From contig OZ244042.1 of NCBI GenBank assembly GCA_965215015.1, forward strand, positions 832,001 to 896,000: a DNA stretch of 64,000 nucleotides, in the 5' to 3' direction. The DNA comes from Candidatus Poribacteria bacterium (lineage in GTDB: Bacteria > Poribacteria > WGA-4E > PCPOR2b). Both the position numbers and the translations under genes were made by a program. The notes under the pieces are model-generated. The model saw nothing but the letters and a program-made list of their open reading frames with translations, was not told the origin of the DNA and ran no database searches. Numbering within the stretch: position 1 is the stretch's first letter; each line of letters opens with the position of its first letter. Of the stretch, positions 1 through 64,000 are shown one piece after another.

Positions 1-996
1 GCTGAAGGGGGAAGCGAGGCATTTTATCAAGGTGAAATCGCCAGAAAGATTGTGCAATTCTCCGATGAGAACGGCGGCTTATTCACGATGCAGGACTTCG
101 CTGACCATACCTCGAATTGGGTAGAGCCGATTTCAACCAATTATCGAGGTTACGATGTCTACGAAATTCCACCTAACGGACAGGGGATTGCTGCCCTGCT
201 CGCGCTGAACATCGCTGAAGGTTTCGACCTCCAATCAATGGGGCATAATAGTACAACCACCCTACACTGCTTGATTGAGGCAATGAAGCTGGGGTTTGCC
301 GATCTGCACCAATACATCACCGATCCGGAGGTTGAGGACGTTCCCGTCGCGGGTTTACTTTCCGCCGAATACACCGACAACCAAAGGGCGCGGATTAACC
401 TCGATCGTGCCAATATGGATCTAATCGCGGGCGCACCACCGATGGGAAGTGATACCGTTTATCTCTCCGCTGTTGACAAGGACCGCAATGTTGTTTCGTT
501 CATCAACAGTCTTTTTGCAGGCTTTGGTTCAGGTATGGTAGCGGGGGATACAGGGATTATGTTGCAAAACCGAGGGGCAGGTTTCTCACTCAACCCGAAT
601 CATGTCAACCGGATTGCGCCACATAAACGCACGATGCACACAATTATCCCCGGTATAATCGCCCAAAACGGCCTTCCCCTTGTAACCTTTGGCGTGATGG
701 GGGGACAGATGCAGCCACAAGGACACCTACAATTGGTGTGCAACCTCGTCGATTTTAATATGGACGTGCAATCCGCGCTTGATGCCCCGCGCTTCCGGGT
801 TTTGGACGGATCGACCGTCACCGTCGAAGAGGGTGTACCGATGAACGTCCAAGCCGGATTGGCGAGAAAGGGACACCAGTTACTACCGCCGTATACCTTC
901 TTCGGTGGCGGGCAGGCAATCTTCATTCATCCCGAGTACAACACACTGATTGCGGGTTCCGAGCCACGCCGTGATGGGTGTGCTGTGGGATACTGA
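1..996 (+). CDS. ggt: gamma-glutamyltransferase, 5'-truncated by the window edge
   Basis: Frame is open from base 1 (AEGGSEAFYQGEIA). Motifs PPNGQG, DTVYLSAVD (N-terminal nucleophile Thr), LQNRG, HTIIPG, GVMGG, SEPRRDG. Confidence 0.93.
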   Translation, partial: AEGGSEAFYQGEIARKIVQFSDENGGLFTMQDFADHTSNWVEPISTNYRGYDVYEIPPNGQGIAALLALNIAEGFDLQSMGHNSTTTLHCLIEAMKLGFADLHQYITDPEVEDVPVAGLLSAEYTDNQRARINLDRANMDLIAGAPPMGSDTVYLSAVDKDRNVVSFINSLFAGFGSGMVAGDTGIMLQNRGAGFSLNPNHVNRIAPHKRTMHTIIPGIIAQNGLPLVTFGVMGGQMQPQGHLQLVCNLVDFNMDVQSALDAPRFRVLDGSTVTVEEGVPMNVQAGLARKGHQLLPPYTFFGGGQAIFIHPEYNTLIAGSEPRRDGCAVGY

Positions 997-1147
997 TATT
1001 ACGAAAGTTGTTACCCGTTGTTTAGGTGTCCGTATGAATCGTGAAATGTAATGCCTGATGCGTAAGTTAGCTTACTTTGGTTCATTAGTACATTAATGAA
1101 CTCTTGAGACTACAGCATATTGCTTTGAATATGTCTACTACTAGCAA

Positions 1148-2440
1148 CTAAACAGTGGCACGAATATTCGCCCGTGTTCCTTCAACATCAAAACAGGCGT
1201 ACTGATTATTCCGCATGATGCGCGTTGCGATTTGCATCGCCTGCGCTTCGGTCATATAACCATCCGCTATTTCCCCTTCGAGAGCACGGCGAATCTCGTT
1301 ACGTGCCTGTATTGCATACGCCATCGCACTTGTGGGCCAATGGGTGTCCCCGCCAAACGCAAATAGCTTGTTTGATGGGACAGCGTGCAGGAACCGCCGC
1401 AAAAAGTCGCGAGAGCTATACGGATCGATGCTCCACGCCCAACAGAGATCCACCCAGATGTTACGATAGTGCTTCGCGAGTGCGACCAGTTCATCGGTAT
1501 AGGGATAGGAAATGTGCATCAGGATAAACTTGGCGTCGAGGTAACGCGCAAAGAGATCACACATGTTGCCAGCGGGGATTCGACTGATGGGCATCCGATT
1601 GTTTCCCGCGTAGTAGCCGGTATAAATCTTGAAGGGCAGGTTGTGTTCGATAGACTGCTCAACGCCTCGCGCCCAACACCAATCTCCCAAACAGAGCCGC
1701 GTTTCGACATCGATTTCCTCCGCAGGCTGAGTTAACACTTTTCGGAGAGCGGCAGACGCTTCAACATCGTTCCGTTCAACCCAATTGAGAGTGCGATTGT
1801 AGGCGTGTTGTGCCTTCACCGCAATGGCGGTGGGAGCGTGTTTTGCAAAGATTGCTTCCATCCCCTGCTTCAGCGTTTTGAGATCTACCACCTCGATTCC
1901 CGTTTCGGCGTGGATCTGTTCCAGTTCGATTTCCCCATTGCAGAAGCTACGCCACGACAGGTCATAGAGGAAGAAGTCGAGCCCAGAACTATCCGGGACA
2001 CACACCCACAGCTTATCATCGGTCTGCGTGTGGTCAAGGTTAGCGACATCATGCAGCAATCGGAAACGTTCACCCGGGCGGCGCAGCATCTTAATTTTCT
2101 CTTGGGCCGATGCTAGGTTTGCTCCGGTGAGTTCATTAATCCCGTAGGCGTGTTGTGCGATGAGTCGCACCGCCTCGCCGTATCCAGTGAACTGTGTCGC
2201 TTCCCACGCCTCTCGGACCCCCTCAAAGCGTCCAACGATATCCGTGTCTGACCCATCCATCAGACGTTTCATCGCGTCGGGCGATGCACCCGCTGCGTTG
2301 AGGTCTGCGGGGACGTAATTTCCAAACAGGTCTTGTAAGATATCTGGCCCGTTGTCCAGCCACACATGTTCTCGATCCAAATGTTCATGTGTATCAACTA
2401 AAGCCGTATCCTGAATGTGATGTGCCAAATCGGTTGACAT
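1148..2440 (-). CDS. amidohydrolase-family protein (uronate isomerase-like TIM barrel)
   Basis: DTHEH metal motif, LMHISYPY, VDLCW, FGGD. AGGAGG RBS precedes the ATG at 2440. Confidence 0.8.
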   Translation of the reverse strand: MSTDLAHHIQDTALVDTHEHLDREHVWLDNGPDILQDLFGNYVPADLNAAGASPDAMKRLMDGSDTDIVGRFEGVREAWEATQFTGYGEAVRLIAQHAYGINELTGANLASAQEKIKMLRRPGERFRLLHDVANLDHTQTDDKLWVCVPDSSGLDFFLYDLSWRSFCNGEIELEQIHAETGIEVVDLKTLKQGMEAIFAKHAPTAIAVKAQHAYNRTLNWVERNDVEASAALRKVLTQPAEEIDVETRLCLGDWCWARGVEQSIEHNLPFKIYTGYYAGNNRMPISRIPAGNMCDLFARYLDAKFILMHISYPYTDELVALAKHYRNIWVDLCWAWSIDPYSSRDFLRRFLHAVPSNKLFAFGGDTHWPTSAMAYAIQARNEIRRALEGEIADGYMTEAQAMQIATRIMRNNQYACFDVEGTRANIRATV

Positions 2441-2478
2441 ATTTTTCCTCCTTGTATAGTCCACGCTACCACATATTA

Positions 2479-2978
2479 TAGGACTTACGCAGTTGAACCC
2501 TTAACGCCAACACCAGAAAAGGTCGTGCAATGCTCATCGTTGGTTGAACCCCCCCGGACTCTCGCGCAATGTTCCAGCGGATTGAAAATACCCGGACTAT
2601 AGCACTATAGGCCGGGTGTTTTGTCGAGATATAAGTATAGACCTGCAGGTATTGGATTAGGCGACTCGTATAGGATTGACACATCCACCGCACAAGATAC
2701 CTAGCACATTGTGCAACAGTTTTGGCCCAATCAACCCGGAACATTGCGCTATAGTCCGGGGGTTTATGACTTGGATATGTCTATCCAAGCGAAGCGGGTT
2801 TATCAACTAGCAACTATCAACTAGCAACTTAGGTTACAATAAATCCTTACCGAGAGCCCCCGATTTCATAGGGGACAGCAATTGTTATTCCCTATACAGA
2901 ACCGAGCGTCCACGATTCAGTAAGTCCCAATCAAGGTTTCGTGCCAATGGTATCGGGGGCGGAAGTGCGTAACCCCTA
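2479..2978. mobile_element. MITE-like element, family A (ends TAGGACTTACGCAGTTGAAC ... GAAGTGCGTAAxxCCTA)
   Basis: 13-bp terminal inverted repeat with 2 mismatches. The first ~70 bp match 49342-49410. Internal ~37-bp inverted repeat at 2547-2584 / 2729-2765. Confidence 0.6.
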
Positions 2979-3066
2979 TGAATTGGGCCTCGTATTTCAT
3001 AAAGAATCCCAATGTAAAAAAATTAGCGTCCATAACTGATACAAATTCACACTGACGATTATTATG

Positions 3067-3355
3067 TAGTACTTATGCAGTTGAACACTCAAAGCACACC
3101 CTGCCTTAGATACCCGTTGGCGGTGACACTTCTCCAGTTCCCAGAGGTGATTTGCCTACGCTAGCCTAGATTGCTTATCCCATTTTGCCGCGTTGTAACG
3201 GTTGTCGTTATTTTTCAGGCTGGATTCTAACAGCCTCGGTATAACTGTGTATCTATGAGTTGCAATCGGAAAGTTGATAGTGTCATATTCAGTTTATTTG
3301 GGTGGATTCATAGCTTGTATTATAAGCTATTTTCTGACCAAGTGCGTGAATCCTA
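3067..3355. mobile_element. MITE-like element, family A (degenerate copy)
   Basis: TAGTACTTATGCAGTTGAAC at 3067 and AAGTGCGTGAATCCTA ending at 3355. Confidence 0.5.
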
Positions 3356-3423
3356 ATATTATATCGTTTGTAATTTCATCAAAAAAAAAAAAATAAACAA
3401 TAGAAATTCCCTCGGAGGTATAC

Positions 3424-4068
3424 ATGCACTCCTGCGCTATTTTCGATCTGGATGGGACAATTATTGACAACTCTTCTGAGCGGGCTTTCCTCAAATATTT
3501 GCTTGAGGGTGGTGAACTGCCATTTCGTAATCTGTCTCAATGGCTCTTCAATTTTATCCGGATTCGAGATCTCCGTCAAGCCAAAGCAGACAAGGGCTAC
3601 CTAAAAGGCTTAGATTATCAGCATATTTGCAATTTAGCACAAACTTGCTTTACGGAACGCTTGGTAGACAGAATTTCGCCTAAAGTTTTTGACCTCATCG
3701 CATGGCACCGCGCCGAAGGACGATCGGTTGTCATCTTATCAGGATCTCTGGAATTCTTAATACGGTTTTTCCATGAATACCTGAAGGCGGATCTCATGGT
3801 CGGATACACCTTAGAAATTGTTGACGGAGCAATCACAGGGCACTGTGTGGGCTTAAATCCTTACGGCGAAAATAAAGCCCGATTGGTTCAGGAACTTGCC
3901 GAGGCACACAATTTTGACCTGAGCGAATCTTATGCCTACGGAAACCACCATTCGGACGCATACAAGCTCAAACGGGTTGGACACCCAGTTGCCGTCAATC
4001 CTGACAGAAAACTACGAGAAATCGCCGCTGCCAACGATTGGCATATTGAACAATTTCATATAGATTAA
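3424..4068 (+). CDS. HAD-IB family hydrolase (SerB-like phosphatase)
   Basis: FDLDGT motif I, LSGS, GENK, YAYGNHHSD, AVNPD. GGAGG RBS. Confidence 0.88.
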   Translation: MHSCAIFDLDGTIIDNSSERAFLKYLLEGGELPFRNLSQWLFNFIRIRDLRQAKADKGYLKGLDYQHICNLAQTCFTERLVDRISPKVFDLIAWHRAEGRSVVILSGSLEFLIRFFHEYLKADLMVGYTLEIVDGAITGHCVGLNPYGENKARLVQELAEAHNFDLSESYAYGNHHSDAYKLKRVGHPVAVNPDRKLREIAAANDWHIEQFHID

Positions 4069-4233
4069 GTAAAGGGAAAGTGCAAAAAGTGATGTCCCGT
4101 TCCGAGGCTCCCGATCTATCGGGAGGTGAAACGTGAAAACCATCTGTTCATCGGTTCATTAATGAACGGTGAACTAATGAACTCAATCGGTTGCTGCTGC
4201 AGGATTTCTTAGCATGAGCCACTAAGGAATATG

Positions 4234-5727
4234 CTAAACCGTGAACTGAAAGGCATAGAGTTTGCAATCATACATCTGAAAATGCAAACGGATTGGAACG
4301 CCCGCGAGCCCACTGACATCTGATTTCCCTTGGAAACGGACCAGCATAGAAACTGAATTCCCATTGTGTTCATCGGAATCCGCCAAGGTATAGCCTTCAA
4401 TTGGTCGCCCATCAGCGGACTGAATTTCAGTCCGAAGGATGCCCCCCGCACTCGTGTCTAGGTTCAGAGTTAATTGATTCCCCTTGAATATCAGCGGAGG
4501 GGTGGTCAGGCTTCCACCTCCATAAGGAGTGTCTGCTGAAATAAAGCCGTCCAACCGAGAAACAGCTCGGAATAGCCCACTCCCTTTCGTGGCCGACTCC
4601 GGGTCAGACTGGCTGGAATGGTCGAAGTTAGATCCTTTGTAGTAGTGCCATAAATCAGTCCCCACCCTTACGACGCCGGGGGCTGCGTAAATCATCCGTG
4701 ACGAAAGGGTGCCCCATGTCCCAAGCCGTAGAAACGGCTTCCGACCCCCGGCGTAGTGCCAGTCGATCCCATCCCGACTGGTCAGCAGTCGCACATCACA
4801 GGTGTCCGGGAAATTAATCTGCCGCTCGCTTGATATCTCCTTGCAGTCCCAGTGATATAGAAAACTCGGCATCATAAAGTAGGTATCCTGCGCGAAGGGA
4901 TATTTCATGCAGGCATTGGTATAAACATCTACATACGATCCGATACGGTCGCGACAACCGGGTGGCACTGGGGCACGAAAATCTTCCAGTGACGCTTGGA
5001 AGACAATCTCAGTCTCTGACCAATTCTGAAAATCCTCCGATTCAACACGCCCGACAGAACGACCTTGGTAGCCGTCCGCCTTTGTCCGTGAACGAACGTA
5101 TCCAACGTATTTTTGAAGTCGATCGTCCCAGAAAGGGACGTTCTGCGTATCGCAGTGGGCAGTATCGACACGCTTATCGTACACTTTCCAGTAGATTCCA
5201 TCTTCGGAGTACATCGCCACCAGACCACCGGTCTTTCCGGACTGAATATCCTCCGGGGGAATGCGCTGCATCTTGGTCCAGAGCTTGTAGCGTTCACCGG
5301 GCGGACAGGCGGAGTTCGTATCCTTGAAAACGGTTCCACCTTCCATCTCGCCACGCGGTGCGTCCGGGACACGGGGTGCAACGAAGTTGTTTTCCTTTGA
5401 ACCTTGAAACTCAATAAGGTTCAGGTTCAGCTTCGTCCAGTGGATGCCATCTTCTGATTCTGCATAAGCGATGCCTCGCAAGATTTCTGATGACCCTTCC
5501 GGCAGAATTACATCATACCAGAGTCGAAACAGATCGCCCTCCTTCAACACGGTGTTGTAGGCACCGATGAACCCCTCCCACGGTCGATCCACCACCAGCA
5601 CCGGCTCAGGAATCTGCTGCGGGGGATTCATCGTGAGGGTTAGTCCATCGCTTTCAGCGATAAATTTATCGTCGATAAACAGCTGCTTTTCCAAATTGAC
5701 GGCAATTGGTGCATCTATGTCTGCCAT
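4234..5727 (-). CDS. putative glycoside hydrolase (five-bladed beta-propeller, GH32/43/130-like) with C-terminal beta-sandwich
   Basis: QLFIDD, YAESEDGIHW, SEDGIYW, DTQNVPFWD, SRDGIDW, RLDGF, LYAFQF. GGAGG RBS precedes the ATG at 5727. Confidence 0.6.
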   Translation of the reverse strand: MADIDAPIAVNLEKQLFIDDKFIAESDGLTLTMNPPQQIPEPVLVVDRPWEGFIGAYNTVLKEGDLFRLWYDVILPEGSSEILRGIAYAESEDGIHWTKLNLNLIEFQGSKENNFVAPRVPDAPRGEMEGGTVFKDTNSACPPGERYKLWTKMQRIPPEDIQSGKTGGLVAMYSEDGIYWKVYDKRVDTAHCDTQNVPFWDDRLQKYVGYVRSRTKADGYQGRSVGRVESEDFQNWSETEIVFQASLEDFRAPVPPGCRDRIGSYVDVYTNACMKYPFAQDTYFMMPSFLYHWDCKEISSERQINFPDTCDVRLLTSRDGIDWHYAGGRKPFLRLGTWGTLSSRMIYAAPGVVRVGTDLWHYYKGSNFDHSSQSDPESATKGSGLFRAVSRLDGFISADTPYGGGSLTTPPLIFKGNQLTLNLDTSAGGILRTEIQSADGRPIEGYTLADSDEHNGNSVSMLVRFQGKSDVSGLAGVPIRLHFQMYDCKLYAFQFTV

Positions 5728-6061
5728 ACTTTGACCTCCGATTATGTGCTGCACCCCATACCCCTCGGTTTGGACGGGTATGATCGCTAGGTTCTCTTGA
5801 CATTTAGATGTCGAGATATGAATATAGACCTACAGGCTATCTGCCAGTATTGGATCGGGTGAGAAGGGCGGGCAAAATGTCCGACCTACGGGTGTGGTGT
5901 TGAGTTTTACGTCCCGGTGTCTTTGGTCCCGAAAGACTTACCAGACCGTGGATCCACGGTTCGGTAAACGTCAGCACAACACAACGGAATCGGGGGGGAG
6001 CGTTCAACCAAACTCCGTTTCGAGAATCTTGGACCGATGTACTATCAAATGTCAACACGCC

Positions 6062-7063
6062 CTAATCATTCGCTTCAATCATGCCTGCGGCGCGAAGTAC
6101 AGTCTCCTGAACGGTGAACTCGTGATCGAGAGAACGGTCTGGCGATTTTTCACCCCGAATATCCGCTATGAACGCGCAAAGGCTTTCGATATAGCGAGGA
6201 CGATTTTCCACCCGCACCGTTTGCCAGCCTTCGGCATAGCCGTCCCGCTCTTCATCGAGACAGAGGCGTAATGCCGGCGGCTCAAGCGGTTCAAGGATTG
6301 CGCTGCCGCGTGTGCCGTAAACTTCCAGCCGCCTCGATGCCCCCGATGAAACTTCCAGTCCCGTTGACTCGATAATCGCCATCGCACTCGGATATTCAAG
6401 GACAGCTGCTGTATTATCGTGATACCATGGAAAAGCCTTGTCTTCATTCTTTAAAAACGGAGTCACGCGATCTGGACGCCCCAATAAGGCGACAAAGATG
6501 TCGATCAGGTGGCAGGCGAGTATAAACATAATGCCGCCCTCACGTTCTCCGCGTGAATCCCATCGCTTCCATTCGTCTTCGGTTGAACCACCAGATGCTA
6601 TCCGTCCACGGACAGAGAAGATATCTCCGAGCTTGCCCGACCATGCCCAATCGAGGATGAACTGAAAGCCCGCATTGTAGCGGAACATATAGCCGAGTTG
6701 CACCAGCAACCCTTTCTCCCGTGCGATGTCTAAAACTGCACGGAACGCCTCCAAGTCATCGCCGGCGGGTTTATCGAGCCAGATATGCTTGCCTTGCTCA
6801 AGTGCTTCCCGCGCAAAGCCGAGGTTTTCCGAGACCCGCCCTTGGACAGCAATTCCAACAATTGATTCATCTTCTAGCATCTCCTCTTTCGACGAAAACC
6901 AGTGAGCACTATCATAGGGAGATGTATTTCCGAGTGTGTTGCGGGTGTCCGGTGTCGGCTCAAAGATACCGCAAAAATCGACCTCATCGCTCTCCTGCAT
7001 CACCCGCGCTTTTCCTGACGCATGATCATGGGATATACCGTATTGTGCAAGCTTGATCTTCAT
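6062..7063 (-). CDS. Gfo/Idh/MocA family oxidoreductase
   Basis: GKHIWLDKP, GYMFRYN, ACHLID, EVYGTRG. Confidence 0.88.
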   Translation of the reverse strand: MKIKLAQYGISHDHASGKARVMQESDEVDFCGIFEPTPDTRNTLGNTSPYDSAHWFSSKEEMLEDESIVGIAVQGRVSENLGFAREALEQGKHIWLDKPAGDDLEAFRAVLDIAREKGLLVQLGYMFRYNAGFQFILDWAWSGKLGDIFSVRGRIASGGSTEDEWKRWDSRGEREGGIMFILACHLIDIFVALLGRPDRVTPFLKNEDKAFPWYHDNTAAVLEYPSAMAIIESTGLEVSSGASRRLEVYGTRGSAILEPLEPPALRLCLDEERDGYAEGWQTVRVENRPRYIESLCAFIADIRGEKSPDRSLDHEFTVQETVLRAAGMIEAND

Positions 7064-7083
7064 TGAGACCCTCCTTTGACATT

Positions 7084-7758
7084 TTAAGACGTGACTGCCT
7101 CCTGGGGCAGGTGGCTAATCTTGTTAAGATAATGCAGTTGTCTCCGCTCCAATGTGAACAGGATTTTACTAACCCCTGTATTGTTTTGGGTGAAGCGCGA
7201 ATAGCTTACATCTGGCGGCAGACCAAAGAATGCACTGATTAAGCTCCCACCGGAGCCCCCGTGAGAGACAACGGCAACTCGTTGCTCTGCACCGACGTGA
7301 TATTCTGTCAAATGGGCGATGAAAGCCAAGGCATTCTCATGTGCCAATTGACGCATGCCTTCACTGTCTGCCGCAACCCCCGTGTCAAACCACCAACCTT
7401 GGTCGGTTATATCTTCGGGTAAAACGACATCGGGACAGATTTCACGGATTTCAGAGCGGGTCAATCCGGGCAGTTGTACGGCGGTTTCATCTCCACGGGC
7501 TTCCCAGATACCGCCCCACTCATGAAGTCCAACGAAGACGTGTGGAGGGAGCCCGAGAATGGTGCTGATAATCTGGGCAGTCTGCAATGTCCTCAACATC
7601 GGGCTACAGTAGAGCCAAGTAATACCCTCATCCTTGAGAGATTCACCGACCCAGCGTCCCTGCTCCACCCCAATATCCGTCAACGGCGGATCTGCAGCAC
7701 GCGGGAGTTTCCCTTCGTTGTTAGTAGATTGTCCGTGTCGAATCAGGTAAAGTTCCAT
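7084..7758 (-). CDS. histidine phosphatase (phosphoglycerate mutase superfamily)
   Basis: LYLIRHGQS, SPMLRTLQTA, VSHGG. GGAGG RBS precedes the ATG at 7758. Confidence 0.9.
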   Translation of the reverse strand: MELYLIRHGQSTNNEGKLPRAADPPLTDIGVEQGRWVGESLKDEGITWLYCSPMLRTLQTAQIISTILGLPPHVFVGLHEWGGIWEARGDETAVQLPGLTRSEIREICPDVVLPEDITDQGWWFDTGVAADSEGMRQLAHENALAFIAHLTEYHVGAEQRVAVVSHGGSGGSLISAFFGLPPDVSYSRFTQNNTGVSKILFTLERRQLHYLNKISHLPQEAVTS

Positions 7759-8313
7759 GACGATTGGTTGCCTCCAAAATAAAATTTTGTTCTTTTTTCG
7801 GGCTTTCAACAGACCAAACATCCCTAATCGGATCAGAAAACAAGGTATTATACCCCAAGTGCCTAGATACCCCGTAGGAGTCGAGTTTCCACACTCGACC
7901 CCTATGAGAAATAACCAAATCTACCTTAGATCAGGGTTGGCGAACGACGAGCATTGATTTTCTCAATATATCGTGGATCAACCCAATGCGGTACATGTCG
8001 CCTCGCTGGGGCTATGGGTCGGGTAAGATGTCTGATCTACGGGTATGCCTACTACTAGTAACTTGTGTTATTATACTATGTTTTGACCCTATCCGCATGA
8101 TAAAATGATAGCCAAATTTCTGGGTAAAAATCTGGCTTTCGTGATATAATAGTTGGGCAAAGAGATTGAAACAGAATTTAAGGATTTTCAGGAGTGAATC
8201 CTGCTTGAGTCAATCTGCGAATCCCCAGAGACAAAATAGGAACGCAGATTTGCGTTCCCTACATAGGACTAAAATTTCGTCTCTAAATCCTGTCTAAAAT
8301 TAAGGAGGAATTT

Positions 8314-9546
8314 ATGGCAAGTAAACTCGTTATGTCCGGTGGAACGCCTGTCCGTGACACGCAAAAAAATCCGTGGCCCATTTCGCCTCTAGCCGGTGTG
8401 GAAGAATGGGAGTCGGAAATAGAACCAAGGTTGCGCGAAGTCTATCTTAGTGCGACGGAGGGATTAGGCGGTCAAAAAATAGAAGAACTCAATGAGAAGT
8501 ACGCTGAATACACCGGCACAAAATATGCTATGTTCATGCCGCATGGGACCGATGCAATCAGTGCCGCGTTGGCGGGTGCACTCGATCTGGACGGCTTTGG
8601 CGATGGCGGCGAGGTGATTATCCCCAATTATACCTTTGTCGCAACGGCAAGTGCCGCTCTCGATCGGAATTGTACCATTGCGTTTGTGGACATCGAACCG
8701 AATAGCTTTACAATTGATCCCGCTGCTGTGGAAGCCGCAATTGACCCAAACCGGACCCGGGCGATTTTGCCGGTGCATTTGGGCGGACACCCCGCACACA
8801 TGGACGCCCTGCGACAAATCGCAGATCAACATGGAATCGCAATCGTTGAGGATTGTGCACAGGCACACGGTGCAGCGTATCAAGGAAAAAAGGTGGGGGG
8901 ACTCGGTGATGCGGGGGCTTTCAGCTTCCAATCGTCCAAGAACCTGACTTCGGGTGAAGGCGGGATGGTAACAACGGATGATAAAGACGTTCGCGACCGC
9001 GTCTCTGCCTTTATGAACGTTGGACGGGCACCGGGCGGCGCACGATGGGAGTATCCACGCCTCGGCTGGAACTATCGTCCATCGGAATACCTTGCAGCAC
9101 TGCTCATCCCGCGTCTGGGCAAATTGGAGGAGCAAACAGCACGCCGAAATGTAAACGCGGCGTACCTCTCAACGGAGTTGAAGCAGATTGAAGGCTTCAC
9201 ACCTCCAAAACTGAGCCCTTGGGTTAACCAACACGGTTATCATCTGTATTGTGCCAAGTACAATCCAGAAGGGTTCGGCGGAGTGCCGCGGAGCAAATTT
9301 CTCGAAGCACTGAGCGCAGAGGGTATCCCTTGTTCAAGTGGGTATGGTGCCCCACTTTCGCAGGAGGCTGGTATCGCACATGCCGCTCAGAAATATCCGC
9401 GTCTAGTTCGTGAACTTCCCTGTCCCGTCGCGGAGCAGGTGTGTCAAGAAAGTGTTTGGCTATTCCAAAACCTTCTACTCGGTTCACGTAAGGACATGGA
9501 CGACATCGTTGAAGCAATTGCAAAGATCCAACAGGCATGGACGTAG
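8314..9546 (+). CDS. DegT/DnrJ/EryC1/StrS PLP-dependent aminotransferase (AHBA synthase-like)
   Basis: TFVATASA, EDCAQAHGA, FSFQSSKNLTSGEGG (PLP Lys), GWNYR. AAGGAGG RBS. Confidence 0.9.
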   Translation: MASKLVMSGGTPVRDTQKNPWPISPLAGVEEWESEIEPRLREVYLSATEGLGGQKIEELNEKYAEYTGTKYAMFMPHGTDAISAALAGALDLDGFGDGGEVIIPNYTFVATASAALDRNCTIAFVDIEPNSFTIDPAAVEAAIDPNRTRAILPVHLGGHPAHMDALRQIADQHGIAIVEDCAQAHGAAYQGKKVGGLGDAGAFSFQSSKNLTSGEGGMVTTDDKDVRDRVSAFMNVGRAPGGARWEYPRLGWNYRPSEYLAALLIPRLGKLEEQTARRNVNAAYLSTELKQIEGFTPPKLSPWVNQHGYHLYCAKYNPEGFGGVPRSKFLEALSAEGIPCSSGYGAPLSQEAGIAHAAQKYPRLVRELPCPVAEQVCQESVWLFQNLLLGSRKDMDDIVEAIAKIQQAWT

Positions 9547-9569
9547 GCGCAACGATCGTTGCGCCCTAC
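9543..9569. repeat. GTAG-type REP-like hairpin / possible terminator
   Basis: GTAGGCGCAACGATCGTTGCGCCCTAC palindrome. Related GTAG...CTAC hairpins near 7873, 8237, 12141, 16689, 32275 and 42914. Confidence 0.6.
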
Positions 9570-9631
9570 AAGAGCAAACCCAACAAATACTGTAGTTGCC
9601 CAACTCATCGGGCACATATATGGAGGAACGC

Positions 9632-10171
9632 ATGGACTTAGAAACAGCAACGTTCGGTGGTGGATGTTTCTGGTGTGTCGAAGCTATTTATCAAGATCTC
9701 CAAGGTGTACATGAGGTAATCTCCGGTTATTCGGGGGGTGTGGTTGAAAATCCAACCTATCAACAGGTCTGCAGCGAAACCACCGGCCACGCCGAAGTTG
9801 TGCAGATCACTTTTGAGCCTGAGGTTATTTCTTACGAAGACATATTGTATATTTTCTGGCGTACCCATGACCCAACCACCTTGAATCGGCAAGGTGGTGA
9901 TGTCGGAACTCAATACCGCTCTGTGATTTTTTATAATAGTGAGGGACAGAAAAGGGTAGCGCAAAAATCAAGGGAAGAAACCGATGCTTCGGGGTTATGG
10001 CAGAATCCGATCGTTACGGAAATTGAACCGGCGGGGATTTTTTATCCCGCAGAGGCGTACCACCAGAATTATTACCGACTGAACCCCTATCAGCCATATT
10101 GCCAAGTGGTCATTGACCCCAAAGTCCGGAAATTTAGGAAGGCGTTTCGGGATAAACTGAATCCGAACTGA
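9632..10171 (+). CDS. msrA: peptide-methionine (S)-S-oxide reductase
   Basis: GGGCFWCVEA, GHAEVV, HDPTTLNRQG, AEAYHQNYY. Confidence 0.96.
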   Translation: MDLETATFGGGCFWCVEAIYQDLQGVHEVISGYSGGVVENPTYQQVCSETTGHAEVVQITFEPEVISYEDILYIFWRTHDPTTLNRQGGDVGTQYRSVIFYNSEGQKRVAQKSREETDASGLWQNPIVTEIEPAGIFYPAEAYHQNYYRLNPYQPYCQVVIDPKVRKFRKAFRDKLNPN

Positions 10172-10331
10172 ATCCGCGAATCTAAGCGAAACAGTCTCTG
10201 ATGGTGAGAGTTTATCAGTGCGGATTCGCGCGACTAGCGGACACTGATTAGATCGCGAACTACTGAGAGGGGTTCGTCCCGATAAATCGGGATTTATATC
10301 CGCTCACCCCATGGAAAGGAAACAGATAACT

Positions 10332-11789
10332 ATGAACATAGAAACGGTCCTTAACAATTATATTAACAATGAGTGGCGTCGTTCCAGTGCTAGCGAGTAT
10401 ATGGATGTCACGAATCCAGCCACGGCAGAAGTGCTCGGGACGGTGCCCCTTTCCCCTAGTGCCGAAGTCGATCTGGCGGCGCAGGCGGCGGCGGATGCAC
10501 TGGTCGAATGGCGGCGCACGCCAGCACCAGACCGTGTCCAATACCTATTTAAACTGAAAAACTTGCTTGAAGAAAACTTCGACGATATCGCCCGCACTAT
10601 CACGCTGGAATGCGGTAAAACACTAGACGAGTCGCGAGGGGAGATGCGGCGTGCCATTGAAAATGTTGAGGTTGCTTGCGGCATTCCGACACTGATGCAG
10701 GGCTATAACCTCGAAGATATCGCTACTGGGATTGATGAAATCATGATTCGGCAGCCGGTGGGGGTTTGTGCGGCAATCGCTCCGTTTAATTTTCCCGGAA
10801 TGATTACATCGTGGTTTATGCCGTATGCGATTGCCTGCGGTAACACGTACATCGTCAAGCCCTCTGAGAAAGTGCCATTGACGATGCAGAAGATCTTTCA
10901 ACTCATCGAAAGTACAGGTCTACCCAAAGGCGTCGTCAATCTAGTGAACGGTTCCGAGGCAACGGTAAACGCTATTCTAGATAACCCCACCATTAAGGCG
11001 GTCAGCTTTGTCGGTTCTACTGCCATTGCCAGATATGTTTACAGCCGGGCGACAGCCAACGGAAAACGTGCTCAATGCCAAGGCGGGGCAAAGAACCCAA
11101 TTATCGTCCTGCCCGATGCAGATCCGGAGATGACGCGCCACGCCACAGCTGAGAGTGCCTTCGGGTGTGCGGGACAGCGGTGTTTGGCGGCTTCGGTGGC
11201 TGTTACCGTCGGCGAGGCACGAGAGTGGTTCACGGATGCGATGACCGACGCCGCGGAAACGCGCGTGGTTGGATACGGATTAGAGGACGGCGTCGAGATG
11301 GGGCCCGTGATAACGCCCGAAAGCAGATCTCGGATCGAGGGATTCATTCAGAAAGGGCTAGAGGCGGGTGCGAAGGTTTTGGTCGACGGACGAAATCCCC
11401 AAATCTCCGGGTATGAAAATGGAAATTTTGTCCGCCCGACGCTCCTAGGCGATGTGAATCCATCGAGCGAAATCGCTCAAACGGAGATTTTTGGGCCCGT
11501 GCTGAGCACTATCCACGTGGACACGATCGACGAGGCAATTTCGCTGGTGAACGGCGGAAGTTATGGGAATATGGCGTGCCTATTTACCAGTAGTGGGGCA
11601 GCCGCACGGAAGTTCCGCTATGAGGCAGAGATCGGTAACATCGGAATTAACCTCGGTGTTGCGGCACCGATGGCGTTCTTCCCTTTCAGCGGGTGGAAGG
11701 ATAGTTTCTTCGGGGATATGCACGGACAGGGTAAAGACGCGGTCGAGTTCTTCACACAGAAGAAGGTGGTTGTGGAGCGTTGGGCATAG
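10332..11789 (+). CDS. mmsA: CoA-acylating methylmalonate/malonate-semialdehyde dehydrogenase
   Basis: [51 protein letters not shown]. Confidence 0.92.
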
Positions 11790-11829
11790 CAAGTCATTAA
11801 GGAAAACGGTGAAACAAGAGAAATCTTTT

Positions 11830-12079
11830 CGATCCACAGTGCGGTACTTATCCGCTCGATCTCAGCGTAGTAGTTCGCGGTAAAAGCACCCCTTTTGAAA
11901 ATCATGGTTTGGTAGAATGCGAGGTATTGTATCTGTCCTATATCATCTTGGATAAATCGATCGGCACTCTTAACAGGAATGCGATACCAACGCTGCGCTC
12001 GTGCGATCTCCAAGGCCCGTTGGTTGTTCACAATTGCAATAAGGACTTCGGGGGAGGGGGAGTTTGAGGTGGTTGTCAT
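11830..12079 (-). pseudogene. truncated 'WYRIP' PUA/EVE-like domain protein
   Basis: EVLIAIVNNQRALEIARAQRWYRIPVKSA...YLAFYQT...YYAEI. The frame then runs into the end of mmsA on the opposite strand with no recognisable continuation. Confidence 0.5.
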
Positions 12080-12463
12080 CTTATGAATTATCCTTACCGT
12101 GCCTGGGGCAATTTAATGATCTGATTGATTGACAATCTTGTAGGTCGAGTTTCCAAACTCCACAGCCGCTGTGTCGAGATGTGAATCTCGATCTACAGGC
12201 TACGTTATTATTTTTTTAAAATTCATGAAAATCAGCATCGGGGTGTGCTGTTTTTGGCAATACGTCACAATTGCACACCAGATTATTCCCAGAGATTGAA
12301 GTAGTCTTCTCAGGAGTCTCTGAAAATAACTGTTTTATTTTAAAATAATCCTGATTGGAAATGAATTGAAAATCATAAACACATATCGAAAAAAATATGA
12401 TGGCAGAGAACGCAGATCTGCGTTCCCTATAAAATGAGCTGCCAGTTGAGGCAAAGGTGAAAT

Positions 12464-14004
12464 ATGAAAAATCCAATGGAGCCAATCGATCTCCGGGAAA
12501 GCGTGCTGCTTGGCATCGAACATATTTGTAACAGCGTGGACCGCGAGCGAGATTGCCGTCCGTACTTTCGCTTTAACCTGATTTCGCCGCCTGTTTGGGC
12601 TCAGCACGAAGCCGCCGACACACCACACACCGTCGGCCGGTTCCTGCATGCACTCAATGTGTGTCATGAGATGGTTGGCTTACCGGATGATACGGAGCTG
12701 CTGGAGGGGCTGCGTAAACAGATTTTTGCCAGTTGCGACCATGGCGATGGTTTCGCTTGGGACGATATGGGCAGTGATTCAGGCCCCCCCCCTTGGCTTA
12801 TATGCACCATCAGCGGGAAGCGTTGCTCAGCTTAATCGCTGTCTGGCGGATTTGGGGCGATCCACAAGCTAAGCGATATGCCAAAGCACTCGTTGCAGCA
12901 ATGGAGAAGACAACTCGTGCCATCGGGACGTATCCGGGAAGATGCTTGGGACCGGAGGGTTGGCAGGGCGATAACATAGCAACAACAACTTCAGAACGGG
13001 CGATTGGCGCGCTGATTGCCTACAGTCGCACCTTTGACGATTCGCTTGGAATAGATCTGGCACTCCGTTTCGCCCGCCACGCCCTCGCAGTTAGTTTCGG
13101 AGAGAATGGAGAGTTGACTCCAGCTTGTGGAACGCATATCCACTCGATCACCGGGACAATCGCCTCGCTGGCGGAGCTCGGATTGGTTCTCGGAGAACGA
13201 GAGTTTACCGCTCGGGCACGGCTCATCTTTGATGTGGGGACGCTGCCCTATCGCATCTCTACAGGTTGGGTCAAGGAAAGTGTAAACGCAAAATACGGTC
13301 GAGGTGAGGCGAACTGCACCGCAGATTTGATCGAGGCAGCCTGTTTGCTTGGTGCATCGGGTTATAGCTCCTATTTTGAAGATGCGGAACGGATGCTTCG
13401 CAACCATCTACTTGCATCCCAAATGGATGATTTATCATGGGTGGTAGAAAATGCGGGGATGGCAAATACTGAAAAGCGGGCGTATGAGGGGCTGCGCCGA
13501 CAGGCGCGTGGTGCTTTTTGCTTCGGTGAACCGAATGGTTTTCATTCTTATAACTCAGATTTGACCGGTGCCGCTTTACAAGGGATCGCGGCTGCTTGGG
13601 ATCATATGATCACCTGCGAAGATAACGACAACATCCGCGTCAACTTGCTATTGTCCCGCGAACACGAAGCGGTCACAGTCCTTAGTGGCAGCACTAATCT
13701 AATGGTCAAAGCGAAACGCCCTATTGAGACATTGTCTATTCGCATTCCTCCTTGGTGCAAATCCTTCAGAGCGACCATTGATGGGATTGCAATACCGACA
13801 ACTCGATATCACCTGAAGGTGAGTCAAGTCCGTGAGGGGGCTCAGGTAAAAATGACTTTTGATCGACCACAGTTTCTGACGCAGGAACGTGCCGTGGGAT
13901 ATGAAAATCCCTATCGGATTCAGTGGGCGGGAAACACCGTGACCGCTATGGACGGTGCTGGGAAGCATACGGCATTGTACCCGGCATTGGAGCCAGCGGG
14001 ATGA
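12464..14004 (+). pseudogene. (alpha/alpha)6-barrel glycosidase-like protein (GH127-like), frameshifted at a C9 tract
   Basis: ORFs 12464-12835 and 12793-14004 overlap at CCCCCCCCC (12784-12792). One extra C would fuse them. Motifs GEANCTADL and AERMLRNHLLASQ. Confidence 0.6.
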
Positions 14005-14023
14005 AGAGAAGTTAATAAAAAAT

Positions 14024-14114
14024 GGCTCATATAAAAAGGAAGTACAAAATGCTAAGAGAAACCGAGTTTTTGGCAAAAACTCAATTTCTGTTGCATGATT
14101 TCTTAACATGAGCC
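14024..14114. repeat. dispersed ~90-bp repeat, family B (GGCTCAT...ATGAGCC ends, internal GAAACCGAGTTTT/AAAACTCGGTTTC hairpin)
   Basis: Near-identical copy at 34727-34819. Partial copies at 32326-32427, 4196-4220 and 39193-39227. Confidence 0.7.
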
Positions 14115-14262
14115 AAAAATTTGCATCCACCGAAAAAAAATGCTACACTTTAAGCATCGGTAGCGACAGGATATCGTCCTATCCTGGTGGAAAAGGGAAT
14201 GCAAGACAGATGGAAAGGGGCCTGAAAGCTGGTGCGAATTCCTTACCGCATCTATTGACCTG

Positions 14263-15465
14263 ATGAAAAGGGAACTGAAAGCGCGAAAACAGCTCTATTT
14301 CCTTACCGTCGTCCATACCGTCATCGATTCCTACGCGACAGTCTTACCACACCTACTCCCCCTGCTGCTCAAAAAGCTCGCATCCCAAACCGCTGCGCGG
14401 AATAGCCTCGCAGGGATAATCATCTCGGTTTATAGCACCTTTAGCTCGCTGGGACAGATCTTCTTCGGTTGGGTATCAGATCGGTTTCAGACGATTCATT
14501 TTGTGACTTTTGGTGTCGCGTTCACCGCTATTGCTCTGAGCTTATTGGGGGTTGCACCTTCACTTTTCTTAGTGCTTATGCTGCTGGGGATTGGTGGCTG
14601 CGGTGTCGCTGCCTTCCACCCGAAAGCTACCAGCCACGCAGCAGCACTCGCCGGAGGGGAGAGAGGTTTTGCCATATCAATATTCTTGACGGGAGGCAAC
14701 ATTGGGCGCGCCCTCGGTCCCTTACTCATTATGTATCTGGTAGTGTACCGTTATGGGTTGGAGTTGATGCCATGGTGCATGTTCGCTGGGGTACTCGTTG
14801 CGTTGTTTATCCCGAAAATCTTGAAGACACCGCCGGCGGCGGTGGTGAATGTATCATCTCAACTGGTAGCAGCACCCACGAACCCACCTGAGAAACAGAA
14901 GAATCTTTGGGGGGCAATTCGTCCCCACTGGCGCCCCCTCCTTGTGTTATATCTGCTCTCCGTCCTGCGAACAATAACAGGAATTGGGCTGGAAAATTTT
15001 CTCTCGTTGTACCTTGATGACTTGCAGTACTCCAACCTCGCACGTTCGGGGGTTATCGGGCTGTTTATATTCGCCGGTTCGATGGGTATCATGGTAGGCG
15101 GATCGCTCTCTGATCGGATTAATTACTACGGTTTGTTACTGTTTTCTTTTATTGGCTCCCCCCCACTGTTATACATCTCTCTGCATAGCACAGGGGGAGT
15201 CTTTCTGATTCTTCTCTTTTTGGGAAATTTTGTCCTCTCCAGTTCAACTACGATTAATATCGTTCTCGCCCAGCGATTGCTCCCTGAACACGAAAACATT
15301 GCTTCTAGTTTCATGATGGGTGCAGCATGGAGCATTGGCGGATTGTTGAGTATTCCGGTTGGCCTGCTTGGTGACCACTTCGGACTAGCGAGGGTGTTGG
15401 ACGGATTGGTGATGCTTCCGTTGATAACTGTCGCGCTAGTACCCCTTCTGAAACAGAAACGATGA
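14263..15465 (+). CDS. MFS transporter (Fsr-like)
   Basis: About 12 hydrophobic segments, GWVSDR, AAFHP, GGNIGRALGP, GSLSDR. Confidence 0.88.
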   Translation: MKRELKARKQLYFLTVVHTVIDSYATVLPHLLPLLLKKLASQTAARNSLAGIIISVYSTFSSLGQIFFGWVSDRFQTIHFVTFGVAFTAIALSLLGVAPSLFLVLMLLGIGGCGVAAFHPKATSHAAALAGGERGFAISIFLTGGNIGRALGPLLIMYLVVYRYGLELMPWCMFAGVLVALFIPKILKTPPAAVVNVSSQLVAAPTNPPEKQKNLWGAIRPHWRPLLVLYLLSVLRTITGIGLENFLSLYLDDLQYSNLARSGVIGLFIFAGSMGIMVGGSLSDRINYYGLLLFSFIGSPPLLYISLHSTGGVFLILLFLGNFVLSSSTTINIVLAQRLLPEHENIASSFMMGAAWSIGGLLSIPVGLLGDHFGLARVLDGLVMLPLITVALVPLLKQKR

Positions 15466-15582
15466 GAGTAAAAAAAATAAACCGTCAGATTTGATAATTT
15501 CACGTGACTACTTCGTATTCGTACGGCATAATTCACATTAAAAAAACCAGATAAACATTTGTGAAAACAAGAAAAGGAGAAT

Positions 15583-16716
<1,134 letters not shown>

Positions 16717-16736
16717 GGATCCTTAACTCGCGTGTG

Positions 16737-19700
16737 TTACTCAGATGCTGTTACAGGTAGCCCGACGAAAAGCCGGCTATCAATATCCGTAAGCGGGTCA
16801 ATTTCCCGGCACGCTGCGGCGCGGGCGAACACGATCCCGGGCTGCTTGGCTCGCATCGCACGCGACAAAACGGTAAACCCTTTTGATTGGCTGCTATTGC
16901 GTAATTCCCACGCAACTCGTTCCAGCTCTAAGTTGAATCGAACAAGCCCTTCCCGTGAGCCAACGCATAGCGTGTAGAGTTCATCAGACGTTAAGCCCTC
17001 GCAATACCCGTTACGAATCACAACCTCTCCGCCTCGGATATCTGACACTGTCCCTCGCGCCCCGACAACACAACCAAGTCGATGAAGTCTGCTCGTAAAG
17101 GAGCGGCTTTTGACTGCGAGGATATGTGCTCCCAAGTTGTTATCAGCAAAGTTTTCGTAAGCGGCAATCCATTCTATAAGTTCTTCCGCGTAAGTGTCCC
17201 ACGCTGTTGCATCGTCAGGGTCCCTAGGAACGGGAGGACTACCATCGCCCCTACTGAGAAACGGACTCATGGATGCCCCCGATTCCTTTACAATTTCGAG
17301 TCCACGCTGCATCAACCGTTCAGCGACTTCAATGGTGCGATCAATTCCCTCGCGTTTGAGGAGTGTTCTTAGCGTATCCGCTAACGAGCGTCGCGTGACC
17401 AAACCATCAGGAATAGCAACCTCCATCCCGACAATTCCTGCGAGTTCATCACGCCCCTCAGGGGTGAGACTCAAACTTGCCAATCCCCATATCGCGTCAT
17501 GCCCTGGGGCTAATGCTGTGCATACATTTGGATCCCGTTTGAGATGTCCAGTGATGGAGAGCCGTTCACTAGCTTCTCGTTGGCCCGCCGCTGTGATGGG
17601 CAGAAAAACCGCCGCTTGGTCGCCATCAAAGTCAGCATTCATTAACTCACAGACGAAAGGGTGAACACGGATGACACGGCCTGGCTGGCGTACCGGATGA
17701 AATGCAACAAAGGAGGTAGGCATATACGCAGGGGCTCGATGCACAATCACCCATGAACGTCCCATCAGCTCATCAAGTGCCTGTGTTGCACCTTGGCTGC
17801 GGCCTCGCACGGCTTTGGCATCACCGAGTTCCTTTGTAAGTTCCGGCCCGAAGAGTGCCCATGCCATCTGTTCTGGAATGCCGACCTGATCGGCGCGTAG
17901 CTCCGCACCCGGGACAATGACGCAGCGCCCACTGAAGAGTGTCCGTGCCTTAAAGCGCATGTCTGCCGGGCTTAGCAGCACGTTGAAGTATTCCGCAAGG
18001 CGCGTTTGGAGTTGCTTGAGGGCTTGGAAGGTCAGGCTTTCCGGTGCATCATTTGCAAACATCCGCTCTGCTCTGGTATTGGCATCGGCAAGTACATGAT
18101 ACTCGGAAATGCCTTCACAGACACCAACTTCATCAATGGTTTGACTATGTAGCCACGGATGGGAGACTGGCCGGGCAAGCTGGAGCGTATTTCCAGTCGG
18201 ACGTACAAATTGGAAAGTCAGTCTGTCACCATCAAAGTTAGCGCAGATACCTGCCGCCGAAAGCTGCTCCCTGAGCTTAGTAAACATCGGCGTCGGTGGA
18301 CTTGCTTGCTCAACTTTCCCTGCTGTAACACGATCGAGAAGTGTCTCCGCATCTACTCGCGTCGCAGCACGGGTATTGAAATGTTCCCGCAAAGTTTCAA
18401 ATGCTGAAGTGTTGCGTAGCGTATAGTATTCGAGTTCACCAAGCCCTTGATGATATATAGGGGCCTCGTGGACGATTGGTTCAGATACCTTGAGCTTATC
18501 AAGCGCGATGTGAACTGTCTTCCCCCAATAAACCCAACCAACTGTACTCGGCCGATTCAGTTTTTTGCCGTTAGCTCCAAACGTGAGGGTTTCCATCCCA
18601 TCTTCAGGCAGCCCTAACTTTTGGAGTAGCTCACGGAGTTGATTGACACTAGGTGCTTGAAATGGCGGCACAATGGCCGTTTCTCCTTCCGTCCGTGCGA
18701 TGCGCCCCACGATTGCTTCACGGATTTGACCAAAGTTCATCCGCCCGTGCAAAGCACCGAAGCTGAAGACAAGCTCTACCGGCGTGCCATCGGCGAGGTG
18801 GGGCATCTCATCGTCAGGGGTGATGCGCGAAATGACCCCTTTCGTGCCGTGACGGTTACTGATCTTATCACCCGGCTCAATAATATAAGGGAAATTCAGA
18901 CGCGTAGCGCACGACTCACTAATCACGATGCCGTCCTCAAAGGTCTCCCCGCCCCAAGAGATAAAAGCGGTCAACAGATTACGTCCACACCAAAAGTAGG
19001 GGACATCAGGCTCGTAACCTGTCTGGACAAGTGCAGGCTCTGGGGAGACAGTCAATCTTGGCATCTCCTTGGAACAGCTAACTGGAGCAGCCTCTGGAGC
19101 AGTAGGCGACAACCACTGACGCATCATGTTCGCCCCCATGAGTACTCGCGATGGATCATTGTGTTCGAGAAAAGGGATTAGTGCTGCAGACAGACCTAGC
19201 GTTGCTTCCTGGCTATCATCCACGATGACCAATTTTTTATCACGAATCTCCGCCCCCCTCGCAACTGTCAGAATTTTGCCGACGTTTGGTCCTTCTGGCG
19301 TTTCAAATGGGCAGGTCCGTCCAAAGTGTCCAGAGGTAAAGACCTGATTCCCCTGTAAAATCCGCACCCTACGTAGATGTGTATGCTTGTCGAGCCAGTT
19401 GGTACTGGAGAGTCTCTGAGCGGTAAATGTGTCACGAAAGAACTCGCGCACCCATCTGTCAATCGGAAGCCACGAGCGAATAAGCGACGTATCCCATTCC
19501 AGATCTGGCGGTGCTTCTCTGATACGCGCTTTGAAGTAATCGTACAGTTGATCGCCCACACACTCAATCTTCGCTTGTTTCAGTTTCACGGTTGAGGCGG
19601 TCGGTACGACAACATAGGGTTCACCATCAAGCGTGAACATACCGTCTACATCAGGCTGCGGAATACCCGTGTATTCGACCTCAACATACCCCTCAGTTGA

Positions 19701-19856
19701 CGCCAGCACAAGTTTCACGCGACAGGTGTACGTACCAATTGGCTCAAAACGATAACCGGCTAGTGGCAGCCGGTCAGCAAGGAGTTCTGGCAATCGTTCT
19801 TTCATCAATCCTTCAAAAGACTGCTTGTGCCAAAATGCAGTAATGTTGTTCGACAT
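16737..19856 (-). CDS. miniature single-chain RNA polymerase beta-beta' fusion (RpoB/RpoC-core-like, 1039 aa)
   Basis: Ordered RpoB motifs: THLRR, GRTCPFETPEGPNVG, LIPFLEHNDPSRVLMGANMMRQ, GRNLLTAF..FEDGIVISE, GDKISNRHGTKGVIS, DGTPVE, GRMNFGQI, VGWVY..KTVH, QGLGELE. These are followed by RpoC motifs: LARPVSHPW, clamp helices, FSGRCVIV, HRAP, HPFVC..NADFDGDQ (aa 740-746; nt 17619-17639), EGL..GSREGL, AA...DPL. AGGAGG RBS. Confidence 0.92.
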   Translation of the reverse strand: MSNNITAFWHKQSFEGLMKERLPELLADRLPLAGYRFEPIGTYTCRVKLVLASTEGYVEVEYTGIPQPDVDGMFTLDGEPYVVVPTASTVKLKQAKIECVGDQLYDYFKARIREAPPDLEWDTSLIRSWLPIDRWVREFFRDTFTAQRLSSTNWLDKHTHLRRVRILQGNQVFTSGHFGRTCPFETPEGPNVGKILTVARGAEIRDKKLVIVDDSQEATLGLSAALIPFLEHNDPSRVLMGANMMRQWLSPTAPEAAPVSCSKEMPRLTVSPEPALVQTGYEPDVPYFWCGRNLLTAFISWGGETFEDGIVISESCATRLNFPYIIEPGDKISNRHGTKGVISRITPDDEMPHLADGTPVELVFSFGALHGRMNFGQIREAIVGRIARTEGETAIVPPFQAPSVNQLRELLQKLGLPEDGMETLTFGANGKKLNRPSTVGWVYWGKTVHIALDKLKVSEPIVHEAPIYHQGLGELEYYTLRNTSAFETLREHFNTRAATRVDAETLLDRVTAGKVEQASPPTPMFTKLREQLSAAGICANFDGDRLTFQFVRPTGNTLQLARPVSHPWLHSQTIDEVGVCEGISEYHVLADANTRAERMFANDAPESLTFQALKQLQTRLAEYFNVLLSPADMRFKARTLFSGRCVIVPGAELRADQVGIPEQMAWALFGPELTKELGDAKAVRGRSQGATQALDELMGRSWVIVHRAPAYMPTSFVAFHPVRQPGRVIRVHPFVCELMNADFDGDQAAVFLPITAAGQREASERLSITGHLKRDPNVCTALAPGHDAIWGLASLSLTPEGRDELAGIVGMEVAIPDGLVTRRSLADTLRTLLKREGIDRTIEVAERLMQRGLEIVKESGASMSPFLSRGDGSPPVPRDPDDATAWDTYAEELIEWIAAYENFADNNLGAHILAVKSRSFTSRLHRLGCVVGARGTVSDIRGGEVVIRNGYCEGLTSDELYTLCVGSREGLVRFNLELERVAWELRNSSQSKGFTVLSRAMRAKQPGIVFARAAACREIDPLTDIDSRLFVGLPVTASE

Positions 19857-19922
19857 GCTATCCTCCTATTTCTTTCGTATTGCGTGTGTGTAGATTGTAA
19901 AACGTCAAATATTGCTACTCGC

Positions 19923-20537
19923 TCACCTTTCCTCTTCTTCCCAGCCGCTTGCGATCTCCTTCCATTCGCGGGCAAGGTGTTTTATGGAATGGTGTAAACG
20001 CGACTTCACTGTGCCTTCTGGAATACCTAGCTCTATGGCGGCTTCTCGCAGTGCCATTTCCCTCTGATATATGAGGTGAAGGACTTCGCGTTTCTCTTGG
20101 GGGAGCTCATCAACAAGCTGCCAGAGCAGCTGAGATTGTTCGGCTTGCTCCACCATCACTTCGGGACCATGTGACGAAACGTCAACCATCCAATCTGGAT
20201 CTGGCAGACGTTCCTCCTCATCGTCGAATTCGTCTGGAGGTATTTCAAGGGGTTCCTGTCGCCGTCGCCGCACGGTGCGCAGATGATTGAGGGCGAGGTT
20301 CGTTGCGATGCGGAAAAGCCAGCCCTTGAACTCGCCTTGACCATTCCACTGTTCAGCACGCGTCCAGACACGTAAAAACACCTCTTGAACCAGATCCTCA
20401 GCAGCACTTTCAACCCGCACGATGCTAAGGATATGCTGACGGACGGGCACACGGTATCGAGCAAAAAGCGTTTCAAAGGCGGCGGCATCGCGCTTTACAG
20501 TCTTGCGAATGAGGGTTTGGTCTGATTGTTCCATCAT
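19923..20537 (-). CDS. ECF (group 4 sigma-70) RNA polymerase sigma factor
   Basis: Region 2: AEDLVQEVFLRVW and FKGWLFRIATNLALNHLR. Region 4: AAIELGIPEGTVKSRL. Confidence 0.95.
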   Translation of the reverse strand: MMEQSDQTLIRKTVKRDAAAFETLFARYRVPVRQHILSIVRVESAAEDLVQEVFLRVWTRAEQWNGQGEFKGWLFRIATNLALNHLRTVRRRRQEPLEIPPDEFDDEEERLPDPDWMVDVSSHGPEVMVEQAEQSQLLWQLVDELPQEKREVLHLIYQREMALREAAIELGIPEGTVKSRLHHSIKHLAREWKEIASGWEEEER

Positions 20538-20554
20538 AAAAGGCTTTCACTGTA

Positions 20555-20582
20555 AATGACACCGTAGGAGGGATAAAAGTTC
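20555..20582 (-). promoter_or_regulatory. putative ECF-type autoregulatory promoter
   Basis: Minus strand reads GAACTT(20582-20577)-N16-GTCATT(20560-20555), 17 nt upstream of the sigma ATG. This matches the sigmaE/AlgU-type consensus GAACTT-N16-GTCwrA. Confidence 0.7.
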
Positions 20583-20794
20583 ATTGTCTGAATCAGGATT
20601 CTCAGGATTAGGTTAAATAAAACGCAAAGGCGCGAAGGCACAGAACCGCAAAGAAGATCAGACAAAACTTTGCGTCTCTGCGTTAGATTTTTCATCGAAT
20701 CCCGATTAGGTTTTCGGATTTTGGGTGGCGTGAATGGGTATAAATGTGATAAGATGCACATGTTACTCATCACACAATACATTAGGTTAGGAAC

Positions 20795-21769
20795 ATGTCA
20801 AAAATAAGAATCGGTATTATTGGATCTGGCGGTACCGGGACGCGTCATGCAGATAGGTTCTCTGAAATGGAAACCGCCGAGGTTGTAGCAATTGCGTCAA
20901 GAAACGCTGAAACGGGCAACGCACTCGCTGAAAAACATGATGCGGAGTTTATCTCCAATTGGCAGGCACTTGTCCAGCACGATGATCTGGATGGTGTTGT
21001 TATCTGCACCCATAACGATACCCACGCCGAAATTGCACTCGCGGCACTCCATTGCGATAAACATATCTTTATGGAATATCCATTGGCACGGTCAATTGAT
21101 GCGGGTGAAGCTGTGGTCAAAGTTGCACAAAGCAATCAGCGGGTTCTGCGGATTAACCACTCCGAAACCGTGTCTAACTTGCATCAGGCAATTAAGCAGA
21201 AAGTACAGGGACTTGGAGATCTGCTGTTGACCACCTTTTTGCGCCTTACACCGGGGCGAGGCGTCCGTCCGGAGATTCTTTTCAATTTGCCTGTTTCCGG
21301 TCCACCGGCACACTTTTTCATCTACCACATCTACCCAGTCATCGATATCTTCGGAGGTATCAGGTCGGTCGAAGGGGCAGCGGTTTACGAAGGTTTAACG
21401 GATCAGGGAAATTATAACCGATTTGTCAACACCGTCAATGTCGAATTCAAAAACGGTGGGGTGGGAAGTTGGGTCTGGGCTGGAGGGGTGGAGATTCAGG
21501 ATTCTGAGCAGCACGCCCGCTATGTTCTGACCGGTGGCACAATTAGCGATAGCAGCAGCAAGTGGCACTGTTCAACGGGGACAGGAGTGGAGGAGATTCT
21601 GCCGGTTGACGCCCCAAGTGTTTCGCTTCAGGAACGGTGGATACAGGAGATTCAAAATCAGGAGATAGGCGCAGCGCATAGAGATGCAGTTACCGCACTT
21701 GAAGCGATACGGGTGAGCTTGTCCGCCGAACAATCAATGCAGAAGAAACGACGGATTGTGTTGGAATGA
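20795..21769 (+). CDS. Gfo/Idh/MocA family oxidoreductase (biliverdin reductase-like)
   Basis: IGIIGSGGTG, ICTHNDTH, KHIFMEYP. Confidence 0.85.
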   Translation: MSKIRIGIIGSGGTGTRHADRFSEMETAEVVAIASRNAETGNALAEKHDAEFISNWQALVQHDDLDGVVICTHNDTHAEIALAALHCDKHIFMEYPLARSIDAGEAVVKVAQSNQRVLRINHSETVSNLHQAIKQKVQGLGDLLLTTFLRLTPGRGVRPEILFNLPVSGPPAHFFIYHIYPVIDIFGGIRSVEGAAVYEGLTDQGNYNRFVNTVNVEFKNGGVGSWVWAGGVEIQDSEQHARYVLTGGTISDSSSKWHCSTGTGVEEILPVDAPSVSLQERWIQEIQNQEIGAAHRDAVTALEAIRVSLSAEQSMQKKRRIVLE

Positions 21770-21958
21770 AGGGAAGGAGATTAGTAACTATCAACCAATG
21801 GTGCGAATTTGCAACTGTTGATAACGTGAAATGTGATGCGCGAAACGTGAAAACAATTGGCTCACTCGTACATCAATGAACTAATGAACTCAATATCCTC
21901 ACCAACTCGCACCAAAGGTTATCAATCGCCGCGTCGGCGGAGGTGAAAGGAGTTTTAC

Positions 21959-23152
21959 ATGCGGAATTCGTTATCAATAACGGTAGGTAGAGGCGATGGT
22001 CAAATTAACGGCAGCGATGATCGTGCTATTCAGGCAGGGATCGATTACCTCGGTGCGCTCGGCGGAGGAACGCTGAAAATCTTACCCGGCGCCTATCATC
22101 TCAACAACGCAATTTATCTACGAAGTAACATCCGGATTGAAGGGAGCGGCGACGAAACAGTGCTGGCTAAAAACCCGTCCGTGAGTACACCCCTCGCTAT
22201 CGATTCAGATTGGTACGATGCAGACGTGACCGTGATTAAGAGCACTGGTTTTGAGGTCGGGTACGGGGTTTGCCTGAGAGCAAAGACCCCACATCATGGT
22301 GGATCGAATGTCATCAAGCGCACGATTATCGCGAAAGAGGGAAACCGTCTCTGGCTCGATAGATCGCTCGAAAAGAATTTCTGGGCAGATCACGAAGCAC
22401 GAATCTCGACCCTATTTCCGATCCTGAGTGGCGAACATATTTGCGACGTTGAGATCCGAGATCTCGTCCTCGATGGCAACCGATCTAACAATCAACACCT
22501 TGATGGGAACTATGCGGGCTGCATCTTCATGCAGGACTGCGATCGGATAACAGTCGATAACGTCGAAGCGCGAAACTATAACGGCGACGGCATTTCATGG
22601 CAGATTTGCCACGACGTGACCGTGAGGAATTGCCGGAGCCTGAACAATGCTGATTTGGGGTTGCACCCGGGCTCCGGATCGCAACGCCCGATTATGCAGG
22701 ATAATTACCTTGCAGGAAATCGGCTGGGGCTTTTCTTCTGCTGGGGTGTGAAACACGGGCTCGCAGAGAACAACCGAATTCTCGATAACCGTCAGTATGG
22801 CATCTCCATCGGACATCGAGACACCGACAATATCATCCGACTCAATCAAATCGAGGGCAGCGGAGAGGTCGGAATTACCTTCCGCAATGAACCGAACGAA
22901 GGGCGTAGTCCCCATCGGAATATAGTGGAAAACAACCGGATTACGAACAGTGGATCGGACAAAGATGGAATCGGTATTGACATTCAGGGGGAGACTCAAT
23001 CAATTACGATTCAGGAAAATCAGATAACCGAAATGCGGGAAGGGGGCGAACATATCGGTGTCCAAATCGGTGAAAAGACCGCCAATATCCTTCTTGAGAG
23101 GAACAAGTTTTCAGGGTTGGCTATAGGAGTCAGAGATTTGCGGGACAAATAG
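21959..23152 (+). CDS. right-handed parallel beta-helix protein (pectin lyase-like)
   Basis: AIQAGID..GGGTLKILPG N-terminus and Asn/Gly-rich repeats (NGDGIS, NADLGL, NRQYGIS). Confidence 0.8.
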   Translation: MRNSLSITVGRGDGQINGSDDRAIQAGIDYLGALGGGTLKILPGAYHLNNAIYLRSNIRIEGSGDETVLAKNPSVSTPLAIDSDWYDADVTVIKSTGFEVGYGVCLRAKTPHHGGSNVIKRTIIAKEGNRLWLDRSLEKNFWADHEARISTLFPILSGEHICDVEIRDLVLDGNRSNNQHLDGNYAGCIFMQDCDRITVDNVEARNYNGDGISWQICHDVTVRNCRSLNNADLGLHPGSGSQRPIMQDNYLAGNRLGLFFCWGVKHGLAENNRILDNRQYGISIGHRDTDNIIRLNQIEGSGEVGITFRNEPNEGRSPHRNIVENNRITNSGSDKDGIGIDIQGETQSITIQENQITEMREGGEHIGVQIGEKTANILLERNKFSGLAIGVRDLRDK

Positions 23153-23236
23153 AGGTCTTCGCCTCGATTTCATCGAGGCTTCAAAGTAAGCCAATTCTCG
23201 ATCCATTTTGTCAATTCCTACGATGTATTACGACGT

Positions 23237-23265
23237 TTGACAGAAGATTGATAATGTGATAACAT
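23237..23265 (+). promoter_or_regulatory. sigma-70-type promoter of the mgs/gmaS cluster
   Basis: TTGACA-N17-TAACAT with an extended -10 TG. Confidence 0.6.
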
Positions 23266-23326
23266 AAGCCGCGAACGTTTGCATCTTAACGTGGCAACTT
23301 AGGTCATAATTAAGGAGAAGTTAAGG

Positions 23327-24235
23327 GTGTGTGGTATTGTCGGCTTTTTAGATAAAACGCAAAATAGCAATGCGCCCGTGGGCAAGACTATTCTTACCAT
23401 GCTCACGGCACTGGGAGTGCGGGGACCGGATTCGGCAGGCGTCGCACTTTATCATCCTCCGGAAAATGGAGCGTTCACGCTGCAGGTAAAATTAGGGGAA
23501 CTTGATGGTGCAGCTGAGAGGGGCACCTTGATTGCAGAGCAGGTCAAGGCATTTGGCTCCGTGCACGAGGTCAAAACCACTGCTGAGTATTTGCGGCTCG
23601 TCATCAATCTGCGAGGGGAAGCAACACCGCTAATACAATTCATAGAATCTTTAGATGAGGACATTGAAGTTGTTAGCATGGGACGCGAACTCGAAATTGT
23701 CAAGCAGGTCGGCACACCTCAGAATCTCGATGCGACCCACAGCGTTTCTAGGCTTCTGGGAACACACGGCCTAGGACACACACGCCTTTCGACAGAGAGC
23801 CGTGTGGATCTGAGCCACTCGCAACCCTTCTGGGCACACAACTATCCTGACCTCGCAATTGTTCACAACGGGCACATCACAAACTACCACAAGTTACGCC
23901 GCATCTACGAGCAGCGCGGTGTCAGATTCTACACGGAAAACGACTCCGAAGTCATCGGTGTATACCTTGCCGACCAATTGTTTAAGGGACTGAGGTTCAA
24001 AGAAGCGTTAGAGGCGTCGCTTACCGATTTGGGCGGATCCTTCAGCTATCTCGCGGCAACAGAGGATTATATTGGATTTGCCAAAGATCCCTTCGCGTTC
24101 AAACCGCTACTCTTTACCGAAACGGATGATTTTGTCGCTGTCGCAACCGAGGAGATTGCGATCCGGGCTGCCTTCGAGGGCAACTATGAAGTGCGCGAAG
24201 CACAAGCAAGGGATGTGGGTATATGGCAGAGATAA
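23327..24235 (+). CDS. glxB: class II glutamine amidotransferase; N-methylglutamate synthase subunit A (MgsA/GlxB)
   Basis: MCGIVG, RGPDSAG, GHTRLSTES, VHNGHITNY, ENDSE. Clustered with glxC/glxD/gmaS. Confidence 0.85.
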   Translation: MCGIVGFLDKTQNSNAPVGKTILTMLTALGVRGPDSAGVALYHPPENGAFTLQVKLGELDGAAERGTLIAEQVKAFGSVHEVKTTAEYLRLVINLRGEATPLIQFIESLDEDIEVVSMGRELEIVKQVGTPQNLDATHSVSRLLGTHGLGHTRLSTESRVDLSHSQPFWAHNYPDLAIVHNGHITNYHKLRRIYEQRGVRFYTENDSEVIGVYLADQLFKGLRFKEALEASLTDLGGSFSYLAATEDYIGFAKDPFAFKPLLFTETDDFVAVATEEIAIRAAFEGNYEVREAQARDVGIWQR

Positions 24236-24933
24236 TCTGTGCAGGCAAAACAACTCGCGACATTAACGCGGAAATCAAACGCCTCATCGCGGATGGTGAG
24301 ACTGACATCTGTATGAGAAATCCCGTCGCCCGGCACAACTTAGGTGTGGCGATTCTACAGTCGGTGAAACTGACCTTTGATGGGAGTGTTGGCTACTATT
24401 GTGCAGGGATGGTTGACGGCCCCACTGTCAAGATTAAAGGGAGCGCAGGTTGGGGATTGGCGGAATCCATGATGGGTGGCACCGTTACCGTCGAAGGGAA
24501 TGCGGGCAACGGGGCAGCGGCTTCAATTCGAGGCGGGACGGTTGTCATTCGTAGCGATGCAGCTTCACGGCTAGGCGTTTCGATGAAGGGTGGACTGATT
24601 ATCGTCGGAGGCAACTGCGGCTATATGGCAGGTTTCATGGCGCAGCGGGGAACAATCATCGTCTGTGGAGATACCGGCGAAGCATTCGCCGATTCGATGT
24701 ATGAGGCGGTTTGTTTTGTCGGTGGCAACATCGCTGAACTCGGCAATGATGCCGTGATTGAAGAACCGACTGCAGAAGACCTCACCTTTCTCGAATCCAC
24801 CCTATCTCAGCACCTCCCCGCCAAAGTTGGCAATTCACAGACCGCTATCCGCAATTTCAAGAAAGTCGTCTCTGGGCGCAAATTGTGGAGTTTCGATAAA
24901 GACGAGCGAGCATTGTGGCGAGAAGCATTATGA
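24223..24933 (+). CDS. glxC: GXGXG-motif protein; N-methylglutamate synthase subunit B (MgsB/GlxC)
   Basis: GSVGYYCAGM, GLAESMMGG, GVSMKGG, MAGFMAQ, DSMYEA. Confidence 0.87.
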   Translation: MAEIICAGKTTRDINAEIKRLIADGETDICMRNPVARHNLGVAILQSVKLTFDGSVGYYCAGMVDGPTVKIKGSAGWGLAESMMGGTVTVEGNAGNGAAASIRGGTVVIRSDAASRLGVSMKGGLIIVGGNCGYMAGFMAQRGTIIVCGDTGEAFADSMYEAVCFVGGNIAELGNDAVIEEPTAEDLTFLESTLSQHLPAKVGNSQTAIRNFKKVVSGRKLWSFDKDERALWREAL

Positions 24934-24992
24934 ATTTATTGCCTAACCACGAACATGCAATCATTAAGAAAGATTCAGTAATCAACTTTGCG

Positions 24993-25190
24993 GGGACAAA
25001 CCTAATTTGAATATCAGTGAACGCTTGTGTTAGTCAGTGCCGGTTGTGCTTACATCGCCTGCCAAGGGTACCATTGGGCGTGTCGGTGAAATTTTGGTAT
25101 ATGCGGATACGGGCAAACTACTAGCAGACACAGTAGAAAGGGTTGACGCTAATGCCGAATGGCTGGGCTCAACGTTCCCCACTTTAGGCC
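24993..25190 (+). pseudogene. degraded small protein upstream of the C39 peptidase remnant
   Basis: GDKPNLNISERLC*SVPVVLTSPAKGTIGRVGEILVYADTGKLL, with an in-frame TAG where a Trp would be expected. Confidence 0.45.
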
Positions 25191-25609
25191 GGAATTCAAC
25201 TACTCGTGTGTTGCTGCCTGCGGCCCCATGGTGAGACGTATTACGGACGCAACGAATCGGAAGATAGTGTGTGTCAGCTGTTAGGTACGACATCACGGGG
25301 GGGCGCGAGCTGCCAATGTGATGCGCGTTGTTCAGTTGGGTTTTGATGTACGGTCTAGTGCCTCCAACCTACCACAACTACAAGCTATCCTTGCTACCAA
25401 TGTACCCCCATCATCTTTCTGCTAACCGGAGGGTTGGATTACTGGGAAGTTAACGAGGCTCATGCGGTCGTACTCATCGGGGTCGACGCAGCAAGTGTCC
25501 GTTTCAATAATCCTTTCTTCTATACCTTTGCATAACAGACACCGTAACGAGTTTTCAGCGAGCGTGGACGACGGGACACTTGGCAGCCTTTATTCGTCTA
25601 CAGTCATAG
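25159..25609 (+). pseudogene. C39-like cysteine peptidase pseudogene
   Basis: Manual translation across frameshifts: MAGLNVPHFRPEFNYSCVAAC..MV / YYGRNESEDSVCQLLGT / IIFLLTGGLDYWEVNEAHAVVLIGVD..VRFNNPF / FQRAW. Catalytic Cys and His positions are recognisable. Several frameshifts and stops. Confidence 0.7.
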
Positions 25610-25625
25610 GAGAGAAGCTTTCAGC

Positions 25626-26969
25626 ATGCCAGACAAATCAAATTACCTCCGAACCAGTGGAACATTTACACCCGACATCATTGAAGACATCCAAGTTAAG
25701 GCAGAGTTGGGTAGATACCGCATTCGCGGATTTGGGACGTTGCGTGAGCGGCGATGGACAACGTTCGATGATCTGACCTTCATCCCCTGTACCCTGACCC
25801 GCATCCCACTCGAAGGCTATCGGGAACGCTGTTCAGCCAAGACCCTGCTCGGCACCCGTTTCGCTGAGAAGCCAATTGAGCTTGAGGTTCCCATTATGGT
25901 TACCGGTATGAGTTGGGGCGCGCTCTCTTACAACGCTAAAGTCGCGCTGGCAAAGGGCGCGAATATCGTTGGCTCGTCCAACACCACCGGCGACGGCGGG
26001 ATGCTGATGGCGGAGCGTGAGCAGAGTCGAGCATTAATCTACGAGGTGTTGCCATCTCGCTACGGCATCAATGTGCACCATCTACAGATGGCGGATGGCA
26101 TCGAGTTGACTATTGGACAGGGCGCGAAGCCGGGAACGGGGGGATTGCTGCTTGGCTCAAAGGTATTGGATACGATTGCGGAACAACGGGACCTACCCCT
26201 CGGCGTCGATCAGCGCAGCCCGGCGCGGCATCCCGACTTCCTCGGGCCCGACGACATGATTATCAAGATTGAAGAACTACGAGAGGCGACCGACTGGCAG
26301 GTACCGATTTTTGTGAAGATGGGGGCGACGCGGGTGTTCGACGACGTAAAGTTAGCGGCAAAAGCAGGGGCCGATGTCATCGTCGTGGACGGGATGGAGG
26401 GCGGCACCGGCGCATCCGCCGAAATCTGTCAAGAGCACACAGGCGTTCCCACGCTCGCTGCTGTATGTGAGGCACGCGCGGCACTCGAAGACCTCGGATT
26501 GTACGGTGAGGTGCAACTCATTATCGCGGGCGGCATCCGACACGGTGTGGACGCAGCAAAGGCGATGGCACTCGGTGCGGATGCGGTATACATCGGCACA
26601 GCGGCACTAATGGCACTCAACTGTAACAAACCCATCCACCTCGAGAGCTACCACGAGCTCGGCACCGAGCCGTACCACTGCCACCATTGTCACACGGGAC
26701 GCTGTCCTGTCGGGATTACAACGCAGGACCCCAATCTGATGAAACGTCTCGATATCGACGAAGCGGCAGAACGCGTGGCCAATCTGCTGCAAGCGATGAC
26801 TTCGGAGATCCAGATTCTTGCCCGCGCTTGCGGTAAGGCGGACGTACACGCCCTCGACCCCGAGGATCTCCGGGCATTGAACTTGGAAGCTTCGATGATT
26901 TGTGGAATCCCGCTCGTTGGGACGAACCGTGTGTTTGGCGGCGGTCCCGGGTGGAAGGAACGGGAGTGA
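25626..26969 (+). CDS. glxD: FMN-binding glutamate synthase family; N-methylglutamate synthase subunit C (MgsC/GlxD)
   Basis: RIPLEGYRERC, GMSWGALS, TTGDGGM, GQGAKPG, RHPD, DGMEGGTGA, CHHCHTGRCPVGITTQD. Confidence 0.9.
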   Translation: MPDKSNYLRTSGTFTPDIIEDIQVKAELGRYRIRGFGTLRERRWTTFDDLTFIPCTLTRIPLEGYRERCSAKTLLGTRFAEKPIELEVPIMVTGMSWGALSYNAKVALAKGANIVGSSNTTGDGGMLMAEREQSRALIYEVLPSRYGINVHHLQMADGIELTIGQGAKPGTGGLLLGSKVLDTIAEQRDLPLGVDQRSPARHPDFLGPDDMIIKIEELREATDWQVPIFVKMGATRVFDDVKLAAKAGADVIVVDGMEGGTGASAEICQEHTGVPTLAAVCEARAALEDLGLYGEVQLIIAGGIRHGVDAAKAMALGADAVYIGTAALMALNCNKPIHLESYHELGTEPYHCHHCHTGRCPVGITTQDPNLMKRLDIDEAAERVANLLQAMTSEIQILARACGKADVHALDPEDLRALNLEASMICGIPLVGTNRVFGGGPGWKERE

Positions 26970-27029
26970 CGTTTATCGGACCGAGAAGCTTGAGTCGTTT
27001 CCAACGGCAACAAGAAAGGAGTTATAACG

Positions 27030-28364
27030 ATGACGTTAAACGAGGTTAAAACGTTAGTCGCAGAGGAGGAAATCGAGTTTTTCCTCTGTTCCTTTGTAGA
27101 AATGGCGGGAGCCCCAAAAGCGAAGGTAGTCCCAACGACGCATATTGATGACATGGCGGCGGAAGGTGCAGGTTTTGCCGGGTTTGCGGCAGGCGAGATT
27201 GGTCAGGGACCACACGATCCGGACATGGCAAGCCTCCCCGACTTTAACTCACTCACAATCGTGCCGTGGCGCAAAAACGTGGCGTGGTTGGCAGGGAATG
27301 TGCACGTAGGTGACGAGGCCTGGCCCTACTGCCCACGCACCATTTTGCAGCGAGAGTTGGAGAAAGCCAGACAAAAGGGCTATCTCTTCAACGTCGGCGT
27401 CGAGGCAGAGTTTATGTTGTTGAAACAGGGAGAGGACGGTAGTTACGCACCGTGGGACCCACTTGATACGCTTGGCAAGCCCTGTTATGACCTCCGGGCA
27501 CTCCACCGCAACCTCGATACAATGACTACCCTAATTAAGTACCTGCAGGAGTTAGGTTGGGGCCCATACGCCAATGACCATGAGGACGCCAACTGTCAGT
27601 TTGAACTCAATTGGCTCTACTCCGATGCACTGACCACCGCAGATCGGCACACCTTCTTTAAGTGGATGGTCAAGACCGTCGCCGAAGAGCAAGGACTGAC
27701 AGCAACCTTTATGCCCAAGCCATTTGCAAACTTAACCGGCAACGGCGCACATTTTCACATGAGCCTGTGGGATACGGAAAACCAGACCAACCGGTTCCTT
27801 GACGAATCCGATGAAAATGGCCTGTCACAACTTGCCTATTGGTTCATGGGCGGTATCCTCAAGCACGCCAAAGCACTTGTTGCTGTTACCAACCCTCTCG
27901 TCAATAGCTACAAACGCCTAATCTCTGGTGCGCCTCGCTCCGGGGCGACGTGGGCACCCGTTTATATCACGTATGGCGGGAGCAACCGGACGCAGATGAT
28001 TCGCATCCCTGATGCTGGGCGGATTGAAAACCGTTCGGGGGACGGTGCCGCCAATTCGTACCTCGCTATGGCAGCGACGCTTGCCGCTGGACTCGATGGT
28101 ATCGAGAACCAGATTGACCCCGGTGGGCGCAACGACGATAACCTCTACGAAATGCCTGTGGATGAGCTGCAACGACGCGGTATTGATGTGCTACCAAGAA
28201 CACTCAGCCAAGCACTTGACTGTCTGGAAGAGGATGAGGTCATCCAGAGCGCACTTGGACCTGAATATGCACCTTACTACATCCAAGTCAAGCGTGAAGA
28301 ATGGCGAAGTTACCACCAGAGCATTAGCCAGTGGGAAACCGATAATTATCTTGGGCTTTACTGA
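27030..28364 (+). CDS. gmaS: gamma-glutamylmethylamide synthetase / glutamine synthetase GlnT
   Basis: PKAKVVP, GAGFAGFA, GVEAEF, KPCYD, NDHEDANCQFE, SYKRL..SGATWAP, NRTQMIRIP. Adjacent to glxBCD. Confidence 0.85.
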   Translation: MTLNEVKTLVAEEEIEFFLCSFVEMAGAPKAKVVPTTHIDDMAAEGAGFAGFAAGEIGQGPHDPDMASLPDFNSLTIVPWRKNVAWLAGNVHVGDEAWPYCPRTILQRELEKARQKGYLFNVGVEAEFMLLKQGEDGSYAPWDPLDTLGKPCYDLRALHRNLDTMTTLIKYLQELGWGPYANDHEDANCQFELNWLYSDALTTADRHTFFKWMVKTVAEEQGLTATFMPKPFANLTGNGAHFHMSLWDTENQTNRFLDESDENGLSQLAYWFMGGILKHAKALVAVTNPLVNSYKRLISGAPRSGATWAPVYITYGGSNRTQMIRIPDAGRIENRSGDGAANSYLAMAATLAAGLDGIENQIDPGGRNDDNLYEMPVDELQRRGIDVLPRTLSQALDCLEEDEVIQSALGPEYAPYYIQVKREEWRSYHQSISQWETDNYLGLY

Positions 28365-28428
28365 GGGTAGATAGCAGGTTGCTGCGTTTCGCAAATTTAG
28401 GGGTCATCTCAACTCAGGATTGATATAA

Positions 28429-28551
28429 TAGCCCGAGTTGTCCCTTAAAGCTCCAGCGAAGCGGCATGTGGAGGGGATCTGAGCAGTCACAGCATTTTTT
28501 GAATGTTCTGCACAAATGATGTTTTCCCGGTCTAGGCAGCAACTTGAGTTA
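28429..28551. repeat. MITE-like element, family C (degenerate)
   Basis: TAGCCCGAGTTGT ... GCAACTTGAGTTA ends are related to those of 30450-30639. Confidence 0.45.
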
Positions 28552-28624
28552 TGTAAAGAAGATTCTGATAACTACCACCTAACAGACGGCTCAAGACTAA
28601 AGGTTACTTACCGGGAATGAACAC

Positions 28625-28726
28625 GGACGGAATCAGCTGGGTGAGTCTGTCGCCAGTGGGTCCTATTTTTATACGCTGACAGCCGGCAAATTTACGGGGC
28701 CGCGACGGATGTTGATACTGAAGTAA
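28625..28726 (+). pseudogene. orphan FlgD-Ig/T9SS-like C-terminal sorting-domain fragment
   Basis: Translates as GRNQLGESVASGSYFYTLTAGKFTGPRRMLILK*, with no upstream start or gene body. Confidence 0.65.
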
Positions 28727-28831
28727 AGCAAATCTGATTGCCCCATTTCAGCTGTATGGTATAATAACTAGAGACTTCAGGTGGCAACCTGAATGGTAAT
28801 ATGATGGACAACTTCAGGAGGTAACATAGAT

Positions 28832-29506
28832 ATGTCAGAACAACTAACGTTGAAACAGCGGATACATAACAGCGAAATTATTAACATCGGTGGTGCTCCT
28901 ACGGGTGCCTCAAAAAGTGAACTTGAAGCCATTCTCAGTCAGGACTCCTACGATTTAATCGGAACGGATGCCCAACACTCGGCATTCAATGAAGAGAGGC
29001 TCGTTTCATTTTGCGCTAACTTATCAGAGTTGGGAATACCTGTTCAGTTGCGCATCAAACACACACGGAACGCTTATCTCATTGGGAATATCCTCGATTT
29101 GGGCCCATTGGCGATTGTAGTGCCACAAGTTGAAACGGAGGGAACGGTCTATGAAGCAATCGAGGCCTTCTACTATCCGCCGATCGGAAAACGGAGTTGG
29201 GGGCCCAGTTCGGGGTACGGCTTCAACCCAGATCTTGATCGCTTGGAATACGCGGAATGGTGGAACAACAACGGCATCCTCAGCCTGCAACTGGAGTCTG
29301 TTGATGCGATTATCAATGCCCGAAAACTCGCCAAACCCGGCGTTGATATGCTGATGTTTGGGGCAAATGACTTAGGATTCAGCCTCGAAACATATCCAAA
29401 TCCCCCGTTCAAAACGGTTGAAGAATGCTTCCAGCATGTTGTGGAGCAGATGGAAGGGACTCAAGTCAAAGTGGGGGTTGCCTACTCACCCGGCGGGCGA
29501 CTCTGA
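28832..29506 (+). CDS. HpcH/HpaI aldolase family protein
   Basis: DAQHS, ILDLG, VVPQVE, YYPPIGKRSWG, LQLES, FGANDL. Upstream TGnTATAAT at 28757-28765 and AGGAGG. Confidence 0.88.
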   Translation: MSEQLTLKQRIHNSEIINIGGAPTGASKSELEAILSQDSYDLIGTDAQHSAFNEERLVSFCANLSELGIPVQLRIKHTRNAYLIGNILDLGPLAIVVPQVETEGTVYEAIEAFYYPPIGKRSWGPSSGYGFNPDLDRLEYAEWWNNNGILSLQLESVDAIINARKLAKPGVDMLMFGANDLGFSLETYPNPPFKTVEECFQHVVEQMEGTQVKVGVAYSPGGRL

Positions 29507-29649
29507 GCCGACACACCTAAGATGCGCGAATATTGTGCAATCGCCCGCCAAAATTGCCGAGCGAAGCGTGAAATATATCACCCTTTCCGCTTTACGACTA
29601 TAACTGCGTAACTTCTCACGAATTCAGTGATGGAGAAAGGATCAGTCCA

Positions 29650-30417
29650 ATGATCATCGTCGATACCCACTGCCATGCCGGACTGAACAAATATGAACCC
29701 ATCGAAACCTTGCTTTACCACATGGAGCAATCTGGTGTCGATCGGGCGGTTTTAATACAGCATCAGGGCACCACCGACAATAGCTACCACGTTGAATGTT
29801 TGCAGGCACACCAGGACCGGCTTACCTCGGCGATGATTGTGGAGAGCACCGACGATGGAGAGCGGATGCGTTACTGGGCTGAACAAGGGCTTGTGGGGAT
29901 TCGTCTCGGCGCAGATTCACGAGCGGATGCGTCTGACCCACTTGCACAGTGGCGTACCGCCGCTGAACTCAACCTTGTCGTCAGTGCCCCCTCAGATCCA
30001 CCAACGCTCCTCAGTGATAAATTTGCTGAAGTCCTGAGGACTTTTCCTGACCTCCAGATAGTCATCGAACACTTAGGGGGTGTCGGTAGGGAGGCTGTGC
30101 CCCCTTATGATGAATTCAAACGTGCTCTCGCCTTGGCAAAACACCCCAACCTGACGATAAAACTTCCGGGCTTTGGGGAATTCTGCAACCTGCCTTATCC
30201 ATTCGAGACCGTCCCTCCGCTGGCACGCATGGTTGTGGAGGCGTTTGGGCCGCAACGGGTGATGTGGGGGAGTGACTTTCCACCGGTCAGTTCGAGGGAA
30301 GGATACAATCATTCACTTCAATTCCCGATCGAATACTTCTCTGATTTGAGCGAGGGAGAGCGGGAGTGGATTTTCGGACGTACCGCGCTATCAGTGTGGA
30401 AATTCATTGATTCTTGA
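29650..30417 (+). CDS. amidohydrolase_2 family protein (lactonase-like)
   Basis: DTHCH, VIEHLG, MWGSDFP. Confidence 0.85.
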   Translation: MIIVDTHCHAGLNKYEPIETLLYHMEQSGVDRAVLIQHQGTTDNSYHVECLQAHQDRLTSAMIVESTDDGERMRYWAEQGLVGIRLGADSRADASDPLAQWRTAAELNLVVSAPSDPPTLLSDKFAEVLRTFPDLQIVIEHLGGVGREAVPPYDEFKRALALAKHPNLTIKLPGFGEFCNLPYPFETVPPLARMVVEAFGPQRVMWGSDFPPVSSREGYNHSLQFPIEYFSDLSEGEREWIFGRTALSVWKFIDS

Positions 30418-30449
30418 TGTTTGGGTTGCATCGTGCAGCCAGAATATAT

Positions 30450-30639
30450 TAACGCAAGTTGCCACCCAACACCTGTCACCCCATTGGGGCTTTAGGGAAT
30501 TTGGGTGAAACATGCTCTATATACATGGTGCTCCTCTGGGGCGCAAGCAGCGGAGGTATCAGCATCCTATAGACATATCGCTCCTCTGGAGCGAAAGACT
30601 AAGCACTTTGGCTTTAGCAGAACCTAGCAACTTGCGTTA
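30450..30639. mobile_element. MITE-like element, family C
   Basis: Perfect 13-bp terminal inverted repeat TAACGCAAGTTGC / GCAACTTGCGTTA. Two internal direct copies of CTATAxACATxxxGCTCCTCTGGxGCG. Confidence 0.65.
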
Positions 30640-30703
30640 TATTAACACAGATCTATTTTTACTGGAAAATCGTTAAACGACTGATTACGATGGAGATGAT
30701 GTT

Positions 30704-31636
30704 ATGACGAGTACAACGAAAAATGATTTGCCCCAACCGACAGCCGACCTTAGTATAGCAAAGGCACATTTAGATGAATTTGGCTATTGTCTACTCGCTA
30801 ACGCGCTCACTCCAAAGCAGGTTGAGGCGTTACGCACTCGATTGGTAGAGCAGGCAGCTGCGGAAAAGCAACAAGGGCTTGCTTTTGAGGATGGCAGCAA
30901 GGAAAAGAGCAGCGGTATCAATCAGCGGGTCTGGATGCTGATTAACAAGGGCAAAATTTTTCATGAACCGCTGCTCCACAAGGAGGTACACGAACTCATT
31001 AGACATGTTCTCGGCGAGCAATACCTGTTGTCGTGTTATACCGCCAATATTGCCAAGCCGGGCGGCGTAGCGATGAATCTACACACCGACCAGTGGTGGA
31101 TGCCGCCACCGACCCGGCGCGATCGTTCCCCGCTCCCCGTCGGGTCAATTACGCGGGAACGTCGAGATGTGGATGACGCCGGCCCACCGTCGATGATTGC
31201 ACCAGCTGTTGTTGTCAATGTTATGTGGATGCTGGTTGATTTCACCCCTGAAAACGGCGGCACCCGCCTCGTACCCCGAAGCCATCTGACCGGACGACAT
31301 CCGGACAAAGAACTGGATCGGGATGTTGAACCGATTGCTGCCGAGGGCCCCGCTGGCACGGCGATGGTGTTTGACGGTCGCATGTGGCACGGGACCGGCG
31401 CGAATGTGAGCGACGGTCCGCGGCTAGGGGTGCTGTCAACATTCTGCGGACCCCAATTCCGGACGCAAGAGAATTTAACGGTCGGCACATCAAAGGAGGT
31501 CTTGGAGAACGCGCCTCCGGAACTGTTGGCGTTGCTCGGCTTCAAGGTGTGGAACGCTTATGGCCGTGTCGAAAGTCCCGCCGTTGATTTCATATCACCC
31601 GACGAGATCTCTCTGGGGGAATTGCGCCCGGAGTAA
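30704..31636 (+). CDS. phytanoyl-CoA dioxygenase (PhyH) family Fe(II)/2OG enzyme
   Basis: LHTDQ, DFTPENGGTRLVPRSH, WHGTGAN, PRLG (canonical HxD...H). Confidence 0.9.
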   Translation: MTSTTKNDLPQPTADLSIAKAHLDEFGYCLLANALTPKQVEALRTRLVEQAAAEKQQGLAFEDGSKEKSSGINQRVWMLINKGKIFHEPLLHKEVHELIRHVLGEQYLLSCYTANIAKPGGVAMNLHTDQWWMPPPTRRDRSPLPVGSITRERRDVDDAGPPSMIAPAVVVNVMWMLVDFTPENGGTRLVPRSHLTGRHPDKELDRDVEPIAAEGPAGTAMVFDGRMWHGTGANVSDGPRLGVLSTFCGPQFRTQENLTVGTSKEVLENAPPELLALLGFKVWNAYGRVESPAVDFISPDEISLGELRPE

Positions 31637-31707
31637 TTGTAAGTCAGCAAACCTGAATAGAAAGTCACCTTGCCGGCCTCATCTTGCCTGCGGATCAAAG
31701 GCCAAGA

Positions 31708-32199
31708 TCACGCCCCCCTTTTGCTGTGGGCTTGTCGATACACCGCCCAGTTTCGACGCATCGGTCCGAATTCAAGGAAAACGCAGTTTCGTTCAAATGC
31801 CTCCTTGATTGCATCTGCCTCAATTAGCGAACAACAGAGCGGTTTCTCGGCATACATCCCCTTGACACCGTGTTCCGCCCCATAAATCATCGCCTCGGCG
31901 TGCTGCTCCGGTCGGGTTGTAATACTGAGGATATCGGGTTTCTCCACATCAATTAGCTCACGATAATCCGCGTACCCCCGCGGCACGTTCCAGCGTTGTT
32001 GAAACGCTTCCCGCTTCTCCTCCACGATATCGCACGCGGCGACCATTTCTGTCTCCTCAACGACCGCATAGCCCCCGGCGTGGCAGTAAGGTAACACCAA
32101 ACCACCACGCTGGGGGCCTTGTTTCCTTCTCGCTATCTGTTCATCTTCAATAGTGTTCGCCATGCGGCCGCAGCCGATGATACCGATCTTTAGTTTCAT
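31708..32199 (-). pseudogene. 3'-truncated Gfo/Idh/MocA oxidoreductase
   Basis: IGIIGCGRMA and YAEKPL, but it ends at 163 aa right after GPMRR, so the C-terminal domain is missing. Confidence 0.7.
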
Positions 32200-32634
32200 A
32201 TGGACTCCCTCCTAATAACCTTCGGTGCTAGTTGGCAAGGATATCGTTGCCCCATCGTTCAAGAGTTCATTGGTGTAGGTCGGGCTAGGGAGTTCGACCT
32301 ACAGGGATCATTTAAAAACGCCCCAAGAAACCGAGTTTTTGCCAAGTGGGGGCGGGATGACTCCGACCCCGATAAATCGAGATGCAAGCACCTACGGTTT
32401 CAATTGCACGATTTCTTAACATAAGCCAAGAAAGTTAGAGATTTAAGGATTTACGTCAGGTCGCTAAAATCAAGATTTCACACTGCTACACGTTGGTCCA
32501 TAGATATGGTGTTTTAATGCCTTCCAAGAGCAAGAAGGTGGTGTTGAGTTTCTGCCGTAACGGGGGGTAGTCAAATACGAACCACTGTTGACCTTGACTG
32601 TTTGTCACCATCCGGTTCGGCGTGAAGAGAAGGA

Positions 32635-33387
32635 TTATTCCATTGACCTCGAAAAGGGATAATCTCGTATACGTAAATCTGTCCGCCATTCAGACATATT
32701 GCCGCCTTTTTTGCTTTTGGCCTTATTAATTTGTGCCCAAGACTCGCCCATCTGTTTGACAAAAAGCGGAACATTCGCTATATAGCATTGGTCTCGGATC
32801 TGGATAACCCAGTCTTCGTGCATGGGTCTCGCCCTTGGGCCTGATTCCCCACCAACAATCACCCAATCAATTCGATCCAAGCTCAAACCTGAAATCGGGC
32901 CAAGTAATGGTTCAAGGGAGAGGAATTTGGTTACGGCATCCGTTTTTCTCAGACGATCAATGCGGAAAGTATAATCTTGGTTTTCAACGCTGACGCCCAT
33001 CCACACGTTATCTGGCCAATCAATCTGACCGTTCAACTCCAGCAACCGTTGAGAACGCTTCGTCAGAACTTGGAACTGATGCCAAGACGCACGCCGCATC
33101 ACCTTAAAGACTTCCAGAATAAAATCTACAGGAACCTCATCATGAAACAGGTCACTCATTGAATTGACAAAAATCAACTGAGGTTTTTTCCACGAAAGGG
33201 GTTTTTCTAGCATCCGTTCATGGACCGTGGGATCGAATCCATTTGCGTAGTTCCGTTGCCCCATCGCTTGCAGACGCAAGGACATCCTTTCCGCATAACA
33301 ATGCTTACAACCCGGGCTGATCTTTGTGCAGCCTGTTACTGGATTCCAGGTGGCTTCGGTCCATTCAATGCTTGATTTAGTGGACAT
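32635..33387 (-). CDS. DUF5131 / phage Gp37-Gp68 family protein (three-Cys Fe-S motif)
   Basis: SSIEWTEATWNPVTGCTKISPGCKHCYA, FVNSMSDLFH, QVLTKR, SLEPLLG, WVIVGGESG. Confidence 0.93.
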   Translation of the reverse strand: MSTKSSIEWTEATWNPVTGCTKISPGCKHCYAERMSLRLQAMGQRNYANGFDPTVHERMLEKPLSWKKPQLIFVNSMSDLFHDEVPVDFILEVFKVMRRASWHQFQVLTKRSQRLLELNGQIDWPDNVWMGVSVENQDYTFRIDRLRKTDAVTKFLSLEPLLGPISGLSLDRIDWVIVGGESGPRARPMHEDWVIQIRDQCYIANVPLFVKQMGESWAQINKAKSKKGGNMSEWRTDLRIRDYPFSRSME

Positions 33388-33396
33388 AATGACTCT

Positions 33397-34248
33397 TCAC
33401 TCCTTCAGGATATCTTGCGCGATGTCGACTGCCGTTGGTGCACCTCTTGGGTTTCCCGCTGCAAAGCAGAGCAGATACAGTGGGTTGTTTCGTGAGTTAT
33501 AAAGACGAAGCGGATTCTTTGCTACCTTTGTAAACACGGTCCGTAAGCGTTTGACGAAATATTGGGCGATTGATTGGAAATCGACCTTTTTCCGAGTTAC
33601 CATTTCTTTACCAAACAGGGTTGTTTCTGAAACAGTTTCGTAAACCGTATCATACCAATCGGTAGTACCAAAAAACCTGTCAAGTTTGTCTCGCACAGTG
33701 GTGTCAACATTACCATCTTTTTTGAGTAATCTATTGACTGCAATACCGAGCGGAAAGAGTATCCATAAATCAATTGCCCGTGTGTTGGCAATCGCAGCTA
33801 TTGTGCGCCACTCTACTTCCATGCCATAAGGATCGAGAAATAAAACGGCCCGATGTATCCTCCAGTCCCTGTCACATAGGTCATTCAAATACTTATTTGC
33901 ATCGGATTGAACCAATTCGATATCGTTTGACGGGAATTCAGCTTTGAGTTTTTGTAATTCAGTGAACCGGTTTTCGTTCTTTTCGATAAAAATATATTTT
34001 GGGAATCTCGGTTGGACTTGAAGCGCAATCCGCGCAGAACCCTCTACTTCTTGTTTTGCTATTTCAGGGAACATCAGATTAGCATCTTGCTCGTATACCC
34101 GCCATCCCGTACCAGCAAAAGCATCTATATACGCAAAGTGAAAATTCTTATCCTTCATAATCGTTGTATACGCCTTAAGATACTTTCGTACACGCTCCAA
34201 TTTTTCCGTTGTCCAATCGCCCCCGAAGTTTTGTTGGCCTTGTCTCAT
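33397..34248 (-). CDS. tcmP: three-Cys-motif partner protein TcmP (SAM-dependent methyltransferase-like)
   Basis: FGGDWTTEKL, YIDAFAGTG, GSARIAL, FLDPYGM, PLYLLCFA. Directly upstream of DUF5131. Confidence 0.88.
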   Translation of the reverse strand: MRQGQQNFGGDWTTEKLERVRKYLKAYTTIMKDKNFHFAYIDAFAGTGWRVYEQDANLMFPEIAKQEVEGSARIALQVQPRFPKYIFIEKNENRFTELQKLKAEFPSNDIELVQSDANKYLNDLCDRDWRIHRAVLFLDPYGMEVEWRTIAAIANTRAIDLWILFPLGIAVNRLLKKDGNVDTTVRDKLDRFFGTTDWYDTVYETVSETTLFGKEMVTRKKVDFQSIAQYFVKRLRTVFTKVAKNPLRLYNSRNNPLYLLCFAAGNPRGAPTAVDIAQDILKE

Positions 34249-34555
34249 TCCACTCCTCCTAGTCTTAATTATACCACATATACGTTAAGCATTCAATTTT
34301 ATATTACGACTGTAGTTTTCACTATGATTTCCACTCCCACCGTCGACCCGTTCATTCCTGAAGCATAGGCAGCAGAGCATTAAACCGATTATATAGCACA
34401 TTGAAATTTTAAGCAACGGATAAAACGAGAGAACCTCAAGCAAAATCAGTTGTTGCTTTTTCTGAAAGACTCGTATACAATAATTCGGGACACAATCAAC
34501 AGGCATTAGAACGTTCAACCCCTTTCCGCTTATTGTTGAGTTGAGGAGATAGAAC

Positions 34556-34723
34556 ATGCCAACTCCGATGGAAGAATACCTGTTCGACCTGCACGGTTAC
34601 ACAGTTATCAAGGGTGCACTCGATCCCGATCATCTCCGCGCTATGAACAATTTTCTTGATGCGCTACCACAGCGGCGGGCAATTGTCCAACCAATCATAC
34701 CTCGCAGACCACCCATAAAATAA
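34556..34723 (+). pseudogene. truncated PhyH N-terminal fragment
   Basis: GAGGAG RBS, then MPTPMEEYLFDLHGYTVIKGALDPDHLRAMN, which resembles the N-termini of the 34843 and 43093 proteins. It stops after 55 aa, just before a family B repeat. Confidence 0.7.
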
Positions 34724-34726
34724 AGA

Positions 34727-34819
34727 GGCCCATATCACAAAGAAAGTGTTAAACGCTAGGAGAAACCGAGTTTTTTCTTGAAAACTCGGTTTCTGTTGCA
34801 CAATTTCTTAACATGAGAC
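34727..34819. repeat. dispersed ~90-bp repeat, family B
   Basis: Matches 14024-14114. Contains the hairpin AGAAACCGAGTTTT...AAAACTCGGTTTCT. Confidence 0.7.
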
Positions 34820-34842
34820 GAGAAATAAGAAAGGAGACCGGT

Positions 34843-36384
34843 ATGGACAAACGAGAAATCACCAACGAAGAGAATTATCATTTCGACGTGACGGGTTATC
34901 TTATCGTCCCCGGTGTTTTGACCGCGGATCAGCTGAAAGCCTGCAACAAAGCACTCGATCAGTTAGAAACCGCTGACGGGGCGATCCCATCAAGCGTGTC
35001 TTCCTGCTCTGCTTTACACTTCCTGCGCGATCATCCTGTGTTGATGCAGTATTTGGAGGAGATCTGCGGTGAAAATTTCCGGATAGACCGGTCACCTCAC
35101 CTGATCGAGGTCAAGGGTGATTGCTCTGAAGATGGCAAGGTATCTCTGGCAGGAGGTAGCGAATGGCAGGACTGGTCCCGCGCTTATCGTCAGCACAATG
35201 GCTCCCGTTTCTGTCAGGGCCTGCGGGCGATATGGGCATTGGGGGATGTAAACGAAGGCGATGGCGGATTGGTGGTGGTTTCAGCAAGCCATAACAGCTC
35301 GGTCGATGCTCCCCAAGAACTGGTGAAGGGAGATGACGATATGGGTTTGGTTATGCAACCGGTTTTGCAGGCAGGCGATTTGTTGTTATGCGCTGAATCC
35401 CTGATGTGGGGGATACGTTCTTGGCGAGGGAAAGGGCCCCAACGCCTGCTTGAATGCGGCTATATCAGTGCCGAAGTCCGTCCGTCCGCAGGGTCTGAAA
35501 TTACCGGCGAAGACGATATGATGCCCGAATGGACAGCGGAACTAACGCCGGTGCAGCGCGCCGTGTTACATAACCCCAATCGAGGCTATCCACCGCCTGT
35601 GGTGCACTCGGATGGTAAGATGGTTTCGCTGGCAGCGGAGCCCGATATCTTTCACCCTTCAATCTATAAACGAGATCCGGATTCGGGGATCGACGAGAAG
35701 GAATTTTTTCACTGGGATCTGTGCGGTCACCTTGTGTTACGAGGAGTGATGGATGCAGACTGGCTGGCAGCGGCTAACGAAGCGATTGATGCCAACGCCG
35801 ACCGGATCAGCACCGGCGGTTCTGCGGCTGGAGATTCAAAGCCGTTAGCGGGGACGGGGGTAGGCAGATCGTCAATGGGCAATCCGTGGCAGCTACCCGC
35901 GCCGTATGGCGAGCCGTTCCAAAGGATGATTGCTCATCCCGCCCTGATTCAACGCTTGAATTGGATCATGGGCAGCGGGTTCGAGTGTATGATGTGCAAC
36001 GCGTTCTTGTCGGGGAAAGGGTCATCTGGACATGCTCTGCACGCCAACGGTTTTCCATCAAGGGTGACCAACCACTACCGCCAGCAAAATGGTCGTGTCT
36101 ATAGTGAGTATCTCAATGTCGCTTGGCAATTGCGCGATGTCACCTTGGCGGATGGCGGCTTTGTTTGTGTGCCGGGCAGTCATAAGACGAGCTATCCCAT
36201 GCCCGACGGAATCCGGACGTGCGATAACGAGATGGGTATGGTGCGGCATGTGGAGATGAAGGCAGGCGATGTGCTCCTTTTCCTGGCATCGGCCCAAACT
36301 CACGGGGCGTACCCTTGGACAGGAGAACAGAACCGCCGAATGATCTTCTTCCAGTACCGGTCCCGGAATTTGTATGCACCTTAA
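34843..36384 (+). CDS. tandem two-domain PhyH-family dioxygenase
   Basis: Two copies of the E.YxF/WDxxGxL...DGGxxxVxxSH...AGDxL fold. AAGGAG RBS. Confidence 0.85.
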   Translation: MDKREITNEENYHFDVTGYLIVPGVLTADQLKACNKALDQLETADGAIPSSVSSCSALHFLRDHPVLMQYLEEICGENFRIDRSPHLIEVKGDCSEDGKVSLAGGSEWQDWSRAYRQHNGSRFCQGLRAIWALGDVNEGDGGLVVVSASHNSSVDAPQELVKGDDDMGLVMQPVLQAGDLLLCAESLMWGIRSWRGKGPQRLLECGYISAEVRPSAGSEITGEDDMMPEWTAELTPVQRAVLHNPNRGYPPPVVHSDGKMVSLAAEPDIFHPSIYKRDPDSGIDEKEFFHWDLCGHLVLRGVMDADWLAAANEAIDANADRISTGGSAAGDSKPLAGTGVGRSSMGNPWQLPAPYGEPFQRMIAHPALIQRLNWIMGSGFECMMCNAFLSGKGSSGHALHANGFPSRVTNHYRQQNGRVYSEYLNVAWQLRDVTLADGGFVCVPGSHKTSYPMPDGIRTCDNEMGMVRHVEMKAGDVLLFLASAQTHGAYPWTGEQNRRMIFFQYRSRNLYAP

Positions 36385-36562
36385 GGGAGAGATTGGCGAT
36401 TATTATAGTCAGAATAACGGTCAAAAAGCGCAGTTTCTGGCAGGGACAATATATCCAATTCGGCATAGGAGCCCCAAATCTGCATTCGCAACTTGGGTTT
36501 GCTTATGTTGAGAGCGTTTTGGCGTTCGGCTCTTGTTGTCTTTTGCTATCAAGTTTCACCCA

Positions 36563-37156
36563 TTATACCGACCTATGCGCTACAACAATAAATCCAGCCA
36601 AGCCGCCGAGGAGAATCTGAAAGCCTGTTTGGTAAAGCAAGATAGCAAAAGGTTGACAGAGAAAGACCAATCCAAGCACGATTGCACCGATTGAGATGCG
36701 TTCGATTAACAGTTTTCGTGGGGATATAATCGCGAGCACAATTATGCCCGTCAAAATAAGGTGAAGTCCGCTGCTTTGCAGAAGCTCGCTAAAGGATTGG
36801 TAAAGGGCAACAAACCCGATTGTCAGGATCACCGTCGATGCAATTTCTGTGAATCGACTCAGGCGTGTTGTCATGCCAAAAGCGATTGCGCTGGCAGAAA
36901 GTAGGTAGAAAGCAGAATCGCGTAAAACTGGGGAGAGGGGCAAATAAAGAAATAAAAAACCGGCGATAAGTCCTAATCCAGCAATCATTCCGATGATTCG
37001 CTTGTCCGAAAAGAAGAGGGCGGATAAGATAGCGGAAATGATTAGCAGCGGTAAAGCAACTCCCCGGAGCAAAACTGAGGACGGTTGATAGAGAAACACC
37101 AAACCGACAATAAGGGCCCCACCAGCAATCAGCTGATTACGACGTTGCTTTGTCAT
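36563..37156 (-). CDS. hypothetical membrane protein built from four ~48-aa repeats
   Basis: Repeats GLVFLYQP / GFLFLYLP / GFVALYQS / GLVFLCQP. About 8 TM segments. Confidence 0.65.
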   Translation of the reverse strand: MTKQRRNQLIAGGALIVGLVFLYQPSSVLLRGVALPLLIISAILSALFFSDKRIIGMIAGLGLIAGFLFLYLPLSPVLRDSAFYLLSASAIAFGMTTRLSRFTEIASTVILTIGFVALYQSFSELLQSSGLHLILTGIIVLAIISPRKLLIERISIGAIVLGLVFLCQPFAILLYQTGFQILLGGLAGFIVVAHRSV

Positions 37157-37188
37157 TGATTGAATCCTCAAAGCTTATCCAAAGGACT

Positions 37189-37683
37189 CTAGGAACCTTT
37201 GGACTCTCGCCGTCCGAAGATGTCCCAAAATTTTTTACGGGAAGCAGCTTCAGCCGCCTCTCGTAGCTGGATTTGCTCTGCTAGCTCACTCTCTAAGGTA
37301 TCAACCCTTTGTTGTAATTCTTTGGTGTGGTACCGCAATTGCTCATTTTGTTCTTGTAACTCTTGATGTTTGCTTGTTAAATCCGCATTCTCCTCTTGAA
37401 CAAGCGTGAGGTGCAACACCTGACTAGCGAGATTTTTAATAATGTCTGAGGTTGGGATATTAAACGCCAGTTTGGTGATGAGCAACGGCAGCCCTTCACG
37501 CTCTAAAAGCAGCGTTTGAGGTTGGGAGAATGAGAGGTTGACACCTGCTTCTTCTCCCGAAACATCGGGATCACGCAGATAAGGGGCGAGATCTTCATCA
37601 CGGCGTTCAAGGCTTTGTCGAATAATAGCCTCTTCGACGCCAATCATACTCGCAATTTCGGATACGGTGAGCGGAACTGCCAT
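37189..37683 (-). CDS. hypothetical protein (HTH-like N-terminus, coiled coil, C-terminal amphipathic RKKFWDIFG)
   Basis: LTVSEIASMIGV and a long E/Q/L heptad stretch. Confidence 0.6.
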   Translation of the reverse strand: MAVPLTVSEIASMIGVEEAIIRQSLERRDEDLAPYLRDPDVSGEEAGVNLSFSQPQTLLLEREGLPLLITKLAFNIPTSDIIKNLASQVLHLTLVQEENADLTSKHQELQEQNEQLRYHTKELQQRVDTLESELAEQIQLREAAEAASRKKFWDIFGRRESKGS

Positions 37684-37707
37684 GTTATATGTTCTCTGAC
37701 TTGGCTG

Positions 37708-38346
37708 CTACGTTGCTTTTTTGGGGCGATTTTTGTCCTGTTGCAACAAACGCAACAACTGCCAACTATAGTTCGAGACCGAAACCATCGCGAACGCTAA
37801 ACCGATGCATAAAACATAAAAGGGAATAGATGGAGGGATTAATTTACTATCCACTAAGACATTATCCGCTAAGCCGTAGAGAACTAGAGCGGTTGCAAGG
37901 AAAAAGGTGGTGCATTTGCCCCACCCATCAGATCGGGCAATGGTCTGCGTTCGATGGAACAGAAAAATGTTGGCAATCACAATTAAAACATCTCGAATAA
38001 TCACAATGACAAAAGCCCAGAGCGGGAAACTTGAGTTAGATAAAATGAGGGCAATAATCACTGCACTGATTATCGTCTTATCAGCAATTGGGTCTAAAAT
38101 CTTACCCAGATTGGTGCGCTGATTCAGACGTCGTGCGAAGTAACCATCAAGCATGTCGGTCAGAATTGCCAGTCCGCCTATCACCAACACCGCCAAGTGG
38201 GATCGACGAATGATGGCGTGAAAGATAAATGGGGTCAACCCAAGCCGTATGATGGACAATAGGTTGCTGACATAGAAAAAATTCCGCACCGCAATTAGCG
38301 AGCTAGATGTTTGAGGAGAGTGATTTGAAGCGAGTTGACGTTGCAT
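37708..38346 (-). CDS. pgsA: CDP-alcohol phosphatidyltransferase (PgsA-like)
   Basis: SNLLSIIR and the signature TDMLDGYFARRLNQRTNLGKILDPIADK. Confidence 0.88.
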   Translation of the reverse strand: MQRQLASNHSPQTSSSLIAVRNFFYVSNLLSIIRLGLTPFIFHAIIRRSHLAVLVIGGLAILTDMLDGYFARRLNQRTNLGKILDPIADKTIISAVIIALILSNSSFPLWAFVIVIIRDVLIVIANIFLFHRTQTIARSDGWGKCTTFFLATALVLYGLADNVLVDSKLIPPSIPFYVLCIGLAFAMVSVSNYSWQLLRLLQQDKNRPKKAT

Positions 38347-38389
38347 TGTTGTCCTCGATTCCGAGAGCAGCGATAAAAAAAATCGCCGT

Positions 38390-39097
38390 TTAATTCAGAG
38401 AGGCGTTTTCCCACGGTGATACGTTAGTGTCGTGCTTTTCAAAATTTCTTCGAGCAATCAGGCTTATTTTCAATCTTCGATTTTCTCGTTCAAGAAGTTC
38501 AGTTTCTCTGTTCAAAAGCCGATGTATAGATAATGTCTCTATTAACTGTTGTTTGTATGTCAGGGGAATCTGGAGTCGTGTAGCGATTTGGTAAGATAGA
38601 TGATCGGGTGCCGTCGGAATTTCCTCCACAACCTTCCACTGGGGAACCAACTCTGCTAACAACGATTCGTAAGTTCGGTATAACTGAATGGCTCGGACAA
38701 CAGGCATCTCAGAGTCTTCGGGCGGCTCTGTATCATCCACCTCCAATACCTTGACCTGACCAACTAAATAGGGCAGATTCCGCCGAATTTTCACAATTTC
38801 AAAACGGTGCTGCCCCAGCGTTATCAGATTCATCCGACCATCTTCAAGCTGGTCCACCTCTATGATTTTGACAGCAGTTCCAATGAGATAGGGTTCAGCA
38901 TGTTCGCCCACTTCCCTGCCCTTTTTGATGAGGACAATGCCGAAAAGCCGATCATTATCTAAGCAATATTGGATCATCAAGCGATACCTCTGTTCAAAAA
39001 TATGGAGTGGCAAGACACCCCCCGGAAACAGGACAGCCTCCAGTGGGAAGATGGGCATTTCATTCTCAGCGAGTTCTTGGATTAAGTCGGTTTGCAT
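38390..39097 (-). CDS. LON peptidase N-terminal (substrate-binding) domain protein
   Basis: PIFPLEAVLFPGGVLPLHIFEQRY, DGRMNL, C-terminal SLN. Confidence 0.9.
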   Translation of the reverse strand: MQTDLIQELAENEMPIFPLEAVLFPGGVLPLHIFEQRYRLMIQYCLDNDRLFGIVLIKKGREVGEHAEPYLIGTAVKIIEVDQLEDGRMNLITLGQHRFEIVKIRRNLPYLVGQVKVLEVDDTEPPEDSEMPVVRAIQLYRTYESLLAELVPQWKVVEEIPTAPDHLSYQIATRLQIPLTYKQQLIETLSIHRLLNRETELLERENRRLKISLIARRNFEKHDTNVSPWENASLN

Positions 39098-39433
39098 GTG
39101 ATAACCCCCGATTTGATTGATAGACACAGCGGCTGCATGTTTTTGTTAATTTCAAGTGTAGCACACGATGCGATGAGTGTCAATAGAGAAATAGTTCATA
39201 CCAAAAGAAAGCGTAAAACGCTAAGAGCATGAAACGTGACGCCTCGATAGGATTGGGAGAACACCCGGAATATCGCGCGATGTTCCGGGCTGATTGAGCC
39301 AGATTATAGCGCGATAATGTCTGGTATCTTCGTAAGTCTCCGATGAATCAAACCCAACGATACCGGGACGTGAAACGTGAAAACAATTTGTTCATTGATA
39401 TAGTATGCAAGGGAAAAAGGAGAGACGGGACAG

Positions 39434-39975
39434 ATGAAATTTGAATCACAAGGCTTGCTGCTACAGATTGAGAGAGACGCCATAGCATGTCATCTTGAGG
39501 ACAGGATACCGTCTTCAAGCTTCAGAAGCAGAACCATTGCAAAAATCGGGGACATTCCTAACCTTACTTGCATAAGAGGGGACAGTTGCGCGGTTGTGTC
39601 GATCATATTGTATCCGATAAGCCGTTATATGAAACTGTTACAGAGGCTGCCATTGCTGAGGCGACCCACGATCCGCGCTTCCGCAGGGTGAAGCCCTCAG
39701 AAATACCAAAATTCAAAATTGAAAACTCTGTCCTGACACCTCTCCAACCCCTTGAATGTGTCGAAGACTTGGAAATTGGCATTCACGGCTTGTATATCAA
39801 ACACGGTGTGCACAGCGGCCTGTTGCTGCCACAAGTTACAACAGTACACAACTGGAATCGCACTCAATTCCTCCAGGGGGCTTGCGAAAAAGCACAGCTA
39901 TCGGAGGATGCATGGCAAGATCCAGAGACCGAGATATATTTGTTTAGCTCACAGATATCTGGTGAAACACTCTAG
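39434..39975 (+). pseudogene. AmmeMemoRadiSam protein A (AMMECR1 domain), frameshifted
   Basis: LLLQIERDAI, SGTFLTL and GQLRGC..DPRF..SVLTP..GLLLPQV..CEKA lie in different reading frames. Confidence 0.75.
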
Positions 39976-40062
39976 CCTTTCAAAGGTTAGGAGCCTCCTC
40001 ACATCTACTTTCCCCTTTCCAGATGTCTTTAATTATTATAAAATTGCACACCGAAATCTGGA

Positions 40063-59675: not shown

Positions 59676-60707
59676 CTAATCAACAACCTCCAGCAGATGC
59701 CCAATAATCTGATCCGGGGCAACCCCCTCTGCTTCGCCTTCAAAACTGAGGATGAGTCGATGGCGCAGGCTCGGCAGCGCGGCCGCTTGAATATCCGCCC
59801 GTGCGACGTTGTAACGCCCATCCAAAATGGCTTTGACCTTACCTGCAAGGATCAACGCTTGGGCACCGCGGGGGCTTGAACCGTAGCGGACATACTTTTT
59901 CGTGAGCTCCGGTGCGTCCTCCGATTCGGGATGCGTGCTTAACACAATGCGGAGGGCATACCTACGCACATCCTCTGCGATGAGAATATCACGCACAATC
60001 TGCTCTAAGCCGTTGATCTGCTCGCCATCGCAAACCTTCTCGACGAGAGGCATCTCCCGCTTCGTCGTACGCTCCATAACGAGGTCAAGTTCATCAAGGC
60101 TCGGATACTCGACCTTCAGCTTGAAGAAGAACCTGTCTAGTTGGGCTTCGGGGAGTGGATAGGTTCCCTCCATCTCTAGCGGATTTTGCGTTGCCATGAC
60201 GAAAAACGGTCGCTTTAATTCGTGAGGTGTGCCTGCGACCGTCACGGATTTTTCCTGCATCGCTTCGAGCAGTGCCGACTGTGTTTTGGGTGTCGCGCGG
60301 TTGATCTCGTCGGCGAGAATCAGATTGGCAAACACAGGTCCCCGCTGAAATTCAAAGAACTTGCGTCCACCTTCATCTTCGGCGACAACGTTGGTGCCGA
60401 TGATGTCCGCGGGCATCAGATCTGGTGTAAATTGTATTCGGGAGAACCCCAGATCGAGCACCTCGTGGAGCGTCCGAATCAGCAGCGTTTTCCCTAAACC
60501 GGGAACGCCTTCTAAGAGGGCGTGTCCACCCGTCATCAAACAAATTAGCACACCTTCAATAATTTCCTGCTGTCCAACGATCTGTTTTGAGACCTCGCGC
60601 CGGATGCGATTGAAAGTGTCACGAAATTCCTCGTATTTCTCCTCAAGCTGCTCTGAATCCGTATGAAATTGGGGTTGATCCAGTGACATTTGATTCGTAA
60701 AGCGCAT
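59676..60707 (-). CDS. moxR: MoxR family AAA+ ATPase
   Basis: EGVPGLGKT, RIQFTPDLMPADIIG, LADEINR, ATQNPLEMEGTYPLPEAQLDRF. Exact start uncertain. Confidence 0.95.
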   Translation of the reverse strand: MRFTNQMSLDQPQFHTDSEQLEEKYEEFRDTFNRIRREVSKQIVGQQEIIEGVLICLMTGGHALLEGVPGLGKTLLIRTLHEVLDLGFSRIQFTPDLMPADIIGTNVVAEDEGGRKFFEFQRGPVFANLILADEINRATPKTQSALLEAMQEKSVTVAGTPHELKRPFFVMATQNPLEMEGTYPLPEAQLDRFFFKLKVEYPSLDELDLVMERTTKREMPLVEKVCDGEQINGLEQIVRDILIAEDVRRYALRIVLSTHPESEDAPELTKKYVRYGSSPRGAQALILAGKVKAILDGRYNVARADIQAAALPSLRHRLILSFEGEAEGVAPDQIIGHLLEVVD

Positions 60708-60727
60708 CACGTTACGCTTCACGCCTC

Positions 60728-62191
60728 CTACTCTTCATTCGGTTTGATAGACTCAAAATATCGCTTCACATAGAATCTGTAACCCAACGGGATCTGTTCT
60801 TGAGAAAGCGCGTCCTCAGAGAGCTTGTGGTATTTGGTATAGACCTCTTTATAACTGTCTTCCGTGCTTTGTCCATCGGTGGAGGTTGTGGGGTTTCCAA
60901 CAATAGGCACCTCCGTCGTCTCAACCGTAGATTCTCCGGCACCCTGCACGCCTGTAATCCGTTCCAATTGACGGCGGGAGTCAAGGTTGGTCAAAACACC
61001 GAATGGATTGGGATCTGCCCTGGTACCTGCGCCATCGCCTGGACTACCAGTACCCTCGTACGCCTTGCAAATCCCTGCCTTAGAAGCCTGGCATTGAGCA
61101 AACAGGTTTTCCAGTAGCCGGTTGCGTTGCTTCGCAAGTGCACAAGCTAATAAATTCTGTCCCCCCTTTTGGAGACACTCTTGAGCTTCCTCAATATCAT
61201 TTTGTGTCAACGCCGTTGCGGCTTTGGTCAATTCGTTCCCGAACGGTTCAACCTTCGTTCTCCTCACGCTCGATCCACCACGTTGGAGCGCGTCAGCGAT
61301 GTTTTGGCGTTGCTCGGAATTGAACTGATCGAGTTTGTTGGACAAATTAAACAGACGTTCTGCTGCCCTTTCATATTTCCTCTCCTTCAAAGCATAGCCG
61401 AAGTCACTCAAATTGGGATTGGCGATAAACTGTTCCCCAAGCCGCTTCATGAGTGCATCTACCTTCGCAACTCCCGCCTTATCCATCTTTGCTGATAACA
61501 TCTCAGTCATTTCGGTCAGCTTGGCGAGGGCTTCTTTCGGCGTAATCCCTGCCCGCTTGAGTTCAAGTGCCTTCTCTTCGATCTCTTGTAATGTATATTT
61601 TAGACCAACTTCCTCGGCTGCCTTTTCGGCTCCCTCAATCTGTTTTAGCAGGTAATCTGTTTCGGCGAATATCTGCGGGGAGAAGTCAACTGTCGCGGGT
61701 GCTTCAGGCGGGTCGAAAAATTCAATAAAAGAGAACGCCAGCCCCACGACCAAAATCAACACAAGGAACTTGATTTCACCTGGAATGGAATAGCGTACAA
61801 CCTCCTTTGCCGTCACCGATTGTAGGCGGTCAGAGGTGTCTTTGAGTTGTAACGCTGTCAGCATCTCATGGGTCTGACGCTGAATAAACTCCAACCCACT
61901 CACAACCCGATCTTTCAAGGCTGCCTTGACATCAATTGTTCGGGCGGCTTCATGGAGGTTAATCGGGCGCAACAAACTCACGATTAACGCGATGGATGAG
62001 AGACCGAGCCCGGTCCAAAGTAGGACGAGGGGTGAAATATCAAATGTCGCGACGAAACTATCGGCGGCAAACAACGGCACGCATATTAGCATCCCGTAAC
62101 ATAGAAATCTTGCTAGTGTTTGGAATGCCCGCTGCACGTTCAAACGACGGCGTACACTGCGAATCTTTTCGAGAATCAGTTGTTCAGACAT
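60728..62191 (-). CDS. MoxR-operon membrane / coiled-coil protein
   Basis: N-terminal TMs, AARTID..LKDRVVSGLEF, C-terminal EQIPLGYRFYVKRYF. Confidence 0.7.
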   Translation of the reverse strand: MSEQLILEKIRSVRRRLNVQRAFQTLARFLCYGMLICVPLFAADSFVATFDISPLVLLWTGLGLSSIALIVSLLRPINLHEAARTIDVKAALKDRVVSGLEFIQRQTHEMLTALQLKDTSDRLQSVTAKEVVRYSIPGEIKFLVLILVVGLAFSFIEFFDPPEAPATVDFSPQIFAETDYLLKQIEGAEKAAEEVGLKYTLQEIEEKALELKRAGITPKEALAKLTEMTEMLSAKMDKAGVAKVDALMKRLGEQFIANPNLSDFGYALKERKYERAAERLFNLSNKLDQFNSEQRQNIADALQRGGSSVRRTKVEPFGNELTKAATALTQNDIEEAQECLQKGGQNLLACALAKQRNRLLENLFAQCQASKAGICKAYEGTGSPGDGAGTRADPNPFGVLTNLDSRRQLERITGVQGAGESTVETTEVPIVGNPTTSTDGQSTEDSYKEVYTKYHKLSEDALSQEQIPLGYRFYVKRYFESIKPNEE

Positions 62192-62271
62192 CTGTTCGGC
62201 TCCTTTCTAATTTTAGACATCAATCAAAGATTGGGCTGCATTCATATCGGAGCGTATATTCCGTTCAACAA

Positions 62272-62949
62272 CTACTCCGCTTTCTTCGCTATAAGTCGAA
62301 TGACCGCCGCCGTTCCTTTGTGCATCCCTTCATCAAGCTCCACGACGGTGTCTTCATAGTAGAGTATCCGTAACGACTTGAAGTGTTCCAAGAGTTCGCT
62401 GGGTTTTATAAGATAGTCTGGATTTCTCGGACCAAAGCCGCTGGTTTCCCTGTATCTGAGGTGGTCTATCGAGAACTGCTCGAGGATAAACATGCCACCC
62501 GGTTTGAGCCCTTCAATAACCTGCGGGAAGATTGACGGATCGTAATAGTAAAAATTGGTGATTAGGTCAAACTGCGCTTCACCCATGTCATAATCCGTCA
62601 AATCGGCGACAACAGCGTTGACCCTTGTGTTTCGTTCTTTCGCTAGCTTGTTGCATTTTTTGATGGCAACTTCGGAAATGTCTACGCCTGTGACATCAAA
62701 GCCATTTTGGGCAAGATAGACCGCATTGCGCCCCTCTCCCATCGCCAAGACGAGCGCAGCCCCCTCCCTGAGTCCACCAATTTTCTGCTTGAGGAAGGCG
62801 GCAGGTTCTTTGCCGTAGATATACATATCGCGGTCATAACGTTCATCCCAGCGCGCTTTCGTTGCCTCGGATTCGCTCTCATCTTGCGGTGAGGCGATTG
62901 GACTTAACAGAAACAGCCCAAGGGTTGTGAGAATGATTGGATATTTCAT
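62272..62949 (-). CDS. class I SAM-dependent methyltransferase (TehB-like) with an N-terminal signal peptide
   Basis: WDERY, LVLAMGEGRNAVYLA, GVDIS, LKPGG. Hydrophobic N-terminus. Confidence 0.85.
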   Translation of the reverse strand: MKYPIILTTLGLFLLSPIASPQDESESEATKARWDERYDRDMYIYGKEPAAFLKQKIGGLREGAALVLAMGEGRNAVYLAQNGFDVTGVDISEVAIKKCNKLAKERNTRVNAVVADLTDYDMGEAQFDLITNFYYYDPSIFPQVIEGLKPGGMFILEQFSIDHLRYRETSGFGPRNPDYLIKPSELLEHFKSLRILYYEDTVVELDEGMHKGTAAVIRLIAKKAE

Positions 62950-63009
62950 AATTTTCTCCTTACTTACGAGGTTTGTTCAGTAATTTTCAAATACGCTTGC
63001 ATGACACTC

Positions 63010-64000
63010 TTATTCTCCCGGGAACACCAAATCCGCAAAGGGTTCCCCATCTGCGTCGGTCAGTCTCAGGTAAAATCCCCAAAAGCCCATTTCATCGCAG
63101 AGTTTAACGAGGATGCTGTTTTCACCTGCTTTGAGTGTCACCGGAATGGCATTCTGATCGATTGCTGCAGAACGGGATTCACTATATGCGAATACCTCCT
63201 CACCATTCAACCAAACTTTCGCTTGATCGTTGCTGCCGAGGCGGATTTGGGCTTCCCGTTCGTCGGGTGCGGTAACGACTGTCCACGCATACGCCGTGAC
63301 CCAATTTGCCTTCCCACCACAGATTTTGTCGAGATCGACAAAGCCATCAACGGTATCATCAACCCGCTTTTTCCAACCGACCTGCCCATCGACCCCGTCG
63401 TATTTTGCAGCCGTATCGATCTGCGTTGTATCTTCCGGGATATACACTTCATTGTAACCGATTCCATCCGTATTGTTAAATGGACCGATAATTGACCACG
63501 CACTCTCGGGGATAAAGCCGGTTTTGTTCGCATAATCTTTGGCTTTGTCGGACTGGTCATGTTCACTGTAGTATTTAGCGAGCGCGACATTGGCAAGTAG
63601 CTGGATGGTCAGATTGTCTGGCAGAGCGTTCATCAGTTTCTCTACCATCTCAACATAATGTCCTTCGTCCTTGGCTTTCTCGCCGGCTTGGGCGACTGCC
63701 CGCCACAGTTGCTGCGCTGGATCTTCTGGGGTCGTGCCGTGCTGGTACATGTTGTTCGCCCTCCGTTTGAACTGTTCCAATGCCTCTTCATACCGCTCGT
63801 TGGCGAGATATGCATGGCCCAAGGTCGAAGCGTAATGCGAAGATCTACCGATTTGCGAAGCACGTTCCGCGAGTTCCAACGCCTTCCCCGGCATGATTTC
63901 TTTATTGAGAAGCTGATTGGCGAGGTGCTGATAGTCCCAAGCCTGTTGTCTTTGGTTCGCCTCTTTTTGACGAATCTCCAACCACTTGGTGTATTCGGTA
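63010..64000 (-). CDS. C-terminal part of a TPR protein with a galactose-binding/PA14-like domain (5' end outside the window)
   Basis: TPR-like helices, WSIIGPF, AYAWT, LGSNDQAKVWLNG, LKAGENSILVK. Confidence 0.75.
   Translation of the reverse strand, partial: TEYTKWLEIRQKEANQRQQAWDYQHLANQLLNKEIMPGKALELAERASQIGRSSHYASTLGHAYLANERYEEALEQFKRRANNMYQHGTTPEDPAQQLWRAVAQAGEKAKDEGHYVEMVEKLMNALPDNLTIQLLANVALAKYYSEHDQSDKAKDYANKTGFIPESAWSIIGPFNNTDGIGYNEVYIPEDTTQIDTAAKYDGVDGQVGWKKRVDDTVDGFVDLDKICGGKANWVTAYAWTVVTAPDEREAQIRLGSNDQAKVWLNGEEVFAYSESRSAAIDQNAIPVTLKAGENSILVKLCDEMGFWGFYLRLTDADGEPFADLVFPGE

Follow-up and report, generated by a model that had tools for sequence, protein, structure and literature searches.

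Why should a bacterium that encodes a normal pair of rpoB and rpoC genes also maintain a single, much smaller gene in which both appear to be fused? This question is raised by a locus of Candidatus Poribacteria (assembly GCA_965215015.1, contig OZ244042.1), analyzed here in a window of 64,000 nt (contig positions 832,001-896,000), whose numbering is used for all listed features. Two of these define the starting point:

16737..19856, minus strand: mini-RNAP gene, encoding a single-chain beta::beta' fusion of 1039 aa (P0001), recognized by ORF, Pfam, AF2 and Foldseek
19862..19867, minus strand: Shine-Dalgarno AGGAGG of the mini-RNAP gene, read from the sequence, 5 nt ahead of the start codon

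The ORF is intact and opens with an ATG on the minus strand, and the plus-strand frame at this place is riddled with stops. The original prediction of an uninterrupted ORF with a strong ribosome-binding site was reproduced with the same ends and length, and the small size it emphasized was evident in the comparison of 1039 aa with the 1342 + 1407 aa of E. coli beta and beta'. It had also called for confirmation that the host possesses normal polymerase genes, and these are present elsewhere on the same single contig (rpoB at C1:2191856-2196250, 1747 bits; rpoC at 2197292-2201302, 1643 bits), at a distance of 1.34 Mb from the mini-RNAP gene in a closed genome of one 5.94-Mb contig. As for the mis-assembly that it considered, a 7829-nt contig recovered in each of 4 runs spans positions 16500-20900 free of joints and with 0 differences; all 4 runs belong to 1 study and may be the source sample itself.

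Domain searches placed Rpb2_3 at residues 149-204 (4.9e-8), Rpb2_6 at 326-457 (8.3e-40) and Rpb1_2 at 700-764 (1.9e-18), in agreement with the predicted RpoB-then-RpoC order, and the top matches among solved structures were bacterial beta (2.3e-43) and beta' (1.6e-22), with archaeal forms at about 2e-30. Alignment of the family HMM to the E. coli subunits and the AF2 model resolved the following parts:

18237..19856, minus strand: beta-like half, aa 1-540 (family HMM against E. coli RpoB)
16740..18236, minus strand: beta'-like half, aa 541-1039 (family HMM against E. coli RpoC)
17976..18107, minus strand: clamp-helix-equivalent hairpin, aa 584-627 (AF2 helices 584-601 and 606-627; aligned to beta' 267-309)
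16890..16988, minus strand: bridge-helix equivalent of 33 residues, aa 957-989 (AF2 secondary structure)

The beta-like half starts from an N-terminal helix (9-29) specific to the family and further contains fork/region D, regions E and F with the FED motif, the barrel bearing GDKxxxRHGxKG and the C-terminus of beta, its segments 106-202, 209-265, 267-296, 301-395 and 370-520 corresponding to beta 473-580, 651-707, 792-821, 1054-1148 and 1177-1342, respectively. In the beta'-like half, the NADFDGD barrel is accompanied by clamp helices, switch 2, funnel, F-loop, bridge helix and region H, with 561-775 matching beta' 267-516 (5.5e-46), 790-841 matching 589-640 and 871-957 matching 704-794; weak matches were also obtained for 507-556 (beta' 76-126) and 971-1007 (1318-1354). 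The two halves meet near aa 520-545, the end of beta (to 1342) there directly preceding the weak match to beta' 76-126. No counterpart was found in the HMM alignment for beta 149-472, beta 822-1053 or beta' 795-1317, and the beta lobes, flap, rudder, trigger loop/SI3, jaw and beta' N-terminus are absent. The alignment to beta' jumps from 794 to 1318 across 14 model positions, and the lack of a trigger loop follows from region H coming directly after the bridge helix. The AlphaFold comparison that had been suggested yielded a confidently predicted, compact single body (pLDDT 93.4, pTM 0.91), for which Foldseek returned bacterial beta chains on top (E 5e-23) and a probability of 1.00 to bacterial beta and beta'. 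The mini-RNAP thus joins bacterial RpoB and RpoC, in collinear order and severely cut down, in a chain one-third the size of the core. Both double-psi barrels have kept their catalytic residues, and fork/region D, switch 2, the funnel, the F-loop and the entire length of the bridge helix are likewise preserved.

The catalytic motifs were inspected across 65 sequences, centered on two elements:

18837..18872, minus strand: GDKISNRHGTKG, aa 329-340, beta-barrel basic residues (residue counts in 65 sequences)
17619..17639, minus strand: NADFDGD, aa 740-746, Mg-binding Asp triad (residue counts in 65 sequences)

Both motifs, together with FED (306-308) and HRAP (706-709), occupy the residues at which they had been predicted, and the expected RMN was located within HGRMN at aa about 370-374. 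G329, D330 and R335 are invariant (65/65), accompanied by K331 (60/65), H336 (63/65) and K339 (61/65); the Asp triad is conserved at D742 (62/65), D744 (63/65) and D746 (62/65), as are D308 of the FED loop (61/65) and R237 (64/65). Counting against universal catalysis, N740, the Asn by which NADFDGD senses the sugar, was kept in only 38/65 sequences. A whole subclade, 66-70% identical to the 1039-aa protein, carries NANFDGD (D742N) in 8/9 clusters (P0032-P0040), including 4 complete genomes, at a dN/dS of 0.18-0.27, and two further full-length members (P0158 and P0188) have no Asp triad at all. Because of this subclade and these two members, a non-catalytic role retains some probability and is weighed below.

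The search for homologs that had been recommended revealed many intact proteins of the same collinear architecture. The best 120 clusters all measure 990-1106 aa at 50-98% identity, with Rpb1_2 and Rpb2_6 in 120/120 and Rpb2_3 in 109/120, and 64 of the best 150 representatives at the 50%-identity level fall within 945-1101 aa (37-54% identity). This large, unnamed family of proteins of about 1000 aa extends over at least six phyla (Poribacteria, Chloroflexota, Planctomycetota, Latescibacterota, Myxococcota and Hydrogenedentota). In the tree, a long branch of its own (SH-aLRT 100) sets it apart from each of 19 canonical RpoC sequences. A dN/dS near 1 had been named as a warning sign; the core yielded 0.11-0.18, and the family is under purifying selection. 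An artefact, be it a mis-assembly or a decaying rpoB/rpoC pseudogene, is therefore a reading we regard as already refuted, given the closed genome with separate canonical rpoBC, the identical contigs in 4 runs, the more than 120 intact clusters, the dN/dS and the separate branch. The claim that the family is undescribed also held, as full-text searches and a check of the ECF classification paper found no description. The original view of a second, streamlined RNAP-like enzyme derived from RpoB/RpoC is supported, every refutation test that was run having left it standing.

Directly upstream of the mini-RNAP gene lies its most informative neighbor:

19923..20537, minus strand: dedicated ECF-type sigma factor of 204 aa (Pfam Sigma70_r2 4.1e-17, r4_2 4.5e-11; upstream in 20/20 loci)
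20558..20583, minus strand: ECF-type promoter TGAAC-N14-CGGTGTC (footprint alignment; last base 20 nt ahead of the start codon of sigma)

The partner consists of regions 2 and 4 only, separated by an acidic linker of ~45 aa with a conserved PxWM(I/V)D motif, in which D119 is invariant and P114 and P125 are near-invariant. It scores 112.2 bits against a cut-off of 42.9 for the NCBIfam model sigma70-ECF (TIGR02937) and reaches no specific ECF equivalog cut-off in NCBIfam; by its regions, superfamily score and promoter type, it is an ECF (group 4) sigma-70 factor. The sigma gene was found directly upstream and on the same strand in 20/20 loci with upstream DNA, across which no other neighbor is conserved, and in the 13 non-Poribacteria loci the two genes are spaced by at most about 28 nt or overlap by 1-4 nt. 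Pairwise identities of sigma and core were strongly correlated (r = 0.93 over 171 pairs from 19 modules, the pairs not being independent), and the sigma is itself constrained (dN/dS 0.09-0.22). In same-genus genomes without the core, the sigma gene is deleted (G060), truncated (G059) or frameshifted (G061), and five further core-less genomes contain no sigma orthologue, their best matches being 36-48% identical. Sigma and mini-RNAP are thus inherited together and lost together. The original prediction mentioned the ECF sigma solely as an assay additive; its presence was correct, but an obligate, co-inherited partner with its own promoter had been overlooked. This link is the strongest functional clue to the mini-RNAP. 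PADLOC assigned the mini-core to 0 defence families and gave sigma region 4 a marginal match (2e-4) to a helix-turn-helix-bearing model.

The sequence TGAAC-N14-(C/T)GGTGTC precedes the sigma gene in 19/19 loci, one of them a variant, with fully diverged spacers; this typical ECF promoter is thereby shared among phyla. A matrix trained on 13 other genomes ranked the operon's own site first in the 5.9-Mb genome (28.3 vs 21.5 for the next), the second and third ranks falling within long ORFs. The GTGTC element agrees with the published ECF -10 pattern G-13 T-12 G-11 N C-9 (PMC6372665). Bacterial cores with an ECF sigma, such as M. tuberculosis RNAP-sigmaL (PMC6372665), are clearly homologous to the mini-core in sequence and have both barrels, fork, switch 2, clamp helices, bridge helix, a two-domain ECF sigma and an ECF-type promoter in common with the module. 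A second target promoter was not found in the genome with either the strict motif (5 matches vs 1.4 expected) or the loose one (35 vs 33), and five other host genomes contributed 17 matches, 5 of them the operons' own promoters, vs 8 control matches. Since the sole visible promoter is its own, a holoenzyme formed by this pair would have no obvious output.

The module is present in 32/176 genomes of the phylum and 14/19 of the genus, which makes it dispensable, unlike the housekeeping core. In one relative (G055) the mini-RNAP gene is broken by a frameshift; nothing was found in favor of the artefact reading. The patchy occurrence across phyla, a Chloroflexota member (54%) that is nearer than some Poribacteria members (46-47%), one locus polymorphic for presence or absence within the genus, and other fused beta-beta' ORFs in viral contigs and the ESM Atlas would all suit a YonO-like or jumbo-phage-like polymerase of a mobile element or phage residing in the chromosome. 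We nonetheless consider such an origin highly improbable, because the flanks are syntenic in relatives and no conserved phage, integrase or defence gene lies alongside; the original observation that phage genes are missing nearby was borne out, with no phage-like or defence-like neighbor adjoining the gene. Moreover, no matching ORF in the best 80 viral loci exceeded 315 bits with the family HMM, these loci contained 0 sigma factors of the module type, no place covering 80% of the query was found in 50,697 phage records, and BFVD fold matches were weaker than cellular ones.

Comparison with known polymerases sets the family further apart. A bacterial core of about 2750 aa is accompanied by alpha2 and omega, whereas the mini-RNAP is one chain, which misses the canonical RpoB and RpoC equivalogs (TIGR02013, 177.7 vs 801 bits; TIGR02386, 93.3 vs 963.5 bits). 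The full-length beta::beta' fusions PRK09603/PRK14844 (about 2840-2890 aa), presumably those of Helicobacter and Wolbachia, share the beta-then-beta' order and are the best NCBIfam matches (179 and 161 bits), but they represent the housekeeping enzyme with every domain, and their cut-offs are missed more than 25-fold (160.9 vs 5372 and 179.4 vs 4632 bits). The closest architectural analogue is K2ORF6p (974-982 aa) of the yeast cytoplasmic linear plasmid pGKL2 (PMC2919709, PMC6211774), an Rpb2::Rpb1-type fusion of ~1000 aa in which ~half of the parental sequence is deleted and the blocks remain in order. K2ORF6p is plasmid-borne and of eukaryotic or poxvirus-like origin, whereas the mini-RNAP is bacterial and chromosomal. 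It depends on a second small subunit, the 132-aa K2ORF7p, for the beta' C-terminal regions, and its working partners are a helicase and a capping enzyme in place of a sigma factor. YonO of the B. subtilis prophage SPbeta resembles the mini-RNAP as a single ~100-kDa chain with two barrels and no trigger loop, and shows that such a chain can transcribe DNA efficiently (PMC5467207). YonO is described as having only a few catalytic residues in common with multisubunit RNAPs (PMC5467207), whereas the mini-RNAP family aligns with them over ~700 residues. YonO is also prophage-borne and not known to have a linked sigma, whereas the mini-RNAP is chromosomal. Jumbo-phage non-virion RNAPs (phiKZ, AR9; PMC7598289, PMC5449584) likewise have reduced beta/beta' without alpha or omega and need an extra specificity protein, but they are phage encoded, with split chains and a specificity subunit that is not an ECF sigma, in contrast with the fused, sigma-paired mini-RNAP.

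We propose, giving it about an even chance, that the operon specifies a two-protein, sigma-dependent minimal RNA polymerase, composed of promoter, sigma and a single-chain beta::beta' mini-core acting as catalytic core. Sigma region 2 canonically docks on the beta' clamp helices, and region 2 of the partner would bind in this way to those kept by the mini-core (hairpin 584-627, aligned to beta' 267-309), forming a holoenzyme of roughly 140 kDa that would open TGAAC-N14-CGGTGTC promoters. Transcription of DNA into RNA would proceed by two-metal catalysis with no trigger loop, for which YonO is a precedent; alpha and omega would be unnecessary because the beta::beta' fusion takes the place of the assembly scaffold, and positive autoregulation would arise from the promoter of the operon itself. 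Such a machine may be the smallest known sigma-dependent transcription system.

A predicted complex of the sigma with core residues 250-1039 gave weak support, scoring 0.38 (runs 0.38, 0.31 and 0.42; best of 3 controls 0.00), with at least 24% of contacts agreeing among runs and a partner pLDDT of at least 63. In the benchmark, the mark was reached by 58/80 solved complexes and 2/110 mismatched pairs, and scores of 0.60 or under comprised only 7 of those 80 together with both mismatches that passed; the pass may also reflect likeness, because alignments built for this analysis were used and sigma-core complexes have already been solved. On normal cores the beta flap positions sigma region 4, and the flap tip for this region is missing from the mini-core, beta 822-1053 being unmatched in the HMM alignment. 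The strict N14 spacing could therefore just as well stem from the host core being used, and this missing flap, the ordinary ECF geometry of the promoter and the finding that the operon's own promoter is the only clear one, which would be anticipated of a mini-core that is the product and does not read promoters, lend weight to a different division of labor. Here sigma and HOST core RNAP would fire the operon, whose sole regulon product, the mini-core, would act sigma-free on other templates, for instance ssDNA or RNA, or in primer or short-RNA synthesis. Lobes, jaw and rudder hold downstream DNA and the hybrid, and their loss fits short or unusual products. We judge this arrangement unlikely: the decay or loss of sigma with the core fits it, but a physical partnership just as well, and the stop-start overlaps and few-nt spacers in 13 loci suggest equimolar co-translation. 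The retained clamp-helix hairpin, the unusually conserved sigma linker and, as weak support, the complex score relative to its controls also speak against it, and a loop run by the host core alone would have no brake in the absence of an anti-sigma.

The missing anti-sigma bears on the non-catalytic alternative as well. ECF operons usually carry an anti-sigma immediately downstream of the sigma gene; in this operon it is the mini-RNAP gene that directly follows an autoregulated ECF sigma, a recognizable anti-sigma being absent, so the protein could be an RNAP-derived sigma binder, an anti-sigma-like sink or a chaperone, with auxiliary or vestigial catalysis. The kept sigma-docking hairpin, the full-length members without an Asp triad and the selected D742N subclade agree with this notion, which we find improbable, considering that each catalytic residue and the template/hybrid-handling elements are kept in 59-65/65 members at 37-85% identity, that a 1000-aa two-barrel fold would be a very costly binder for a 200-aa sigma, and that a sigma/anti-sigma pair targeting only itself has no output.

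Returning to the two-protein polymerase, a more ambitious version appears possible though doubtful, in which the module would be a fully autonomous, horizontally transferable, orthogonal ~140 kDa system that serves its own promoter class only and does not need the host core, its real templates being ones that are not visible in the chromosome, or self-transcription itself being its function; if true, this would be the smallest sigma-dependent RNA polymerase. Bacterial cores are roughly 400 kDa, and an active mini-RNAP family would reveal how little of the core suffices for sigma-directed transcription, would provide a minimal model from nature for how two-barrel polymerases work and have evolved, and would supply synthetic biology with a compact orthogonal promoter/sigma/polymerase set. 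The puzzle is that of a widespread accessory polymerase whose own promoter is the only recognizable one, for which naturally occurring D-to-N variants, along with the members that lack the Asp triad, are ready controls to separate catalytic from sigma-binding roles. The N-terminal helix, with W9, H10, S13, L22 and P23 conserved in the 65 sequences, is a candidate substitute for the flap.

The open reading frame that the original prediction had placed at 16737-19856 is present and lies on the minus strand, and translation recovered every one of the motifs listed there at the predicted residue. The frame is preceded by AGGAGG 5 nt ahead of its ATG and, together with the adjoining sigma gene and promoter, comprises the module laid out below.

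16737..19856, minus strand: mini-core gene, an ORF of 1039 aa
aa 306-308 of the mini-core: FED
aa 329-340 of the mini-core: GDKISNRHGTKG
aa 706-709 of the mini-core: HRAP
aa 740-746 of the mini-core: NADFDGD
19923-20537, minus strand: ECF-type sigma gene of 204 aa (regions 2 and 4), directly upstream of the mini-core gene
20558-20583, minus strand: promoter TGAAC-N14-(C/T)GGTGTC, ahead of the sigma gene

The Pfam domains of the mini-core occur in the order Rpb2_3, Rpb2_6 (8.3e-40) and Rpb1_2 (1.9e-18), and the NCBIfam search matched rpoB, rpoC and β/β′ fusion models with scores 5- to 30-fold under their cut-offs. Among solved structures, the best relatives were bacterial β (2.3e-43) and β′ (1.6e-22), archaeal subunits matching more weakly (~2e-30). 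The host genome, a single closed contig of 5.94 Mb, also carries the normal rpoB and rpoC genes that were expected alongside the mini-core, 1.34 Mb away from it. The concern that the frame might be a mis-assembly of rpoB/rpoC was dispelled by a 7829-nt contig spanning 16500-20900 in each of four runs, all from one study that may be that of the source sample, with 0 differences and no joint; we regard an artefact as hardly credible.

To map the retained regions, a family profile from 65 members was aligned to E. coli RpoB and RpoC, with the following outcome.

Segments of E. coli β and β′ recovered in the mini-core family profile
β 118-148: trace, weak
β 473-580: kept (fork, GRxCPxETPEGPN)
β 651-707: kept
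β 792-821: kept (FED)
β 1054-1148: kept (GDK...KG barrel)
β 1177-1342: kept (C-terminus)
β′ ~76-126: weak match, after the β C-terminus in the chain
β′ 267-516: strong, 5.5e-46 (clamp helices, switch 2, NADFDGD)
β′ 589-640: kept
β′ 704-794: kept (F-loop, bridge helix)
β′ 1318-1354: weak match

Four segments had no counterpart in the profile. From the E. coli domain boundaries, we take β 149-472 to be the lobes, β 822-1053 to be the flap with SI2, about 25 residues past β′ 309 to be the rudder, and β′ 795-1317 to be the SI3-bearing trigger loop and the jaw. The sigma70-contact residues β′ R275, E295 and A302 presumably correspond to A, A and R in the mini-core, in which the rifampicin-cluster residues D516 and S531 also appear, by our assignment, to be changed. 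The structural comparison proposed in the original prediction returned a compact single body when AlphaFold2 was run on the 65-row alignment (pLDDT 93.4, pTM 0.91, 911 of 1039 residues at or above 90), in which the clamp helices are represented by a helical hairpin at aa 584-627 and the bridge helix by a helix of 33 residues at aa 957-989, directly followed by region H. Foldseek matched this model to bacterial β and β′ chains with probability 1.00, the TM on the query being ~0.4 because each target chain spans half of the mini-core, and viral structures (BFVD) gave poorer fold matches.

The view that this is a second, streamlined RNAP-like enzyme derived from RpoB/RpoC is supported, and intact homologues under selection, which the original prediction had treated as critical, were recovered. 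The best 120 clusters at 90% identity were all 990-1106 aa long and 50-98% identical to the mini-core; Rpb1_2 and Rpb2_6 were found in 120/120 and Rpb2_3 as well in 109/120, and their source names, where given, read 'hypothetical protein' or strung Pfam names. Among the best 150 representatives at 50% identity, 64 measured 945-1101 aa (37-54% identity) and most others were fragments. The ESM Atlas holds two clusters of the family, with 135 and 73 members, named 'hypothetical protein' and 'DNA-directed RNA polymerase family protein'. The best 80 loci in a species-genome collection divided into 59 ordinary rpoBC and 21 of mini-core type, the latter spread through Poribacteria, Chloroflexota, Planctomycetota, Latescibacterota, Myxococcota and Hydrogenedentota. 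Within the host's phylum, the gene was present in 32 of 176 genomes (27 of the 133 high-quality ones), mostly in two families, and its presence in 14 of the 19 genomes of the host's genus marks it as accessory. Close relatives exhibited a dN/dS of 0.11-0.18. In an unrooted tree of the clamp-helix-to-barrel block, 17 family members separated from 19 canonical RpoC sequences of nine phyla on a long branch (SH-aLRT 100), with end branches several-fold longer than those of canonical RpoC; since the tree has no outgroup, no donor phylum can be named. As called, a Brocadiaceae member (L022, 3252-5837) has only 861 aa, while the cores of the other 18 modules have 1004-1095 aa; part of it may have been deleted internally or fall in an assembly gap. 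At another locus (L091, G055:C2:820900-825300), two overlapping ORFs of 607 and 441 aa take the place of the single gene; by tblastn they join at query residues 552-555, near the β/β′ joint. A frameshift, an error in sequencing or a truly split form could each account for this.

Comparison with known systems suggested that the mini-core is a variant of the two-barrel RNAP type, from an unnamed family. YonO demonstrates that a single chain without a trigger loop can be an efficient RNAP, and is far more diverged and prophage-borne (excerpts of PMC5467207). The closest architectural analogue is the K2ORF6p/K2ORF7p enzyme of a yeast linear plasmid, in which K2ORF6p is an Rpb2::Rpb1 fusion of ~980 aa with half deleted; that enzyme has a eukaryotic or poxvirus-like ancestry and works without sigma, whereas the mini-core is bacterial-type and sigma-linked (excerpts of PMC2919709, PMC6211774). 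Full-length β::β′ fusions, unlike the mini-core, are housekeeping enzymes, and in the jumbo-phage RNAPs the polypeptides are split and the specificity subunit is not a sigma, in contrast to one chain plus sigma (PMC7598289, PMC5449584). The best 80 loci on viral contigs contained larger fused β-β′ ORFs (1450-2900 aa between stops, scoring 315 bits or less), with no member of the mini-core family and 0 matches to its type of sigma, and none of 50,697 phage records yielded a match spanning 80% of the query. Further fused clusters in the ESM Atlas measured 1200-1800 aa, and the name of one refers to a pyrophosphatase domain; no sigma of the mini-core type was linked to the other fused ORFs of either source. 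A phage origin was rejected, as only distant canonical or larger fused forms turned up in the viral contigs, the phage records and BFVD, and a defence system was likewise set aside (no PADLOC match). We consider it very improbable that the mini-core is a polymerase belonging to a mobile element. A full-text literature search returned no description of a sigma-linked β::β′ protein of ~1000 aa; Rpb2, RpoB and related terms occur nowhere in the main text of the paper on ECF classification (PMC7826278), whose supplementary tables may list the sigma group and its conserved neighbour. A sigma-coupled core of one third the normal size would be unexpected to a specialist.

The sigma itself scored 112 bits against TIGR02937 (cut-off 42.9) and reached no cut-off among the specific NCBIfam equivalogs. 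Each of the 20 loci having upstream DNA carried a clear orthologue immediately upstream of the polymerase gene, on the same strand. No other conserved neighbour emerged from ORF clustering across the 21 loci, nor a conserved third gene from Pfam on ten neighbours and all-against-all comparison of downstream ORFs, where the high-GC ORFs look spurious. In phyla other than Poribacteria, 0 to ~28 nt lie between the two genes, or they overlap by 1-4 nt; in four poribacterial loci (L007, L009, L011, L024) the spacer measures 66-263 nt. Sigma and polymerase identities run in parallel (87/85, 70/70, 54/54, 48/49 and 38/39%), with r = 0.93 over 171 non-independent pairs from 19 modules, and the sigma linker is unusually conserved (PxWM(I/V)D, with D119 invariant). 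At the bioD-gfo locus of same-genus genomes without the polymerase, three states were found: both genes cleanly gone with bioD and gfo 115 nt apart (G060), an unrelated 333-aa ORF in the polymerase's place with only the C-terminal half of sigma (G059), and the same replacement with sigma frameshifted (G061). Five more polymerase-less genomes had no sigma orthologue, their best matches being paralogues of 36-48% identity. As sigma is lost, truncated or frameshifted without the polymerase, it does not appear to persist independently of the mini-core. The replacement ORF (minus strand, 934-1935 in G059 locus L092 and 897-1898 in G061 locus L093) carries a GS...DxD motif and looks, by eye, nucleotidyltransferase-like.

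Footprinting among relatives revealed a single invariant block immediately 5′ of sigma, the promoter motif, which in 18 of 19 loci lies 33-72 nt ahead of the sigma start, the distance in L010 being 154 nt. Its spacers have fully diverged across loci, GGAGG often lies downstream of it, and one locus (L021) has an N15/CCGGTCC variant. The GTGTC element is consistent with the -10 pattern G-13 T-12 G-11 N C-9 reported for one ECF sigma (excerpt of PMC6372665). With a weight matrix trained on 13 other genomes only, the operon's own site ranked first over all positions of the 5.9-Mb host genome (28.3); the next two (21.5 and 21.0) fall within long ORFs, and the remainder reach at most 17.9. Regular expressions in this genome found 5 strict matches against 1.4 expected and 35 loose against 33, and five other host genomes gave 17 matches, 5 of them own promoters, against 8 control matches. 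As these regex, matrix and five-genome scans yielded no credible second promoter, the only recognisable target of sigma is its own operon.

We give about an even chance to the reading that the two proteins of the module form a minimal RNA polymerase that depends on sigma and is under positive autoregulation. This reading and its rivals share the demonstrated facts on architecture, selection, the obligate link to sigma and the promoter, and differ on binding, template and output. For binding, mini-core residues 250-1039 (leaving out the N-terminal 249, including a conserved helix at 9-29) and sigma were modelled together from custom alignments. The score of 0.38 (runs 0.38, 0.31 and 0.42; best of three controls 0.00) exceeded a pass mark that 58 of 80 solved complexes cleared, as did 2 of 110 mismatches, in a range (at or below 0.60) where just 7 of the 80 solved complexes and both passing mismatches fall. 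The runs had at least 24% of contacts in common with a partner pLDDT of at least 63, and since solved sigma-core complexes exist, part of the pass may stem from likeness. The model lends weak support to binding of sigma by the mini-core. An effector polymerase, acting without sigma and expressed by the host core, would share the promoter and the linkage and would dispense with that binding; we consider it rather unlikely.

Binding would suit equally an RNAP-derived, sigma-binding mimic, sitting where an anti-sigma gene usually is, and here the catalytic residues bear on the choice. Residue retention across 65 family sequences speaks for catalysis: the triad was kept at D742 in 62, D744 in 63 and D746 in 62; G329, D330 and R335 were invariant, followed by R237 (64), K339 and D308 (61 each) and K331 (60). 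NANFDGD, in which the first catalytic Asp is Asn, occurred in 8 of 9 clusters of 66-70% identity (P0032-P0036, P0038-P0040); this subclade includes four complete genomes of one genus (g6; L010, L088-L090), with the gene intact at 1039 aa and a dN/dS of 0.18-0.27 within the clade. Two full-length proteins, P0158 and P0188, have lost all three triad Asp residues, P0188 also FED and K339, and P0164 has Asn for the third. The Asn of NADFDGD senses the ribose of the incoming NTP; residue 740 is N in 38, D in 16, E in 4, Q in 3, S in 2 and G in 2 of the 65 sequences, so that selection of the substrate sugar may be relaxed or altered. Judged from sequence, these variants would count against a purely catalytic reading, and the NANFDGD subclade offers a natural test case of whether catalysis is needed. 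We hold the mimic to be unlikely. Beyond the original prediction, the analysis adds sigma as an obligate partner with its promoter, a map of the domains, the distribution and the variants of non-catalytic type.

An 82-aa ORF at 20534-20782 had no Pfam match and weak conservation in close relatives; it is probably not a gene and was read as non-coding leader. An Rfam scan of 15500-21500 gave no match. The leader at 20600-20790, between the divergent gfo and the promoter, carries short inverted repeats of the CGCAAAG / CTTTGCG type and, with the matching regions of L007-L011, many indels among close relatives. At 20583-20611, 31-letter contigs of higher depth abut TGAAC upstream in three of the four runs, one with a single different letter, which suggests strain variation or a repeated word at the promoter edge.

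Follow-up and report, generated by a model that had tools for sequence, protein, structure and literature searches.

What does an ECF sigma factor serve when the gene that follows it encodes a shrunken RNA polymerase? ECF sigma factors are usually autoregulated and co-transcribed with their anti-sigma; an adjoining cognate anti-sigma gene is the usual, not the universal arrangement. According to the textbook view, one bacterial RNA polymerase core is common to all sigma factors. The locus that raises the question belongs to Candidatus Poribacteria bacterium (WGA-4E; PCPOR2b; assembly GCA_965215015.1, contig OZ244042.1, positions 832,001-896,000 of the forward strand). This stretch of 64,000 nt is referred to as the window, and all coordinates are counted from its first letter. 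An earlier note had described here an autoregulated ECF sigma factor paired with a single-chain mini-RNA polymerase (mini-RNAP) that occupies the usual place of the anti-sigma. This core claim is supported by gene linkage, congruent trees, the promoter, a genome scan and the joint loss of both genes, as presented below.

Gene order at the locus

The coordinates of the two genes (Table 1) agree with the earlier description of a co-oriented sigma gene 66 bp upstream of the mini-RNAP gene. The ribosome-binding site GGAGGA is situated 5 nt ahead of the mini-RNAP ATG. The described borders of the unit were found as well, namely a divergent gene on one side and a convergent bioD-type gene on the other, with a 10-bp inverted repeat corresponding to the reported hairpin. 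The repeat has no T run and is not listed by the terminator scan. In the ORF list, sigma and mini-RNAP alone make up the operon; there is no third ORF and therefore no anti-sigma gene in it, which is what the note had stated.

Table 1. Features of the sigma/mini-RNAP operon and its surroundings (window coordinates)
Feature	Positions	Strand	Details
bioD-type gene (AAA_26), convergent border of operon	15945-16706	+	ORF and Pfam
10-bp inverted repeat TTAGTAGGGG-11 nt-CCCCTACTAA	16686-16716		between convergent bioD and mini-RNAP genes
Mini-RNAP gene	16737-19856	-	1039-aa ORF; reduced beta and reduced beta' in one chain
Bridge helix	16890-16988	-	residues 957-989, helix in model; chain ends 50 residues later
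Catalytic loop NADFDGD	17619-17639	-	residues 740-746
Helical hairpin, equivalent of beta' clamp helices	17976-18107	-	residues 584-627
Beta-type double-psi barrel	18486-18881	-	residues 326-457; GDKISNRHGTKG at 329-340
Spacer between sigma and mini-RNAP genes	19857-19922	-	66 nt; ribosome-binding site GGAGGA at 19861-19866
ECF-type sigma factor gene	19923-20537	-	204-aa ORF
ECF-type promoter TGAACT-N14-GGTGTC	20558-20583	-	20 nt before sigma ATG
GFO/IDH/MocA oxidoreductase gene, divergent border of operon	20795-21769	+	ORF and Pfam

The sigma factor

The first gene encodes an ECF (group 4) factor consisting of sigma2 and sigma4 alone within its 204 aa. Pfam assigns Sigma70_r2 to residues 24-91 (62 bits) and Sigma70_r4_2 to residues 136-188, and the score against TIGR02937 is 112 bits (cut-off 42.9); no specific NCBIfam subfamily cut-off was reached. 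Region 2.2 (DLVQEVFLRVW) looks canonical in the alignment. Alignments also reveal a conserved linker motif PDWMVD (114-119), with P114, D119 and P125 being family-specific, and a conserved acidic C-terminal tail (WKEI..WEEEER, 192-204). Conservation of linker and tail is unusual among ECFs. The dN/dS of the sigma gene is 0.13-0.21.

A single-chain relative of beta and beta'

Mini-RNAP is composed of a reduced beta (residues 1-547) followed by a reduced beta' (548-1039). In sequence searches it matches bacterial beta (E 2e-43) and beta' (E 1e-23) best, and Pfam recognizes Rpb2_3 (149-204), Rpb2_6 (326-457, 137 bits) and Rpb1_2 (700-764, 68 bits). The AF2 model has a pLDDT of 92.4 and a pTM of 0.89, and its residues 1-547 are superimposed by VIA-align on whole beta chains over 524 residues (Z ~30, rmsd 2.9). 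The protein is not a canonical RpoB or RpoC: it scores 178 bits against NCBIfam rpoB (cut-off 801) and 93 bits against rpoC (cut-off 963). The genome's own rpoB and rpoC sit elsewhere and have ORFs of 1706 and 1414 aa, compared with the 1039 aa of mini-RNAP.

Catalytic parts were followed through 56 aligned mini-RNAP sequences with 37-85% identity to the window's protein. In the beta barrel, G329, D330, R335 and G337 are invariant, and K331, H336, K339 and G340 are found in at least 90% of the sequences, as are D742, D744, G745 and D746 of the catalytic loop. The motifs NADFDGD, FED, GDK..RHG.KG and MGANMMRQ, together with the R of HRAP, are conserved throughout this diverse set. Switch 2, the F region, the bridge helix and the catalytic residues of either barrel are maintained in it as well. 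The dN/dS over the whole 1039 aa is 0.14-0.18. Two double-psi barrels, DxDxD and the lysine/arginine motifs, as expected of two-barrel RNA polymerases, are present in mini-RNAP, and from the conserved residues we infer that it would be a catalytically competent minimal polymerase. The trigger loop appears to be absent, because the hhalign alignment with full-length beta' stops at host beta' 875, ahead of the trigger-loop motif AAQSIGEPGTQLTMRTFH at 939-956, and 50 residues alone follow the bridge helix. A non-homologous substitute may exist; with no evident trigger loop, the activity of mini-RNAP is not assured.

On a canonical core, sigma region 2 docks mainly on the clamp helices of beta', and sigma4 on the flap-tip helix of beta. 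The clamp helices are retained: hhalign sets the hairpin on the beta' segment LYRRVINRNNRLKRL..AP..IIRNEKRMLQEAVDAL with the N.RL.R...AP motif kept, and the model contains the corresponding helices 584-601 and 606-627. The flap together with its tip helix is absent, since residues 317 to 326 of mini-RNAP span beta 790 to 1043 of 8dkc_C. The lobes, the zinc-binding N-terminus of beta' and the rudder are missing too, as judged from profile alignments and the model. Nothing suggests that alpha or omega is needed by mini-RNAP.

Conservation, linkage and joint loss

All 22 related loci with upstream DNA (20 such loci and two new ones from Chloroflexota) have a sigma ortholog directly upstream of mini-RNAP, in the same orientation. 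They come from five phyla, represented by Poribacteria, Chloroflexota, Planctomycetota, Latescibacterota and Myxococcales, and such constant linkage means that the pairing is not a matter of chance. Among the loci compared, no other ORF family is common beyond close kin. Poribacteria have an intergenic spacer of 66-263 nt; the 13 loci from other groups have genes that overlap or are at most 28 nt apart.

Patristic distances in the sigma and mini-RNAP trees are correlated with r 0.894, a value reached in none of 2000 permutations, and 7 of 17 splits are in common. Both the neighbourhood of homologs and the congruence of the two phylogenies, which the earlier note had named as checks, therefore turned out in favour of its claim. 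The trees mostly track host groups.

The cassette is present in 33 of the 176 genomes of the window's phylum and in 3 of 401 sampled Chloroflexota. One genome (G050) carries a split copy of mini-RNAP and another (G031) a remnant. Five of the 19 genomes of the same genus are devoid of mini-RNAP, and none of these five has an intact sigma ortholog: the sigma copy of G056 contains two stop codons, G054 retains a sigma fragment, and the other three have no sigma (best matches at 32-36% identity). In G054 and G056 the syntenic position is occupied by a different gene instead of mini-RNAP; both states may go back to one ancestral event. A library of 1.84 billion proteins yielded 552 proteins at E <= 1e-30, and among the 150 matches listed there are at least about 100 full-length mini-RNAP clusters at 50% identity.

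The promoter and its occurrence in the genome

The promoter in front of the sigma gene comprises a -35 element TGAAC (20583-20579) and a -10 element GGTGTC (20563-20558). It can alternatively be read as tGAACTT-N16-GTCATT followed by 17 nt and the sigma ATG, which is the form given in the earlier note and is found exactly where it was placed. Motif and spacing recur upstream of sigma in 22 of 22 loci (20 of the first 20, then L172 and L174 from Chloroflexota) with the consensus TGAACY-N14-GGTGTC, so that a GAAC-type -35 and a CGT/GTC-type -10, as used by the ECF family, are present in every case. The deviations are one altered base in L174 and GGTC instead of GGTGTC in L020. In G029, where the sigma and mini-RNAP genes are 690 bp apart, each of them has a separate copy of the promoter. 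Conservation of this sequence suggests that the sigma gene is autoregulated.

A PWM was built from 14 sites and used to scan the 5.94-Mb genome. The window site scores 34.1 bits, a value inflated because this very site helped to build the PWM, the next-best site scores 19.4 bits, and the best site in reversed-genome controls 19.1 bits. No second site standing above the control scores was found in the 5.94 Mb. The genome scan, also proposed in the earlier note, thus singles out the operon's own promoter.

A possible model and its alternatives

We suggest, with a slight inclination in its favour, that the two genes form an autoregulated, orthogonal transcription module made of a sigma factor and a minimal core. 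Sigma would recognize TGAACY-N14-GGTGTC ahead of its own operon, resulting in positive autoregulation. Mini-RNAP would be a single-chain minimal two-barrel RNA polymerase descended from bacterial beta and beta'. Docking of sigma region 2 on the clamp helices of mini-RNAP would make sigma its private initiation factor, and first expression would probably be achieved by sigma on the host core. In this model, sigma would bind mini-RNAP, and mini-RNAP would make RNA that starts at this promoter. The broader claim of a second, orthogonal transcription machine in at least five phyla, with a 115-kDa single-chain core devoid of flap, trigger loop, alpha and omega, a clamp-helix-bound private sigma and a closed positive-feedback loop from one private promoter, has in our opinion an even chance of being correct. 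The genome motif scan offered no candidate template besides the operon itself, and a polymerase transcribing itself alone has no evident use.

Binding of the two proteins, which the earlier note wished to see examined by complex prediction, was modelled with sigma and a truncated chain of mini-RNAP (residues 1-796). The score of 0.36 (runs 0.36, 0.35 and 0.42; best of three controls 0.00) counts as weak support. In calibration, 58 of 80 solved complexes passed this support mark, as did 2 of 110 mismatched pairs; passing scores of at most 0.60 belonged to just 7 of those 80 complexes and to both of the passing mismatches. Contacts agreed between the runs to at least 29%, partner pLDDT was at least 61, and no interface is shown. 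Because sigma-core complexes have already been solved, the pass may reflect likeness only. The retained clamp helices and the predicted complex favour sigma binding, be it in the self-contained system that the earlier note proposed as one of two models or in a mixed one, and we infer that sigma would bind mini-RNAP through these helices.

The main alternative is a classical ECF circuit whose regulon consists of this single operon. Sigma would work with the host core alone, and mini-RNAP would be a sigma-independent effector for a special template, for example single-stranded DNA, RNA, nicks or bubbles, or for synthesis of a primer-like kind. We consider it rather unlikely, and several observations speak for it. 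The ordinary ECF -35/-10 spacing is retained in hosts of five phyla, mini-RNAP is devoid of the flap-tip helix and zinc domain that hold sigma4 on the core, and sigma region 2.2 looks canonical; action of sigma on the host core fits the missing flap and the ordinary spacing at least as well. Joint loss of both genes is equally expected if all that sigma does is to activate the mini-RNAP gene by way of the host core, and the duplicated promoter of G029 is explained equally well. Further, YonO, a related single-chain two-barrel enzyme, has no known sigma according to the available part of PMC5467207. Against the classical circuit speak the clamp helices, which were retained although the majority of the remaining non-catalytic parts disappeared. 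In 13 loci the genes overlap or abut, suggesting that both proteins are made in equal amounts like members of a complex, and the conserved linker and tail of sigma are unusual for ECFs. The complex prediction, with its weak support over the best control, points in the same direction.

A mobile or defence-related two-gene cassette, such as a back-up or anti-phage polymerase, seems very improbable. It would agree with the patchy spread across several phyla and within the genus, with the split copy and the remnant, and with the self-contained make-up including an own promoter. Against it, no PADLOC family matches mini-RNAP, and none of 37 phage and 68 plasmid matching records covers mini-RNAP to 80% or more. 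The genes on either side are ordinary ones that stay in synteny among close kin, integrase, repeat and tRNA are absent at the cassette borders, and the trees largely follow host groups. PADLOC gave one weak match to sigma, in the HTH region (E 2e-4). The 80 IMG/VR loci kept have two separate genes of ~900 and ~1000 aa with 21-34% (mostly 22-26%) identity, and no sigma match was found in them.

Finally, that mini-RNAP is a core-mimicking decoy, the other model of the earlier note, sequestering sigma by its clamp helices for negative feedback with catalysis unneeded, is very improbable: its gene does stand at the normal anti-sigma place, the clamp helices are kept, another anti-sigma is absent and the complex prediction lends weak support, but some 50 residues of clamp helices would suffice for this purpose, and the catalytic parts conserved in 56 sequences together with purifying selection (dN/dS about 0.15 across all 1039 aa) argue against a pure decoy. 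Mini-RNAP may also have a mixed role of enzyme and sigma sink.

Whichever of these holds, we are dealing with a conserved chromosomal family in which a presumably private sigma accompanies a core cut to about one third of the usual size. If our preferred model of a sigma-plus-minimal-core module is true, no smaller RNA polymerase of the cellular type would depend on a sigma factor. It would be a natural exception to the rule of one core per bacterium, and nature would have provided a minimal model for initiation with sigma. Such a holoenzyme would reveal which parts are truly required to recognize a promoter with sigma, to open the DNA and to synthesize RNA, and would provide a compact orthogonal expression system of two genes and one 26-bp promoter. 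One would then also have to ask how a cell benefits from a polymerase when its own promoter is the sole recognizable one. If sigma instead uses the host core alone, mini-RNAP would be a new cellular single-chain polymerase, which is almost equally interesting.

Comparison with known systems

We found no description of a sigma/mini-RNAP system in the literature within reach of our search; Rpb1, Rpb2, rpoB and rpoC are not mentioned in the main text of PMC7826278. With the bacterial beta/beta' core, mini-RNAP shares both double-psi barrels, NADFDGD, the fork/Rif-region segment, switch 2, the clamp helices, the F region and the bridge helix. Unlike that core, it is one chain without lobes, flap, zinc domain and rudder, and apparently without everything from the trigger loop onward. 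The sigma factor resembles those of ECF holoenzymes, for example M. tuberculosis sigma-H as described in part of PMC6411747, in its two ECF domains and GAAC/GTC-type promoter, and differs from the usual ECF sigma by having no anti-sigma. The operon is organized like those of ECF sigma/anti-sigma pairs, which are autoregulated, begin with sigma and continue with a gene that is co-transcribed and often coupled in translation, yet its second gene encodes a 1039-aa polymerase with intact catalytic motifs in place of an anti-sigma of the membrane or zinc-binding type.

YonO of the B. subtilis SPbeta prophage is a single-chain two-barrel RNA polymerase of ~100 kDa that transcribes late phage genes. 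It is efficient despite having no recognizable trigger loop, shares just a few catalytic residues with multisubunit enzymes, and has no defined promoter in the part of the source available (PMC5467207). Mini-RNAP is likewise a single chain, related to multisubunit enzymes and without a recognizable trigger loop, a likeness that is architectural only. Compared by description, it differs from the prophage enzyme in being plainly derived from beta/beta', chromosomal and always paired with sigma. The PHROG matches of mini-RNAP are confined to the beta/beta'-like phrog_24349, 25354, 3295 and 2987.

Extra polymerase genes are also known as the rpoB paralogs of Nonomuraea (PMC5431353) and the reduced two-gene phage polymerases (PMC7481178, PMC7598289). 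Judging from the portions of these sources at hand, they add, like mini-RNAP, catalytic subunits beside the housekeeping set; unlike mini-RNAP, they are either full-size paralogs that become part of the normal core or phage enzymes split over several genes, and none of them is a mini-core fused into one chain and served by a private ECF sigma. Orf6 of the yeast killer plasmid pGKL2, a 982-aa Rpb2::Rpb1 fusion (PMC2919709, seen in part), has the same order of second-largest and then largest subunit, is of nearly equal size and has also lost about half of each parent. In contrast to mini-RNAP, this enzyme belongs to a cytoplasmic plasmid of a eukaryote, is believed to originate from nuclear Rpb2/Rpb1, and has no sigma in that account. 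The likeness of the two proteins, compared by description, is probably convergent.

Operon layout

The ORFs and their Pfam domains bear out what the earlier note had read from the sequence: the gene of an ECF-type sigma factor (sigma) lies 66 bp upstream of, and co-oriented with, the gene of a reduced polymerase (mini-RNAP), and the positions and distances given there for both genes and the promoter were all correct on re-reading. Going by the order of its Pfam domains, the mini-RNAP is a single chain in which a beta portion precedes a beta' portion. Sigma passed a single model, TIGR02937, the general ECF model (112 bits vs a cut-off of 42.9). The region upstream of its gene is tGAACTTttatccctcctacgGTGTCATT, then 17 nt, then ATG, and the spacer between the two genes carries a GGAGGA ribosome-binding site. 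A third ORF is absent from the operon, which therefore has no anti-sigma gene, again as the earlier note had it. The same note had placed a hairpin beside a convergent bioD; the bioD-type gene and an inverted repeat are indeed present, but the repeat has no T run and is absent from the terminator scan output. Neither tRNA genes nor Rfam families at gathering score were found across the whole 64-kb window.

Positions of features in the window, in the mini-RNAP chain and in loci of related genomes (G029, G054, G056)
Feature	Position	Strand	Remarks
Sigma gene	window 19923-20537	-	204 aa; Sigma70_r2 and Sigma70_r4_2 domains (Pfam)
Mini-RNAP gene	window 16737-19856	-	1039 aa; Pfam Rpb2_3, Rpb2_6, Rpb1_2 in that order
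GFO/IDH/MocA oxidoreductase gene	window 20795-21769	+	divergent border of operon
bioD-type gene	window 15945-16706	+	convergent border of operon
10-bp inverted repeat	window 16686-16716		between the two convergent stop codons
Beta fork/Rif-region segment	mini-RNAP 130-208		
PFLEH..MG.NM.RQ	mini-RNAP 211-260		
FED segment	mini-RNAP 278-317		
Beta barrel	mini-RNAP 326-457		contains GDKISNRHGTKG
C-terminal part of beta	mini-RNAP 466-547		
Short strand region	mini-RNAP 548-583		aligned with beta' lid region
Helical hairpin	mini-RNAP 584-627		aligned with beta' clamp helices; N.RL.R...AP motif retained
Switch 2	mini-RNAP 641-644		FSGR
HRAP position	mini-RNAP 706-709		R kept
NADFDGD	mini-RNAP 740-746		in beta' barrel
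Reduced helical region, then F region	mini-RNAP, between beta' barrel and bridge helix		
Bridge helix	mini-RNAP 957-989		
G029 promoter copies	L090 (G029:C35:75500-81500, reverse-complemented) 866 and 2174		TGAACTTT..CTGCGGTGTC
Replacement region, G056	L086 (G056:C1:5428000-5442000) about 6760-8400		
Replacement region, G054	L087 (G054:C1:863000-877000) about 6800-8440		

Anatomy of the mini-RNAP

The AlphaFold2 model of the mini-RNAP is confident (mean pLDDT 92.4, pTM 0.89); it was built from a 56-sequence alignment whose members share 37-85% identity with the window's protein. Foldseek ranks bacterial beta chains highest among PDB entries (E about 1e-24), and in VIA-align model residues 1-547 overlay complete chains of the beta/Rpb2 type, such as 8i23_C (Z 29.9, rmsd 2.9 over 524 residues, 29% identity). 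The domain map (see table) was drawn from sequence and profile alignments. The flap, roughly 250 residues, is missing, the FED segment running directly into the beta barrel, and alignment to beta' reveals a deleted rudder. Comparison with full-length beta' by hhalign (probability 100, E 2e-43) stops at host beta' residue 875, well before the host trigger-loop motif at 939-956, and the mini-RNAP chain ends 50 residues past its bridge helix. On this alignment map, the mini-RNAP retains its catalytic centre and clamp helices; it is devoid of lobes, flap, beta' zinc-binding N-terminus and rudder, and apparently also of the trigger loop and all that lies downstream of it. G329, D330, R335 and G337 are invariant in the 56-sequence alignment; D742, D744, G745, D746, K331, H336, K339, G340, R246, Q247 and D308 are kept in 90% or more of the sequences.

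Two other assignments were tried and rejected. The conserved C-terminal motif VFARAAA.GE.DPL is not the first trigger-loop helix, as hhalign puts it just past the bridge helix, and PVSHPWL is not the beta' segment after the zinc domain, as hhalign assigns it to the lid region. Further, window 19284-19430 (mini-RNAP residues ~143-191), when aligned with the beta rifampicin-region motif of a solved chain, reads AQRLSSTNWLDKHTHLRRVRIL. At the positions that we take to be D516 and S531 in E. coli numbering the mini-RNAP has S and R, a hint from the alignment that it might be insensitive to rifamycins.

Conserved pairing

A scan of the genome contigs left 80 loci, 21 of which (L006-L026) belong to the true mini-RNAP family, the rest being canonical rpoB-rpoC. 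The hosts of the 21 are Poribacteria, Chloroflexota (including Anaerolineae and Caldilineaceae), Planctomycetota (Phycisphaerae, Planctomycetales and Brocadiaceae), Latescibacterota, Myxococcales and Hydrogenedentota. All 20 loci that have upstream DNA contain a sigma ortholog (36-88% identity, tblastn) immediately upstream on the same strand; L026 begins inside the mini-RNAP gene and was left out of this count. Two later Chloroflexota loci, L172 and L174, have the same arrangement, so that the ECF gene remains the neighbour of the mini-RNAP gene in 22 of 22 cases. When the ORFs of the loci are clustered, only the sigma and mini-RNAP families are common beyond the four closest Poribacteria, and the remaining multi-locus clusters are shadow ORFs overlapping these genes. 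In the 13 loci from outside Poribacteria the gap between the genes is 28 nt at most, or they overlap; within Poribacteria the spacer measures 66-263 nt. The pair is translationally coupled in most lineages.

The phylogenies of the two proteins (20 pairs) are congruent as well. Every well-supported clade agrees, 7 of 17 splits are common, and the patristic distances correlate with r 0.894, a value matched by none of 2000 label permutations, though part of this correlation would be expected from common host ancestry alone.

In four Poribacteria spacers (200-263 nt; L006, L008, L010 and L023) the flanks are conserved, and between them lie variable, GC-rich insertions of inverted repeats that resemble small repeat elements.

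The promoter and its copies

Both the window and all 20 loci carry GAAC-N18-GTC, more fully TGAACY-N14-(C)GGTGTC, upstream of the sigma gene, usually 34-73 nt ahead of the aligned sigma start (155 nt in L009). L020 has GGTC in place of GGTGTC; of the two later loci, L172 carries the exact motif and L174 TGAACT-N14-CTGTGTC. The spacing is invariant across loci. The GAACTT-type promoter that the earlier note saw ahead of sigma is thus conserved in the window and 22 loci, and its style would suit autoregulation. In G029, where the two genes are 690 bp apart, each has its own promoter copy, evidence that control by this promoter is maintained for the mini-RNAP gene itself.

The earlier note had also called for a scan of the genome for this motif, in which the operon site alone rises above background. 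Strict GAAC-N15-GGTGTC has 18 matches in the window's genome vs about 11 expected by chance, and strict TGAACY-N14-GGTGTC has two, the operon and a site inside an ORF at 2,788,655. With a PWM made from 14 sites of different clades, the operon site scores 34.1 bits (it was itself in the training set), the runner-up in the genome 19.4, and the top site of the control genomes (reversed or complemented) 19.1. No second promoter site above control scores was found in this genome by strict patterns and PWM. Across 29 genomes of the taxonomic family there are 0-7 pattern matches per genome vs 0-3 in the control; every mini-RNAP carrier with any match has one beside its own operon, and recurring extra matches are also seen in genomes without the mini-RNAP. 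Five genomes from other groups have 2-5 matches each. Because no second site exceeds the controls and the extras recur in module-free genomes, the own operon is the sole recognisable target of sigma.

Three extra sites resemble the local sigma promoter and could be further targets or relics. One (L088, G180:C1:35800-41800, position 590) lies upstream of two long ORFs of 547 and 484 aa, another (L089, G029:C12, reverse-complemented) is at 333, and the third (L091, G030:C1:2071300-2077300, position 541) is an orphan, its genome having no mini-RNAP match at E <= 1e-50.

Proposed mechanism

We lean slightly towards an autonomous module. Sigma and the host core would start expression of the operon, and sigma together with the mini-RNAP would then drive the same operon from its private promoter. 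The mini-RNAP would be an active polymerase without trigger loop, a predicted activity, and sigma would confer promoter specificity on it via the clamp helices. A mixed role of the mini-RNAP, enzyme plus sigma sink, is possible. Such a pair would follow the sigma-plus-core principle of bacteria, radically reduced, fused into one chain on the core side and made private. The literature searched, including PMC2919709, PMC7826278, PMC10770324, PMC5467207 and PMC8999054, gave no account of a fused mini-RNAP with an ECF sigma; an earlier mention is possible in Iyer and Aravind 2012 or in the supplements of PMC7826278. The closest printed analogues are YonO (PMC5467207) and, from the yeast killer plasmid pGKL2, an Rpb2::Rpb1 fusion of 982 aa (PMC2919709), both of which differ in having no known sigma.

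The main rival is that sigma works with the host core only and the mini-RNAP acts sigma-free on a special template, which we regard as rather unlikely, with arguments on both sides. On a normal core the beta' clamp helices are the main determinant for sigma region 2, and the flap-tip helix and beta' zinc domain hold sigma4. The latter two are gone from the mini-RNAP and the promoter has ordinary ECF spacing, readable by the host core; both facts count against binding of sigma to the mini-RNAP. The clamp helices, however, were kept when most non-catalytic parts were shed, region 2.2 of the sigma family is canonical and is accompanied by conservation of both the linker (P114, D119, P125; PDWMVD in the window's sigma) and the acidic tail, and the genes are translationally coupled in most lineages, all of which speaks for binding. 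Complex prediction with mini-RNAP residues 1-796 and full-length sigma, both as alignments, returned "weak support" with a score of 0.36 (runs 0.36, 0.35, 0.42), the best of three controls scoring 0.00. In calibration this mark was reached by 58/80 solved complexes and 2/110 mismatched pairs, and at scores of 0.60 or less by only 7/80 solved complexes and both of the passing mismatches. The runs share at least 29% of contacts at a partner pLDDT of at least 61, and no interface was reported. Because sigma-core complexes are already solved, this pass may reflect likeness only.

Distribution, decay and selection

The mini-RNAP is a real, widespread protein family. Its nearest relatives (~85% identity) come from Candidatus Poribacteria MAGs. 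In a word-indexed search 8000 candidates were scored and 2308 of them reached E <= 0.001; the 120 matches listed have 990-1106 aa, Pfam domains solely PF04565, PF00623 and PF00562, and, where the source gives a name, "hypothetical protein" or a Pfam domain list. When 1.84 billion cluster representatives were searched exhaustively, 9896 proteins reached E <= 0.001 and 552 reached E <= 1e-30; canonical beta and beta' are among the lower-scoring matches, and ~100 of the 150 listed are full-length representatives of roughly 1000 aa. No fusion of sigma to mini-RNAP occurs among the 120 listed or, by length, the 150 listed. The ESM Atlas holds two clusters of the family (135 and 73 members), named "hypothetical protein" and "DNA-directed RNA polymerase family protein". 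Its further clusters of 1221-1787 aa, with both barrel families and no recorded taxa, indicate that other fused beta-beta' forms exist.

The module is accessory, occurring in 33/176 genomes of the window's phylum (22/28 and 9/11 in two families, 0/112 in one) and in 3/401 sampled Chloroflexota. Within the genus it is missing from 5 of 19 other genomes, and all five also lack an intact sigma ortholog: the copy in G056 (84% identical) is interrupted by two stop codons, G054 retains a C-terminal fragment covering residues 105-190 only, and the best matches in G044, G055 and G043 are paralogs (32-36% identity). Decay of the mini-RNAP gene is seen too. It is split into two open frames of 610 and 495 aa at G050:C2:821089-824204, and at G031:C1:2648683-2649193 the last 155 codons alone remain, with a promoter copy 21 nt upstream. 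In G054 and G056 the syntenic position between bioD and the oxidoreductase gene is occupied not by the mini-RNAP gene but by a 342-aa ORF (42% GC) that runs on the other strand, next to the degraded sigma copy; the two replacements may come from one event. The replacing ORF has a nucleotidyltransferase-like motif.

With dN/dS values of 0.14-0.18 for the mini-RNAP and 0.13-0.21 for sigma against three or four close relatives, both genes are under purifying selection. A role of the module in defence or mobility, for which the patchy distribution is the sole point in favour, seems to us improbable. PADLOC has no match for the mini-RNAP, and none of the 37 phage and 68 plasmid records that match it covers at least 80% of its length. 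A mobile-element origin was rejected likewise: phage and plasmid collections yield only canonical rpoB/rpoC types, PHROG matches are to beta/beta'-like families only, and IMG/VR contributes only two-gene phage polymerases. In the latter (L092-L171) two adjacent genes, about 900 and 1000 aa long, align to mini-RNAP residues 178-972 with 21-34% (mostly 22-26%) identity, with no sigma ortholog beside them. A mobile or defence character of the mini-RNAP is thus not obvious. That it is purely a decoy sequestering sigma is improbable as well, given the poor fit to conserved catalytic residues and to purifying selection over 1039 residues.

The window's genome is closed (5.94 Mb) and has the mini-RNAP in single copy, in addition to its own rpoB and rpoC (a 1414-aa ORF), which are encoded elsewhere, at 2.19 Mb. 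The host rpoB ORF (L175, G000:C1:2190000-2204000, positions 1833-6950) measures 1706 aa, more than is usual for a beta subunit; lineage-specific insertions probably account for its length.
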